DNA of 62,607 nucleotides, counting the filler, from Stramenopiles sp. TOSAG23-3 (taxonomy: Eukaryota), in the NCBI GenBank assembly GCA_900128585.1. It is 9 parts of 9 records of this genome, joined end to end, with 100 filler letters (N's around TTAATTAATTAA, not from the genome) between each part and the next. Parts side by side here need not be neighbours in the genome. Positions count along the whole stretch, not along the records: positions 55,453 to 57,166 come from LT645495.1; 8 more parts are not named here. One strand, 5' to 3'. Below are positions 1-62,607 of the stretch, piece by piece; position 1 is the first letter of the stretch, and each line of letters starts with the position of its first letter. Position numbers and translations under genes: made by a program. The notes under the pieces are model-generated. The model did not search any database. It saw nothing but the letters and a program-made list of their open reading frames with translations, and was not told where the DNA came from.

Positions 1-91
1 TACATTTGACAACGAAACATCGCGGATCTAAAGACAATGACCCGTGCAATCAAGATTTTGGTATGGTTAACCCTTTTGAAATATAAGGTCG

Positions 92-1486
92 CTAAGGGCG
101 CACTCTTCCGCCTCCTTTGTTTTTTTTCTTCTTGGTGTTGTGCTGCCTTGGTTGATTACTGTGGTCGCCGTAGAGTTTTCTCCCTGGCCTCCTCCCCTTT
201 ATATTGACAAATTCGGGGCTCACTTTCCTATTCATTCCTCCACGAAACTTTTTGTTGCCCCTGCCTTCAACTTTCCAAGTGTGAGTCATTCCCTCGGGGG
301 CATTATTTATCTGGTCAACAATCCGTTTCTCCCTCTTCAGGTACAAGTTGGTGAGCCTCCCCGTCGATCCGAAACGAGCGGTTCTACCAGCGCGGTGAAT
401 ATAATCAGACCCAGATTTCGGGAAATCAAAATTAATAACATGGGCAACGTTTGGAATGTCCAAACCCCTTGCTGCTACATCTGTGCAAATCAAAATATTG
501 GTCTTTTCGTTTTTGAAGTCAGAAAAGTATTGGTCTCTCAAAAGAGTGGGAATTTTTCCATGAATCATCCCGGCATCGTACCCATGCTCGCTCAAATCGT
601 GCTGGACAGCTCTGCAACAAGGTATGGTATTACAAAATATCAACGTCGGCTCGTTCCCGATATGCTCTTTAAGTACCAACAATTTGGTTAAATTCTTGCA
701 GAGTATGAACGATTGCTCAAGGGACTGGACTGTTTTGTGCAAATTTGTTTCAGCAACTTCGACGATGCCTTTTATACGCTTTCTTATGGTCGAGGAAAAT
801 GATTTATCAGCAGTTGCACTGGCCAAAAACAACTGACAGCTGGTATTTTTGGCATTTTTCAAGTTTCTTCTTGACAGCAATCTTTCCAGCAGAGTGTCTG
901 ACTCTTTGAAATCTTCTATTGTCGTGTCGGCCTCATCAATAATGAGCATTTCTAATTTGGAAAGAAACAGCGAACCCCGCTGAAAATGCCAGTCCAGCTG
1001 ACCAGGTGTGGACACGACGATATCAACGCCATTTTCGAGTTTTTCCGCACACTTACCCCTACTGTTGCGCTTGACGCACAAGACGCGAAAATTCATATTG
1101 TGGGAGAATACTTTCAAGACGTCGGTAATTTGGTCGCAAAGTTCATTTGTTGGCGCAATAACCAATACCCGTGGGCGGCACGAGGCTGGAAAGGGGATGT
1201 ACGGTTGTTCTCCCGGGGATAAGTTGCCTTTTTCCCATAGCTTCTCCACCGCAGGAACCGAATACGCCAGGGTTTTTCCTACCCCTGTCTTTGCAAACAA
1301 CGCTACGTCACTTCCACTCATGCCTTGGCGTATCGACTTCTCTTGCAATCTGGTTGCATTGTCAACACCCATTTCTTCCAATGACTTAATACACGGTTTC
1401 GACAGATTCAAGTCGTGAAAAAAATGGCGCCTGAGCGCACAGCCCGCGCGCTTCCCAAGGCCAACGTACCGGTTTAACAACGCCAT
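92..1486 (-). CDS. DEAD-box RNA helicase, probably organelle-targeted (DDX28/RH39-like)
   Basis: Motifs AKTGVGKT, PTNEL, TPG, DEAD, SAT, ARGLD and HRAGRTAR, plus a basic C-terminal tail. Start chosen at ATG 1486 (MALLNRYVGLGKR, presequence-like); the ORF is open to 1645. Confidence 0.9.
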   Translation of the reverse strand: MALLNRYVGLGKRAGCALRRHFFHDLNLSKPCIKSLEEMGVDNATRLQEKSIRQGMSGSDVALFAKTGVGKTLAYSVPAVEKLWEKGNLSPGEQPYIPFPASCRPRVLVIAPTNELCDQITDVLKVFSHNMNFRVLCVKRNSRGKCAEKLENGVDIVVSTPGQLDWHFQRGSLFLSKLEMLIIDEADTTIEDFKESDTLLERLLSRRNLKNAKNTSCQLFLASATADKSFSSTIRKRIKGIVEVAETNLHKTVQSLEQSFILCKNLTKLLVLKEHIGNEPTLIFCNTIPCCRAVQHDLSEHGYDAGMIHGKIPTLLRDQYFSDFKNEKTNILICTDVAARGLDIPNVAHVINFDFPKSGSDYIHRAGRTARFGSTGRLTNLYLKREKRIVDQINNAPEGMTHTWKVEGRGNKKFRGGMNRKVSPEFVNIKGRRPGRKLYGDHSNQPRQHNTKKKKNKGGGRVRP

Positions 1487-1931
1487 GTTATACAGGGCTC
1501 GGCGTCCTCGTCCCAAAAAAACTGTAAAGGGGGTGCGAGTGATCGAGTGCGTAAAATTATCCTCGGCGTTGTTGGAGGCCCGAATTGTAGAATCTTCAAG
1601 CAACTCCATCCAATCTTTCTTCTTTCGCTTTCCTTCCCTTCTCATTATTTTTTGTTTTCTATCTGTTTCTTGATTAAGATGTTAAAGTATATAAAAAAAG
1701 TACCACAAATATAAATACTATAAAATGTGGACGCAGGAGCGCCGCAGCAGCAGAGCGACAGAGCGAGCCAGAGCCACCACCACCACCACCTTGCAATTAA
1801 TTCTTCTTCTTATCGACTATTTAAATACGTCCACTTTTTTGTGACATTTTGAATTTTTTTTACCGTAGAAAAAAAAGCTTGCGAGTTGTTTGGAGCTCGT
1901 CTGGTTTGGTTTTGTTGTACGCCTTGCAAGT

Positions 1932-3359
1932 ATGAATATTGCTCGGGTTTGTTTTGCTTTGTTGCCCCCCCGGCAATTCGTCGTCAAGAACTGTGCAGTT
2001 AGCTTTTCCTACTGCGGTGTTCGTGGGCGGCTTGGGGGTGTGGAAGCAATCCGGAAACAAAACTACTCAACGGTTTCAAAAAAGTCGAAGAAAACAGATC
2101 TTCAAAGCTTTCTGACGGAATACATCAATGTCCGAGGTGCAATATCCCTGTCGGAATACATGAAGTTATGCCTTGTGCACCCTACGCTTGGCTATTATTG
2201 TAGAACAGACGTGTTTGGTACCGAGGGGGACTTTACCACGTCCCCAGAAATAAGCCAAGTCTTTGGTGAACTTGTCGGCATCTGGTGCGTGTCAAACTGG
2301 ATTGCAATAGGAAAGCCCTCGCAGATTTCCATCGTTGAACTTGGCCCTGGGCGAGGGACTCTCATGAAAGATATAATGCGGGTTACGAAACAATTTCCGG
2401 AGTTCAGAAGTGCGCTTTCTGTTAATTTTGTAGAACGTAGTCCAGTGTTGCGAGAGATTCAAGCGGAATCGATTAAATGCAACCTAAAACCGAACGATGG
2501 CAACGAGGCGACGTCTGGATTCGGAGGATCAATAGAGCCCGAAACACCGGACGAACAGGCAGTGGACGTGGCATGGTTTGAAGAAATTAGCTCTGTGCCA
2601 CAAGGCATGCCCACGTTGTTCATTGCTCAAGAATTTTTTGATGCATTGCCTGTGCACCAATTTAAGAAAACAGACAATGGTTGGTGCGAGGTTTTGGTGG
2701 ATAATGACTTTAGCGACGATGGGCCGCACCATTTCCGGAGCGTTCTCTCCCCAAGCCCTACGATTGCTTCTCGGGCATACTTGGGTCAGGATCTGCTTCA
2801 GTACAGACCTACAACAGCCAAGAAAAATGGCGATGCGGCAACTGCGGATTCGGGAGCCGAGGACAATCCTGCTCGGGATTTCATAGAAGTTTCACCGGTA
2901 GGAATGGCCGTGTGCGAGGATATAGCGAAACGGATCGCTTCTGACGATGGAGCGGCATTAATTGTTGACTACGGGCACCGGTTTTCCATGGAAAGTTCCG
3001 TCCGTGGAATAAAGGGCCACGATTTTGTCAGCATATTTCAAGAACCGGGACTCGTTGACCTCTCGATTGATGTCGATTTTTCGACCCTGGAAACAGTTAC
3101 AAACAGGGTCGAAGGCGTCAAATCTGCGGGGGTTGTAGAGCAGGGTGCTTTTTTACGAAACATGGGGATCGAATTTCGCATCGCAAAGTTGTTGGAAAAT
3201 GCGACAGACGATGAGGCGCAGGATTTGATCGAAGCGTACGAAAGACTGACGGGAGAAAACGAAAACGATATGGGTCGAATATATAAAGTGATGGGTATTG
3301 TAAATTCAGGGAGAGAGGATGCTTGCGAAGGGTTTCCACCAGAGGAGCAGCAGCAGTAG
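1932..3359 (+). CDS. NDUFAF7: NDUFAF7/MidA complex I assembly arginine methyltransferase
   Basis: GYY..., GDFTTSPEISQVFGELVG, VELGPGRGTLM, QEFFDALPVHQF, DYG, PGLVDLSIDVDF, MGRIYKV; presequence-like N-terminus. First ATG at 1932. Confidence 0.93.
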   Translation: MNIARVCFALLPPRQFVVKNCAVSFSYCGVRGRLGGVEAIRKQNYSTVSKKSKKTDLQSFLTEYINVRGAISLSEYMKLCLVHPTLGYYCRTDVFGTEGDFTTSPEISQVFGELVGIWCVSNWIAIGKPSQISIVELGPGRGTLMKDIMRVTKQFPEFRSALSVNFVERSPVLREIQAESIKCNLKPNDGNEATSGFGGSIEPETPDEQAVDVAWFEEISSVPQGMPTLFIAQEFFDALPVHQFKKTDNGWCEVLVDNDFSDDGPHHFRSVLSPSPTIASRAYLGQDLLQYRPTTAKKNGDAATADSGAEDNPARDFIEVSPVGMAVCEDIAKRIASDDGAALIVDYGHRFSMESSVRGIKGHDFVSIFQEPGLVDLSIDVDFSTLETVTNRVEGVKSAGVVEQGAFLRNMGIEFRIAKLLENATDDEAQDLIEAYERLTGENENDMGRIYKVMGIVNSGREDACEGFPPEEQQQ

Positions 3360-3757
3360 ATTATTGATTGAAAGAAGAGATTCCCAAAAATATAATAATT
3401 TTTCGGGCGTTGGAAGTTGGAATGGAGTAATAGTTATAACAGGTAAAAAAATATAATAACAACAGACACACTACACTAGACCGACTATATAAAAATATAA
3501 TAGCACAAAAAAAAGGCAGCATGCNNNNNNNNNNNNNNNNNNNNNNNNNNNNNNNNNNNNTACTAAATAATAATGGATTGATTATTACGAGGATATATAT
3601 TATATATACTTCCATTTTAAATTATGTAAAGGATTGTGAGATTTGTATTTCTCTGCAATTAATGTAAAAGAGGAAAAGCAAGAAAGGAAAGACTATTATC
3701 GCATACATGCATATTATACATCTGTAATTCGAAACGAAGAATTAGTGATTAATTATT

Positions 3758-4372
3758 ATGCCTTTGCCCGCGTCTTCAAGACGTCGCACTTGTCGCGTTT
3801 TGAAGTGCGCTCTGGTAGCGAAACCAGAAAGGCCAGAGAACGATGGTATCATTTCGAGGCTGAATGAGCGAATGGATAGGCTGAATATGCTGAATAGCAG
3901 CACGTCCGATCAATCTAATGTACAGAAAAATAGAACCGTAGAAAGAAAGTGGCACAGTGTAGAGCCTGGGAGTATGTCGGAAAACTTAACAGTCTACGAG
4001 AGCAACATGATTGAAAGCCTGTCAAGCATCTCGTTGACCTCTGCAGCTGCCCCTGTACGAAGCCGCACGGGGCCGGACACGTTTCCGTACCCAACAGAAT
4101 TCTATGGAGAGTCCATTCCTGTTTCAGACATTTTGGACCCTTGGAGCGGTGATAGTATTGCATATGCCCAAAGAATGGAACAGTCTACTAGTGAGGACGT
4201 TTCCACTTTAATCGACCCATACGAAGATGCGTCAACCTTGCCGTATCCGTTTAACATGAACCGAAATTCTAACGTTCGACTTCCGGCAGACCCTTTTGAC
4301 CGCGTCCCCTATTGCAAATCTAATTATAAATATTCGGCAATGATTAGTACGATCGCCGACCCTTACAACTGA
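3758..4372 (+). CDS. hypothetical protein (204 aa) with recurring DP[YWF]/PYP motifs
   Basis: ATG-initiated ORF with coding-like composition between AT-rich spacers; no recognised domain. Confidence 0.55.
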   Translation: MPLPASSRRRTCRVLKCALVAKPERPENDGIISRLNERMDRLNMLNSSTSDQSNVQKNRTVERKWHSVEPGSMSENLTVYESNMIESLSSISLTSAAAPVRSRTGPDTFPYPTEFYGESIPVSDILDPWSGDSIAYAQRMEQSTSEDVSTLIDPYEDASTLPYPFNMNRNSNVRLPADPFDRVPYCKSNYKYSAMISTIADPYN

Positions 4373-4609
4373 TTATTTTTCAGGCGCGAGTAAAACTGGG
4401 CCTTCAGTAAGACGCAATTGGGTTAATATGTGAGTGTGTTTAAATTACGAAAAGTATTTGTGATCTTCACCACAAATAGGAAAAGGCGTACACCTCTATT
4501 TACATTTATAAAAACAAGAAAATTGGCTGTTATTTAAGTAATTAAAGTTAATGTACTGCGAACTGAATNNNNNTTTTTTAAATATGTCCTCGCGTATTGC
4601 TTAAGATAT

Positions 4610-5521
4610 TTAACGGCCTGGAGCGGCTTCCGATGTTGCCGCTGCGTCTGGTTTCGAATGCGAGAAACCAACGGGATGAGGCTTTGGTGCTTCTGGTTCC
4701 TTCGGGGCCTTGATCCTATCCTTTGCCTTGTCGTTTGCTATCCAGCGGTTGTCGAGTGCAATGTAGGGCTTCGTGGCTTGCTTCATGTCGTACGGTTTGT
4801 CCTTCGGGGGGAGAGTTTCGTGCGTGTACAGCGTAGACCCTCGGGAGGATCCAGCGGTGCGATCCTGCCCGCTCCACCAGGTATTTTTGCCGATCACTTC
4901 GTTGACTTTGTACAAGTGTTTTTCTTTACTAAAAGAGGCTGCCCGGACTTTGTTGACAGTGCATGGGCGCTTGTAACCAAGCGCCTTCGGGCCAAATGCT
5001 TGAGAGCAATCGCTGAGACTCTCTTCCGGCTTCGACTCTGCCTCACTTGGAGACGCCAAGGCTTCCTTTGTGTCTGCATACAACGCTTCCTCTGAAGGGT
5101 AAGGCGGGTCGACAAGTGGGTCATAATCCGTGCCGTAGTAATGCAAAAAGGCAGGCAGAGCTTTCGTCGTCTGAAATTTCTGAGAGTGTTGCCCCACCTT
5201 AAAATTCTTCAATCCCCCAGACAACCACAAACGATAGTTTGCTTCTAAAAATGGGGCGTTCCCCCACACCTGTTTGAAATAGTTCCAATACGGGTTCCCA
5301 TCGTTTTCGGGCCGAACAATCTTCGCAGGGACAACTTTGTTCGCGAACTCGACCGAACGGCTCTGGGCCCGCAGCTGCAGCGTATCGTGAACAGATGGCA
5401 CTCGCGTTGCCTTTTTTACTGCTGGCTTGCTTCCAGCTTTTCTAAGAAAGTGAGCGTTACTATAGACTGAGAAAAATATTAGGCACACTTGGGCTAATCG
5501 GAAGCACGCGTCTAACAACAT
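4610..5521 (-). CDS. hypothetical, probably secreted protein
   Basis: About 303-aa ORF from ATG 5521 with a signal-peptide-like start (MLLDACFRLAQVCLIFFSVYSNA); no recognised domain. Confidence 0.65.
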   Translation of the reverse strand: MLLDACFRLAQVCLIFFSVYSNAHFLRKAGSKPAVKKATRVPSVHDTLQLRAQSRSVEFANKVVPAKIVRPENDGNPYWNYFKQVWGNAPFLEANYRLWLSGGLKNFKVGQHSQKFQTTKALPAFLHYYGTDYDPLVDPPYPSEEALYADTKEALASPSEAESKPEESLSDCSQAFGPKALGYKRPCTVNKVRAASFSKEKHLYKVNEVIGKNTWWSGQDRTAGSSRGSTLYTHETLPPKDKPYDMKQATKPYIALDNRWIANDKAKDRIKAPKEPEAPKPHPVGFSHSKPDAAATSEAAPGR

Positions 5522-6010
5522 GTTTGTCACTGCACCACGGAGATACAACGAGAGAAAAAAACGAAAGTGCACGAAACAATATCGTGAAACGGTGATGATC
5601 CTTGTTCCAACGAAAACGCCGTTACGAAATAAAGTGTGCGTTTACACTTGTTACATCGTTCGTTTATCACATTCACAGAATGATGCATTGAGCTTTTGTA
5701 AATAGAGCCCTTCTATTCTTTCTTCTTTCTCTAATAAATAAATATTATACCGCTAGGCTACCCTACACACTGTACGAGTATGCTCTGCTCTACTATGCCC
5801 CCCCCTTTTTTTCATCATGACTTTTTTTCTTTTTTTGGTTTCTTTTCTCCAAATAGGTAAATTATTTCATATTCTAAAATACAATAAAAGTACATGGTTA
5901 CTCCGAAGTCCATCATTTAAATAGGTAATAATCCTATATGATTACTACTGTATTTAGTATACTAGATATACACACATACATTTGTGACTAAGTGGCCATT
6001 GTAGATTATC

Positions 6011-6190
6011 AAAAGAAAAGAAAAGAAAAGAAAAGAAAAGAAAAGAGAAAGAAAAGAAAAGAAAAGAAAAGAAAAGAAAAAAAGAAAAGAGAAAGAAAAG
6101 AAAAAAAGAAAAGAGAAAGAAAAGAAGAAGAAGAAGAAGAAGAAGAAGAAGAAGAAGAAGAAGAAGAAGAAGAAGAAGAAGAAGACGAAG
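6011..6190. repeat. (AAAAG)n/(GAA)n microsatellite
   Basis: Purine-only simple repeat seen directly. Confidence 0.95.
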
Positions 6191-6520
6191 ATTCTCTTCT
6201 TCTTTATTATTTTATTCTTTATTAAATTATATTGTAATTAATAGCCCTAAAAAGAAGTAAAAAGAAGAAGAAGTAAAATAATAATAATAATAAAAGAAAA
6301 ATAATTGAGAAGAAGAGAGGAGAGAGGATACGTTTTTTACAAAAATATAGAAGAAATATTATAATATCTCATAGCCATATTTTGAACTAATAATAAAACA
6401 AAGAAGAGCTTGTAGATTTTAAGATTTGGATACGTATCGTTTGTGTGTGTGTGTGTGTGATTGTTGAGATCAATGTAAAAAAAGGGAAGAGTTTGTGGTT
6501 CTTATCCAAGAAACAAGGAC

Positions 6521-7705
6521 TTGTCCAAAGTCCAAAACAATCTTCTCAGCAAGCAAACGGGTGCTCGAGAAGAAATAGTATCGTATACACCGTTCATGCT
6601 GTACGTTTGCGAACGCATGGAATCGGGGGGGCGGGCGTCCCAGGGAAGTGAGAGTGGGGTGAAAGGGTCGTCGTTGTACAAAGGCTGGGCCGAGATGGAC
6701 GAGAATGGTACAGAGAAATTTGCCTACGCTGCGAAAACAGAGAGGGTACGCCGCCGCCTGCAATGCATATACTCCAAGTCGTGGGATGAGAGCGCAAAAG
6801 AAATCACGGCAATATCTGCGGCAACTCCCGCCGAGGTCATTTCCAAACTTCGTGAGATCGACCGAAAGAGGGAGAAATCGAAGCACACGAGCAGCTTCGG
6901 CAGGGGCGCGGGAAAGTCCAGCAAGAAGAGCGTCGACCCCGCCGTGCAGGAGACCAAGAAGGACGTGCAGAAGCCATTGAACAAGATCGTGAAGAAACGG
7001 CGGGCGACGTCGGCGTACCAAATTTTTTCGGAGGATGCAAAAGCAAACATTAGGGTTAGTAACAGCAAATGCACGGCAAGCGAAATAGACAAGCTTCTGA
7101 GAGAACAGTGGAATGACATGGGACCAGAAGAAAGAAAACCTTACGTACTACGCTCCAAGCTGGTCAAGAAAAGAAAGGCCACCGTCGTCGCGGCGGCGGC
7201 GGCCCCTGCCCCTAAAGTTGCCAAGAAGCCGGCACCAGTGAAGGTGGTGAAAGTGAAGGCAAAGGTGAAGGTTAAGGAAGCGCCGAAGAAGGTGATGCCG
7301 AAGAAGGTGCCAAGGAAGGCTTTGCCGAAGAAGAAAGTGGAAGAAAAGAAACTCAAGCCGAAGCCGAAACCAAAGCTAAAACCAAAACCAAAGAAACCAA
7401 AGACAGCGTCCCCCACATCATCATCGTCAGGCCGGAGGACGTACTCCTTGAACTCGTCCCTTGGTAAAAGCATGAACCTCGGGCAGAATCAAAACGCCCT
7501 GGCCTTCGCAGCAAGTGGCGACAAAGGCGCCATTGACGACGTTAGAATTAAATGTGCGTCGGAGAGTGGGGAATCTATCATATTGGCGTCAACCACCCCA
7601 GTGCCGGCGGACGGGTTCAGTAAAGACGGGCGCGACATAAACGATGAGTTCTCCGCCTACCTTTCGGTGGCAACGTTCGGAACTGTTACTGATGTTGTCG
7701 TGTGA
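6521..7705 (+). CDS. HMG-box protein with K/P/A-rich tail
   Basis: KRRATSAYQIF...LLREQWNDMGPEERKPY is a canonical HMG box. A degenerate upstream box (YTPFMLY...WAEMDENGTEKF) is likely. True start uncertain (first ATG 6596). Confidence 0.8.
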   Translation: MSKVQNNLLSKQTGAREEIVSYTPFMLYVCERMESGGRASQGSESGVKGSSLYKGWAEMDENGTEKFAYAAKTERVRRRLQCIYSKSWDESAKEITAISAATPAEVISKLREIDRKREKSKHTSSFGRGAGKSSKKSVDPAVQETKKDVQKPLNKIVKKRRATSAYQIFSEDAKANIRVSNSKCTASEIDKLLREQWNDMGPEERKPYVLRSKLVKKRKATVVAAAAAPAPKVAKKPAPVKVVKVKAKVKVKEAPKKVMPKKVPRKALPKKKVEEKKLKPKPKPKLKPKPKKPKTASPTSSSSGRRTYSLNSSLGKSMNLGQNQNALAFAASGDKGAIDDVRIKCASESGESIILASTTPVPADGFSKDGRDINDEFSAYLSVATFGTVTDVVV

Positions 7706-7848
7706 GCGGAATTAATGATTTCACGTATGTTATTATCAGAATTAAGAAACATACTATATATTTTGTTTTTTTCAGAATTAAGAAATAAAGCATGATTTGT
7801 TTTTTTATACATAGGATATCATATGCCGTGTCCCCCCTCTACTTAACA

Positions 7849-10428
7849 TCAGTCAAAACTTTTGCTCACGGAGGAAGTCGAGAAGAAGGCTGAAAATCGA
7901 GGCAGTCCCTTGGCAATCGTCTTGAGAGTCACCTTCAAACCGCCGGTCGCGATCTCAGTCATCGCTTTCAGAAGGCTTTCTTGGCCACCCCGAAGTTGCG
8001 TTTTCATCCGCGACGAAAAATAGGTCGCAAGTTCCCCACGAAACGAGTGCACTGCGGACGGGTGAAGGACAAATGCGGACGTCACGGGGGACGCGCCGGT
8101 GTCCGCGTCTGCGCGAACCCCGGGGACAATAAGGGGGACGTGGTCGTTGCACTCCCCTTTCAGCGAGTACACGTTCACCACTGCGGACTCTTCGTGGTAG
8201 CCCTTCGCGATGTGGTACACCAATTTATTGGCCAACGGGTTCTCCGGCGACGACAGCAAGAGCTCAAAAAATGCCGTGATGGCATACTCGGTCAACGCGG
8301 ATCGGCAGGAGTACTCGTCCGGCTTGAGGAGCATATTTCTCAGGTGGGCGCTTCCCACGTGCCCAGGAATGGCCGCCATGTTCAAAATGTTCTTCTTGTC
8401 TTCCTTGTCCAACAGTTTGACCTTTTCCGGGCGCAAAAAACCGGTTATTCCCACCGCCGTCTCAAACCTCGAGAACGCCATCGAATCCGTCTGCATAAAG
8501 AATTTCCCCCTCCGTTCCCCGCTCACTTGCAACCACCCCTGGAACAAACTTTTCACGTCGGGCAGCGACAGCAGCCGTGTGCCGTCGTGCCTCGTCTTTT
8601 CCAACGCGCACATGGCGCCTACGAACTCGCCCATGTCCCCCCCCGCGGTCATCATTGCGGCGAACGTGTAGCGCCCGTCCAGGTCGGCAAAAAAGTGCCG
8701 GCCGAGCTTGGCGAAAGGAAGGCGCGACGGGGCGTACAGCTGCACCTGGGCCTTCTCGTTGTCACCCTGCACGTCCCAGACGCCCGTGTACCTGCCCACG
8801 TGCTGCGCGACGTCTTTCGGCGTGACCCCGTCGACGGTCTCGTCGTCCCTCTTGATGGTCAAAAAGCCAACTGGGCACACGGCGTTGGCAGACGGGAACG
8901 GGTCGTACTCTTGGACGGACCTCGCCTCTACGGGGGTGTGCGGCTTGGCGCCTTTCTGGTCCGCACCCCCGGCGAGCCCGGCTTCCTGGGGCTGCATCCC
9001 TGCCCCCGCGACCTTGCCGGGCATCACCGGCACGTCCCCCATCGCGCTTCCGCTGGCGCCGCCGGCCGGCGCCGCCGTCGCTTTGGCGTTTCCGTTGATG
9101 GCCGGGTGGAGCTCCGACAACGCTGGTTCTATCGATGGTCGCTGCAGCGGTGGGGTGGGGATCAGGTTCATGACCGAGTAGTTGGACGCGCGAGAAAAGT
9201 AAGGCTTGGGCATCGAGCCCGGGCGGCCCGCGGGGGTCTCGATGCGCTCCGGGTCCGTGGGGGCGCTGAAGTTGTGGTGGAACGAGGCTTGAAAATCGGT
9301 GAAGTCGCCCTTCACGGCCCCGCCCGACCTTGGGCACTGGGCCCGGAACGTGTCTACCGTCATGCACTTGTCTTTGCAGCAGTACAGTTTCAGCGCCGCG
9401 ACGTTGTTCCCAACCGCGGAGCAGTCCACCCCGTCCCCCTTTCCCGAGCACACGGACCGGTCCTGCCAGTACTGCTTGGTGGTCTCGAGCGCGGCCTCCG
9501 CGGTCTCCTTGTCGGGCGAGAACGCGGACTTTCCGACGTTCGCCTCGACGCCGCCGCAGTACGCGTTGTAGTCTTTCTTGTCCAAGCACTCCATGGCCGC
9601 CCCTGCCCCCGGCACTTTGGCGCAGCAGAATCTGCCCCCCGCCGTTGTCGTCGTCGCGTTCCCGTCGGCCTCCTCGGAGTCGTCTGGCGCCCTCTGGGTG
9701 CACGTATCCCCCGCCTCTGCCGTCACCGGGCAGAGCCGCGGGCACATAAAGCCGAAGCTGTAGGCCTTCAAACATTTCTGGCGACAGCAGAGCCCGAGGG
9801 GCGCCGTGCCGCAGATCGCGCCGTCCTTCTGGTTGATACACAAGGCGGGAAGGCCGCCGTTCCCGCCGGTGCCCGACCCAGTGCCCGACCCGGTGCCCCC
9901 GGTGGGCGCGGCCGCCGCCGCTTCTGCCGGCCCGCTCTCGCCCGCTGCGGCCGTCGTCTTCTCCCCGATGGCCCTGAACGACATTTCGCGGGACCCCGCG
10001 GCCGGGCCGCAGAGTATGTTCCTCATGCTAACGACGCTGTTCTTCTCCTTCAATCGCAAGATCATGTCGTCGCCTTTGTAGAGTTTGGCTATTTGTACAA
10101 GTTTGTCTATTTTTTTGGACATTGTGAGGCCCACGACGGACCGAAGGAGTGTAAACACGGTCCGCACGGCCCGGTCAGAGTCCGCCTTGCTGAACTTCTT
10201 CCCTTGGACCTTTTCCGTTTGCTTGCACGCCAACTGGATGATCCGGTTGTTGTTGTGGGTGGTAACGTACCCATCGACCCCCGAACTGGCGGCCGCTTTT
10301 CTATTAGTGGTCATACTGCGATGATTGCTCTGCAACTTCTCGGACGCAAACACGGTGTTGGAGTGCACCAACACCGACAACACCGCCGCCCACAGAACAA
10401 CGGCAGCCCATCGTTGCCTCAGTCGCAT
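7849..10428 (-). CDS. large secreted protein with three Cys-rich modules
   Basis: Signal peptide MRLRQRWAAVVLWAAVLSVLVHS; Cys-rich repeats; strong GC3 bias, which explains the long antisense shadow ORF. Confidence 0.8.
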   Translation of the reverse strand: MRLRQRWAAVVLWAAVLSVLVHSNTVFASEKLQSNHRSMTTNRKAAASSGVDGYVTTHNNNRIIQLACKQTEKVQGKKFSKADSDRAVRTVFTLLRSVVGLTMSKKIDKLVQIAKLYKGDDMILRLKEKNSVVSMRNILCGPAAGSREMSFRAIGEKTTAAAGESGPAEAAAAAPTGGTGSGTGSGTGGNGGLPALCINQKDGAICGTAPLGLCCRQKCLKAYSFGFMCPRLCPVTAEAGDTCTQRAPDDSEEADGNATTTTAGGRFCCAKVPGAGAAMECLDKKDYNAYCGGVEANVGKSAFSPDKETAEAALETTKQYWQDRSVCSGKGDGVDCSAVGNNVAALKLYCCKDKCMTVDTFRAQCPRSGGAVKGDFTDFQASFHHNFSAPTDPERIETPAGRPGSMPKPYFSRASNYSVMNLIPTPPLQRPSIEPALSELHPAINGNAKATAAPAGGASGSAMGDVPVMPGKVAGAGMQPQEAGLAGGADQKGAKPHTPVEARSVQEYDPFPSANAVCPVGFLTIKRDDETVDGVTPKDVAQHVGRYTGVWDVQGDNEKAQVQLYAPSRLPFAKLGRHFFADLDGRYTFAAMMTAGGDMGEFVGAMCALEKTRHDGTRLLSLPDVKSLFQGWLQVSGERRGKFFMQTDSMAFSRFETAVGITGFLRPEKVKLLDKEDKKNILNMAAIPGHVGSAHLRNMLLKPDEYSCRSALTEYAITAFFELLLSSPENPLANKLVYHIAKGYHEESAVVNVYSLKGECNDHVPLIVPGVRADADTGASPVTSAFVLHPSAVHSFRGELATYFSSRMKTQLRGGQESLLKAMTEIATGGLKVTLKTIAKGLPRFSAFFSTSSVSKSFD

Positions 10429-11040
10429 GGTTGGTGTCAACTGTTGACAACTAACTATCTACGACAACTACTAACACGGAAGAATTTTAATTCGATTTCA
10501 CCTTTCTTAACCTTCCATCCTTCCTTCCCATTACTTTCATGCCTGAAAATTCCATACATCGGTAAGACCTTCCCATCCTTCCTACCTTCCGTACCGGTAC
10601 TAAAACTAATCCTAATACTAATTTACTTAAACTTGAGTTGAGACTTGAGACTGAATCAACAACCAGATAATAAATTCGAGAAGAAGACCGACCTTTCAAA
10701 AGAATTAAATACATTTTACATAGTGTAAGTTCTCCTATTATTTAAATTCTATTCTCTTCCGATTTCGAATTAATTAGTAATCTATTATTAACTCTATTTA
10801 AAATAGTAATTTAGGTATTTTAAATGTATCCTAATTAACCTATTTATACATAGCACAAAGCTCGTATTCTTTTAAACTACAACTGTCTATTCTATTTATA
10901 GGTTTATTTTTATCATTTCAAGTATGTTTATATAGTATAGTTGATATTAAGATAGAATAAAGTATGGTTTACATTACATAAAATATACTTTATATATTAA
11001 ATAACATGGAATAACATGGAATAAGATCTCCCCCTCCTTT

Positions 11041-11140
11041 NNNNNNNNNNNNNNNNNNNNNNNNNNNNNNNNNNNNNNNNNNNNTTAATTAATTAANNNN
11101 NNNNNNNNNNNNNNNNNNNNNNNNNNNNNNNNNNNNNNNN
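11041..11140. other. artificial contig linker N44-TTAATTAATTAA-N44 (also 22126-22225, 33210-33309, 44290-44389, 55353-55452, 57167-57266, 58981-59080, 60795-60894)
   Basis: Identical 100-nt spacer with stops in all six frames, found eight times; the flanking contigs fall in length order. Confidence 0.98.
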
Positions 11141-11154
11141 TCACACAAATGATC

Positions 11155-11218
11155 ATGTGGGAAGAAATTAAAGGAAGGTTCATGATATGTGGGAAGAAAT
11201 TAAAGGAAGGTTCATGAT
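11155..11218. repeat. 32-bp direct tandem duplication
   Basis: ATGTGGGAAGAAATTAAAGGAAGGTTCATGAT x2 near the contig end. Confidence 0.85.
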
Positions 11219-11353
11219 ACGTGAGAAAATGCTGCCTTGCATACTTTATCATTACCTTCCTCTTGGCAAACATTCAATACATTTATTATTATCAGCATAA
11301 TCGCACACAAAATATAAATTATTTTGTAGTTCAGGTCGGGCATACTTTACAGC

Positions 11354-12607
11354 ATGGCCTCGTATCTGGCAAACAAAATAAAACAAATTGGCGGAGCTGC
11401 GGAAGGGGGAGGGGCGGGGGTTGTGGACATTTCGTATGTGACGCCGCGGGTGATTGCTACGAGCCAACCAGGCACGAAGAACAAGAGGTCAACGTTCGGG
11501 TTTAATTTGCAAAGTCACAGTGTCAGTGAACTTGCCGCTGTTCTGAATAAGAAACATGGTGGCTGTTACATGGTCTGGAACTTATCGCAAAACGCGTACG
11601 ACTACGAAAAGTTTGAAGGGGCCACAGTCTTGGACAACTACGGCTGGGAGGATGGCCTCGCCCCTCCTTTGCAAACACTCTTTTCTATTTGTCAGTCGAT
11701 GGAAACTTGGCTCCAGGCAGGTGAATCGAACGTTTGTGTAGTCCACTGTTCAACGGGAAAGGGGAGAACGGGCACTGCCATTGCAAGCTTCCTTCTCTAC
11801 AGTCAATACAGAAGCAGCACCCTAGAAGCACTTCGTCATTTTGCCGTTCACCGCTCAGGCACTGGTGTGTTGAGGCCCTCGCAGCGGCGGTACGTCAACT
11901 ATGTCAAGGACATGTTGGCAGGGACGGCAAACCCTATATCCCCTGCACTTATTATCCGCAGGTTGGTCATTACCCCAGTCCCTGAATGTGAGCCGGATGG
12001 TTCAGCGACGATTGCAATAGAGATTTTGCAGGGGGAGAGGAGGGCCTGTGTATTTAGCAGCCTTCCCGAATCCGCGCAGGCGGTTGTGGGCACCACGCTT
12101 GGCACGCGCAGGGCATCCAGCTCGAAAGATATCCTGGATGTTCCATCTCACGCACGCCTGGGAGTAGGTTTGAAGCGGCCGTCTACCCCCCGAACGACGC
12201 GCAATTTCGAGGGCTGCGTTGTCCATGACTTTGGGTCCCTGGCCGTCTCGGATGACATTGTCATCAACATTTATCATCTGAGTCGAACCCGGCCATTGCT
12301 GATAGGGCGCGCCTGTTTAAACGTTGCATTTGCCCCCACGAACGGAGTGCTGAAGATAGACAAACCAAACATTGATATTGCCTGTGAAAACACCAAAGTT
12401 TTCGGTCCCAATTCGTCGCTCCAAATAGCTTTCTCCAACGCAAACTCTCCGCAAGAAAAGCAATTAGTCATTGACCTTGCAGGCAACGGGCGGAAGCGTG
12501 GTCGGTGGAAAAACATTTTAAATTCATTGCACAACCATTTGTACAGCGACACAAAACTCAGTGGGTACCAACAGTACGACGAAAAAGCGGGTGGGGACGC
12601 GCACTAG
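11354..12607 (+). CDS. PTEN/tensin-type phosphatase with C2 domain
   Basis: DISYVTPRVIA, YMVWNLS, P-loop HCSTGKGRTG, RPSQRRYV, then a PTEN-type C2 domain (DDIVINIYH, IDKPNID). Confidence 0.88.
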   Translation: MASYLANKIKQIGGAAEGGGAGVVDISYVTPRVIATSQPGTKNKRSTFGFNLQSHSVSELAAVLNKKHGGCYMVWNLSQNAYDYEKFEGATVLDNYGWEDGLAPPLQTLFSICQSMETWLQAGESNVCVVHCSTGKGRTGTAIASFLLYSQYRSSTLEALRHFAVHRSGTGVLRPSQRRYVNYVKDMLAGTANPISPALIIRRLVITPVPECEPDGSATIAIEILQGERRACVFSSLPESAQAVVGTTLGTRRASSSKDILDVPSHARLGVGLKRPSTPRTTRNFEGCVVHDFGSLAVSDDIVINIYHLSRTRPLLIGRACLNVAFAPTNGVLKIDKPNIDIACENTKVFGPNSSLQIAFSNANSPQEKQLVIDLAGNGRKRGRWKNILNSLHNHLYSDTKLSGYQQYDEKAGGDAH

Positions 12608-12954
12608 CCAGCGAAAGCGATTGTTAACCTGTTAAGTCGCGCAGGTGAGCGTAAATGGCCAGTGAAAGTAGGCAGGTCCGTACGGCGAACGGAAAGAGAA
12701 TCGGTTCGTTAGTTTCATCGGATCTGTGTGTCGGTGTAAATAAAAACAGAAATTTTAAAAATAGCGCAACGGATGACAAACGTCGCGTGTAGACTGAATG
12801 AATAAAAACCGATGTAACATTATAACATTTTGTGCAGATAATATGCATTCTTTCATTAATTGTCAGTTTAACCCAGCACGATTCTGCCCTTTTGTCGTCG
12901 CCGTAAATGCGCCAAGGCACGCGGGGACCCAACGCTCGATTATTAATTTAGAAA

Positions 12955-14229
12955 TTAACCCATCCGCAACTGGTACTCTCCGTTCTGTGTAATGTATCTG
13001 ACCCACGGTAGCGCAGTGTACCCACTTTTTTCGATAATTTTCAGGTACCGAACTTGAATGCCCGAGACTGTAAAGTATGGGATTTCAAAATTGACGGAGA
13101 TGGGTTTCTTCCAATCCGTGTTGTCTCGGTCGCTGGTGGAGGGCAGTCCAAAGTGCGCCCGCATGAGGTACTCCCTGGACCCGTAGAACTGCTTGATACT
13201 CCACATCACACAGTCCTTGTCCGGGATGTACGTCACCGTTCCTATGCTGGCTTTAAAACTAGGGCTATCGACATCGTTCGGAACAGGGATGAAAATCTCC
13301 ACGTTGTTTGCTATTGAGCGAGACTTGAACTGAGATTTCGCCTTGATCATGTACTCGATGCGGCTCCCGTGCGGCTCCACGACGGTTTCCACCCAAATCA
13401 GTGGCTTCACGTGCGTGCTCAGACGGTACGTCAGCAAGTCGAACTCCCCGTCCGGGGGGATGAACGAAATGGTGCGGTCGTTCTCGAACCGTGCCAAGCG
13501 CACGCACTGGTGGAACTTGATGTCCTCCATCATGACCGCCTTTCCCCTGGAATAGTTCCGACCCGTCATCTCAAACATCAACTTATCGTTCAATCCTAGT
13601 TTTAACTCTGGCATACCACTCAGGTACGATTTCATCCGCACGGCGCCGTTGATTTCGGAATGCAGCACGGTCCCGTTGCTAGCGACTAACAAGTTTAACT
13701 TTTCTATGACATCGAGAAAGATCTCGTTTTTACGATGTTTGATGCCTTCGCTACGCCACGAGACGGCGTTGGTCAGGGAGATCGGCGGTTTCACCTGCTC
13801 CGTCTTGCTCTTCAGCCCTTGCTGCATGATGAACTCTTTCAAAATTTTATGTTCGGTGGTCTGGGGGTACCCGAAATCCATCATTTCGTCCATCAGCTCG
13901 TAGATAACGACGAAGTTGTCGCGGATCGACTCCTCGGTGATTTCCCCAAAATACTGTTGGAACACGTTGCAAATGTGGTCCAGGTACAGCAATATTACCG
14001 TCACGTTGGCGTTCTTCTTCGTAAGGGCCAGCAGGTACACGTTGTTTTTCTTCACGCAGGCGTACGTGACGCCGTTGTCCGTGAACACGGGCTTGACGTC
14101 CGCGTCGTCAGCGTTTTGTATCCGCTGGCTAAACGTTTCGGTGCTGTTCATTGGGATGTCCCCGCGGTAGTTTCGCGATATCAGCACCTTGCCTTTCAGA
14201 TCTGTTATAATAACGGCCGAGGCAACCAT
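12955..14229 (-). CDS. AP1M1: AP-1 complex subunit mu
   Basis: ISRNYRGD, EESIRDNFVVIYELMDEMMDFGYPQ, SYLSGMPELKLGLND, FHQCVRL, ISFIPPDGEF, FEIPYFTVSGIQVRYLKIIEKSGY. Confidence 0.97.
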   Translation of the reverse strand: MVASAVIITDLKGKVLISRNYRGDIPMNSTETFSQRIQNADDADVKPVFTDNGVTYACVKKNNVYLLALTKKNANVTVILLYLDHICNVFQQYFGEITEESIRDNFVVIYELMDEMMDFGYPQTTEHKILKEFIMQQGLKSKTEQVKPPISLTNAVSWRSEGIKHRKNEIFLDVIEKLNLLVASNGTVLHSEINGAVRMKSYLSGMPELKLGLNDKLMFEMTGRNYSRGKAVMMEDIKFHQCVRLARFENDRTISFIPPDGEFDLLTYRLSTHVKPLIWVETVVEPHGSRIEYMIKAKSQFKSRSIANNVEIFIPVPNDVDSPSFKASIGTVTYIPDKDCVMWSIKQFYGSREYLMRAHFGLPSTSDRDNTDWKKPISVNFEIPYFTVSGIQVRYLKIIEKSGYTALPWVRYITQNGEYQLRMG

Positions 14230-14574
14230 GCTTGAATTGTTCGGACGGACGGTCGGTCGGTCGGTTGGTCGTACCGGCAGCGCACTGCGTGTGTATGTGA
14301 ATATTTAATGTGCCTCCTACGGACGGACGGACGGACGGACGGATGGAAGAGTATCGAATAAGATTTGTGCCAAAACAATCTCAAAACGCACTCACACGAA
14401 AGGGACGACAGGGTAACGGTCTCTCTTTTCTCACTTGTGTTTGGGAACAAAAGCTATTTATAAATTACTTAAAGAGAGAAACTACCTATGTGTATAGAAG
14501 ATACAGATTTAACAATTATTTTAAATAATAAATGTAATAATTATTATTTATAATAATAATAATAAAGAAGAGAT

Positions 14575-14905
14575 AGAAGAAGAAGAAGCTTCAGAGGAAC
14601 CAAGTATATAGAAAAAAAGAAGAAGAACGAACGAACGAAGAAGAAAGAAGAAGAAGAGAAAAAGAAAAAAATAGAATGAAAAAAATTGAGAAGAGAAGAA
14701 GAGAAGAAGAAGAAGAAGAAAGAAGAACAAGAACAAGACGAGAAAGAAGAAGAAGAAGAAAAAGAAGAAGAAAAAGAAGAAGAAGAAGAAGAAGAAGAAG
14801 AAGAAAGAAGAAGAAGAAGAAGAAGAAAGAAGAAGAAGAAGAAGAAGAAGAGAAGAAGAAGAAGAAGAAGAAGAAGAAAGAAGAAGAAAGAAGAAGAAGA
14901 AGAGA
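14575..14905. repeat. degenerate (GAA)n microsatellite
   Basis: Long purine-rich simple repeat seen directly. Confidence 0.95.
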
Positions 14906-15549
14906 GAGAGGAGAGGGGAGGCAATGTGTTAAGGAGAGGAGATTAATGTATTTCATATCTTATGTTATTTTGATCGTATTATTCGAAGGAGAGGAAAGCG
15001 AAGAAGAAAGAAGAAAGAAGAAAGGGGGGGAGGGAAAGAATATTCAAAATATATACCTATTTATATTAATATTAAATGTACTTAATAGATAAATATTATA
15101 CAGTAATATAAATTATAATAATAGTGTACATATATAGTCTATACCAATTAAATATTCATTTTACCTATAATTAAATTAGTTACAGTTAAAGTATAGACAG
15201 TATAGCATTAAAAATTAAAAAAATATTGCTAGAAGATAGAAGATAGAAGATAGAAGAAGAAAATCTAATCAAAGTGTGTGGTGGGTGTTCTGTGGTTCGA
15301 GAGTGTTTCTTTTCGTTCTTCTTTTTTTTTTATTATTGTAGTATTTTTCTATTTTTTTATTAGCGTTTTAGCTTTTTGTATTTTTCCTTCTTCTTCTTTC
15401 CTATTCTTTCTATTAGTATATATATATTTAATACTGCTATTTCCATGTTGTCTTCTATCTAACTGGGCATTCTTTGTTCATCTGTTTTGTTGGTACCCGT
15501 TATAGTATGTATGCCCCTTGCTCTTCTCTTCCTTCCTTCACCCTTTCTT

Positions 15550-15554
15550 CTTTT

Positions 15555-15591
<37 letters not shown>

Positions 15592-15595
15592 TTTT

Positions 15596-15666
<71 letters not shown>
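15550..15666. repeat. (TTTC)n microsatellite
   Basis: Seen directly. Confidence 0.95.
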
Positions 15667-15667
<1 letters not shown>

Positions 15668-15810
15668 GAAATATAACAAAAATATATAAATAATTGGAAT
15701 AACAGTAACATAGCAAAGGGTAGTTCAATATTGCGAAATCATATATAATTAAGGTAGTAGGATATAATAAATCAATAAAAAAGACTTCGTGTTCGATTAA
15801 AATTAAATTC

Positions 15811-15926
15811 AAGCCTTTGCCACGATGTTCCGCCTGTGCCGAACCACAGCTCCTCCCCCGCCTGCTTTACCGTCTGAATGCGTACGCGTATCGTTAGCAT
15901 GGGCGGGATTTCCGAAGGGACGAATC
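15811..15926. ncRNA. candidate structured ncRNA or regulatory island (family unidentified)
   Basis: Isolated GC-rich island of about 115 nt in a very AT-rich spacer. Stems: CTGTG/CACAG (15834-15849) and CCCGCC-TGCT/AGCA-tg-GGCGGG (15857-15907). No snRNA, snoRNA or 5S signature recognised. Confidence 0.25.
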
Positions 15927-16457
15927 TTATAAATCATTATCCTTAATTATGGATTATTTCTCAAGCAACTTTTTAATAATTAGAAAGAAGAAGAAGAAGA
16001 AGAAAAAGAAGGAAAAAAAAAAAAGATATTTTTTCTTCTTCAATCAACACAGACTACAATACAGGATCACACCAAAGGCATTAATTAAAAAAAAGATGAT
16101 GAAGAGAAGAAGAAGAGAAGAAGAAGGACGAACGATGAGAATATTATTTTAATATTATAATAATTAGAGGAGAAAAGAAAAAAAGGATTTATATATTGAA
16201 GTTTACATATCTTAATACCAATAACCAACAAGTAAGCATTTGGATCAAACAACAAAGAGAGAAAACCTATTTTCAAGGTGGGAGAAAAAAAACTTATTGA
16301 ACTTATACATATATACCCACGGCTTTGCCTATCGCTGTTTAAGGGCAAGATCGTTCCGCCGACGCCACCGCCGCGCGCACCACCTGGAAACGTAGTTTGT
16401 TAGGGGCTCCTCGGCTTGTATGGGAAGAAACTTTAAACCTATACCTCACGACCAAAC

Positions 16458-18359
16458 ATGCCGCAGAACGATAGTCATATAGTAGAGCTGGAGTCGTGGC
16501 ACGCCAGTGCATTTCATTGTGGGTTAAAGAGGGTACACCAGCGCATCGGAAACCAGCCCATGATGCAGTTGAAATTTGTGGCCAACAACAGCACCCTTGT
16601 TATAGAGTGGGGGGAAGTCCGCACCCCGTCGGTCAAGGACCCGCTCCGCCTGGCAACGGACGAGTTCGCGCTAGGCGAAAACTGGACGCTCAAGGGAAGG
16701 CTCGTCATCCGCCACGAAGACATTGCGGCGGCCACCGTCCGGGGGGGCAGCGGGGCGCTTTTCTTGGACCTTCGGCGCCAACCCTCCCTTCGCTGGGGCG
16801 AGCAGACCTGGAACTCGAAGATGAAACGGAACAACCGGACCCAGTGGGTTCCGACGGAGCCGCAAACGCCGGCGGAGTCGCGGTGGCCCATGCAGTTCAG
16901 GGCCTTGAAGGCCGGGACCCTCCTTTCGTTCCTGCCAAAATCAAAGCACATGAAGAAACTGCTTCACCTCGCAGACCTGCTCATTGGCAGTGCACCACGG
17001 ATGAAAGTGCAGCCCGGCAGCAAGGTCGAGGACACGGTGGTCGCCGCGTGCCGCCAAATAGCCCGTTTTCTGAAGAAGAAGACGGATTCCATGGACAAGC
17101 GAAAGCCCACTTCGCCCAGGGGAGGGTACAGCAGCCCAAAGAAGCGGGTCAAAGCGTCCCGGCTTGGGGCTTCCAGCAAGGTCCCGTCCCTGGGCGGCGC
17201 CCCGTCGTTCGGGGACATGGTCGATTCTATTTTCAACAGTGATGCCGACTACGGGGCTGGTAGTGCATCGTCGCAGCAGGCGTCCTCGTCGGGCAGTGGT
17301 GGGGGCCTGAAGACGCCGAAGCGCTTGGCTGACGAGCGCACCGTCGGGCGGTCCCAGTCCACTCCGGGGACCATCACCTCAAAGCACGGTCAGAAAAGTG
17401 GCAAGAAGTCCCGGGGTGCGTCGTCGAACGACAAACCGCGGGCAAAGAAACGTCAAAAGCCAGCGATGTCCCACGCCTCGATGGGCATTACCATGCGCGA
17501 GTTCAACCTGCTGAAGCCGGCCCCCGTAGTCAGCGACTTGGAAGAGATCGTTAGAGAGGTCGGCCACCTGGCCGACAAGAACTGGGATGGAAGGGCTTCC
17601 GTCAAGCAGGCTGGCTTTGTCGTCGCGTTCTTCAAGAAAATAGAAGCCCCCATTCAAAGTGTGATCGACGTAGGCGTGGTGAAGGGCAAAGGGCAGCAGC
17701 GGTGCCATGAGCTCCTGCTGGCGATCGCCGAAGTGTGGTCCAAATTGAAAGCCGTCAAGGTGGCCGGGGGCGTGAAGGACCTGCTGAAGAATCAGCACGG
17801 CGCCTCCATACAGCTGACGGTTCCGCGCGGATTGATCCAAATCCCCGGCGTGGGCCCGGATCTACCCGCCACAAGCGCCAAAGAGAGCCACGACATGTTC
17901 ATTCGCGCACGGGACGGGCACGTGGACCGCGCGCTCATGGAAGCGTGGAGAATGCTCTTGATCGCCGCCGCCGAGGCCACGGACGCGTTCGGGTATGCCC
18001 ACGTTTCGGACAGCGCCATCTTTCAGTTTATCAAAGACGTCGTTGACTCTTTTCCACACTTGGGGGTAAAGATGATTCTGCAAACCGATGGAAGGCATGG
18101 TAGGCTCCTGTCCCTGTTCAACCAGCGCGGGCAATGGGAATGCTTGCCGAGCATGAACAAAGGCTCCCCGTTCTCCACCCCCGACGGGGGGTCAATATTC
18201 ACGGTGGCCAGTGCCGGGCCGAGCGCGCAGGCCCACTTGCCAGATAAGGACAAGTACATGTCTCAGATGTACCTTCGTCAGACTGCACCGCACATTCGAA
18301 ACATCAAGCGCTCGGATTCATGGGATAGTTTCCTTGGGGCCGACGATTCACCGTACTGA
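16458..18359 (+). CDS. hypothetical protein (633 aa)
   Basis: Long ATG-initiated GC3-rich ORF with a basic/Ser-rich middle and NLS-like PKKRVK; no recognised domain. Confidence 0.75.
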   Translation: MPQNDSHIVELESWHASAFHCGLKRVHQRIGNQPMMQLKFVANNSTLVIEWGEVRTPSVKDPLRLATDEFALGENWTLKGRLVIRHEDIAAATVRGGSGALFLDLRRQPSLRWGEQTWNSKMKRNNRTQWVPTEPQTPAESRWPMQFRALKAGTLLSFLPKSKHMKKLLHLADLLIGSAPRMKVQPGSKVEDTVVAACRQIARFLKKKTDSMDKRKPTSPRGGYSSPKKRVKASRLGASSKVPSLGGAPSFGDMVDSIFNSDADYGAGSASSQQASSSGSGGGLKTPKRLADERTVGRSQSTPGTITSKHGQKSGKKSRGASSNDKPRAKKRQKPAMSHASMGITMREFNLLKPAPVVSDLEEIVREVGHLADKNWDGRASVKQAGFVVAFFKKIEAPIQSVIDVGVVKGKGQQRCHELLLAIAEVWSKLKAVKVAGGVKDLLKNQHGASIQLTVPRGLIQIPGVGPDLPATSAKESHDMFIRARDGHVDRALMEAWRMLLIAAAEATDAFGYAHVSDSAIFQFIKDVVDSFPHLGVKMILQTDGRHGRLLSLFNQRGQWECLPSMNKGSPFSTPDGGSIFTVASAGPSAQAHLPDKDKYMSQMYLRQTAPHIRNIKRSDSWDSFLGADDSPY

Positions 18360-18555
18360 GGCCGGGGGGCGCTGCGTTTGGTGGACTAAATGTGTGAGTG
18401 CAACCGTGGTCCGACAACCCCTCGGCACTATCGTCCGTGCGTGGGGGCGGGTTGGGCCCGTTTTCGTTAAAAAAAAATGTTCTTTAAATAATTCAAATGA
18501 TAAGTTAATATGTTTTAGTATGAAAAAAATTATGCCGTGCAAGCTGCGGTCAATG

Positions 18556-18837
18556 TTACGCAGTGGCGATTTCTTCCGACCCCGTGCTGCTGTCCACAGC
18601 GGGGTCCACGTATGGACCTAGCTTAAACTCCGCTAAGTTTTCCGGGGGCACAATTGTCATTCTCTTGGAAACGTCAGCCACAAAAATACCTTTTGAATTC
18701 ACCGTACCGCCCTTCCGGGCCCCCTTTCCTTTGTAGTACCTCCGATTCATGCGCTTCGGCGTTGTATTTCCTATCCTATTCTGCCGTCTACTAAATTTCC
18801 CAAGCACCGGAACCGTGCTTCGAAACACACTACTCAT
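18556..18837 (-). CDS. MRPL41: mitochondrial ribosomal protein mL41 (MRP-L27 family)
   Basis: TPKRMNRRYYKGKGARKGG...KGIF...FKLGPYV matches the family pattern. Confidence 0.85.
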   Translation of the reverse strand: MSSVFRSTVPVLGKFSRRQNRIGNTTPKRMNRRYYKGKGARKGGTVNSKGIFVADVSKRMTIVPPENLAEFKLGPYVDPAVDSSTGSEEIATA

Positions 18838-19748
18838 AATTGCGCCGTACGTATGTATCTACACTTGTGTAGGGAGCGGCCAGGCACGTAGAAAGAATCA
18901 ACGAAAACTACTAGAATATATGGGAACACTTGAAAATGAGAGACGAAGAAGAATCGTTTCACAACTTATCACGATGCATATGCATATTGCTAAATATCAT
19001 ATGTTGACTTACTTATTGAGGAGACTGCCTACCGCCGGAAGAAGAAGAAGAAGAAGAAGAAGAAAAAAGAAGAAGAAGAGAACGAAGGAAAGGGACGACA
19101 CCCCACCATCCACAACATTCGTTTAAATACTACGTACTACAGGGAAACAGGGAGGGAAAAAAGAATGAATAAAATAATATAATAAAAATTTAAAAAAAGG
19201 AGAAGAAAGAAGAAAGAAGCAAGAACATCATTCACCTTTTGTCTATTTTTAATACACTATTGTTTTGTTTAGTTATATATAGTAGTCTCTTTTCTTTTGG
19301 AGGACTATAATTGAATATAGGCTAGTTAGCCCTATATAGTATAGTACTATACATGTATATATATAATATAATAAGTATACACCCTCTATATAGTCTAATA
19401 TAGGCCTATTTTTTATATTATTATTCTCTTTCTTCTTCTCTTTCTTTTTTTTTTTTCTTCTTTTTTTTTCTTCGTTCTTCTATAAATAATATCTTCCTCT
19501 TCTTCTCTACTATAATATTAATACTAAAAACCGTCGCAATCGAAATACCGAAATCAACAATAAATGCAATGAAACATTCTCAGATAGGAAAGAGTATTCT
19601 TCAACTTCGTAAACTAATTTAACATGTATTTTAATTTATTTTTTCAGATTGAAACGTCCGTAGAGTTATCACCCCAACGAAGATAGGTGGCGACACGTTT
19701 TGTCTGGACCGGCGGCAATGGATCCTTAGATATACCTAAGTGAATCTA

Positions 19749-21863
19749 ATGAGCGAGGCAAGTCAGGGTCCGCGGAAAAAGCGAAGACTTTCAAGGTTAA
19801 GCCTGTCATACGTCAAAACGACTGCTTTGTCATCTGGAAGAAACGAAGATAATAGAAGTGGCAATGGACACTCGATTACAATCGATCCAGTGCAGGAAAA
19901 TTCCGCCCAAGCGGTGAACGGCACAGAAGAGGACTTCGAAACAGAAGAGAGCCCCACTTTGGTCACGCTCACCCAGGACCAAATAATAAATAGCGACGAG
20001 GACTGCTCTGACAACCAGTTCTGGACTATTTCTGACGAAGAAGCCGGTGACCAGGGCGACGACGTGGGCGTATGCGATGTTGGGTCCACCCAACTAAATG
20101 CCGACATGTTGCCCAGTAGCCCCTTCTTTGCAGTTTCCCCGACCCAGTTGCGCAAGTCTTCGCCAGCGAGTAAGGGAGGCCCAGCGGAAAGTTCAGCGAA
20201 TGGCCCCAGCGTACCGAAACCCACGCTGGCCCTACAGGTCACTCCTCCGCCAAGCCCAGCGCCTTTTGTGAAACGGGTGTTGGGAGATGGCCCAATGGAC
20301 GGCCTATACTGGAGGTGTGGTTTTTGCGGCAATCTGGTACCCCAACACTACGTAGTGTTTTCCTCCAAAATTGTAGAAAAGAGAATTGTTCACTTCCGAA
20401 AGTGCGCGAAGGGGATGCAGCATGCCGACATAAAGTCGCCCTACGGAAGAAACGCCTCCACGCCGAAAAGTCGCGAATCCGCGTCGGCGTCCGCATCGCC
20501 GGAAATGGGGCTGACGCAGAGAAATGCGTTCACCGTTATGATGGAGGCCGCATCTCCCCCGAGGAGTGGCAAGTCGGGGAGTGGCGGCAGTGTGAGCAAA
20601 GCATCCGTGCCGGCAAGCAATCGCCCGTCGAAGCAGAATGCATTTTCCGTTTTGATGGCCAAAAAGGCGGCAGCCAAAGCGCCCACAAAGAAAGTAGGGG
20701 TGACTACTCGCAGGTCCGGCTGGGGACGACGGGTCGCAAAGGACCCATCCCGTGTCCCGAGTTTCAAACTATTGCCCATCGGGGGAAACGCGTTTCCAAT
20801 TGTAATCGACGGCTTTCAATATGCGAGCGAAAGCCTCAGCAATGTATATTTTTTGAGCCACTTCCACTCCGATCACTACATCGGGCTAAAAAAGTCGTTT
20901 TCCGCAGGTACAATATACTGCACCGAGGTCACGGCGAAACTAGTCCTGCAACGGTTCAAGCTCAATCCACGGTACGTGAGAGGACTGAAGATGGACCGCC
21001 CCGTTAAACTAGAATGCGGCGTGGTCGTAACGCTGATGAATGCAAACCATTGCCCGGGGTCGTGCATCATGCTTTTTCAAGTGAAGAACAAGTTTCACCT
21101 TCATGTTGGCGATTTTAGGTTTCTCCCAACAATGCCCCTTCACCCTGCGTTTGCAAACAACCCGATCATCGACCGCCTGTACTTAGACACTACCTATTGC
21201 GATCCTAAGTATGACTTTCCACCCCAGGTCCAGGCTGTAAAGAGCACTATAAGCGCCCTGGAACGGCACGGTGCTTCCGCTTTGCGCGGAGGACGGAAGA
21301 GGGGCAAAACGCTCTTTCTCTTCGGTTCGTACTCGATTGGGAAGGAGAAAATATTTATGGCATGCGCACGACATTTTGGTGTCAAGGTGCACGTCACGTC
21401 CGCAAAGATGAGAATGATCAATTGCTTCATGTGGGAGAAAAAGGACATGGACTGCCTGACTAGAAACATAGAATCAACAGACTTCCATGTTGTCTCTATG
21501 GGCCAAATTAATTTTAAACGCCTAGGCATCTACCTGTCGTCATTGCGTCGAAAGTACGACAATGTCGTTGCCATTCGACCCACGGGGTGGGCATTTGGGG
21601 GGCGTGGATATGGCGGTAGGAGCAGGGCAAAAAAGGACGCTGGGGGGCTAGATTCAAATGGAATAAGTAGCATTACGAGCAATCGCATTGGTAACGGAGG
21701 GACGAACGCCACAATTTACGGAATCGCATACTCAGAACATTCATCCTTTAGTGAATTGCAGCACAGCATTCGTGCATTCAAACCATTCCACGTCATTCCG
21801 ACGGTCAATGCGTACACTCAATCTGCAGTACGGCAAATGCTTTTATTGCTAGGGGTCTCTTGA
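19749..21863 (+). CDS. DCLRE1A: SNM1/PSO2 DNA cross-link repair nuclease (beta-CASP metallo-beta-lactamase)
   Basis: FLSHFHSDHY, ANHCPGS, HVGDFR, LYLDTTY, YSIGKEK, PTGW, YSEHSS, IPTVN; N-terminal UBZ-like CGFC...H...C. Confidence 0.92.
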   Translation: MSEASQGPRKKRRLSRLSLSYVKTTALSSGRNEDNRSGNGHSITIDPVQENSAQAVNGTEEDFETEESPTLVTLTQDQIINSDEDCSDNQFWTISDEEAGDQGDDVGVCDVGSTQLNADMLPSSPFFAVSPTQLRKSSPASKGGPAESSANGPSVPKPTLALQVTPPPSPAPFVKRVLGDGPMDGLYWRCGFCGNLVPQHYVVFSSKIVEKRIVHFRKCAKGMQHADIKSPYGRNASTPKSRESASASASPEMGLTQRNAFTVMMEAASPPRSGKSGSGGSVSKASVPASNRPSKQNAFSVLMAKKAAAKAPTKKVGVTTRRSGWGRRVAKDPSRVPSFKLLPIGGNAFPIVIDGFQYASESLSNVYFLSHFHSDHYIGLKKSFSAGTIYCTEVTAKLVLQRFKLNPRYVRGLKMDRPVKLECGVVVTLMNANHCPGSCIMLFQVKNKFHLHVGDFRFLPTMPLHPAFANNPIIDRLYLDTTYCDPKYDFPPQVQAVKSTISALERHGASALRGGRKRGKTLFLFGSYSIGKEKIFMACARHFGVKVHVTSAKMRMINCFMWEKKDMDCLTRNIESTDFHVVSMGQINFKRLGIYLSSLRRKYDNVVAIRPTGWAFGGRGYGGRSRAKKDAGGLDSNGISSITSNRIGNGGTNATIYGIAYSEHSSFSELQHSIRAFKPFHVIPTVNAYTQSAVRQMLLLLGVS

Positions 21864-22226
21864 TCGTCATAGGTGCTATCTTGCATTTCAGTAAGATAGT
21901 AGAAAACTGTATATATAATATAAGAAATAATTTAATTTTCAAACGATACTCCAATAAAAAACTATGTCATTTCTTACTTCAAAAAAAGAGGGGAAAAAAT
22001 TATTTTAAAAAATTATTTTTTAAGCAAACCACCACACAACCTCCTTCCGCCGTCCCGGTTCAGCAGCTTCTTCAGGGCGAAATAGGTTACAATATTATTA
22101 TGTATTAGGGATTGTAACCACTAAANNNNNNNNNNNNNNNNNNNNNNNNNNNNNNNNNNNNNNNNNNNNTTAATTAATTAANNNNNNNNNNNNNNNNNNN
22201 NNNNNNNNNNNNNNNNNNNNNNNNNG

Positions 22227-24671
22227 AAGAGGGGCAACCATCCCGTTAGGCAGGATTCCCCCGAATTTTCGAACAACGTGGGGGGATCGCCCAACCAGTT
22301 GAAGACCGACGGAAACGCCCTTAGCCCCGGGCGTTCTGCACCCTTATTCGTGGGTGGAAACAGGCGGGCACCGGTGGCGTTGAAGCAAAAGAGAAAAATT
22401 GATCAAGGGTGCGCGACTTGCCACATACCGTATCCCCATAACTCGGCACCGTTTGCAAACATGCGCTTGGTGCCGTGCCAAAGCTGCAAGCGCAAATGGG
22501 TACCTGAAGTGCTGATGGCGACCATCGAGCCCCCGGCGACCCTGCAAACAATTGGTCGGGGACACCTGGTGCAGGCACGAGCATGTGCGGTATTGTCCAT
22601 GGGACAGTCGGCGCAGAAAAAAGGAGAGGCGCTGGCTATTGCCGTGTCGGAAAAGCTCCCCTTTTTGCAGTACGATTTACACCGGCAGCTGATAAACAAA
22701 ATAAAGCTGCAAGGAATGAACGCAGCATTTGGACTTTGCACCCAAATTCAGCTTGGGCCAAATATTTTGGTAGGCATTGCAACCGCCACGGCATTAAGTT
22801 TGCCCGCACTCCCAAACCCACCGACCCTTCGCATCCAGCGGAACATTAAAGTTGTCGACGAAGAAGATAGGGCATTGGTGTCGTTGCAGAAGCAGTTGCA
22901 GCAGTTGTCTCTGTTCAACCGGAATGCAATTGCACAATCCTCATTGACGACGCACATTCATCGTAAATTGCTGATCGAAGCGATACCTAGGTCAATGTTG
23001 CCAAGCACCCCAAGGCTGAGGCCAAGCAGTTCGAGGCACTTTCGATCTCAGAGTTTGCCCTTTGGGTTCGACGGGAGGGCACCATCGTCACCAAAGCTGT
23101 CGAATAAACGCCCACCGAGTGGTACTGACAGCGACAAAATTTCCAAGGCAAAGTCGTTAGAAGAGAACCAAACGAAAAGCACGCAGAGGTTGGCTTCAGT
23201 GGAAGCCCCAGCAGACACCGCGAAGTCACCGGGAGACAACACTGGTGAAGACGAGGGCAGCAGCCCCGCGAAGAACAGAGTTTCAAAAGAGCTTTTTCCA
23301 AGTGTCTCGGAACAGCCCAAGCCCGAGCAAAGTGGCCGCGCCGAAAACGATAGTGCTGTGGGTGCAAGCAAACCCAAGACCGTGACCGCCATATCTTTGC
23401 TATCGAATGGGATCGACCCAAATCAGGTAGCCAAAGAAGGCAGCCCACACGAGGGATCGTCAGAGACTCTACCGAAAGCACCATCGTTTCCGAATTCGCT
23501 AGAAATTGGCCCACCTGCCCTTCAAATTCGCACCGAGATTTCAAGCAGCAGCTCCAGCTCTAGCAGTTCGTCTTCCTCATCTTCCTCTAACGAAGAGCAC
23601 GAATCCGACGAGTCGAACGACAGCTTTAGTGGCGGCAGCAGTGAAGAAGAGGAGGAAGTGGAGCGAGAGAAGCGACGCAATCGGCGTGGCCGACGCGACG
23701 ATACGAATGAGCCGTTCGTTCTGGAAGTCGACGACGAAACGGACGAAGACCTCATGTCGGTGTTGATGGACCATTTACCACCATTTGGCGTTTCAATGGT
23801 AAACACGGAGCATGTGCCGGGGTGTGAGGCGTCTGCCACCGGGGCCCTGGCAGAAACCCTCATCGTCATACAGCGTATTCCGCTGTCGATGCTGTTGCAA
23901 AACGTAAAAATGGCGCATAGAAATATTACCCTTGCAAAAGTGTTCAAGGATATCCTCGCTTCGTTGGTGTTTAAGATTCGCCGTTCTGCTCCTTGCATGG
24001 TGTGCGACCTGAACATGTGGATTGGTTTACCATCTAACGGGTCCATGGAAGTTTGCGCGACAGGCGTTGTCCTGAAGGAAAGCCCGACGGTTCCCTCTCA
24101 GGTCCGACAAGTGAGAAACCATTACCTGTCCAGGCGTGAGTCGCCGGCCCCTTGTATGCTGCCAAAAGCAATCGCTGCAAAAATCGAGGCAGAAGTGGGC
24201 AGGAAGTTCAAAACCTTCGGAGCTGGCGAGAACAAAGCAGCAGTGGAGGGAGACAGCATATTTGAATTTGACGACAATTCGGGAAACGACCAAGGGTCGA
24301 AAGCCATGGGCGATTTGGTGGAAAATAGGCACTTAACGAACAGCCTGGTAGGAATCACAAACCCAGCGCAGGTCGTGATTACCCCCCTTGCATTTGTTCC
24401 AAGGAAGAACGTCAAGCATTACGTTGGCCACATCAACTTGCACTTTATTCGCGAAAGCTGGACAGTCAATGACCTAGGCGATTTTTATCACGATTTTCTC
24501 GTGCAGGTAAAAGATTGCTGTCGCGCCCAGGTCTATGCCAATGGTGGAAACGCCTTACTATCGTTCCGTGTTCTTCCCCACGAGTCTGGGGGAAAGGTGT
24601 ACCGAAACCAAATTTATACCATGCTAACGGTGAGTGGGGACGCCGTTGTTCTTGTGGATCACTCCGAGTAG
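22227..24671 (+). CDS. C2CD5: C2CD5/CDP138-like protein, 5'-truncated at contig edge
   Basis: CQSCKRKWVPEVLMATIEPP, SEKLPFLQYDLHRQLINKIKLQGMNAAFGL, INLHFIRES, GGNALLSF, VSGDAV (YbjQ-like C-terminal domains). Frame is open to the linker. Confidence 0.8.
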   Translation, partial: KRGNHPVRQDSPEFSNNVGGSPNQLKTDGNALSPGRSAPLFVGGNRRAPVALKQKRKIDQGCATCHIPYPHNSAPFANMRLVPCQSCKRKWVPEVLMATIEPPATLQTIGRGHLVQARACAVLSMGQSAQKKGEALAIAVSEKLPFLQYDLHRQLINKIKLQGMNAAFGLCTQIQLGPNILVGIATATALSLPALPNPPTLRIQRNIKVVDEEDRALVSLQKQLQQLSLFNRNAIAQSSLTTHIHRKLLIEAIPRSMLPSTPRLRPSSSRHFRSQSLPFGFDGRAPSSPKLSNKRPPSGTDSDKISKAKSLEENQTKSTQRLASVEAPADTAKSPGDNTGEDEGSSPAKNRVSKELFPSVSEQPKPEQSGRAENDSAVGASKPKTVTAISLLSNGIDPNQVAKEGSPHEGSSETLPKAPSFPNSLEIGPPALQIRTEISSSSSSSSSSSSSSSSNEEHESDESNDSFSGGSSEEEEEVEREKRRNRRGRRDDTNEPFVLEVDDETDEDLMSVLMDHLPPFGVSMVNTEHVPGCEASATGALAETLIVIQRIPLSMLLQNVKMAHRNITLAKVFKDILASLVFKIRRSAPCMVCDLNMWIGLPSNGSMEVCATGVVLKESPTVPSQVRQVRNHYLSRRESPAPCMLPKAIAAKIEAEVGRKFKTFGAGENKAAVEGDSIFEFDDNSGNDQGSKAMGDLVENRHLTNSLVGITNPAQVVITPLAFVPRKNVKHYVGHINLHFIRESWTVNDLGDFYHDFLVQVKDCCRAQVYANGGNALLSFRVLPHESGGKVYRNQIYTMLTVSGDAVVLVDHSE

Positions 24672-25173
24672 TAGTAAATTATTTGATACTGTTTTCTTAT
24701 TTATTATATAATTACTTCTTCAAAAAAATACTTTTCTATTATACTATACCATAATATTTATTCCTATATAAACATAGTATTCTAATATATAATTAAATAT
24801 AATGTATTATAGCAACCGTTATTTTCCTTTTTTTATTGAAACCCCCTCCTCCTTCTTCCTCCTCCTGGATTTTATTTTATTATTTATTGTATAATATTAT
24901 TATATATAGAAATACAACGGAAGGCGGCGGAGGGGATTATATTAATATTACTAAAAAAAAAAAAAATACAATTATTAATATTCTTTTAAAGAATAATAAT
25001 AAAAAACAACAAAAAGACTTTCTTTCCTTTGCCAAATTGATTTAATATGTTTACGATACCTTAGAAACAGGTAAAAGTATTGTTATGCTTGTGTCTATAC
25101 ATTCATAAAATTCATGCCCAAAGAAGGATAGCAAAGGTATATTGGATTGTTTAGATATAGATTCATATCCATC

Positions 25174-27909
25174 ATGTCAAATAGAAATGGTCGTGACTTA
25201 CCACCGGTACCGTTTGCGAACGATGAGTTAGGCACTGGGGATTTTAACCCTTCGGCTTCATATGCAGCTCCACAATACGGTGGTTTGTCAACAGTCAGTG
25301 GTTTTATACCGCAGGCCCCGACGGTAAGGCGAGGCGGCATAGGCGCGGCAAGAGCCAGTGAAGCAATAGGTGGGGCCAGGTCGACCAGCGCCGTGTATTC
25401 AGGGCTGACGGGGTCTGGATATACTCTGAAAGGGAACCCGGCTCGTTTTCTTCTCCCGCAGACGGACGTTTTATCGTCTGAAGCAGCTATTTCTGGAAAA
25501 TTAGACAATTGGCCTGCGAACGTTTCGTCCAATTTAAGCGGGGCATCGCGGGCGTTGCGGTACCGCAGGAGAAAGGACAAGAAGACCCCCCGCGCGGGGG
25601 GCACGGCCAGGGATGGAAAAGAGGCGGTGCCAGGAGCGAGCGTGTCTAGTATTTTGGGGAAGAACAACCGGGGAAACAACAGTACCGTGGTGTCCGGGGC
25701 GAAGCCACGATTTTTGAAACAAATAGAGCATTTTATCGAGTCGGAGCTGATGGCAATTGGTGCTACCTCGGAAGGGGGGGAGCCGAGCGCCGCGCGGCTT
25801 CAGGTGTTTCGGGAAGCCTTTCAGTACGTCATTGACGATTTCAAAACATACAAGCCCTTGCTGGCTGCGATAAAGAACGAGTACGACATGCTGCTGGACA
25901 AGTACGCAAGGAGTTTGCACTACATCCCACCGCTGAAAGCGCGCTTGTCAACGGCAAAGGCCGACACCCAACAACGGCTTGAACACCAGCAAGGCCAGCA
26001 CGAGAAGGAAATGAAGCGCCTGAATGACATGGTAGAGTTGTTGGAGAAGAACAACGCCGAAATGAAGGCGTTGAACAAGACGCTCACACAGGACAACCTG
26101 AAGATCACACAGGGGTTGGACGAGCAGAGGGCCAAGTATTTGGACATGAAGACTGCGAACTTGTCCCTGATAGAATCTGTGAAATCCAAAGACGCTATCA
26201 TTGTGGACGAGAAGATGAAAGTGTCCCAGCAGACTGACCGCTCAAAATATCTGGCGATGCAGCTGGAACAGTCCGAGTTGAAGTACGATACGTCCAAGGC
26301 GGAAGTGAAAAAGTTGCGCGCAAAACTCGAAGAGGTGGTCGCGAGTGCAAAAGAGCCAGAAATCACCCCGGCGCAGATGCTGGCGGTGCAAAAGGAATTG
26401 AAAAAGTCCAGGGACGACTTGGACAAAGCCTCAAAGGAATTCAAGAAGATTCAAGCAAAACACGCGAAGCTGGCGAGTGCTGCCGAGAATTTGACTGCCA
26501 AGAATAAAACGCTGGAGACTAAATTAAAGGAAGCGGAAGACTCCAACGCGAAAGCAATAGCATCGCGCTCGCAGTTGAATCGCATGGAAGACGCGGGGAT
26601 TCCGCTTCCCCAAGTATCGATGCACACCGCTGTTGCTGCGGCGCAGACGGCGATGAGCCGCAAGCGCAACGCGGAGAGTGGCGCCGGGGAGCAGGCGCCG
26701 GAGCATGTAGACCGGTCGATCCACGAATGCCTGATGGCGTGCTTGCACCACATCGACCACCAAGGGCTCGAAGACATTGACCATGGCGACAACGCAGCGT
26801 CCAAGCCCGAAAGCCTTGTTGTGCTGAGCGGCCTCGGGATTTCGACCGAGGCGCCGGGCGAAGGGACAGCCTACACACACCTGGATGTGCCCGAGGGCGC
26901 CGTAAAGAGCGTCGTGCATAGCGCGAAGTCTGCAAAGGACCTTGGCATGAGCAAGGATACGCAGCGGGTGAAAGACGCCAACGCGTACTTCGTTGGCAAA
27001 GGCGTGGGCGACGCGGTCCCCTTGTATTTGCGGGGGAACGGTCGGGTCAAGAATTTGTTCCTGAACAAGAGGGAGGTGGAGCAGTTTATCAAAACGTGCT
27101 GGATCCAGAAGGGTCGAAAGCGTTACACGAAAACTCTGGAGGAGTTCATGTACGTGTTTTTGTGCGAAAAGTATCCTCGGTCGCCGGCGGAACGGCTGGA
27201 ATTCGGGTACAGCCTGCTGTACGCTTTGGACAAGTACAACTACGACGCAGACTGCGATTTGTTCCAAAAGGTGTTGTTGAAAGAGTTGCCGGAGGAGGTG
27301 TTCCTGTCGCAGGGTCGTTTGATCCGAAAAATCCAAGAGTCGTGCATCCGGGACGACCGGAAGGACGGGGACCAGTCCGGGCGCCTGCGAAAGACCCAGA
27401 TAATCGCCATTGTCCGGAAGTTGTGCCCAACGAAGTCCGCGGAGAGCTTCAAGGAGATCGAACAGGCTCTCTTTTTCGACACGCAGCTGAGCTCCGTGGA
27501 CTACTTAAAGCTGTTCCAAGAGGACGAGGAAGGGGATCAGGGAAAGTTTGTCGAGTGCTTGCGCGACCAGTACCTGGACGAATGCTTCCTGTTCCGGGAA
27601 CAAATTCAGTCCGCACTTGATATCTTGCAGATGAACGCGGCCGACGTGGGGAAGGCCGTGACCTTTTCAGACGTTCGCCGGGCGTTGAAAACGATCGCCC
27701 CGGAGAAAACGCCGGAAGAGATCAGCACGTACATTACCCAAGGCAGCGGGACAATTAATTCCTTGGGAGGAGGAGGAAGCAGTACCGATAGTAGCCTTTT
27801 GGTGGAAACTGACCCCGACATAATGGCCAGCGATTTGCCAATGGAAGCCGACGCCGTCAATGTCGACGAGTTTTTAACGAACCTGTCCCAGTACTTGCTG
27901 CATCGTTGA
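25174..27909 (+). CDS. TSNAXIP1: translin-associated factor X-interacting protein 1-like
   Basis: RLQVFREAFQYVIDDFKTYKPLLAAIKNEYD, coiled coil, FVGKGVGDAVPLYLRGNGRVKN, YDADCDLF, LFQEDEEGDQGKFVECLRDQY. Confidence 0.85.
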   Translation: MSNRNGRDLPPVPFANDELGTGDFNPSASYAAPQYGGLSTVSGFIPQAPTVRRGGIGAARASEAIGGARSTSAVYSGLTGSGYTLKGNPARFLLPQTDVLSSEAAISGKLDNWPANVSSNLSGASRALRYRRRKDKKTPRAGGTARDGKEAVPGASVSSILGKNNRGNNSTVVSGAKPRFLKQIEHFIESELMAIGATSEGGEPSAARLQVFREAFQYVIDDFKTYKPLLAAIKNEYDMLLDKYARSLHYIPPLKARLSTAKADTQQRLEHQQGQHEKEMKRLNDMVELLEKNNAEMKALNKTLTQDNLKITQGLDEQRAKYLDMKTANLSLIESVKSKDAIIVDEKMKVSQQTDRSKYLAMQLEQSELKYDTSKAEVKKLRAKLEEVVASAKEPEITPAQMLAVQKELKKSRDDLDKASKEFKKIQAKHAKLASAAENLTAKNKTLETKLKEAEDSNAKAIASRSQLNRMEDAGIPLPQVSMHTAVAAAQTAMSRKRNAESGAGEQAPEHVDRSIHECLMACLHHIDHQGLEDIDHGDNAASKPESLVVLSGLGISTEAPGEGTAYTHLDVPEGAVKSVVHSAKSAKDLGMSKDTQRVKDANAYFVGKGVGDAVPLYLRGNGRVKNLFLNKREVEQFIKTCWIQKGRKRYTKTLEEFMYVFLCEKYPRSPAERLEFGYSLLYALDKYNYDADCDLFQKVLLKELPEEVFLSQGRLIRKIQESCIRDDRKDGDQSGRLRKTQIIAIVRKLCPTKSAESFKEIEQALFFDTQLSSVDYLKLFQEDEEGDQGKFVECLRDQYLDECFLFREQIQSALDILQMNAADVGKAVTFSDVRRALKTIAPEKTPEEISTYITQGSGTINSLGGGGSSTDSSLLVETDPDIMASDLPMEADAVNVDEFLTNLSQYLLHR

Positions 27910-28440
27910 TTTTGTTGTTGATTTGTTGTCGATGATAAATTAATTATATTTTTCAATTACCTTTACCTTAAGAATGTATATTTTGGTGGGAAAATCTAGT
28001 TCCCCGACGGTGATGATATTTTTATCAATGCTGTTAGATGTATATATATATACAACAAACAGCATGCATGTATTGTTTATTAATGGTATGACTAGGTTGA
28101 AATTTAGCCAACTACAAATTCAAATATTTTTAATATTTTCCATCTCAATAAAAGTAAGGAACATCCAATAAAATACTAAAGTAGTATCGAGATTATATAA
28201 ATAACTGAATACTGTACTTATATTTATATATAATTTATATTGAAACGTATAATTTACTCGATATAATATCTGCTAATAATTAAAGTATTGAAAATTGAAG
28301 AGGGAATCTGAACTTTCCCCTTTTTTATTCTATTTCTATACTATTGCTATGTTAATTAAAACTACCACAACGATTTAGTATTACCTATTGAAAGACTACA
28401 AATTAGTACGGATTATACTCACGAAAATAAATAAATTTAC

Positions 28441-28740
28441 TTGGAATCGAATTCATGCTATTTCTATGTACAACATGACTTTAAAAATTAGTTGGAATCG
28501 ATTTGATGCTATTTCTATGCATAAAATGACTTTAAAAATTAGTTGGAATCGAATTCATGCTATTTTCATGTATAAAATGACTTAAAAAAATTAGTTGGAA
28601 TCGAATTGATGCTATTTCTATGTATAAAATGACTTAAAAAATTAGTTGGAATCGAATTGATGCTATTTCTATGTATAAAATGACTTGAAAAATTAGTTGG
28701 AATCGAATTGATGCTATTTCTATGTATAAAATGACTTTAA
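28441..28740. repeat. 51-bp minisatellite, about 5.9 copies
   Basis: Unit TTGGAATCGAATTGATGCTATTTCTATGTATAAAATGACTTAAAAAATTAG starting at 28441, 28492, 28543, 28595, 28646 and 28697; no unique spacers. Confidence 0.93.
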
Positions 28741-29411
28741 ATTGTTATCTTTTTCTTCTTGTTTTTCTTTCTTCTTGAGGTTTGTTTTCTATGCTGTGTA
28801 TATGTTTTTAGTTCAGTGAAAATTAATAAAAATGGGTAGTTCGTATTTTTATTAATTATTAAAAAAAGTGTCCTTCTTCGTTACTTAAAGCGCTTTTAAT
28901 ACTCTAATATTAAGGATACATATACATACATACAAGAGCTTAAAATAATTTGTTTGGTATGATTATATAAAATGGAAAAAACAAAAACGAATTTATCATT
29001 TATTAAGACAATTGCTTAAATAAGGCAAGTTCAACAAAAAAAAATAAGAATTGAAAAAAAAAAGTTCTTTTTTCAACGCAAGGAAGTAACAACTTGAGCT
29101 TGAGTTTTCAAAGAAAGGAATGCATAGGCACGATGGAATTGAATGAAGGGACGAGAAAAGGTTGGCGAAGCTCTCTGATCCATTTTCAGTTGAGGGGTCT
29201 CCTTTTCCTTTCCAAATATTTCGTACCGCGTTGAATATTTACACGAAAGAGAGAGAAAGCGAGTGCGTGCGTGTGTGCGTGAGAGATCGATAGCACATTT
29301 CAGGTGGCAGGTGTTGATTGTTCCACTTTTATGGGAATAGCAGTTCCAACGGTGTTATAATACAAATAGTAACGAATAGCGTGCGTGTTTCGTTTTCCAC
29401 GATACGCGGCG

Positions 29412-31889
29412 ATGAGGAAGGCAACGAATACAAGTAAAATAAACGCAGTACCCATCGGCCGGAAGAGGCGCGGGGTAACTGTGCCACGGTCGGGGAGTGC
29501 CCACCACAGTGTACCTGCGAGGGGTACGCCGTCGGGGTCGAACGGACTATTTAATAAATCGTCGGGCGGCACCTCCACCACTCCGGGCGGCAACATGCTG
29601 CCGATTCGCCGGGTGTACGTGTCACCCAAGCGAAAACGGGAAGATAGTGAGACGCGCCACAAGCGCCGTCTGGCCAACGGCTTAGGAATAGCGAACGAGC
29701 TGCGGGGCTCGTTCGACGACCTTACGTTAGCGGGAAAGCGAAGGAGTTTGGTGCCCCCCCTTGGCGGGCGCTTGGGGCGGCCCGACTTTCGCCTTGCGAG
29801 GTCGGATTTGAGCCCCATGTCTATGTTGCGGCAGGACGACCGGGACGTGGAAAGTCTCGGCCCGCCGCGGGCCTCTCGACGCATCGACGAGTTCGAACAG
29901 TCCCCCCCGTTCACCTCCCGTTCGGACCGTTCCGATATTTCCATGGCCTCCTCCGTCGGTGCCTCCATGGACACGTCCGGCAGCCCTTTTGCCATCTCGC
30001 CGGCGTCCACGACGTCCCCGGCGAACACGACTGGGCACGACTCGCTGCTTCTGCACTCCGGCGGCGGGTCGTCCGCGCGGCGAAGGAAAAGCAGCAACAA
30101 ACGATTCACGGACACCCGCTTCAACCCGAACGCGCACCAGTCCATGGTCGTCCAAGGGGTGGCCGCCATGCCGAAGCGCAGCGGGGGAAGGATCCGGTCG
30201 GGCGAACGCCGCCGGGCAGTGTCGTCCCCAGGGACGATGCGGAAGAAGAAGGGCAACGTGCTGGATTACAATGGGATAGTGGACATCGACCTGGACATGT
30301 CCACGGACGTCTCCCCTGTTTCAGGGAGCGGCGAACTTAGTAAATACGACGACGACCAGATATCGCCCGGCGTGCTGTCGGCTCGGTCTGCATCGAGCCG
30401 CGGGTCGCTGAGCTCGTCGCGTCTCAACTCCCCGCCCCCCTTGATTGCCTTGCGCACCCCGTCCAAGCCGGTGTGGAACGGCCCGGCCCCGTGCGCGGAC
30501 GACGACGACGACGACGATTACATGTTCGGCGCGGGTTCCTCCGAGGGAAAGTCGTGCGCCAGCGACGAAGGGCACTCCTCGAAGGCGGGGGAGCCGGAAG
30601 ACAGTGCCGGGTACTCGGGCCCCCAGAGCAGTAGCAGTAGGAGGACGACGGGCCGGCCGACGCCCGAGTCCGAGGCGTTCAAAGTGACCCCCCAGGGCCG
30701 GCCAACGCCGGCCATGGAGGCCTTCGAACGGAAGTCCACCCCGAGTCGGGAGAAAGGCCCGCAGTGCCCGCCGACCCCGGTCCGGACCCCGACGTGGGCG
30801 CACTCGAGCGTCGTCGGAGGGGGGCATAGTCCCGGAGCCCACGAGCATAGAAGTTCCCTCGACGGCACGAAGCTCCTGTTCGCGTCCAGTTCGTACGACG
30901 AGCAGGAGGTAACGTCCGACGATTTCCAAAAGATTTCCCGCCTTGGCCAAGGGTCGTCCTCTGAGGTCTTCAAGTGCCGGAACGTCCACGACGACAAGCT
31001 GTACGCGGTAAAGATATCGAAGCGCCAATTTAGAAGCAAGCGGGACCGTGAAAACTACTTGAATGAGGTTCAAATCTTCAAGCCGTTGGGGGCCTCGTGC
31101 CCCCACATCCTCCACTACCATCGGGCGTGGCAGGAGAACGGGCACTTCTACATTCAGTACGAGTACTGCGCTCGCGGGGATCTGCAGTCGTTTTTGGAGG
31201 ACATTGCCCAGCCCCTCAAAGACGATATGATTTGGGGCCTAGTTGTAGATATTGTGGCCGGCTTAAACCACATCCACATGAACAAATTGGTGCACTTGGA
31301 CATAAAACCATCGAACATATTTATCACGTCGGATGGTACGTTGAAAATTGGGGATTTTGGAATGGTCACCAAGGTTGGGTCGAGCGAGGACGGCCGGGAA
31401 GGCGACAGCGTGTACATGGCCCCGGAGCTCTTGAGCTCCAGCCACGTAAAGTCGCCCGCGAACGACATATTTAGTTTTGGAATCATGCTGTGGGAAATTT
31501 TGTTCGGTTGCGAACCGCCGCAGGACGGCGAAATGTGGCACGCGCTGCGCAACGACAGGGTCCCGCGCCCGGACGGCAAAGGCTCCGAGGAGCTGTTTCA
31601 TTTTGTAAAATCTTTGCTGAGCTCCGACCCCTCCAAGCGCCCAACGGCGTTTCAAATCATGAAGATGCCCCGGGTCATCGCGGCATCTCAAATAGAAAAC
31701 AGCTGGATCTTGAACGTACCGAAGAAAAAAAAGCACCGTTTCCCCGCCCACTTGCAGCTCGGGCGCTCGGACTCGTTCGTCGGGTCAAGCACAAGCATCG
31801 CCCCACCGTTCGACATGGAAGACATCATGCGGCAAAGGGAAGGGCTGTGTACGCCAAAGGACCAGCCCGTGAACCCGAATTGGATGTGA
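29412..31889 (+). CDS. WEE1: Wee1/Myt1 family protein kinase
   Basis: LGQGSSSEV, YAVK, YHRAWQENGHFYIQYEYC, HLDIKPSNIF, KIGDFG, EGDSVYMAPE (EGD is typical of Wee1/Myt1); long S/TP-rich N-terminus with CPPTP. Confidence 0.88.
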   Translation: MRKATNTSKINAVPIGRKRRGVTVPRSGSAHHSVPARGTPSGSNGLFNKSSGGTSTTPGGNMLPIRRVYVSPKRKREDSETRHKRRLANGLGIANELRGSFDDLTLAGKRRSLVPPLGGRLGRPDFRLARSDLSPMSMLRQDDRDVESLGPPRASRRIDEFEQSPPFTSRSDRSDISMASSVGASMDTSGSPFAISPASTTSPANTTGHDSLLLHSGGGSSARRRKSSNKRFTDTRFNPNAHQSMVVQGVAAMPKRSGGRIRSGERRRAVSSPGTMRKKKGNVLDYNGIVDIDLDMSTDVSPVSGSGELSKYDDDQISPGVLSARSASSRGSLSSSRLNSPPPLIALRTPSKPVWNGPAPCADDDDDDDYMFGAGSSEGKSCASDEGHSSKAGEPEDSAGYSGPQSSSSRRTTGRPTPESEAFKVTPQGRPTPAMEAFERKSTPSREKGPQCPPTPVRTPTWAHSSVVGGGHSPGAHEHRSSLDGTKLLFASSSYDEQEVTSDDFQKISRLGQGSSSEVFKCRNVHDDKLYAVKISKRQFRSKRDRENYLNEVQIFKPLGASCPHILHYHRAWQENGHFYIQYEYCARGDLQSFLEDIAQPLKDDMIWGLVVDIVAGLNHIHMNKLVHLDIKPSNIFITSDGTLKIGDFGMVTKVGSSEDGREGDSVYMAPELLSSSHVKSPANDIFSFGIMLWEILFGCEPPQDGEMWHALRNDRVPRPDGKGSEELFHFVKSLLSSDPSKRPTAFQIMKMPRVIAASQIENSWILNVPKKKKHRFPAHLQLGRSDSFVGSSTSIAPPFDMEDIMRQREGLCTPKDQPVNPNWM

Positions 31890-32177
31890 AAAGGAGGCGC
31901 GAGAGGAGAGCGTCTGCGATGCACTGGGTTCGGCACCTTTCAAGTTTTAAAACGTACCGTAAAAATTGTTTTGTAAAGAATTTTTTATAAATACTTTGTA
32001 ATAAGAATCGAAGAGTAAAGTATTATGTGATAGGAACGTACACGCATTTATACGCGAAGATATTATAACGTAATCTTACTCTCCTTCCGTTTTATAAAGG
32101 AGGAGAGGGAGGGGTAAGTTTATCCTAATTTCAACCTTGGTAAGCAAAAGGTTTACACTCGTTTTCTTGTCGCGCGT

Positions 32178-32828
32178 TTACTCCGACACGAAATGGTGAA
32201 ACCGATCGAGCCACCGTATGTATTCCTCCTGCTCTTTCCCCCTCGCAAACTCCGTAAGAGTCGCTGCCAGGGCACCGTTAATGCCATGGTCTTCGAGATA
32301 GTCCAAAAAGGCGTGTTGAATCTTTTCGTCGAGATCCTCAAATTTGGGGCCGTCATAAATCGACTTATCTGACGAGTCTTGGTGAGCGTCCATGATTTGC
32401 ACATTGACGACCGTCACGTCGGCCCCTAAAATTTCGCATCGGAACCCCATTATCGTCTTGTCCCGTTGGAGGGACACGTCAACGAAATGCCCCTCTTTAA
32501 TGTCGTCACCTTCTTCATATTCCTGGGTGTCCTCTACGTCCAGCCTAACTTTCACCGCGTTTCCATTCACAGTCTTTTCTAACTCAATTACAGGAGACCC
32601 GACGTCGACCTTTACGGAGAACTCATCCCTCCACTGTGCAAGTATTCCGTCCAAATCTACCCCCATCTCTTCCAGATTATCTTCCTCTTCGTCAAGCTCC
32701 TGGTCTAACAACCCAGCGAGTTTATCCCCGGAGGAAAAATGGACCGTGGCCACCGCCCTGGTTGCACAGGCCGCACGACGCCAAACGTTTGCAACCACCG
32801 CCCGGTTCGTCACGTACCGTAAAAACAT
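32178..32828 (-). CDS. MAM33: MAM33/p32 (C1QBP) mitochondrial glycoprotein
   Basis: YDGPKFEDLDEKIQHAFLDYLEDHGIN...KEQEEYIRWL; Arg/Ala-rich presequence from ATG 32828. Confidence 0.9.
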   Translation of the reverse strand: MFLRYVTNRAVVANVWRRAACATRAVATVHFSSGDKLAGLLDQELDEEEDNLEEMGVDLDGILAQWRDEFSVKVDVGSPVIELEKTVNGNAVKVRLDVEDTQEYEEGDDIKEGHFVDVSLQRDKTIMGFRCEILGADVTVVNVQIMDAHQDSSDKSIYDGPKFEDLDEKIQHAFLDYLEDHGINGALAATLTEFARGKEQEEYIRWLDRFHHFVSE

Positions 32829-33141
32829 TCTTCTTAATAAAAACAATACAAGAAAGTACACGAAAAAAATTGGTTTTCACAAGAAGATAAAAAGGTAAGG
32901 ATAAAACATTATACAATGAACAAAATTCATATGCAAACTTTACTGTAAAAAACAAAAATCTATATCGTCGAACAAAAACAAGAAGAAAAAAAGGAGGAAG
33001 AAGAAGAGGAGAGGAGGAGGAGGAGAGAAGAAGATAAAAAAAAAAGAAGAAGATTTTCTTTCTTCTCTTCTCTTCTTTCTTCTCTTCTTTTTTTCTTCTC
33101 TTCTTTCTTTCTTTCTTCTCTTCCTTGTTGTTTCTTTCGAC

Positions 33142-33144
<3 letters not shown>

Positions 33145-33209
<65 letters not shown>
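33145..33209. repeat. (TTTC)n microsatellite at contig end
   Basis: Seen directly; probable cause of the assembly break. Confidence 0.95.
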
Positions 33210-34065
33210 NNNNNNNNNNNNNNNNNNNNNNNNNNNNNNNNNNNNNNNNNNNNTTAATTAATTAANNNNNNNNNNNNNNNNNNNNNNNNNNNNNNNNNNN
33301 NNNNNNNNNAATTAATTAGAATTACAAAGTTAGGGCTGGATTAATCCTATGCTCTGTGTATGTATTAGTGTGATATTTATTATTATAATTATAATCAAAT
33401 AAATAAATGGAAAAAAATGGCAGTTAAAATAAAAAATAATGTTAATATTAGGGTTTTGTTCGAACGTTAAAAATTAAATTAATAAATAAATAAAGTTATA
33501 CAGTAGGAGGAAATTTGTTCTTCTTTTAATAATAATTTTCAAGTTCGCCAATTTTCAAGATTTATTTTATTCAGCTTAACATGATCACAGTATTATTGAT
33601 TTTAATATTATACTACCGGTATAAAAAAATAAAAAAAGAAGAAGAAGAAAAAAGAAGAAAGAAGAGAAAAAAAAGAAAGAGGTGTTGAATTTTAATTTTC
33701 ACATTTGACATTTCACAGCTATTCTTTCTCATTTTGTATTTGCTATTATAGCACAAGTATTAAAGTGGCGAGTTAACGATAAATGGATACAGATCGATAA
33801 ATGGGAGAAGAACAGCAACATAAACTTGAAGAGAGGAATCGATATAGTATTTGAATATTTTGGTGAAGGGATCAACGCCAGTAGTTTTTTGTTCGGCAGT
33901 TTACTTTCCAACAGTTAATGGTGCAAGAAGTGGCAAAGAAAATAATATTTCTTGTACGCAAAATTCTCCACCTAGACGACATATAAAGTGGACGGCAGGC
34001 GAGCTCCGAAAGCCTAATCGTGAACATTTGAACAACCTACAGTTGGCCTGTATTATTGCAGAAAA

Positions 34066-37000
34066 ATGTCTTCCAAAACTCGAGCGAGCTTAGACGAACA
34101 CTTGGATAGAAGCCGCAGGCTTGAACTCGTGGAGCGGGGAAGGGGCAGGGCCATGTTTCAATCAAAAACGGGAGATGGGTACGATGTATTGCAGGATGAC
34201 TCGGATTCGTCAGGACGAGGTTCCAGGAGGCGACGCCCTATGTCCGCGAAAGTGCGCGGACAGAACGACCGGCCAGGAAAACGACGCCCCCGCACCGCAC
34301 GAACCAGGGCCGAGTCCGACGATGAGGAAGAGTTGAGCGGCATTGTTGTGAGGCGCTCCCAGCGGCGAGGCGGTGCCAGGCGGCCAATGTCGGCAACTAC
34401 TCGGCGACGGGGGGGGCGATTCAAGCGCACGAAAGGTGAGAAAAAAAGACCTTCCCATGGCCTTGCGCGAATCGAAAGAGCTGCTCAATGAAGCCAGGGA
34501 TTACCTTTCCAAACGAAATTTGGTCGATGACAGGGCAGGTAGAAGAAAAACGCCGCGGAAGACCCCCAAAAAGCGCCCAACTTCTGCACGAAAAATGCGA
34601 CGGCCACGTTCGGCAGTGGCCCTGTCTCGCCCGTCGGGCAAGAGGAAGGGCGGCGCGAACAACCGACGAGCATTTGGGGCTGGGCCTGGAGGCCCGCGGC
34701 GATCGGAAAGCACGAGCGGGCTGCTGCACGCGGCACGCGGACGGTCGAGCAATAACAAACGGAACCGTCGGGTCGACCGCATGAGCGTCATGCGCTGCGT
34801 TGAAAACGCGTTGATTAATGTCGACGACGTCATCGGTTTGGGAAACGTCAAAGTTCAAATAACAAAGAGCAATGACATTATTGTGGACGCGCACATCCTT
34901 GTGGACAGTCGCACGACTGTCAAGGAGGCCCACAAGCTGGCTACAAAGGCGAGGAAGCGCGCCATGCAGAGCAACACCGACATCTACGACGTTGTAGTCC
35001 ATGTCGACGCGCAAACGCGGTACATATCGGGACGCGACAGCGCTGAAATCGAAGAGGACATCTGCAGCGCTATGGCCACGATCAAGGAGGTCAGCAGCGT
35101 TGCACGAGTGAAGATCAACCGAAAGGGCGGTCGAATCGCTGCAAATGTGGAAATATTGGTGAACCCGGAGTTGAGAATGCGAGAGGTGCATTATGTTGCC
35201 AGAAGGGCACGAAAACTGGTGGAAGACATTCGCGACGTCGACGAGGCGGAAATACACCTTGAGCTGGCGAACAGTAGCAAGCTCGTCAATCGGGCGAGGA
35301 GTCGCGCCCGGACGGGATCGGCCAGTGATAAGATCGTGAATGGCTCGTACGAGAAGTCAGCGTCATCGCCTCAAACCACTACGGACGAAGACTTGTCGCA
35401 GACCTTTCCGCGTCAACCCCCACCGCGCCCACCTATGGTAGACACTAGCAGCCATACGGATGAAGAGGAGTACACGTACTCGGAAGATGAGTTTGAGACC
35501 GCCCCAAGAAGTTCCAAGAAAGAGAACCGAGGTGCATCAGCAAGTTCGAACCGGGAGAAAGACCCAATGTCCTTTATATCCCCGGAACGAAAGTACAGAG
35601 CACAGCAAGGCGGCCAGACGGGGGCAATGATGACCCCTCCTCGAAACATGAAAGCAATGTCCCCCGCAAGCCAGCATAGCGCACGGCAATCCGCACGGAC
35701 GCAGAGAATAGTTGGGATCACCCGCGACCCTCGTTTACGGCAAGTGCTGCGGAAAGTGAACGAACACATCCTGACAAGCGTACAATACCGAAGGTTTAAG
35801 TACGAGAAACGCCTCGTAGCGGTTGGCACGGCGTTGGCTGACATGGACAGAAGCGGCCGAGGTGCCTTGCCGGCTTCCGTGTTTGTGCAAGGGTTTGAGG
35901 GCCTCAACATTGGGCTGAACTTATTGGAAATTGAAAATTTCGTGAAAATGTTAGTCGGGGACCAGAACTACCAAGAAGACAGGTATAGCGTTCGCTTCGC
36001 CGATATCATCGATTCGTTGAGAAAGTTGCAACGCCAGGACGCAGACGGCGTGGGTTCCAGCACAGAAGACGAGGAAGCGCAACGAGATGCACTGACTAAA
36101 TATAGAGAGTACAGAAACAAAATAGAAGAGCAAAAATTAGACCAGGTCTCGGAGAGCATGGGCAGCCCCGCAAAGGGCAGGGCTGCCGAAAGCCCAAATG
36201 CAGCAGAAATGTCACCCTTACTCGCGAGCAAAACGGGTGCCCCCCGCAACAAACATCTTGATCAGGCCCGTGGCGGCGCCTGGGACAACGGAACCCCATC
36301 TCCGCTTCTAACCCACGCGGAAAAAGCAGCGAGGGTTTTAGAGAATAAAATGAATGATCTTCAAAAGGAACAACAGAGGGAGCTAGAAACGGCGCAGCTG
36401 AAGCTGCAAGAAGAGCAGAAAGAGCTAGTAGCCAGGGCAGCTAAATTTGAGGCAGAACGAAAGAGGCAGTTAGAGGACCTCGAGACAGAGAAGAAGAAAG
36501 CACTGGAAGAAAAATCTCGGGTGGAAAAGGAGGCAGAAGAACGAGAGTTGAAATTGGCCGAGGAAAAAATCCGCTTACAGGAAGAAGCAGCGGAACGCGA
36601 GCGACAGGCAAAGGAAGAATCTATGCGCGAGCAGTTGAAGAAAGAGTGGCTCGCCCGTGAGCAGGCTCAACAGCGCCGGCTGGAGTTGGAGAAAGAGAAG
36701 CGCAAGAAAGAACAGGAGGAGGAAAAACTTCGTATCGAGCGAGAAAAAGCTGCGCTTGAAAAGACAAGGGCAGAAATGGAACGGGCAAAGCGGGAATGGG
36801 AACTGAAGCGTGTTGAAGAAGAGAGGAAACGCGAAGAAAAGGCAGAAAGGGAAAAACTTGAACACGACAAGGCGGAGCTAGCCAAAGCCCTGGAAGAGCA
36901 GAAGCAGAGGCTTGAGGAGGAAAAAGCGAAGTGGGAGAAGCAGCAAGCGCTAGGGGTAGAACAAACTCGATTGAAAGAAGAAAGGAAGAGGATTGAACAA

Positions 37001-40000
37001 GAAGAGGCCGCAAGAGAAGAGCACGCCGAACTTCTTCGAAACGAAAGGGCAGCACAGGAAAAGCTTGCGCGCAGAATGGAGGAGTTAGAGGCCAGACTTG
37101 CTATGGAGGAGGCAGAGAAAAAAGCAATTTTTGAAGAGCAAGAGCGCATGAAAGATGAAAGGCAGCGCGAAGTCAATGCCGTAAAGGAAGAAATCAACCG
37201 CGAAGCCGCTGCAAGGATACATGCAGAGAAGGAAATGAACGAGCGCATGGCAGAAGAGAAGGCGGCCCTTCAAAGACAAGCGGAAGAGGACAGGCTTGCC
37301 CTGGAAAAAATAATAAACGAGTCTACAAAAGCTCGTGAGGCCGAAAAAGTGAGGCAGGAAGAGGCCGAAAAACAGGCGGCAGAAGAACGGGCCCAGTTGG
37401 AGGCGCAGATAAAAATGGAAAGAGAACAGAACGAGAAAGAGAAGGCGTTGATGCAAGAGCAATTGAGAAAGGAGCTAGAGGAAAAGATGATGTTGGATGC
37501 CAAACGCATTGCAAGCGAAGAAACCGAAGCGAAGCTAAGGGCAAGAGAAGAAGAGCTAGCGCGGGAACAGGCAGAGAAAGAAAAAGCGCTCGCAGAAGAA
37601 GCCCGGAAGAAGGTCGAGGAGATGGAGAAGCAGTTGAAACAGACCCAAGAGAAAATGAAACAGCAGCTGGCAGAAAAGGAGAAAGAAACGGAGCGATTGA
37701 AAATGGAAAAAATGGAGCAGGAGAAACAGGTGAAGCAAATTGCAGCTGAGGCAGGAAAAGTTGTGCTGGCCGCTATTCCAGACACCGCAGAGCTCACCCC
37801 ACACGTTGAATCTTCTTCCGAGGTGCAAAAAACCTTGTTTGCCGCCGATGATGCTATCGTAAGCATGCCACCAACAGGAGAAAAAGACGACGAATTAAGC
37901 AGAAGCCAGAATATTCGCATGAGGCGATTAAGTCGCAGCATTACCATTGAAACGGACACCGATTTAGAAGAAGAAGGGGAAGTGCAAAATCTTGAGCCCC
38001 CCTCAAACGAAGTCATGATCGAGCACTCCTACAGAATTCCCCAGGAAAACGTGACAACGAGGGGAGGAGAAACGGACCGCGAGTTAGAGAGTGGGGACAC
38101 CTTTGATGAGAATGCAATGATGCCTATGAAATCTTTTATTAGTACTTCGGCAGCAGCAGACGGCCCAAGAAAGAAGTGGGAGCCTATTGCAACACCGCAA
38201 GGAAAAAACCTGTACTGGTACAACTGGTCTTCGGGCGAAAGTCAATGGGAAATGCCAGATGAAGTCGCCAACGAGGGGACCCAGCCAAAAACCCAGACAT
38301 TGCTAGCAGCAACACCAAAAGCGGACAACTTGCAAAAATCGTCGGAACTTTGGAAAATTTTATTGGCTCGATCAGCCGTTGTTGAAAAGAAAGGCAAGTG
38401 GAATCGTATGATGGACCAGCAGACAAAGGAGCATTTTTATCACAACGAACAGACAGGCGTTTCGCAGTGGGATTTACCGAACAATTACTCCCAGGGCGCC
38501 GATGGCTCTTTCGCTACACCCAAGAAACAAACGTGTGTCTGGGAAGGCATTGCTACTCCTATGGGGCGCAACCTTTACTACTACAACTGGAAGACAGGGG
38601 AAAGCAGTTGGGAGAAACCCGAGGAATTGAAAACACCGCAAAACTCTGACAAGAAGCCTCGCGTTCTACCTTCAACACCGAAGGCAGAAGACGAGGGTAC
38701 CTCCAAACAACTTTGGTCGGTGCTTTTAGAGCGATCAGAAAAAGTGAAGGAGGCGGGAGAATGGTTTGAAATGTTGGACTCCAATACCAAAGAACGGTTT
38801 TATTACAATAAATCTACTGGTGCCCTGCAGTGGGAAGTACCGGACGCCCTTGCAATTAAGCAAGAGCGCCATTTGCACGCAGCAAAACACAATCTAATAA
38901 AGTCCCCGAAAGCTTCGGCAGCTTCCATCGCAACAACACGCGATGGGAAGAGGTGGGAGCCAATAACGACGCCCAAGGGGAAGAACCTGTATTATTACGA
39001 TTGGCACACTGGAAACAGTCAATGGGAGAAACCGGACGAGTTGAAATCTCCAGATCCTAAGCAGAACCATGTCTTGCCATCGAACAGTGCTGTTCATACC
39101 ATGACCGAATTGAGCGAATCGCAACAGCTCTGGGACTCTTTGCGAACCCGATCTAAAACATCGCGAATACAGGGCGACTGGTTGGAAATGGTCGATCCCC
39201 ACTCTCAAGAGAGGTTTTATTACAACACAACAAATGGAACCTCTCAGTGGGAAATGCCAAAGTTGACAGGAATGTGGGAAGCGTCCGACAAAGCCTTGCA
39301 GAAAGCGAACCGCTCAGACGTCTGGGAACCGGTCATGACACCGAAAGGACGATTGCTTTATTACTACAATAAAACAACCGGGGCAGCCCAAAGAAAAATA
39401 CCTGAAGGCTTTGATCCGCACACATCTTCTCATGGGGAGCACTTGCCGTCCACACCGAATTCTTCAGATGTGGAGCGGACGAAGCGTTTGTGGAAGGTCG
39501 TCTTAAACCGGTCGCGAGTAGTCGAAGTTCGCAGCGGTTGGGCACAGATGCACGATGATGTTACCCAGGAAATGTTTTTCCACCACTCCACAAATGGGAT
39601 TTCGCAATGGGAGCGCCCTACGGATTTTGATTCTGCTGGTGCAGCCAATGATGCCCAACAGATGACCTACCATGGCTCCCCGGGGGAGGCAAATAAGTCA
39701 AAGTGGCAACCAGTTGCTACTCCCAAAGGAAAAAATTTGTACTTCTGGAACAGCGAGACAGGGGAGTCGCAATGGGAAAGGCCCGCGGAACTGCCAGAAA
39801 ATAAACCCGCAGTGTCGCTAGGAACCACTGGGAACACCCACAACAAGCATGAAGTGTTGCCCTCAACACCAAAAGCGGGAAATGCCGTGAAGGCAAAAAA
39901 AATGTGGCAGGTTTTGCGCAGCAGGTCGAAAGAGATCCGGGTGATTGGCGACTGGTCGGAGTTTTTGGACGAGCAAACGGGAGAACACTTTTTTTACAAC

Positions 40001-40126
40001 AGTAGGAGTGGTGTGTCCCAATGGGAACTTCCGGAATCGTTAAAAGTGGCACAAGCAAACGCGAAGCTTCACTCCTCCCAACATGGAAACGCAGGGAATG
40101 ATGGAGGGTACGAGATTGACATTTAG
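34066..40126 (+). CDS. about 2000-aa protein: basic RPxSA head, two ZT_dimer-like domains, EF-hand-like loop, long coiled coil and 10 WW domains (frame change near 34409-34416)
   Basis: ORFs 34066-34491 and 34373-40126 overlap and join if one G is removed from a G8 run. Ten WW motifs at 38177-40033; E/K/R helix at about 36320-37750. Confidence 0.8.
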
Positions 40127-40532
40127 AGTGGTGGTGGTGCTAAAAACAAGGATGCTGAAGGAAACTCATAAAAAATACATATATATGTAGTTCGTAATAA
40201 TATACATGTAATATTTTTTCTCTCTCCAGAAATAACTATTCCTGTCTTTATTATTATATTAGCATGAACACAGCATCAACATGTACCGGTACAGGTATTA
40301 ATATTACAACTGGTACCCAACAACTGTAATCTTCTTCTTCATCACCACCACCACCACCCCACGGACAATTTCTCGCGTTCAACTTCAAAAGATACTATTT
40401 TGAAGAAGTGGATTGTTTGCATTTAACAAACCATTACATTGTTTGCCCCGTGAGATTACAATAAAATATCATTACAGCACAAACGTTTCACGCTGGTTGA
40501 ATTACATTTTCCCTCTGATCCATTATTCACGC

Positions 40533-42269
40533 ATGTCTTCTCTAGCGTTTCGGGGCCAGGGCGACAAACGCACTTATGCGCAGGAGCAAGCTTTCATAAA
40601 GCACTGCGGGGGTGTTCAATATGAGATCCAAAAGGGCTTCGTTGAGAACATGAAAGTTCCAGTCAAGTTTTATGTAAATAATAAGTTAAAACCACTAATA
40701 TACGATGAGCTGAAGAACCATTGCAGCAGGGGGGCGAATGTTGGAGGCGTAAGTATTTTACAGTTGAATTTCTACTTTTTCCCTTTTTGCAGCACTAACA
40801 ACCATTGCGCCCCTTACCCCTTCTTAGTTTTTGCCTGCTGTTAAGCAAATGGCAAATGTAGCTGCCTTGCCGGGAATCGTAAGGGCGTCGATTGGTCTAC
40901 CAGACTGCCATGCAGGATACGGTTTTGCCATAGGGAACGTGGCCGCGTTTGATATGGCTGATCCCGAGGCGGTCGTGTCCCCCGGTGGGGTTGGTTTTGA
41001 CATAAACTGTGGCGTTCGACTGATCCGCACAAATCTTACCGAAGAGGACGTTTTGCCCGTGAAAGAACAGCTGGCGCAATCCATGTTTGATCATATCCCT
41101 GTCGGTGTCGGTAGCAAAGGAGTAATTCCGACGACATTCCCAAACCTGGAAGCAGCCTTGGAGATGGGCATGGACTGGAGTGTCCGAGAAGGGTACGCTT
41201 GGCCTGAGGATAAAGAGCACTGTGAGGAGTATGGGAGGATGCTGAATGCAGACCCTTCGAAAGTTAGTAAGAGGGCAAAAAAGAGAGGCTTGCCACAGTT
41301 AGGGACGTTGGGCGCAGGAAACCATTACGCCGAAATCCAGGTCGTTAGCGACGTGTACGACGCATCGGCTGCGAGGAAGATGGGACTCTTTCCTGGGCAA
41401 GTATGCGTGATGGTTCACAGCGGTTCCCGTGGCCTCGGGCACCAGGTAGCGACCGACGCACTGGTTGCCATGGAGAAGGCAATGGCCCGGGACAACCTAG
41501 TAACAAACGACCGCCAGTTAGCATGTGCAAAGATTCAGAGCAAAGAAGGCCAGGACTACTTGGCGGCGATGGCGGCGGCAGCAAATTATGCCTGGGTTAA
41601 TCGAAGCTCAATGACTTTCCTTACTAGACAAGCGTTTGCGAAAACGTTTCAATCTTCCCCGGATGACTTGGACATGCATCTGGTGTACGACACTTCACAC
41701 AACATTGCAAAAATTGAAGAGCATATCGTCGACGGCAAAATGAAAACGTTGCTGGTACACCGCAAAGGTTCCACTCGGGCCTTTCCTCCCCACCACCCAT
41801 TGATCCCAGTCGATTACCAGTTTGTAGGGCAGCCCGTTCTCATTGGCGGGTAAGTAAAGTCACCTCCCCCCACCCCTTCCTCTGCTTGTTGATTTTCCCT
41901 TCGTCTAACCTGTTTATTTCTTCTACGATCGTTTTTGTCTTTTTGCGGGTGCATTGCAGCACTATGGGAACGTGCAGTTACGTGCTGACGGGCACTGAAA
42001 AGGGAATGCGAGATACTTTTGGGTCTACCTGCCACGGTGCTGGGAGAGCTTCAAGCCGGGCCAAGTCGAGGCGAACGCTAGACTATCAGCATGTCCTAAA
42101 CGGGTTGGAGGAGAAAGGGATTACCATTAGGGTGGCCTCCCCGAAGCTCGTGATGGAAGAGGCACCGGAGAGCTACAAGGATGTAAACGAAGTGGTTAAT
42201 ACGTGCCACGAAGCGGGCATTTCGAAGAAGTGTGTGAAGTTGAAGCCGATATGTGTAATCAAGGGTTAG
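40533..42269 (+). CDS. RTCB: RNA-splicing ligase RtcB; exons 40533-40748, 40828-41849, 41960-42269 (515 aa)
   Basis: [65 protein letters not shown]. Two GTAAGT...CTAAC...YAG introns restore GG|FLPAVKQ and IG|GTMGT. Confidence 0.96.
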
Positions 42270-42427
42270 CTATTTAGCTTATTAGCCACTACAGCGCAGG
42301 AACATGTGTTATCACAATAAAAGCGTTTCTGGTACACACGTGTATTTTATTATTGTACGGTATCTATTTGCCCCCAACAGGGTTGTAGCTTCAGGGATGA
42401 GCCCACAGGACGAAAGGGTCTCTCTCT

Positions 42428-43327
42428 CTACTTCTTGTCGCTGTTGACGTTGATCCCCTTTTCCTCCGCCACCTCCCTTAAGCGCCTGTTTTCGTTCTCC
42501 AACTCTTCCAAGCGTTCTGCCAGCCGGCTGTTCTCAGCTGCCAGCGCGACGGCCTTTCTTTCTGCCGCTTCTTTCGCTGCTTTCATCTCTTGCATGCGCT
42601 TTACAAGGCCTAATTTATTTTCCATCAGTTTCCGGGAATCATCGAATTGCTTTCGTACAATTTCCATGTCTATGTGCCCCCGCATTTCGAAGACGCTATA
42701 TACAATCCCAATGATCTCCGGCGTGTTGCAGATCCAACGCTTGAACTCTTCGTACGACAGTTTGCCGTCGTCGTTTATATCTTGTCGACGAAAGGCGTCG
42801 TCTACCATTGCATTGACTTCCTTCTCGAACTCCGCTGGTATGATCGCCGTCGCTTCTTCTATAAGGCCTTGTTCCATCGCGACGGCCTGGAGCAGCGCAA
42901 AGGACGCGAAGGCGGTCGACGCCAGGCAGCGGTGAAGTTCGGCTCTATCTATGTACCCGTCCCCAGACAGGTCAAACATACTGAAACAGAATCTTAGCTT
43001 GTCGTTCAATTCACCCTTGCAGCACATGGCTAAACCACGCATGAACTCCTCCCGGTCGATAAATCCGTCCCCGTTGGTGTCAAAAACTTTAAATATTTGC
43101 TCCCGCAATACACCCGGGTATGAAAAATATTCTCCGAACGTGTCTATGTCAATTCCTGCGTGGGTCCTGAGTTCTCCCGACTTACCCTCGCCCCCGTTTT
43201 CGCTCTCGTTCTTCTCGTCTTGTAATCGATTGAATATATCTACTATTTCGTTAATCTCGTGGGCCTCGAAGTACTTTAAGGCCTTCTCCGTGGCCTCACG
43301 AGACATGCGGCTCTGCGCTTTCCCCAT
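42428..43327 (-). CDS. myristoylated EF-hand calcium sensor (calcineurin B/NCS/CBL-like) with C-terminal coiled coil
   Basis: MGKAQS myristoylation motif; EF loops DTNGDGFIDREE, DLSGDGYIDRAE, DINDDGKLSYEE. Confidence 0.9.
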   Translation of the reverse strand: MGKAQSRMSREATEKALKYFEAHEINEIVDIFNRLQDEKNESENGGEGKSGELRTHAGIDIDTFGEYFSYPGVLREQIFKVFDTNGDGFIDREEFMRGLAMCCKGELNDKLRFCFSMFDLSGDGYIDRAELHRCLASTAFASFALLQAVAMEQGLIEEATAIIPAEFEKEVNAMVDDAFRRQDINDDGKLSYEEFKRWICNTPEIIGIVYSVFEMRGHIDMEIVRKQFDDSRKLMENKLGLVKRMQEMKAAKEAAERKAVALAAENSRLAERLEELENENRRLREVAEEKGINVNSDKK

Positions 43328-44212
43328 GGTCGGCTTTTGGTCTATTCCGTGTAGAACAACTCAACAATTTTGGACGAAGGGGGAGGCGAGTGGACGGACG
43401 GACGAGCGTAAAGTAGCGGTAGCAAACAAATATCTAAGATCTTCCGTACACTTTTTCTTTCGACAACTTGCAATTGTACATCCAGCTCTGGATAGAAACA
43501 TCTTTTCCCTGATTAACTAACATGGGACCACTTCGAAACGACTAACACAAATACTTACAACCCATTCATCCATTTCTGTTTTACTCCGACGAAGACGAAC
43601 AATTTTTTTTTTTTGTGTTATTAGTTATATATATTTACTACTACACAGTACCAGGTACAGAACAGAAGAACCCAACAAGGAAGTATTTTTTTTTATTATT
43701 ATAAAAAAATATTTCTTCCTTCTTATTCTACTAACTATGCCTTCTACTATCTCTATATAATCCTTCTACTTTTTTCTACATTTGGTACGAAGTATTTCTT
43801 TCTTTCTTCCTTCCTTTCTTTCTTTCTTCCTTTCTTTATTTCTTTCTTCCTTCCTTTATTTCTTTCTTCCTTCCTTCCTTCTTTCTTCCCTTGCTTCTTT
43901 CTTCCTTCCTTCCTTCCTTCCTGTTGTGTCTTTGTAATTAAATTATATTTAATTGCTACGATCATTAAAACGGAAGAAATTATATTGTAATACGTACATA
44001 AGTATACTATTTTATATTGTAATAAGTAGTATACTATAATATAAATTTAATTGAATGCGGTAATGCGGTGCGGCACACCTGTACAAAACAAAAAAACTAG
44101 AATAAATAAAATATAACGGACTAATAATTGAATTTTAAATTTCTATACAATTTAGCTACCAGGCAACAAAGAAGGCAACAAAGAAGTAAACAGGAGCACA
44201 ACAAACACAATG

Positions 44213-44289
44213 TTTCTTTGTTTCTTTGTTTCTTTGTTTCTTTGTTTCTTTGTTTCTTTGTTTCTTTGTTTCTTTGTTTCTTTGTTTCT
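44213..44289. repeat. (TTTCTTTG)n octamer repeat at contig end
   Basis: Seen directly. Confidence 0.95.
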
Positions 44290-44970
44290 NNNNNNNNNNN
44301 NNNNNNNNNNNNNNNNNNNNNNNNNNNNNNNNNTTAATTAATTAANNNNNNNNNNNNNNNNNNNNNNNNNNNNNNNNNNNNNNNNNNNNGTACATTAATA
44401 CTAGTCGTCTATTATTATTATACGTACTGTACACGCACATCAATCATTCGAACTAATTGAGAAAATTATTAATCTCAGAATAGCACTGTGTAATATTAAT
44501 ACCGATATCGTTCTTCTTTTTTTCCTTTATCAGATTCAGCAGAGCATCGTATGTAATGTACAATCATCATCATCATACACAATGCACAATACCATCATCA
44601 TCATCAACCAGATTTATTATTTTAATTCTTCTAATCCAATACTCTTTTGTATTTCCCTACTATTTAGATCATCACACACACAACCGAAATTCAACTAAAT
44701 AGTCATAATAATAAAAAATAAAAAAAAATAAAATAATAATAGTCTCTACTGTATAGTACTACAGTACCTGGTACCAATAACGCACGACGAAGAATGACGA
44801 AGCGAAGGTCATCATGATGTATATATACGAGGTCCTCGTAGAGTATAGAAGACAATTTTAAAAAAAACAAACGAATTGTATACATAGATGTTTAAAGACA
44901 ACTAAAAAAACAAAAGAAACAAATATTCAACAAACAAACAACAAAAGAAAAGACGTTCGCTGCATTTACG

Positions 44971-45714
44971 ATGACTCTTCCAACGAGAAAAGAATTGGCA
45001 GTAAGAAACAATAGGGCCAAGTCAGGGTTATCACCGGTACGGAAATCAAGGGCATGGAGCCTAGACATGACAGATTTTGGGATCCCGACGCCACTTAAAG
45101 CGCAATGCAGTTTAACGGGCTACGAAGACAGTGATGATGAGCGCGGGGACGAATCAGTGCAAAACAGTTCCTTTAATAGAAACGTTTCCGAATTGCTAGA
45201 TTTTGTGAACAGAGAGTTAATGCCAAACCAGCTCCATAACTTTGAAGCGTACCACGAAAATCCGCTGACAGAGCAACAAGACGAACTGAACGACCCACTG
45301 ATGGATTTTGATTCCAACTTCGAGCCCGTGGATTCTGTATCCACAAATAATACCACCCTTAAAATTCTGCAACAAGTGCAAGAACTGGGCGAAATCGTGG
45401 AGAAAAACGAACGACGACGGGAACGGGCAAAGATGGTACAAAAGTGGCGGAGCCGTCGCAGACCACTTGTGCTCAGCGCCGTTGCAAAACTGAGGATTGC
45501 GCAGGAGATGGAAGAACGATCGAACAAGTTCCACGCCGAAAGCCCCCTGGGAAGTCGGTCCGGGAGTGATGTTTTGGGTGCAGCAGAAGAGTGCAAGGTA
45601 CCTGAACGCTGCTCAAGCAATCCTCTAAGATCCTGCCTGAAACGGCACCGGGATTCCTATTCTCTGACCAACGATGGGGCCCGGAAAAGGGTACGTATCC
45701 ATAGCTTCAAATGA
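44971..45714 (+). CDS. hypothetical protein (247 aa)
   Basis: ATG-initiated ORF bounded by AT-rich spacers; no recognised domain. Confidence 0.65.
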   Translation: MTLPTRKELAVRNNRAKSGLSPVRKSRAWSLDMTDFGIPTPLKAQCSLTGYEDSDDERGDESVQNSSFNRNVSELLDFVNRELMPNQLHNFEAYHENPLTEQQDELNDPLMDFDSNFEPVDSVSTNNTTLKILQQVQELGEIVEKNERRRERAKMVQKWRSRRRPLVLSAVAKLRIAQEMEERSNKFHAESPLGSRSGSDVLGAAEECKVPERCSSNPLRSCLKRHRDSYSLTNDGARKRVRIHSFK

Positions 45715-46175
45715 AACAAATAAAAGGAGAACACAAACAAAAAATTCGGTACTTCTGTAAAAAAACACCAAAACTTAATGTTGAGTCTTCAGTGATTCCG
45801 TGAAGTTTTTAGATGGTATTTTTTCTAATTTAAATGGTATCATTAAATATACGGAAACCTTTAATATTTTGGACAAAAGGAGCAGATTTATTTTAAATAC
45901 ACATAAATAACAGCCAATTTTCTTGTTTTTTAAATACACATATAAATTTTTAAATAACCGCCAGTATTTTGTTTTTAAAAACAAATTATTTAATAAATGA
46001 GTTGAGGATTAAAATGTTATTTTATCTTTGAAGATAAATATAATTTTTTTGCGTTTGTATCTTCTGTCGATACGCGAGTAAAATGATTACTGTGCTCTCC
46101 CTATTGCATCCCGCGATTGCCCTCAATCCACAACGAGGGAAAGCCCCCATTTTTTTTTTTCTTTGTCGGATGAAG

Positions 46176-47399
46176 TCAGCTGTCCATTTGCATTGCAGTT
46201 TCGGAGAACTTATAATCCAGCTGGTCATCCAGGAGCGAATGGCACAAAATGCTGCTAATGCTCAGCATTTTGAATGGCTTTTTATGCTGCAAGAATTTCG
46301 CCACGGTCGGAATCGTATTTGTGATGTAAAAGGTTTCTAACAAGGACTCTCCCGTCTCTGGGTCCGGGAAAAATTTCCTGTAGCTTTCATTGGGAAAAAC
46401 AGGGTGGGTAACGTAGGCACTGACTTTCGCTGCCCCCAACTTCAAACAGCACTTTACACACTCTAATATGGTCCCTCCGGTTTGGATTAAATCGTCGATT
46501 ATGATGACATGTTTGCCTGCCGGGTCACCCTCGGCTACTCGAACGACGCGTTTCTCTCCCTCCCTGCGCTTATCGCAGACAATTTGCTCGAACATATCAA
46601 ATTTGGCGTGGAAGCGTTTCCACGCACCATTGTCTGGAAAAGCTATGGCAATTTCGTCGGTTCCATTTTGGAGGTTTACTCGTATCTCTTCCAGAAGCAG
46701 CCAGATCGCAGACTTCAGCTGAACCAGCACGTTGTCGCTGAAGTAAAACTTCTCTTGTAGCGCATGAATGTCCAGGATTTGAATCGTGGGCGGACCAGTG
46801 GCACACAGTGGGGTCGCATTCAGCATGCGCGCCAAACTCATCGCGGTGGCAACCTCACCAGGCCTCGATATGCGGTCCATGGTCCCGGTCGCAAAATAAG
46901 GAACTATTATTTTATAGTTCCGAGCCCGGTACTTTGCGATTTCATAAATCACGCTCAGCTGCTTGAACACTACACTTGGGGAGTGAAACGAAGCCAGAAA
47001 ACAGCACGAGTTCTGTTTGATCATGTTGTGGTCGTCCAAGAACAAATTTGGCCACCCGTCCGCGAAACTATTGAAGTGGCACTTACCCAGTACTATCTCG
47101 CCGTTACACAGCAGGGCCATCTCTTTCGCCACGGACTCCATTTCCGGACAGTAGAACAACAGTATCTTGTTGCTGTTTTGCGTGTTTCTAGCAGGATGGG
47201 TTGAAAAGTACTTCGACCGGTACACACCGGAGTGAGTACTGCTCCTTGATCTATTGGGCGACTCCGACCTCTTTAAAGGTTCCGAGGCAGTCCGCATAAT
47301 AGCCCCCCAACTTGTTCTCGCGGGAGGGGTTGCCGAGCGGGGGGGCACGGTCCCTTCCATTTCTACGGGCGAAGTCCAGTCGGTGAGTTGTTCAGCCAT
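46176..47399 (-). CDS. PRS4: ribose-phosphate pyrophosphokinase, class II (plant PRS3/PRS4-type)
   Basis: FADGWPNLF, PYFATGTMDR, DIHALQEKFYF, AFPDNGAWKRF, IIIDDLIQTGGT, SAYVTHPVFP. Confidence 0.9.
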   Translation of the reverse strand: MAEQLTDWTSPVEMEGTVPPRSATPPARTSWGAIMRTASEPLKRSESPNRSRSSTHSGVYRSKYFSTHPARNTQNSNKILLFYCPEMESVAKEMALLCNGEIVLGKCHFNSFADGWPNLFLDDHNMIKQNSCCFLASFHSPSVVFKQLSVIYEIAKYRARNYKIIVPYFATGTMDRISRPGEVATAMSLARMLNATPLCATGPPTIQILDIHALQEKFYFSDNVLVQLKSAIWLLLEEIRVNLQNGTDEIAIAFPDNGAWKRFHAKFDMFEQIVCDKRREGEKRVVRVAEGDPAGKHVIIIDDLIQTGGTILECVKCCLKLGAAKVSAYVTHPVFPNESYRKFFPDPETGESLLETFYITNTIPTVAKFLQHKKPFKMLSISSILCHSLLDDQLDYKFSETAMQMDS

Positions 47400-47718
47400 C
47401 GGTTGCAAAACAATAAAGGGTATTTGGCAACGATCAACCTATGTCTTCTTCGATTTCAAGCATATACGTTTTCCAACGTTGAATCGAACTTATTATCATT
47501 GTGTCAGACTAGATAATATGCACAATCGTGGTATAAATAATATATTGTAGACGACTACTCGTGTCATTAACCTGTACCGTACAGGTAATAATACCGGTAG
47601 TACCGGAACCAACAAAACCTTTATTAGTATACCATAATATCATAGTTGTAATAACACATACAATATTACCTATTAATTATTCATTATACTTTTCAGATCC
47701 CCTTCGCTTCTTATATTT

Positions 47719-49449
47719 TTACATGATCATTGGAAAAGACGGCCTTTTGGATGTGTACAATGCACTGTATTTAACTTTTCCAGACCGATTGTCAACGGAA
47801 CCATGCGTTTTTGTCTTTCGTTTAGACCTTCTGGGCGCCCCATAAGCTTGCTGGGTGGATCGCCTGAGCTTCTTCTTAATGTTCAGCTTCGTATTACTTT
47901 TGGAACGTGGCTCGGAGTGGAACCTGTTGGCGGGTGGAAAGTTCTGCAGTCCTCGGGCAATAGATTGTTGGACGCTCTGTTGCATCATTACCTGCTTTCG
48001 TAATTGAGCGTTACTTTCTGCTAGTTTTGAAAACAACAATTTTTCTGCCTTGGGAGCTGCCTGCTCCACAGGTTCTGGTACTGATTTTAGGGATAGGCCT
48101 GACGCAGAAATGTAGTCGTTCGGGAGCTGGAGAAGTTGGCTGGACATGCTCTCGGGGTCCAATTTGTTTTCTCTTGGGTCGGAAAATTCTATCTCCCGGC
48201 TAAATTCGTTCTCCTGCTCGGCGGTCGATTCTACTATGTTTTCCGTTACCTTCTGCCGTTTGTCTGCATTTCCAAAAGACGCTCCTCGGTCGTACCGCTG
48301 GTCCTCTTCGTTATTGTTCGGGGACGCCGGGGCAATTGTGTTCTGCGCAAACTTTGGTAATTGGTCAGCCCCGTCGGCCTTTAAGCTGTCGCTCGAAATG
48401 CCGAGAATAGTTAATTTGCGGGACAGGGAGGCTTCGCGAATGGCCAATGTTTTCTCTCTCGCAAGCAGCGCTTGCTCGCACGCCTGCAGTGCTCGCTCCT
48501 TGGCCCCCAATCGCTGCTCTTTGTCCTTGACGGCGGCATGCATTCTTCTGACGGAGTCAGGGATTGCATTTTGGAACCCTTCCAGACTATTTCGAGCCTC
48601 ACCGTAGGCCTTTGGCCCACCAATGGAAGCCCCGATGCTTGGTAGAGACGGCGATGCTTTCATAGACAAAAATTGGCGGAGCGAAGGAGACTTGCTCGAG
48701 GGTAAACTAGGGAAAGTGCGCTTGTTTTGGGCGGGTTTGCTGGGGAATCTACTGACGCGGTTACTAAAACTGGGTGGTCGCATGGCCGTAGCAGATTTTA
48801 ATTGCTTCTTCTTCTTGTTGCGCTTTGCGACGACGCTCTTTGAATTTCCACGAAGCTTCTTCTTTCCCTTTCTGGAGCTCCTTCTTGATTTTCCATCTTC
48901 TTGTGGGTCTTCAATCTGCTGAGGGTCAAGGGAGCGCTTCGAAAGACGCTTCGCGCCGAAATTTCTCCAATTCTTTCGCGGGACTGTGATGTTCGGTTTG
49001 GGGGGGAAAATCAAAGTGGGGGCGTCGAATACCTTGGGCTTTCCATGCTGCATGGTTTGCTTCGGTTTGCTGTCTTTTCCAGCGTTTGCTCGCTCGGGTT
49101 TTAATATTTGTTTCTCATCCTTCGGTGTTATGCTCTCCTCTTTCGCGCCGCCTTCCATGATGCTTTGCCACATTTTCTGGCGAGAATCGGGGTCCAGTGC
49201 CCACTGAGCGTCGTCGCCATCGTCGTCTTCCGAAGTTTTCTTAGGAGACTCCTTCCCTGTTTCTATTGTTTCATTCTGAATATGCCCTTCGTTATTGTCT
49301 GCCAAAGGCAGTGGAGGTGGCAGTGGCAGGGATGTTCCAAGCACACTGTCGCTGCTTTCCTCTAGGGGCTCTTTCGAGGGAGACACTTCAGTCAAGTCTT
49401 CAAAATCGTCCTCAAAGTCTTCGTCACTATAACACTCGTCCGAGGACAT
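47719..49449 (-). CDS. hypothetical low-complexity/coiled-coil protein
   Basis: Long ORF; start chosen at ATG 49449 (MSSDECYSDEDFEDDFED). Confidence 0.7.
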   Translation of the reverse strand: MSSDECYSDEDFEDDFEDLTEVSPSKEPLEESSDSVLGTSLPLPPPLPLADNNEGHIQNETIETGKESPKKTSEDDDGDDAQWALDPDSRQKMWQSIMEGGAKEESITPKDEKQILKPERANAGKDSKPKQTMQHGKPKVFDAPTLIFPPKPNITVPRKNWRNFGAKRLSKRSLDPQQIEDPQEDGKSRRSSRKGKKKLRGNSKSVVAKRNKKKKQLKSATAMRPPSFSNRVSRFPSKPAQNKRTFPSLPSSKSPSLRQFLSMKASPSLPSIGASIGGPKAYGEARNSLEGFQNAIPDSVRRMHAAVKDKEQRLGAKERALQACEQALLAREKTLAIREASLSRKLTILGISSDSLKADGADQLPKFAQNTIAPASPNNNEEDQRYDRGASFGNADKRQKVTENIVESTAEQENEFSREIEFSDPRENKLDPESMSSQLLQLPNDYISASGLSLKSVPEPVEQAAPKAEKLLFSKLAESNAQLRKQVMMQQSVQQSIARGLQNFPPANRFHSEPRSKSNTKLNIKKKLRRSTQQAYGAPRRSKRKTKTHGSVDNRSGKVKYSALYTSKRPSFPMIM

Positions 49450-50455
49450 GGTACGAAACAATGTCCTCTGGCCTACCGTTACCGCAAAAACTCTGCTGGT
49501 GTAGAACAGTACAGAAAATAAACAGAGGCCGAAACTTGCGATTCTACACACAGAATATGAACAAAAAACAGTTTCCACGTAATAAGAAATATTAATCCGA
49601 CATTGCTTATCACCCCAATCTACGAATCTGTTCTTCTTATTCTCGTAGTCCAGTCTTCTTTCTTTCTCCTTCTTTTTTTATTACGTTCTTCTTCTTCTTA
49701 ATCTCCTTTTTCTACTATGGTATATCTATGCTATTATATTATTAATAATAATATTAAATTTGAACAACAACCGCTACGTTCTTATTACAGAACGTACTGT
49801 ACTAATATTGAAATACCAGTACTGTAGTTTGTTTTATACCTCTCCTTCTTCTTCTTCTTCGCAGTTTTTTTTTTCTTTTTTTTTTCCAACGTTATTATAT
49901 ACGTACGAGTAGACTACCGGTATTAATACCAAGGTACGGTACAATACCTGGTACAGTACCAGGAACCGTAGTCTCTAATGAAAATCCAAAATCCTGAAGA
50001 AAGAAGAAGAAAGAAAAGATGGTTTTGTTGAGTTGAGATGAGGTAAGGGTTGAGAAGGAGGGTTAATAAAAAAATAAAAAATAATATAATTTAAAATAGA
50101 CGACTCCCGCCTTCGTATTCGGTACGGTACGTGGAGTACGGTATTATAATACAACAATACCAAGTATATTTTATTCATCTTCTTCTTCTTTATTTTATTA
50201 GTCCTAATTAGTTTTATTATTTTTTTATTTGTGAATGAATGATAGAATACATAATAGTCGTCTAATAATACACACTGTGCTTGAAGAGTTGAAAACAAAA
50301 CTGAATAATAAATAGAAAATGATAATGATTAAGAATTTAAATGTTAGCCCTGTATATTTACAAATTCCTGGTTTTGCTTCGTGTGTGTGTGCGCGCGCGA
50401 GTTTGCGGGTTGAATGCTCCACATTTGTGTACTTTGCTGGATTCAATAATAGTAT

Positions 50456-51661
50456 ATGTCTCTCTCTGGGGTGCTGTATAGGCGGTTTTTGCGTTTGGCA
50501 AAGACAATCGAGCAGAACCCCAGCTTGAAATCATTTTTTACGAAGTCACCAGTATCGTATTACAATCGCGAAACGTCAGAATGGATGGGTTTTGAAAGCA
50601 CCGATATCACACAAGCTGTTCCCGCGGAAAGCACGACGCCCTACCTTGGCGGGCAAATGTACTACTCCCCGTTTTTGCGGAACGAAAACGAAGACGCCGA
50701 CTTCGCCACTCTCGTCAGAGCGGAGGCGCGGCGGGGGACGCTGAGCATCGAAACTGCGTTGCAGCTCTTGGGGTACATAGACCAGTTGGTAAAGGGCGGT
50801 GCGGATCTTCTACAAGATGCATCGGGCAGCCTCCAGTCTCTGACCAAAGGACTGCACCAGCATGACATAAAATTGGACCAAGGCTTATTCTCTCACTTTG
50901 GCGGAAAGGCTGAGCAGCTAAATATTGAGGAAGGAGACCTGCTGCACGCCCACCCTTTGCTGATATACGGCGTTTTGGCGCGAAGCGTTGTGCTAGTGGC
51001 GCAGCACTCCGATGAAACGGGTTCAGTTGGTTTCGTTTTAAACCACCCTACCCATATTCGCTTAAGGGATGTGGTTTCTGACCCAGTTGGGGAGGAGGTA
51101 GGCAACGTTTTTGGCACACACACGGTATTTTTGGGGGGGGACGTGGAACATAACAAGCTAAACTTTATCCATACCCATGGGGAGCTGGACGGGAGCACCG
51201 CGATTGAGAACGTTGGCGGCCGACTGCACGTGGGCGGTCAACTTGAGGATGCGGCGAAGTTGGTATTGGAAGGCCGAGCGAAGGCAAGTGATTTTCAATT
51301 TTTTGCTGGATACGCGGGCTGGGGCGATCGGCAATTAAGTGGGGAAGTTGAGCAGGGCAGTTGGAGCGTTATCGAGCCAAACGCGGAGGCAGAAAGTGGG
51401 GGAATGGAAACCCCATTAGAGCGGCTAGTCCTTGGTAGCGCGTACGAGGATATCCCGTCCCATTGCTTGGATTTACCCGCGGAAGAGCTTGCAGAGGTGC
51501 TCTTGTCCCTGAAAAGTGTAGCATGGGCAGCCTCCGTGCATCGCTGTGGAAACACTGATTTGAGGGCCATGGTAAATGATTTCGCGGCATTTAACGACCG
51601 ATTCGTTTCGACCGTTCAAATCTTGGAAAGTTTTGTTTTCCCAGAAACAGAGGAGGAGTGA
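50456..51661 (+). CDS. DUF179/AlgH (UPF0301, YqgE) domain protein
   Basis: RSVVLVAQH...GSVGFVLNHP, FLGGDV, FFAGYAGWGDRQLSGEVEQGSW; N-terminal LYRRFLR. Confidence 0.85.
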   Translation: MSLSGVLYRRFLRLAKTIEQNPSLKSFFTKSPVSYYNRETSEWMGFESTDITQAVPAESTTPYLGGQMYYSPFLRNENEDADFATLVRAEARRGTLSIETALQLLGYIDQLVKGGADLLQDASGSLQSLTKGLHQHDIKLDQGLFSHFGGKAEQLNIEEGDLLHAHPLLIYGVLARSVVLVAQHSDETGSVGFVLNHPTHIRLRDVVSDPVGEEVGNVFGTHTVFLGGDVEHNKLNFIHTHGELDGSTAIENVGGRLHVGGQLEDAAKLVLEGRAKASDFQFFAGYAGWGDRQLSGEVEQGSWSVIEPNAEAESGGMETPLERLVLGSAYEDIPSHCLDLPAEELAEVLLSLKSVAWAASVHRCGNTDLRAMVNDFAAFNDRFVSTVQILESFVFPETEEE

Positions 51662-51900
51662 TATATTTCAAGGGAGAGGTAAATTCTTAGAATTTTACGA
51701 TGTTAGAACTCCCCGTAAAAATAAAGGGCAATTTTATTCCAGTAAGAATAATTCTTACAGTACGTAATTTCGCGTAAATTGCTTCTTTCGCTCCTAACTT
51801 TATGTTTTGCCCACATTCAAAGAAGCCCCGTGTTTGTCTTCAAAACAACAATGTGCAAATTATAGAGCGTGTATTAAAACTTATCTATCGCTCAGCTCAG

Positions 51901-52725
51901 TCACAGCGACGAGGCTTTTCTATTTCCCCTGGCATTTTTCTTGTGTCCTGCTGGACCTTCTTCTATCTTCGCAAGCAAATCTCGGTCGATTGGTTCAGAC
52001 CTTGCCTGGGTGGTCAGCAAAAGATCGTTCACCAACCCCAAAGTAAGCCCCCACAACGTGAATTTTGAACGAATGAAACCCTCCGTCACGCCATTTGCTG
52101 CAATGACAAGATCGTTAGCCATCGGCAGTAAAACCGATGGAAAACCGTAGTAGTGCTCATTGTTCGCCCTGCTGCTGTACTTTGGGCTCTCCTCGTTCCT
52201 CATGGCCTGCAAATTGTTAGTTATTGCTGGTGTCCAATTCAACGATTTTACAAATTCATCCGTGATTAAACTGTCGAACCTTGCCCACCCGCACGCGGCG
52301 ACTTCCTCTACCTGGACGTTCACTGGTGCTTCGGCAACGAGCTGCTCAAAAACGTGACAGCACACCACCAGGGTCGTCCCGTCCCTCTTCGTCACGACCT
52401 GTTGCTCTATTTCCCCCAGAAAACGGTAATGCCCGCCAGCTTTCAAATCCAGTCCAACCTCTTCTTTAACTTCTCGCGCGACGGCGTCCTCGTCCGTTTC
52501 CCCGCGTTTAACCTCTACGTGCCCACCAGGGAATGCGACTTGCCCACTCCACCTTGAACCGCGTGGATCAAACGCCCGCAATATAAAAAACATCTCCAAG
52601 TCTTCCACACTGTCCCTGGACGATCCCCTAAAAATACACGCCACAACTGCACGCGCGTCCCCGTCCAACCGTTCTACCCGCCGCTTCCGTAAACATGTTT
52701 CCGCATTCGACAAGTACGAACTCAT
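51901..52725 (-). CDS. Nudix hydrolase, CoA-pyrophosphatase (NUDT7/8, PCD1)-like
   Basis: WSGQVAFPGG...GETDEDAVAREVKEEVGL Nudix box; LWGLT motif. Confidence 0.85.
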   Translation of the reverse strand: MSSYLSNAETCLRKRRVERLDGDARAVVACIFRGSSRDSVEDLEMFFILRAFDPRGSRWSGQVAFPGGHVEVKRGETDEDAVAREVKEEVGLDLKAGGHYRFLGEIEQQVVTKRDGTTLVVCCHVFEQLVAEAPVNVQVEEVAACGWARFDSLITDEFVKSLNWTPAITNNLQAMRNEESPKYSSRANNEHYYGFPSVLLPMANDLVIAANGVTEGFIRSKFTLWGLTLGLVNDLLLTTQARSEPIDRDLLAKIEEGPAGHKKNARGNRKASSL

Positions 52726-53504
52726 ACCAATCTGAAAATAAACAACTGCAAAATATAACTTTTATCAATATTATTGCTAGAATTCACTCTGTTTTATTAC
52801 GTCTCGTTTCAACAGATACATAAAGATAAAAAGTAACAAACAAACAATCAGCAGGAAACCGATCAGAGTCTCGCAATGAACAATAAGACGAACAAACGAC
52901 GACTACTAATAAATGTTTCCATTCAGCAATATCGCATTGTTTGTTGTTAGTAGTCCGAATATTATATAGGGCAATTAGCTATACTTAAAAAATCATTTTA
53001 GTATTATTATTATTAGTATAGAGACTAGACGACTGATAATCGAAGACTAGACTCCTCCTCCTCTCGTACCAGTATGTAAATAAAATACCAAAATATAGAA
53101 GAAAAGAAGAGGAGAGAAGAAGATGATGAGGATTATAACTATAAATAATTTTTTCTTCTTCTTTCGGCACCCACCACGATTCACAGTCGTGAATATTTTC
53201 ATCATAGCCGACTAGTCAATCAATACTGTTGATTATAAGAGTGTGAATAAATGCAGTTGTCTTATGTCTGCGTGTTTGTCTTCGCATCTTCCTTTCTTGG
53301 GTTTATCTTGCAGAGGAGAAGAAAAAGATAGATAGTGCACGGTAAGGGAGTGAGGGAGTGAGAGGATATCTACAACAACGTACTTTTTGTTATAAATACC
53401 TGCTGTATACAATAGTAGTTTCGCCCGCTTGTTTACGGGTATATACGCGTGTGTTCGGTTGGGTTTAGAGGCGTGTGTTTTCGTGGCGTGTATTTCTTAC
53501 AAGC

Positions 53505-55226
53505 ATGGGGAATATTACTTCAGACGTAGGGGCGTGCTGCAGTTCGGAAAGGATGGGAATGACGGAGAACAGTCTGATTGAGCTGGAAGGAACCTTCGTA
53601 GTGTGCAAGCACTCTCGTCCGGGGCCAGCGCTGCAAATAGCGTTCACCGAATGGGAGGAGATTATTGCCCTTTCCCGGGCATTTGCCCCGGGTGGGAAAC
53701 TGCTGGGCTTGAGCTCCACGAAGAAAATCATCGCCACGCTCCACCACCAACCGCTTCGGACTGGGGACGGGGACGAGGAGTCGGAGAACGACGGGGCATA
53801 CGAGCTGAACGTGTGGGAGCTTCACAGGGCCGACCGGGGGTTGCTAAACGCGAAGAAACCTAGCGGCGGGGGCTCGGCCGCCCCCCCGCCCCCAAAGAGC
53901 TCCGGCCCGGCAACCCCCAAGCTTGAAAATTCCGCCAGGGCATTCCCCCTCTCCAACGTGCAAACCCTCGAAAAGTCACCCGGCAAGACCAGGATCGTGC
54001 GCGTGGTAAAAATAGCATTCTTGGACAGCGCTGACCCGCGGTTCATCGCCGGGGCAGTGACGTACGTGAAGAGTCCCAAGGGCAACTCGGGGGCAGGGGT
54101 AACAATGCACGGGGTGAAAGTATGGAGGATCCAGCCGGCGCGCCGGACGTGGGACGAGGCTTCCGTTATGGATGGGTGGTCTCCTCGGAACGGAAATAAG
54201 GGGGCAGGGTCACCCCGGCGACCGGCGCGGAGGGAACTCTGCGAGGTGACCGAGCTGAAGCACGACCAGGAAATCAGCGCGTTTGCTGCGCTCCGGCAGT
54301 TCGCGTTTGTCGGGGACATTTTAGGTACCATCCAAGGATTCTATTGGGAGAATTGGACGGATGTTGAGTGGCGACGTGTCTCGCGCAACAAGCGAAGCAA
54401 ACGTCAGGACAAGGGGAAGTCGGCAACCAAACCCCCGTCGTTCACCCCGCTAAAGGCCGAGGCGCGGGCACACGGGAGCGAGCAGGCCATCGTAGCGCTC
54501 CAGTGCACTTGCGGGGGCGGCCGGGTGCGCCTGTACTCGGCGGGGCAGGATGCCGCCGGGACCTTTACTGTCATCATCTGGCAAGTGTCAAACACGCGGA
54601 TAGACTCCCAGCAGGACATCATAAAACTGGTAGACATGTCCGTGGTCACTTGCATTGCGCTGGGACAGACGCCAGACGTAGGCGCCTCGTGGTACGCGCC
54701 GAGCCATGGCCACCACAAGTTAGAAGCATCTCCGCCGTCCCCGAACAGCAGGAAGTCTGCAAAGACGAAGAAGGACAAGGACGAGGAGAAGCGAACCCGA
54801 GGGATGCGGCCGAACTTGCCCCCATTTTTGTTTGTTGCTGGGAAGAAGAAGACTGCAGGGAACGTCACCCCGGGGGGGGGGAACGCTGGGGGAAAACACG
54901 TTTTGCAGAAATGGTTGGTACGGAAGGACACGGTTCCAAAGAAACGGATGGAGTTCAAGCCATCGCCGTCCCCGATCTTGTCCATCGGTTTTGGGCCGTA
55001 CAACAACGGCCCTTTGGTGACCGGCACGGAAGGCGGGAATTTGCTGATTTGGGATTCCGTAAAAGGGTCGATTCAGCAGACGCTTGGTGGTCCAACAGGA
55101 CCCGTACGGGATATTTGTGTCGAGCCAAACGCTCACGCATGGACGGTATCCGACTGTGAGAGTGGAAATGGCAACATCATGGCATGGCGCCTTGATGGCC
55201 AAGGCGTTAAGCTTGGTGGGGTGTAA
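53505..55226 (+). CDS. WD40/beta-propeller-like protein
   Basis: LVTGTEGGNLLIWD, LYSAGQD...VIIW, FVGDILGTIQGF and SIGFGPYNNGP blade-like segments; first ATG 53505. Confidence 0.65.
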   Translation: MGNITSDVGACCSSERMGMTENSLIELEGTFVVCKHSRPGPALQIAFTEWEEIIALSRAFAPGGKLLGLSSTKKIIATLHHQPLRTGDGDEESENDGAYELNVWELHRADRGLLNAKKPSGGGSAAPPPPKSSGPATPKLENSARAFPLSNVQTLEKSPGKTRIVRVVKIAFLDSADPRFIAGAVTYVKSPKGNSGAGVTMHGVKVWRIQPARRTWDEASVMDGWSPRNGNKGAGSPRRPARRELCEVTELKHDQEISAFAALRQFAFVGDILGTIQGFYWENWTDVEWRRVSRNKRSKRQDKGKSATKPPSFTPLKAEARAHGSEQAIVALQCTCGGGRVRLYSAGQDAAGTFTVIIWQVSNTRIDSQQDIIKLVDMSVVTCIALGQTPDVGASWYAPSHGHHKLEASPPSPNSRKSAKTKKDKDEEKRTRGMRPNLPPFLFVAGKKKTAGNVTPGGGNAGGKHVLQKWLVRKDTVPKKRMEFKPSPSPILSIGFGPYNNGPLVTGTEGGNLLIWDSVKGSIQQTLGGPTGPVRDICVEPNAHAWTVSDCESGNGNIMAWRLDGQGVKLGGV

Positions 55227-55452
55227 TAAATATTTTGTTCTGTTGACGTGGTGATGTAGGAATGAGGAAATACATTTCCTAAGTGAAAATCGAAGAGAAA
55301 TGTTAATTTATTTTAATGAATGCTGTGTATATATAAGAGACTAAAATACCGANNNNNNNNNNNNNNNNNNNNNNNNNNNNNNNNNNNNNNNNNNNNTTAA
55401 TTAATTAANNNNNNNNNNNNNNNNNNNNNNNNNNNNNNNNNNNNNNNNNNNN

Positions 55453-55519
55453 GCAGGGTCGGGAGGTAAGACGCCGGACTCATGATCCGGAGGCCACGGT
55501 TCGAGCCCGTGTGCTGCTA
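55453..55519 (+). tRNA. trnM: tRNA-Met(CAT), first ~4 nt cut by contig edge
   Basis: D stem GTC/GAC, anticodon arm CCGGA-CTCATGA-TCCGG, T arm CACGG-TTCGAGC-CCGTG, acceptor 3' strand TGCTGCT-A. G rather than T at position 8. Confidence 0.85.
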
Positions 55520-55651
55520 GGTGGTCCGCGCCACCTTGCGTTGGGGGTCTGACTTAAAAGAATTAAGGCCAGTTGTCTTCAAACCTGAGGTTTGGGGTGC
55601 GCCCAGAGCTCGGGTTTGGCCCTGGGTGGCGTAATACTACGCCTACGTTAT

Positions 55652-56110
55652 ATGCTTACAGCGCTCCTTTACCTCGCAAGCGTATTAGTTGCTGTTTATG
55701 CGCTCCAATCAAGGGACCCGGCTCACTGTGTGATTGCTTTACTAGTACTTTTTGTTGGTGGATGTGTTTATTTGATCGCGATAAAGAAAGAGCTTGTGGG
55801 CCTCTCGCCTAGTCAGAAACTAAAAGCGTGCGTGGCCTACATGAAGGCCTACCTGGGCCGTCTTAGAACCCGTGCCGGGTATTGGCTCCTGGAGTTGGGG
55901 TTGATCGTAGTAGCGCGGGTGGTGTATGTCGTCTGGTGGTGAAGCTGGTGGTGATGGTCGTTAGACCACAGGCGGCGGGTGTTTTTTCTCGCCCTCCTGG
56001 CCTTCTTCATACTGGAAGAAGCCATCCTACGGCCCTACGGTTTTTCCCAGCTAGAGGTGCTCGCCCTTCTGGGGTGCCTCATATGCTTCATCCTTATCAT
56101 GTATTTCTAG
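55652..56110 (+). CDS. 152-aa hydrophobic ORF (code 4, UGA=Trp) with nad6-like N-terminus; probably chimeric
   Basis: MLTALLYLASVLVAVYALQSRDPAHCVIALLVLF...KELVGL resembles Nad6 (SKNPVHSVLFLILVF...EFLAL). Two in-frame TGAs (55940, 55952) lie in the run TGG TGG TGA AGC TGG TGG TGA TGG, followed by two more hydrophobic segments and TAG. Confidence 0.55.
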
Positions 56111-56174
56111 ATAAGGGGGGAGCAAAGGCGTGCCGCACCCTACCTTTGCTCCCCCCTTATCTAGAAATACATGA
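56097..56174. repeat. perfect 32-bp inverted repeat with 14-nt loop
   Basis: TCATGTATTTCTAGATAAGGGGGGAGCAAAGG (56097-56128) and its exact reverse complement (56143-56174). Confidence 0.95.
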
Positions 56175-56326
56175 GCCGTCTTCATAGCCGGGCCTGGAGT
56201 AGGGATCGGTACCGTGTTCGGGCCTCTCATCATAGGACTATCGCGCAAACCCGGCGAGAAGCAGCAGATGTTTATTTATGCCATCCCGGGCTGGCGATGG
56301 CCTTCCCCACCCTGTTCGCCTTCTAG
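56175..56326 (+). pseudogene. atp9: atp9 (ATP synthase subunit c) fragment, N-terminally truncated and internally deleted
   Basis: [35 protein letters not shown] (56187-56290), then in a shifted frame [11 protein letters not shown] (56291-56326). Consensus is [57 protein letters not shown]. Confidence 0.88.
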
Positions 56327-56408
56327 GGGCTGGGTGCTGGGCCTTTGGTAGAGGGGTCTGAGTTATTTGCGTCAAAGGTTTTCTACGCCACTGGCCTTCC
56401 CTCACGTC

Positions 56409-56479
56409 ACAGGTGTGGTGTAACGGTAGCACACCGGCCTTCAAAGCCGGGAGTAGGGGCTCGATTCCTCTTACCTGCG
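56409..56479 (+). tRNA. trnW: tRNA-Trp(TCA), UGA-decoding
   Basis: Full cloverleaf ACAGGTG-TG-GTGT-AACGGTA-GCAC-A-CCGGC-CTTCAAA-GCCGG-GAGT-AGGGG-CTCGATT-CCTCT-TACCTGC-G. Short variable loop, so not tRNA-Sec. A1:C72 mismatch and C at position 54. Confidence 0.88.
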
Positions 56480-56755
56480 TTGGCTCGTTCTGCCTTTTAG
56501 TGGGCTTTAGCTCGTGGGCCGTTAGGGCTTAGGCCCTGCAACCTATGCTCCCGCCCTCCCAGGCCTTTGCTGCTGGGTGGGGAGTGCGTTTGGGCTACAG
56601 CACGGCAGGTCTTGGGGTACCCCCGTTCTTAAGCTTCTTTTATAGGGGTGATCTCCCCTTTATTTCCTTAAGTTTACCGGGGCTCACTTGAGGGCCCTAA
56701 CAGTCCCTGCCACCGCACTGGACTCGTGGGTCGCCCTAGCTCTAGTGGGGGCTTG

Positions 56756-56827
56756 TGCGTTATAGCTCAGTGGTAGAGCGTCCGGCTGTTAACCGGAAGG
56801 TCTCGGGTTCAAGCCCCGGTAGCGCCT
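56756..56827 (+). tRNA. trnN: tRNA-Asn(GTT)
   Basis: TGCGTTA-TA-GCTC-AGTGGTA-GAGC-G-TCCGG-CTGTTAA-CCGGA-AGGTC-TCGGG-TTCAAGC-CCCGG-TAGCGCC-T; T1:C72 mismatch. Confidence 0.9.
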
Positions 56828-57138
56828 ATAACCTTGTGCGGCCTGGCTTTCTCAGGCCCTTAAAAGGGTCAAGAGGGCGGGGGTTTTGTGGGTCAGGGGG
56901 TTGGGCTCCCGCCCTAAACTAGGGGTGGGTGGGCTCTGTCATCCCGTGTCTTCGGGCTTGGGTTCCTAGCTGTAGGTCCGGGGTAGGGTTTCTCGGGTAA
57001 GCTGTCCGTCTGGGTGGGTGTTTTACCCCCTTTGTTCTGCCAATCTTGCGGCCCTCGCAACCTCTATCGCCGGCACCTCGTTCTTCCTCGTCCTTCGTTT
57101 GCCCGGGTGTCATGGCCGTATCAGGCCCTGCCGGTTTG

Positions 57139-57166
57139 GCCTGCATAGCTCAATTGGCAGAGCATC
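57139..57166 (+). tRNA. 5' part of a tRNA (identity unknown), cut by contig edge
   Basis: GCCTGCA-TA-GCTC-AATTGGCA-GAGC-A-TC gives an acceptor 5' strand and a canonical D arm. Confidence 0.7.
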
Positions 57167-57290
57167 NNNNNNNNNNNNNNNNNNNNNNNNNNNNNNNNNN
57201 NNNNNNNNNNTTAATTAATTAANNNNNNNNNNNNNNNNNNNNNNNNNNNNNNNNNNNNNNNNNNNNGCTGCGTGTGCTAAACCAATCTTT

Positions 57291-57626
57291 AGGGGGCAAA
57301 ACACCCCCCATACGGGCAGCTTACCCGAGAAGCCCTAAAGCCCACCCAAGCCCTACCCCGGGCCTACAGCTAGGAACCCAGGCCCGAAGACACGGGATGA
57401 CAGAGCCCATCCAATTAACGGCCGGACACCCTACCACTGAGCTATGACGCGCAAGACCCCCCACTAGAGCTGGGGCGACCCACGAGTCCAGTGCGTCGGC
57501 AGGGGCTGTTGGGGCCCTCAAGTGAGCCCAGGTAAACTTAAGGAAATAAAAGGGAAATCACCCCTACAAAGGAAGCTTAAGGGCGGGGGTGCCCCAAGAC
57601 CCGCTGTGCTGTAGCCCAAACACACT
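57291..57626 (-). repeat. diverged copy of 56583-57031 from the preceding contig
   Basis: The reverse complement aligns by eye with mostly transitions, an ~18-nt insertion and loss of about 56793-56927. Confidence 0.9.
57415..57451 (-). pseudogene. trnN: degenerate 5' half of tRNA-Asn
   Basis: CGCGTCATAGCTCAGTGGTAGGGTGTCCGGCCGTTAA versus intact TGCGTTATAGCTCAGTGGTAGAGCGTCCGGCTGTTAA; the 3' half is deleted. Confidence 0.85.
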
Positions 57627-58769
57627 TACCCGTTCCCGACGCACGCAGGCTTTATGACGGAGGGGCAACATGCCCTGACCCGCCCCCATTCAAGCACAAC
57701 CCCAAGTTCCCCGAACCATAGGGTTTATAGGAAGTAAGGTAGGTTAAAGCTTGCTAAAAATGACAACACCCAACCCCTGACCAGAGCCAGCCCAACTACC
57801 CAAACCAAAGCATAGGCCAAAACACAGTGCTTTAGGGCCTGCCTTTGCCAAGGCGGACCTCACCAACAAAAGCACTCCCAGCACTTGGATACGACCGCCG
57901 CCACCCCAGTCCCAACGCCGCAAAAGCCCCGTGACAAACGGAGGCACCAACAAAAACGGCCGGCTCGAAACCAGGCCTACCCTAGTTCACCGGGGTTAGG
58001 CCGATCGCAGTCGGAGGGAGTAAGAAAGAAAGGTTAGCCGGACTGCCAACTCCCAACCCGGACAAGTAACAGACGTCTCGGCTGGTTTTATGCCCCTCTC
58101 AAGGTACCTAAGGGCCAAAAACCGGAGTAACGGCTAACAACGGCCAAACACCCTATCACCAGGCGTGCAAGACTGACCTTCGCTGCGGTCGCGCGAGGTA
58201 AGACCGTGGCTAAACAAGGTTTCAAAAGCCTAACAACCTTCTCGGACGTAGTGCCCCAAGAACATTAAACTCTGGCACCAAAAAAGCTTAGCTAAAAATG
58301 GGCTGACACTGCAGACCCGGCACGGAGTGAGCTCGATAACAAGAGCCTACCCGCCCCTATCATAAGGCAGGAGTTTCGCTCTCTGACCCAAAAAACCGCA
58401 CCACACCAGCTTATGGGCCTTACTGACACCCACAGACCCCTAGACAACGGGCCAGCCTCGTCAGTCGCGTAGCTGCCAAGATCAAGGAACTTGTAGATGC
58501 ACCCTAACGGGACTCAACCGCCCGGAACAGCCCAGATAACGTGCGAAAGTCTTTGCTCACACGATGTTTACCCCCTTTTGGGTATATGCTTACTTATTAG
58601 CCACGGGCTTCTTCGTGATTAATTGAGGACCCAAAATTGGTCGACCACCTCAGACTAAACATGACGGCAAGAGAGGGCCTACTATATTAGCTATTCTAAC
58701 CAGAAGCGGAGTTGAAGAACCCTAGAACTCACCCCCAGCCTATCACTACTGACACAAGGCCGACGCAAA

Positions 58770-58980
58770 AGGATAAGACCGTAGACGGTTACCCAAAACC
58801 GCACCTCAGAATAGGGCCCAATACGTATAGGTAACCAGAAGAACCTTTAGTGCGTTGCCCCAACACCCTTTCCCACTAAAGTAGAAACTGTATGCTCTTT
58901 AGAGGGTCCAAAAAATACGCGTACGCCCAGTACCACCTATAACCCATAAGCCTAGCTACCGCACCAAAAAAACTGTACCC
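58770..58980 (-). pseudogene. cox2: probable decayed cox2 fragment
   Basis: MGYRWYWAYAY (58915-58947) resembles Cox2 IGHQWYWSYEY. About 43 codons later, in another frame, VRFWVT resembles IRFLVT. Stops lie in between. Confidence 0.4.
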
Positions 58981-59080
58981 NNNNNNNNNNNNNNNNNNNN
59001 NNNNNNNNNNNNNNNNNNNNNNNNTTAATTAATTAANNNNNNNNNNNNNNNNNNNNNNNNNNNNNNNNNNNNNNNNNNNN

Positions 59081-59315
59081 AAGAAGAAGAAGAAGAAGAA
59101 GAAGAAGAAGAAGAAGAAGAAGAAGAAGAAAAGAAGAAGAAGAAGGAGAAGAAGAAGAAGAAGAAGAAGAAGAAGAAAGAAGAGAAGAAGAAGAAAGAAG
59201 AAGAAAGAAGAAGAAGAAGAAGAAGGAAGAAGAAGAAGAAGAAAAAAAAGAAAAAGAAGAAGAAGAAAGAAGAAGAAAGAAGAAGAAAGAAGAAGAAGAA
59301 GAAGAAGGAAGAAGA
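59081..59315. repeat. (GAA)n microsatellite at contig start
   Basis: Seen directly. Confidence 0.95.
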
Positions 59316-59557
59316 ATAATATATAATTAGGACTAAAATATTATTATATTATCAATCAATTATTATTATTAATATAATTATTAATTGAAATTGAAATTGA
59401 AATTGAAAATTACAATTTAGATATTTCTTTTTGTTCCATTGTTTGGAGTTCACTGTTTTTTCTTTATCGAAAATTTGAGTAGTTATTTCCTTGTCTTTCT
59501 GCCTTAGTGTTTCTTGTTAACTGTTCTGAGCTACGAGAAATACGACTTTCGTTCATC

Positions 59558-59758
59558 ATGGCGTCGCTTGAGGACCATTTCCGCACCGTGGCGGACGTGA
59601 AAGATTTATTGAATGTGGCGGGGCTTTCTTTGCGTGCAACTGCGGTCGATGCCTTGCTACAGATGACGCGGGGAGGATTGACTGCAGAGGGAGTTTTGGA
59701 AGTTTTGGAGTACATGAAAGAAAGAAAAATACAGGCGAAGTTCACCTCGAGCCGTTGA
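59558..59758 (+). CDS. small helical protein (66 aa), Mozart (MZT1/MZT2)-like
   Basis: VKDLLNVAGLSLRATAVDALLQMTRGGLTAEGVLEVLEYMK has the size and helix-G-helix-G-helix pattern of Mozart microproteins; matched by eye only. Confidence 0.45.
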   Translation: MASLEDHFRTVADVKDLLNVAGLSLRATAVDALLQMTRGGLTAEGVLEVLEYMKERKIQAKFTSSR

Positions 59759-60061
59759 CAAAACGTTGCCAGATCCAACCCAGCCCAGAAATGCATTTGA
59801 ACTAACAAAGAAAGGAGCAAAGGAAGGAACGTGTGCTTGCACGTGCGTTGAGCTTCTTCCATTTTTCAAATTCTTAAGAAATATGCAGTCGTATAATATT
59901 CTTGTACGTACTTAATAAAATTTATAAAAACAAATTAAATAGTATGCTAATTTGTTTTTTTATAGTATGCTTTAAGACTCTCATTTTAATACGATCATTA
60001 GTTTTTTTTTAAATACGACGATCCTTTGCATTTACAAAAGTCAAGCCCTCTCTTCTACTAC

Positions 60062-60793
60062 TCAATCCCATAAATCTCGGTAAATGAGGCACAGGCTGGC
60101 GGTCAGCTCGAAACTGTCCAAGAAGCGGATATGTGCCGCTCGCCCGATCAAGGTGTCCAGCCCACTCTCCTCGAATTTAAAAGACACGTCCACTTTCTCC
60201 ACGCGGCTGGCTGTGACCCCCTTCCACACGAACTCAAGCATCTCCCGGTACGCCTGCCCGTTTCCAGAGACGTCGTTGATGGCTGCACGACAGATTTCAA
60301 GGCGTGCCGAATGGTAGGGGGAGTACGTGTCCGTGTGGCTGCTCACCAGGACCACTTTCTTCTTAAACAGGGACAGGCCGCCAGACTTTGAAAGGCCGTA
60401 CATGAACGAGCTCGGCACATCGCGGGCGTCCGTAAGCGACACCTGCTCCAGCGCCAAGCTTTTCTTCCACCGTTTCATTAGCCATAGACCAGTGTTGATA
60501 TAATTTGGAGAGAACATGTGCCCCGCGTGGGGGGACGACAACGTCATGAAAGAGTGAAGCTTGTCTAAATACGGAGACATGGTCTTCGTCTGGAGCGCGG
60601 TCCGAACAATAACGGAGCCAATTGAATGTCCGATGAAACTAAGGCGCGCCATTTTTCGCCCCCCGTAACCGCACTTGTCTTCTATGTACTTTGCTATTTC
60701 TTTCGCCAGACGCTCTCCCATAACTTCGAAGTTCACGTCCGTGTCGTTCTGGTTCGACGTCGCGATCAAGTACTTGTAGTGAGGGAAAAGGAA
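60062..60793 (-). CDS. FAM135: FAM135/DUF676 lipase-like protein, C-terminal part (5'-truncated)
   Basis: MGERLAKEI, RLSFIGHSIG, LSSPHAG, TGLWLMKRWKKSLALEQ, PYHSAR, IGRAAHIRFLD. Confidence 0.87.
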   Translation of the reverse strand, partial: FLFPHYKYLIATSNQNDTDVNFEVMGERLAKEIAKYIEDKCGYGGRKMARLSFIGHSIGSVIVRTALQTKTMSPYLDKLHSFMTLSSPHAGHMFSPNYINTGLWLMKRWKKSLALEQVSLTDARDVPSSFMYGLSKSGGLSLFKKKVVLVSSHTDTYSPYHSARLEICRAAINDVSGNGQAYREMLEFVWKGVTASRVEKVDVSFKFEESGLDTLIGRAAHIRFLDSFELTASLCLIYRDLWD

Positions 60794-62607
60794 GNNNNNN
60801 NNNNNNNNNNNNNNNNNNNNNNNNNNNNNNNNNNNNNNTTAATTAATTAANNNNNNNNNNNNNNNNNNNNNNNNNNNNNNNNNNNNNNNNNNNNATTAAG
60901 ATGCACTCGCGCATTGTGTTTTATGTTCGTTTGGGGTGGTTTGTAAATAAATGTTATGTTTATTTCTTTGTTTTTATCGCTTTGAGTAAAACTTTCTGTT
61001 TCTTTTACTTCTTTTAAATACTTTTCTTACATTGACGTATGTCACTTTGGAACGTCGAAGTGTCGCGACGTGTGGTTGCGTGTTGCAGGGGAGTGTGTGT
61101 GTGTGCATACTGCACAATACAAGGGGAGGCATGGGAGGCATGGGGGATGGGAACCTCTTTTAGATTGGGATGTCAATGCTGTGTCTACCTTTGCAGACAA
61201 ATACCAATTTGACAAATGATCCATGGCTTCTTGGATTTTAATGCTATGTGCCTGTAAGTAATAAATATGAATTTCTAAAACCTGTGAATGCTACTTTTGA
61301 TTTTCAATGCTATTTCTATGTTAATTATTTGTTTTTGAAGCGATTTTTTGTTGTTGTAAAAATTCGGTGTGCAGTCCGTCCGCGCCATAAAAAAAAGGGA
61401 AAAAAGGAATTAATGAAATATTTCATTTGATTTCGGAGTTTTCCAAAGGCTCGTTGTGGATGATGTGACCCATTAAATTTGGCAGTTTTCTGAAAATATG
61501 TGAAAACATTTTTTTCTTACTTTTTCTAAAATAATTTACTTTATTTTTTTCATTGTTTCATTTGGAAACAATTAGGAATTTAACGATCAAATGATCGAAT
61601 GAATTTTGATTCGATATCAATGCTCTGTACCTTCTAATTTTGAACTTGGCAGTCCGTTTAAAATACGTTAAATTTCTTTTGCCTCAAAAAAGAAAAAACT
61701 GAGCAATTTCTACGGTCATTTTCAATGCTATTACTATGTTATAATTTAAACGGTGAAAATCCGTTTCTTTCTTTCTTTTTCTTTTTTCTTCTTTTGATTT
61801 TTGCCGTTGCATTTTAATCTTCAATTTAAAACCAGATATTACAATATTATTTTGAAGGATAAATATGTATACTATTTGATTACTAAACCAAAAGAAAAAC
61901 AAAGTTAGAACATAAGATTTTAATAAAAGAAGAAATCGAACGATCATTCCGTTGAACAACGTTTTCCCCTCTCCCCCTAACGGTCTCAAAAAGAACCTGA
62001 TATTTCAAAAAAATACTGGAAATTAAAACAGGCTGAGATATTAATTCTCAGATATCTACTTTTTGCTATCAGAAAGAAAGAAAGAAAACGGACCAAAAAA
62101 ACAAAATCAAACTTGTTGGCTGAAGAAAGACCTCTTTTTTTTAGATTGATGTCGGAGGGATGGAGGCGAGTCAAGCAAAGCATCCCATACTATTGTGTGT
62201 TGATAAATTATATTCTAAATTAAATTTAAAAAAAAAAGTTCTCATTTTTTAAGTTTTTTTTTTACTACTTTCAATTATTCAATGGTATTCCTATGTATAT
62301 TTTGACCGTTCAACCACTTGCAGGTTCCCCCCCTATTTTTAGCCACTAAGAAACGAGACCAGGGACACAACAGCAAACAACCAAAAAGACAAGAAGTGCG
62401 CCAAGTTAAACCATCAGTATATATATACCACCGTCCTTCCATAAGCATCACGCTGACAACACACATTCGATTTCAAAGTCTTAAAAGAATTTACAACGCC
62501 ATTTCATTCAATTAATAAAACAAGAAACAAACAAAGAAATAAACATAACATTTATTTACAAACCACCCCAAACGAACATAAAACACAATGCGCGAGTGCA
62601 TCTTAAT

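Follow-up and report, generated by a model that had tools for sequence, protein, structure and literature searches.

The window, the whole stretch of 62,607 nucleotides that was analysed, is made up of separate contigs chained by spacers of the form N44-TTAATTAATTAA-N44 (positions 11041-11140, 22126-22225, 33210-33309, 44290-44389, 55353-55452, 57167-57266, 58981-59080 and 60795-60894) and does not represent one molecule; because the spacers join separate contigs, linkage across any of them is not real. Five pieces of about 11 kb are followed by four of about 1714 bp, and the open reading frame (ORF) under study lies on the first of the short pieces, a contig of 1714 bp (55453-57166) with a GC content of 57%. 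Its genes and features follow one another in the order trnM(CAU) (partial), ORF, hairpin, atp9 fragment, trnW(UCA) and trnN(GUU). The trnM(CAU) gene (55453-55520, plus strand; ARAGORN, Rfam tRNA model 44.1 bits) has lost its 5' end at the end of the contig, and is complete at positions 429-499 of the JGI metagenome contig L001 (2123 bp), which carries an independent copy of the ORF. The trnN(GUU) gene (56755-56828, plus strand) was called by ARAGORN and Rfam. At the other end of the contig, positions 57138-57166 resemble the acceptor and D arm (the 5' half) of a further tRNA, which was called by no tool. A permissive Rfam scan returned tRNAs and otherwise sub-threshold matches of the miRNA type to the hairpin, which we take to be generic hairpin matches.

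The five longer pieces bear eukaryotic nuclear genes with few introns, among them those for an AP medium subunit, RtcB, a PTEN-like phosphatase, DRMBL and a methyltransferase of the NDUFAF7 type. In a cluster look-up, the clusters closest to the AP-mu protein belonged to Basidiomycota, Haptophyta and Chordata, a mixture that says nothing about its affinity. The RtcB ORF (40849-41853, plus strand) covers profile positions 3-325 of 426 only, and the gene is probably interrupted after 41853 by an intron or a frameshift. An alanine-rich ORF of 1889 residues (34457-40126, plus strand) combines a ZT_dimer domain near its N-terminus with many WW-domain repeats (Pfam WW, E 2.6e-56), an unusual pairing. 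The second short contig (57267-58980) is GC-rich as well and contains an inverted, diverged copy of 56583-57029 with an identity of 80-94% depending on the segment, including a degenerate trnN for which ARAGORN makes no call; the remainder of this contig (57630-58980) gave no match in Pfam or Rfam, and the ORFs of this neighbouring contig matched no Pfam family. Positions 59081-59320, apparently on a nuclear contig, consist of a long, imperfect AAG microsatellite and, after it, DNA that is very rich in AT.

The ORF itself (55652-56110, plus strand) has 152 codons under genetic code table 4 and was handled as protein P0001. The frame had been described from the sequence alone, and each element of that description was recovered: under the standard code it stops at 55942, whereas with UGA read as tryptophan it runs to a TAG at 56108-56110 and table 4 translation yields the 152-residue protein originally quoted; the two in-frame TGAs, codon 97 (55940-55942) and codon 101 (55952-55954), stand among TGG codons (55934-55957 reads TGG TGG TGA AGC TGG TGG TGA TGG); and a trnW gene with anticodon TCA, said to lie about 300 bp away, was located by ARAGORN at 56408-56480, 298 nt past the stop. 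The length of the frame is by itself no evidence in such GC-rich DNA, as 45.5% of the sequences contained a stop-free run of at least 152 codons under table 4 when the 1714-bp contig was simulated 2000 times with a first-order Markov model. The copy in L001 is 95% identical at the protein level and keeps both TGAs.

The ORF belongs to a family. A database search returned 13 proteins at E <= 0.01 among 498 candidates, namely eleven relatives of the chimeric type (P0002-P0012) and two true Nad6 proteins (P0013 and P0014). By cluster look-up the ORF falls into at least three types, namely type 1 (window, L001, P0033-P0045), type 2 (P0002 and 28 cluster mates) and type 3 (P0005 and P0063). The family was seen in marine assemblies only. 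L001 is the one relative among the matches listed from at least 593 pattern matches in metagenome contigs, and neither the 147 pattern matches in viral contigs nor the 153 in genome contigs yielded a relative. Longer fused forms were absent among 3917 candidates of 267-2000 residues, which is weak evidence. General literature searching turned up no description of the ORF family, which may nonetheless have been published.

Both in-frame TGAs reside in a 12-nt tandem duplication at 55934-55957 (plus strand; TGGTGGTGAAGC followed by TGGTGGTGATGG, 10 of 12 bases identical) that L001 shares and that types 2 and 3 lack, the latter having WW[G/E/R]S at this site. If UGA were a stop codon, the product would have 96 residues, ending at the first TGA, and the tail would be untranslated. 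Such a reading could draw on the variability of position 97, which is G, E or R in relatives, so that the TGA there could be a nonsense mutation, and on the second TGA being a duplicate of the first. We consider it very unlikely for the following reasons. The trnW(UCA) gene 298 nt downstream (plus strand; Rfam tRNA model 54.7 bits), a decoder of UGA, is kept in L001, and the tail beyond the TGAs is intact and the same in L001 save for the exchange Q133E. Furthermore, gene calls made under table 11 in relatives stop exactly where homologues have tryptophan: P0043, called from L001, ends at WW, immediately 5' of a TGA that is seen in the DNA, while P0033 and P0037 end at ...AVW where relatives show W, and P0009 ends at ...AKY, a site at which Y-W stands in the window. 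The cox3 call P0003 likewise stops after ...ASW, at a point where a second tryptophan presumably follows in cox3; in these four calls the next codon is inferred. The ends of table-11 calls (P0003 for cox3, P0033, P0009) would place TGA at conserved tryptophans of standard genes. Passages of PMC7748506 state that UGA can be decoded as tryptophan thanks to trnW(uca), and describe Marsupiomonas as having neither trnW(uca) nor a reassigned UGA; for the mitogenomes of Chloropicophyceae, passages of PMC6486808 give trnW(cca), and on these grounds both groups were set aside as sources of the ORF contig. Together, the adjacent trnW(UCA) and the end points of the table-11 calls support reading UGA as tryptophan in the mitochondrial DNA (mtDNA) that carries the ORF.

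The first third of the protein derives from nad6. The preliminary description had placed the end of the Nad6 similarity at about residue 51 and had noted that the conserved helix YVGAIxVLF is missing, and both observations hold. BLASTP against the true Nad6 P0013 aligned residues 1-52 with 42 of 52 identities (E 3e-24) and nothing beyond; where P0013 continues past residue 52 with LIVIYAGAVAVLFMFVIF (its residues 53-70), the ORF has PSQKLKACVAYMKAYLGR in place of the conserved helix and runs on past residue 52 as PSQKLKACVAYMKAY, so that the third transmembrane helix of Nad6 (Y-x-G-A-x-x-V-L-F type) is absent. The proposed search with the Oxidored_q3 model (PF00499) returned a signal at residues 14-51, albeit a weak one (E 0.034, 14.3 bits against a gathering cut-off of 33.2), by which the ORF is not a member of this family; P0013 passes the same cut-off with 52.7 bits. 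BLASTP and hhalign both align the head only (47 columns in hhalign), and full-length homology to Nad6 was not found.

An intact nad6 was sought elsewhere and found: complete proteins of 183 residues are present in P0013, P0046, P0048 and others, and the DNA run X1, in which the ORF is also present, contains a separate true-nad6 contig that diverges from the ORF contig at 55808. The true nad6 exists in two haplotypes that are identical at 175 of 183 residues (8 of 183 differ) and at 51 of 52 in the head; a search for named relatives of this nad6 gave just the six proteins of its own family, none of which bears a name. These data decide on the second of the two readings initially offered, according to which the ORF would be the organism's own nad6, extremely divergent, or its N-terminal half. 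Residues 1-52 are indeed nad6, and the number of hydrophobic segments, five, is that of Nad6. However, a complete Nad6 above the Pfam cut-off occurs in the same populations (P0013, P0046, P0048), the same DNA run has its own nad6 contig, and hhalign matches none of the tail. Because an intact and well-conserved nad6 exists elsewhere, we reject the interpretation as a divergent or split nad6, which is hardly credible.

The extent of the nad6-derived segment was determined from true-nad6 contigs. Record 25 of run X17 matches the ORF contig at 55623-55808 only and then continues with TTATAGTGATTTACGCGGGG..., reading LIVIYAG (in a longer form TTATAGTGATTTACGCGGGGGCGGTTGCTG, reading LIVIYAGAVA). 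Since this contig departs at 55808, the duplicated segment consists of 29 nt of 5' flank and codons 1-52 of nad6 (55623-55808, plus strand; true-nad6 contig matching and BLASTP), and the breakpoint lies at 55808/55809. One part of the ORF comes from a standard mitochondrial gene and meets unrelated sequence at a sharply defined breakpoint, and the intact parent gene nad6 is kept elsewhere.

Words of the ORF contig turned up in 20 of the 24 public runs listed; barring two small runs of coded organisms, these are marine or seawater metagenomes or metatranscriptomes. The junction was examined in one DNA run (X1) and in three RNA libraries (X15, X16 and X17) from three studies. The junction, which the preliminary description had placed near 55805, is bridged at 55808 by assembled contigs from three of three RNA libraries and from the DNA run: record 4 of X1 (DNA; 55738-56113), record 10 of X15 (55733-56128), record 16 of X16 (55620-55870) and record 24 of X17 (55453-55857). 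X17 has no contig over 55859-56148, and this lack of cover is not evidence of absence. The RNA-library contigs are assembled and document presence in the library; they do not prove transcription, because such libraries can contain DNA. Since the DNA run, the three RNA libraries and L001 all cross the junction, the ORF is not an assembly chimera.

The ORF is located in mitochondrial DNA, as indicated by the flanking trnM, trnW(UCA) and trnN genes and by the contigs on which its relatives are listed. For two differing type 2 copies (P0025 and P0029) and for the true nad6 P0048, the listed contig has a length of 67,292 bp in each case, and P0031 and two pieces of nad6 are listed on a contig of 42,174 bp. 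When the 67,292-bp contig is taken to be one and the same in these listings, which is inferred, the ORF and true nad6 very probably share one mtDNA of at least 67 kb, and a genome of type 2 probably contains several copies of the ORF (two in this case). Two other origins were weighed against this location, a transfer of mitochondrial DNA to the nucleus (NUMT) and a chimera made by assembly. The assembly around the ORF contig is otherwise nuclear, the contig contains broken gene pieces such as the atp9 fragment, and its 3' part has a diverged inverted copy on the next contig, all of which would fit a NUMT or a chimera. On the other hand, there is no nuclear flank, both ends of the contig lie inside tRNA genes, the tRNA genes are intact, the identical junction recurs in L001 and in four runs, and the type 2 relatives and true nad6 are each found on a contig of 67,292 bp. 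A nuclear or artefactual origin is therefore highly improbable.

The neighbourhood of the ORF bears the marks of recombination. In L001 the ORF is preceded by a 3' fragment of atp9 (741-890 of L001, ATP-synt_C 28.1 bits) and by more of the nad6 upstream region, and the trnW spacer lies directly 3' of the ORF; in the window, this upstream insert is missing 5' of the ORF. The window instead has an atp9 pseudogene fragment 3' of the ORF (56179-56335, plus strand), which lacks a 5' end, is broken in frame by an internal deletion and scores 16.9 bits with ATP-synt_C, below the cut-off of 24. At 56287-56292 the true-atp9 contigs are longer by 28 letters, and outside 56179-56335 they part from the window. 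The two atp9 fragments are different pieces on opposite sides of the ORF, 3' in the window, where the fragment is more decayed, and 5' in L001. Both arrangements occur in the examined runs: record 10 of X15 joins 56128 to 56341 in the manner of L001, and a joint from 55622 to 56213 was seen in X1.

Between the ORF and the atp9 fragment, positions 56097-56174 form a perfect 32-bp inverted repeat with a 14-nt loop (repeat I6), whose left arm holds the last four codons of the ORF and its stop. The predicted hairpin has a folding energy of -60.6 kcal/mol (z -12), and none of 200 shuffles was as good. In L001 (1455-1510) there is no hairpin (z -1.15), and the 14 nt that form the loop are the reverse complement of those in the window. 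The repeat resembles what an inverted duplication would leave at a breakpoint of recombination, an assembly path through the repeat being a less likely source.

The middle part of the ORF, approximately residues 53-94 (55809-55933, plus strand), comprises a basic amphipathic stretch and one hydrophobic helix, and is found in relatives 5' of cox3 as well. In P0003, P0039, P0042 and P0044 the head and the middle precede the N-terminus of cox3 directly and in frame (COX3 Pfam 26.4 bits), which is why table-11 calls fuse them. The head and the middle may constitute a shared 5' module. The head of the cox3-linked copies is either identical to that of true nad6 or of the window type, which, as judged from the sequences, points to an ongoing exchange between copies.

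The three parts of the ORF change at different rates. The head (residues 1-52) of P0001 is identical to type 2 at 41 of 52 positions (79%) and to type 3 at 19 of 44 (43%), whereas the same head in true nad6 shows 98% identity between haplotypes; the head of the ORF, being far less kept than its counterpart, is released from the constraint on nad6. The middle (residues 53-102) changes fastest in the protein comparison (27 of 46 identical to type 2, 59%, and 23 of 46 to type 3), and the tail alone is held. The tail (residues 103-152; 55958-56107, plus strand), consisting of the motif SLDHRRR followed by two hydrophobic helices, is identical at 44 of 50 positions (88%) to type 2 and at 44 of 50 to type 3, and nearly all of the 46 columns that are invariant in five sequences fall into it. 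Between the ORFs of the window and L001 there are 11 changes, 6 of them non-synonymous (342 sites) and 5 synonymous (114 sites), and the resulting dN/dS of about 0.4 leans towards constraint and is not significant with 11 changes. In trnM and its spacer, the sole flank measured, 2 of 168 positions differ between the window and L001. Indels among the types are multiples of three, 12 nt each, and are situated in short tandem repeats, where slippage stays in frame. The tail has a T frequency of 0.43 at codon position 2 and a GC3 of 0.71, values that fit DNA coding for a hydrophobic protein.

The tail is an orphan in the searches performed. A profile of the middle and the tail, run against 1,835,955,588 representative proteins, retrieved only the representative of its own family and one spurious tandem-repeat protein, and no Pfam family matched the tail region in any frame or on the other strand. 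Hydropathy analysis, the check that had been proposed for the supposed membrane nature of the product, gave five hydrophobic segments with basic loops, and an AF2 model is all-helical with six helices at low confidence (pLDDT 57.7, pTM 0.30). The product is therefore predicted to be a hydrophobic, all-helical protein with five or six hydrophobic helices.

Taken together, the data support the first of the original readings, that of a chimeric mitochondrial membrane ORF born by recombination: a nad6 segment is duplicated and ends exactly at 55808, the intact nad6 co-exists, the junction is bridged, and the product is predicted to be hydrophobic and all-helical. As to how it arose, repeat-mediated recombination would have duplicated the start of nad6 (codons 1-52 with at least 29 nt of the flank before them) and joined the duplicate at 55808/55809 to sequence without detectable relatives, giving the frame of 152 residues, while the intact nad6 would have stayed elsewhere on the same mtDNA. 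The ORF would be one of a set of recombining modules, with the head and middle before cox3 and atp9 fragments on either side, and would be transcribed along with its neighbours as a by-product that is carried along. Under this scheme the head and the middle would drift at an approximately unconstrained rate, and the last 50 codons may owe their stability to weak selection for a small membrane hairpin at the C-terminus, or else to copies of the sequence being homogenised with one another. The sequences show a genuine chimeric frame in mtDNA, built from a nad6 5' module and orphan sequence with the intact nad6 retained, and place it in a marine planktonic eukaryote that would read UGA as tryptophan. 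That the ORF is mainly a by-product of repeat recombination that travels with its neighbours we regard as reasonably probable, though well short of certain.

The ORF may alternatively be a functional, lineage-specific gene for a mitochondrial membrane protein, in which the tail is the working part, the 5' flank and start codons of nad6 were captured for expression, and selection keeps the gene. The identity of the tail across three types (44 of 50) with head and middle far less alike, the concentration of the invariant columns in the tail, its codon position 2 and GC3 values, the frame being open in the window, in L001 and in types 2 and 3, and the contigs from three RNA libraries crossing the junction all speak for such a gene. 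Yet natural samples contain frameshifted alleles (P0010/P0036, P0011 and P0061), no relatives exist beyond a narrow group, the head evolves much faster than its counterpart in true nad6, the dN/dS of 0.4 is not significant, and the probable multiple copies in type 2, together with the head and middle before cox3, have the look of a dispersed repeat. Having weighed these points, we hold a functional gene to be the main rival of the by-product reading, and clearly the less probable of the two. That the tail is 88% identical while the head drops to 43% would, as far as sequence comparison goes, fit better to a translated and selected C-terminal domain than to pure debris. Somewhat more doubtful still is that the tail forms the core of a real, undescribed mitochondrial membrane protein, and that the nad6 module is a shared mobile cassette for expression or a leader, used before cox3 as well; the protein might then be a new organelle-encoded subunit or a selfish conflict element akin to those of cytoplasmic male sterility (CMS).

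The preferred reading, a recombination by-product, invites comparison with the chimeric ORFs of plant CMS, to which the preliminary description had likened the locus. According to PMC3789559, chimeric ORFs that are born by rearrangement are regarded as the main cause of CMS. The ORF studied here resembles plant CMS ORFs in its origin by mtDNA rearrangement, in having the opening codons of a standard respiratory gene, with their 5' flank, fused to DNA of obscure origin, in the retention of the intact parent gene, in the fragments of other genes that adjoin it (here atp9) and in the small hydrophobic product that is predicted. It differs in that its host is a marine, unicellular-type eukaryote with UGA=Trp and not a land plant, and in that the ORF is common to at least three diverged types, probably with more than one copy per genome in type 2. 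CMS ORFs are usually young and specific to a line. The likeness holds for the architecture and is limited to it. The family also exceeds a typical CMS ORF in age and in how widely it has been copied.

A second point of comparison is provided by repeat-rich mtDNAs. In several fungal and algal mtDNAs, gene fragments are dispersed, breakpoints bear GC-rich palindromes and more than one arrangement occurs. The setting of the ORF, with its fragments, its palindrome and its alternative arrangements, is like that of the unassigned ORFs and partial gene duplicates in these genomes, whereas no specific described family matches the ORF and its tail is an orphan. In relation to Nad6 (PF00499), the first 52 residues with their two helices are homologous and identical at 42 of 52 positions to the lineage's own protein, while the ORF as a whole falls below the Pfam cut-off, lacks the third helix and has 100 further residues that are unrelated.

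For annotation, it follows that the frame at 55652-56110 should not be named nad6, and that table-11 gene calls in contigs of this kind are truncated at tryptophan codons. The locus provides a clear case outside land plants in which mitochondrial recombination builds a chimeric frame from the head of a respiratory gene and orphan sequence, and the ORF is common to several related marine lineages, in which public metagenome and metatranscriptome data allow it to be traced. Translation of the tail would make it a new membrane protein encoded in the organelle; an untranslated tail would leave the locus as a useful marker of a mitochondrial genome that is GC-rich, recombines very actively and reads UGA as tryptophan.
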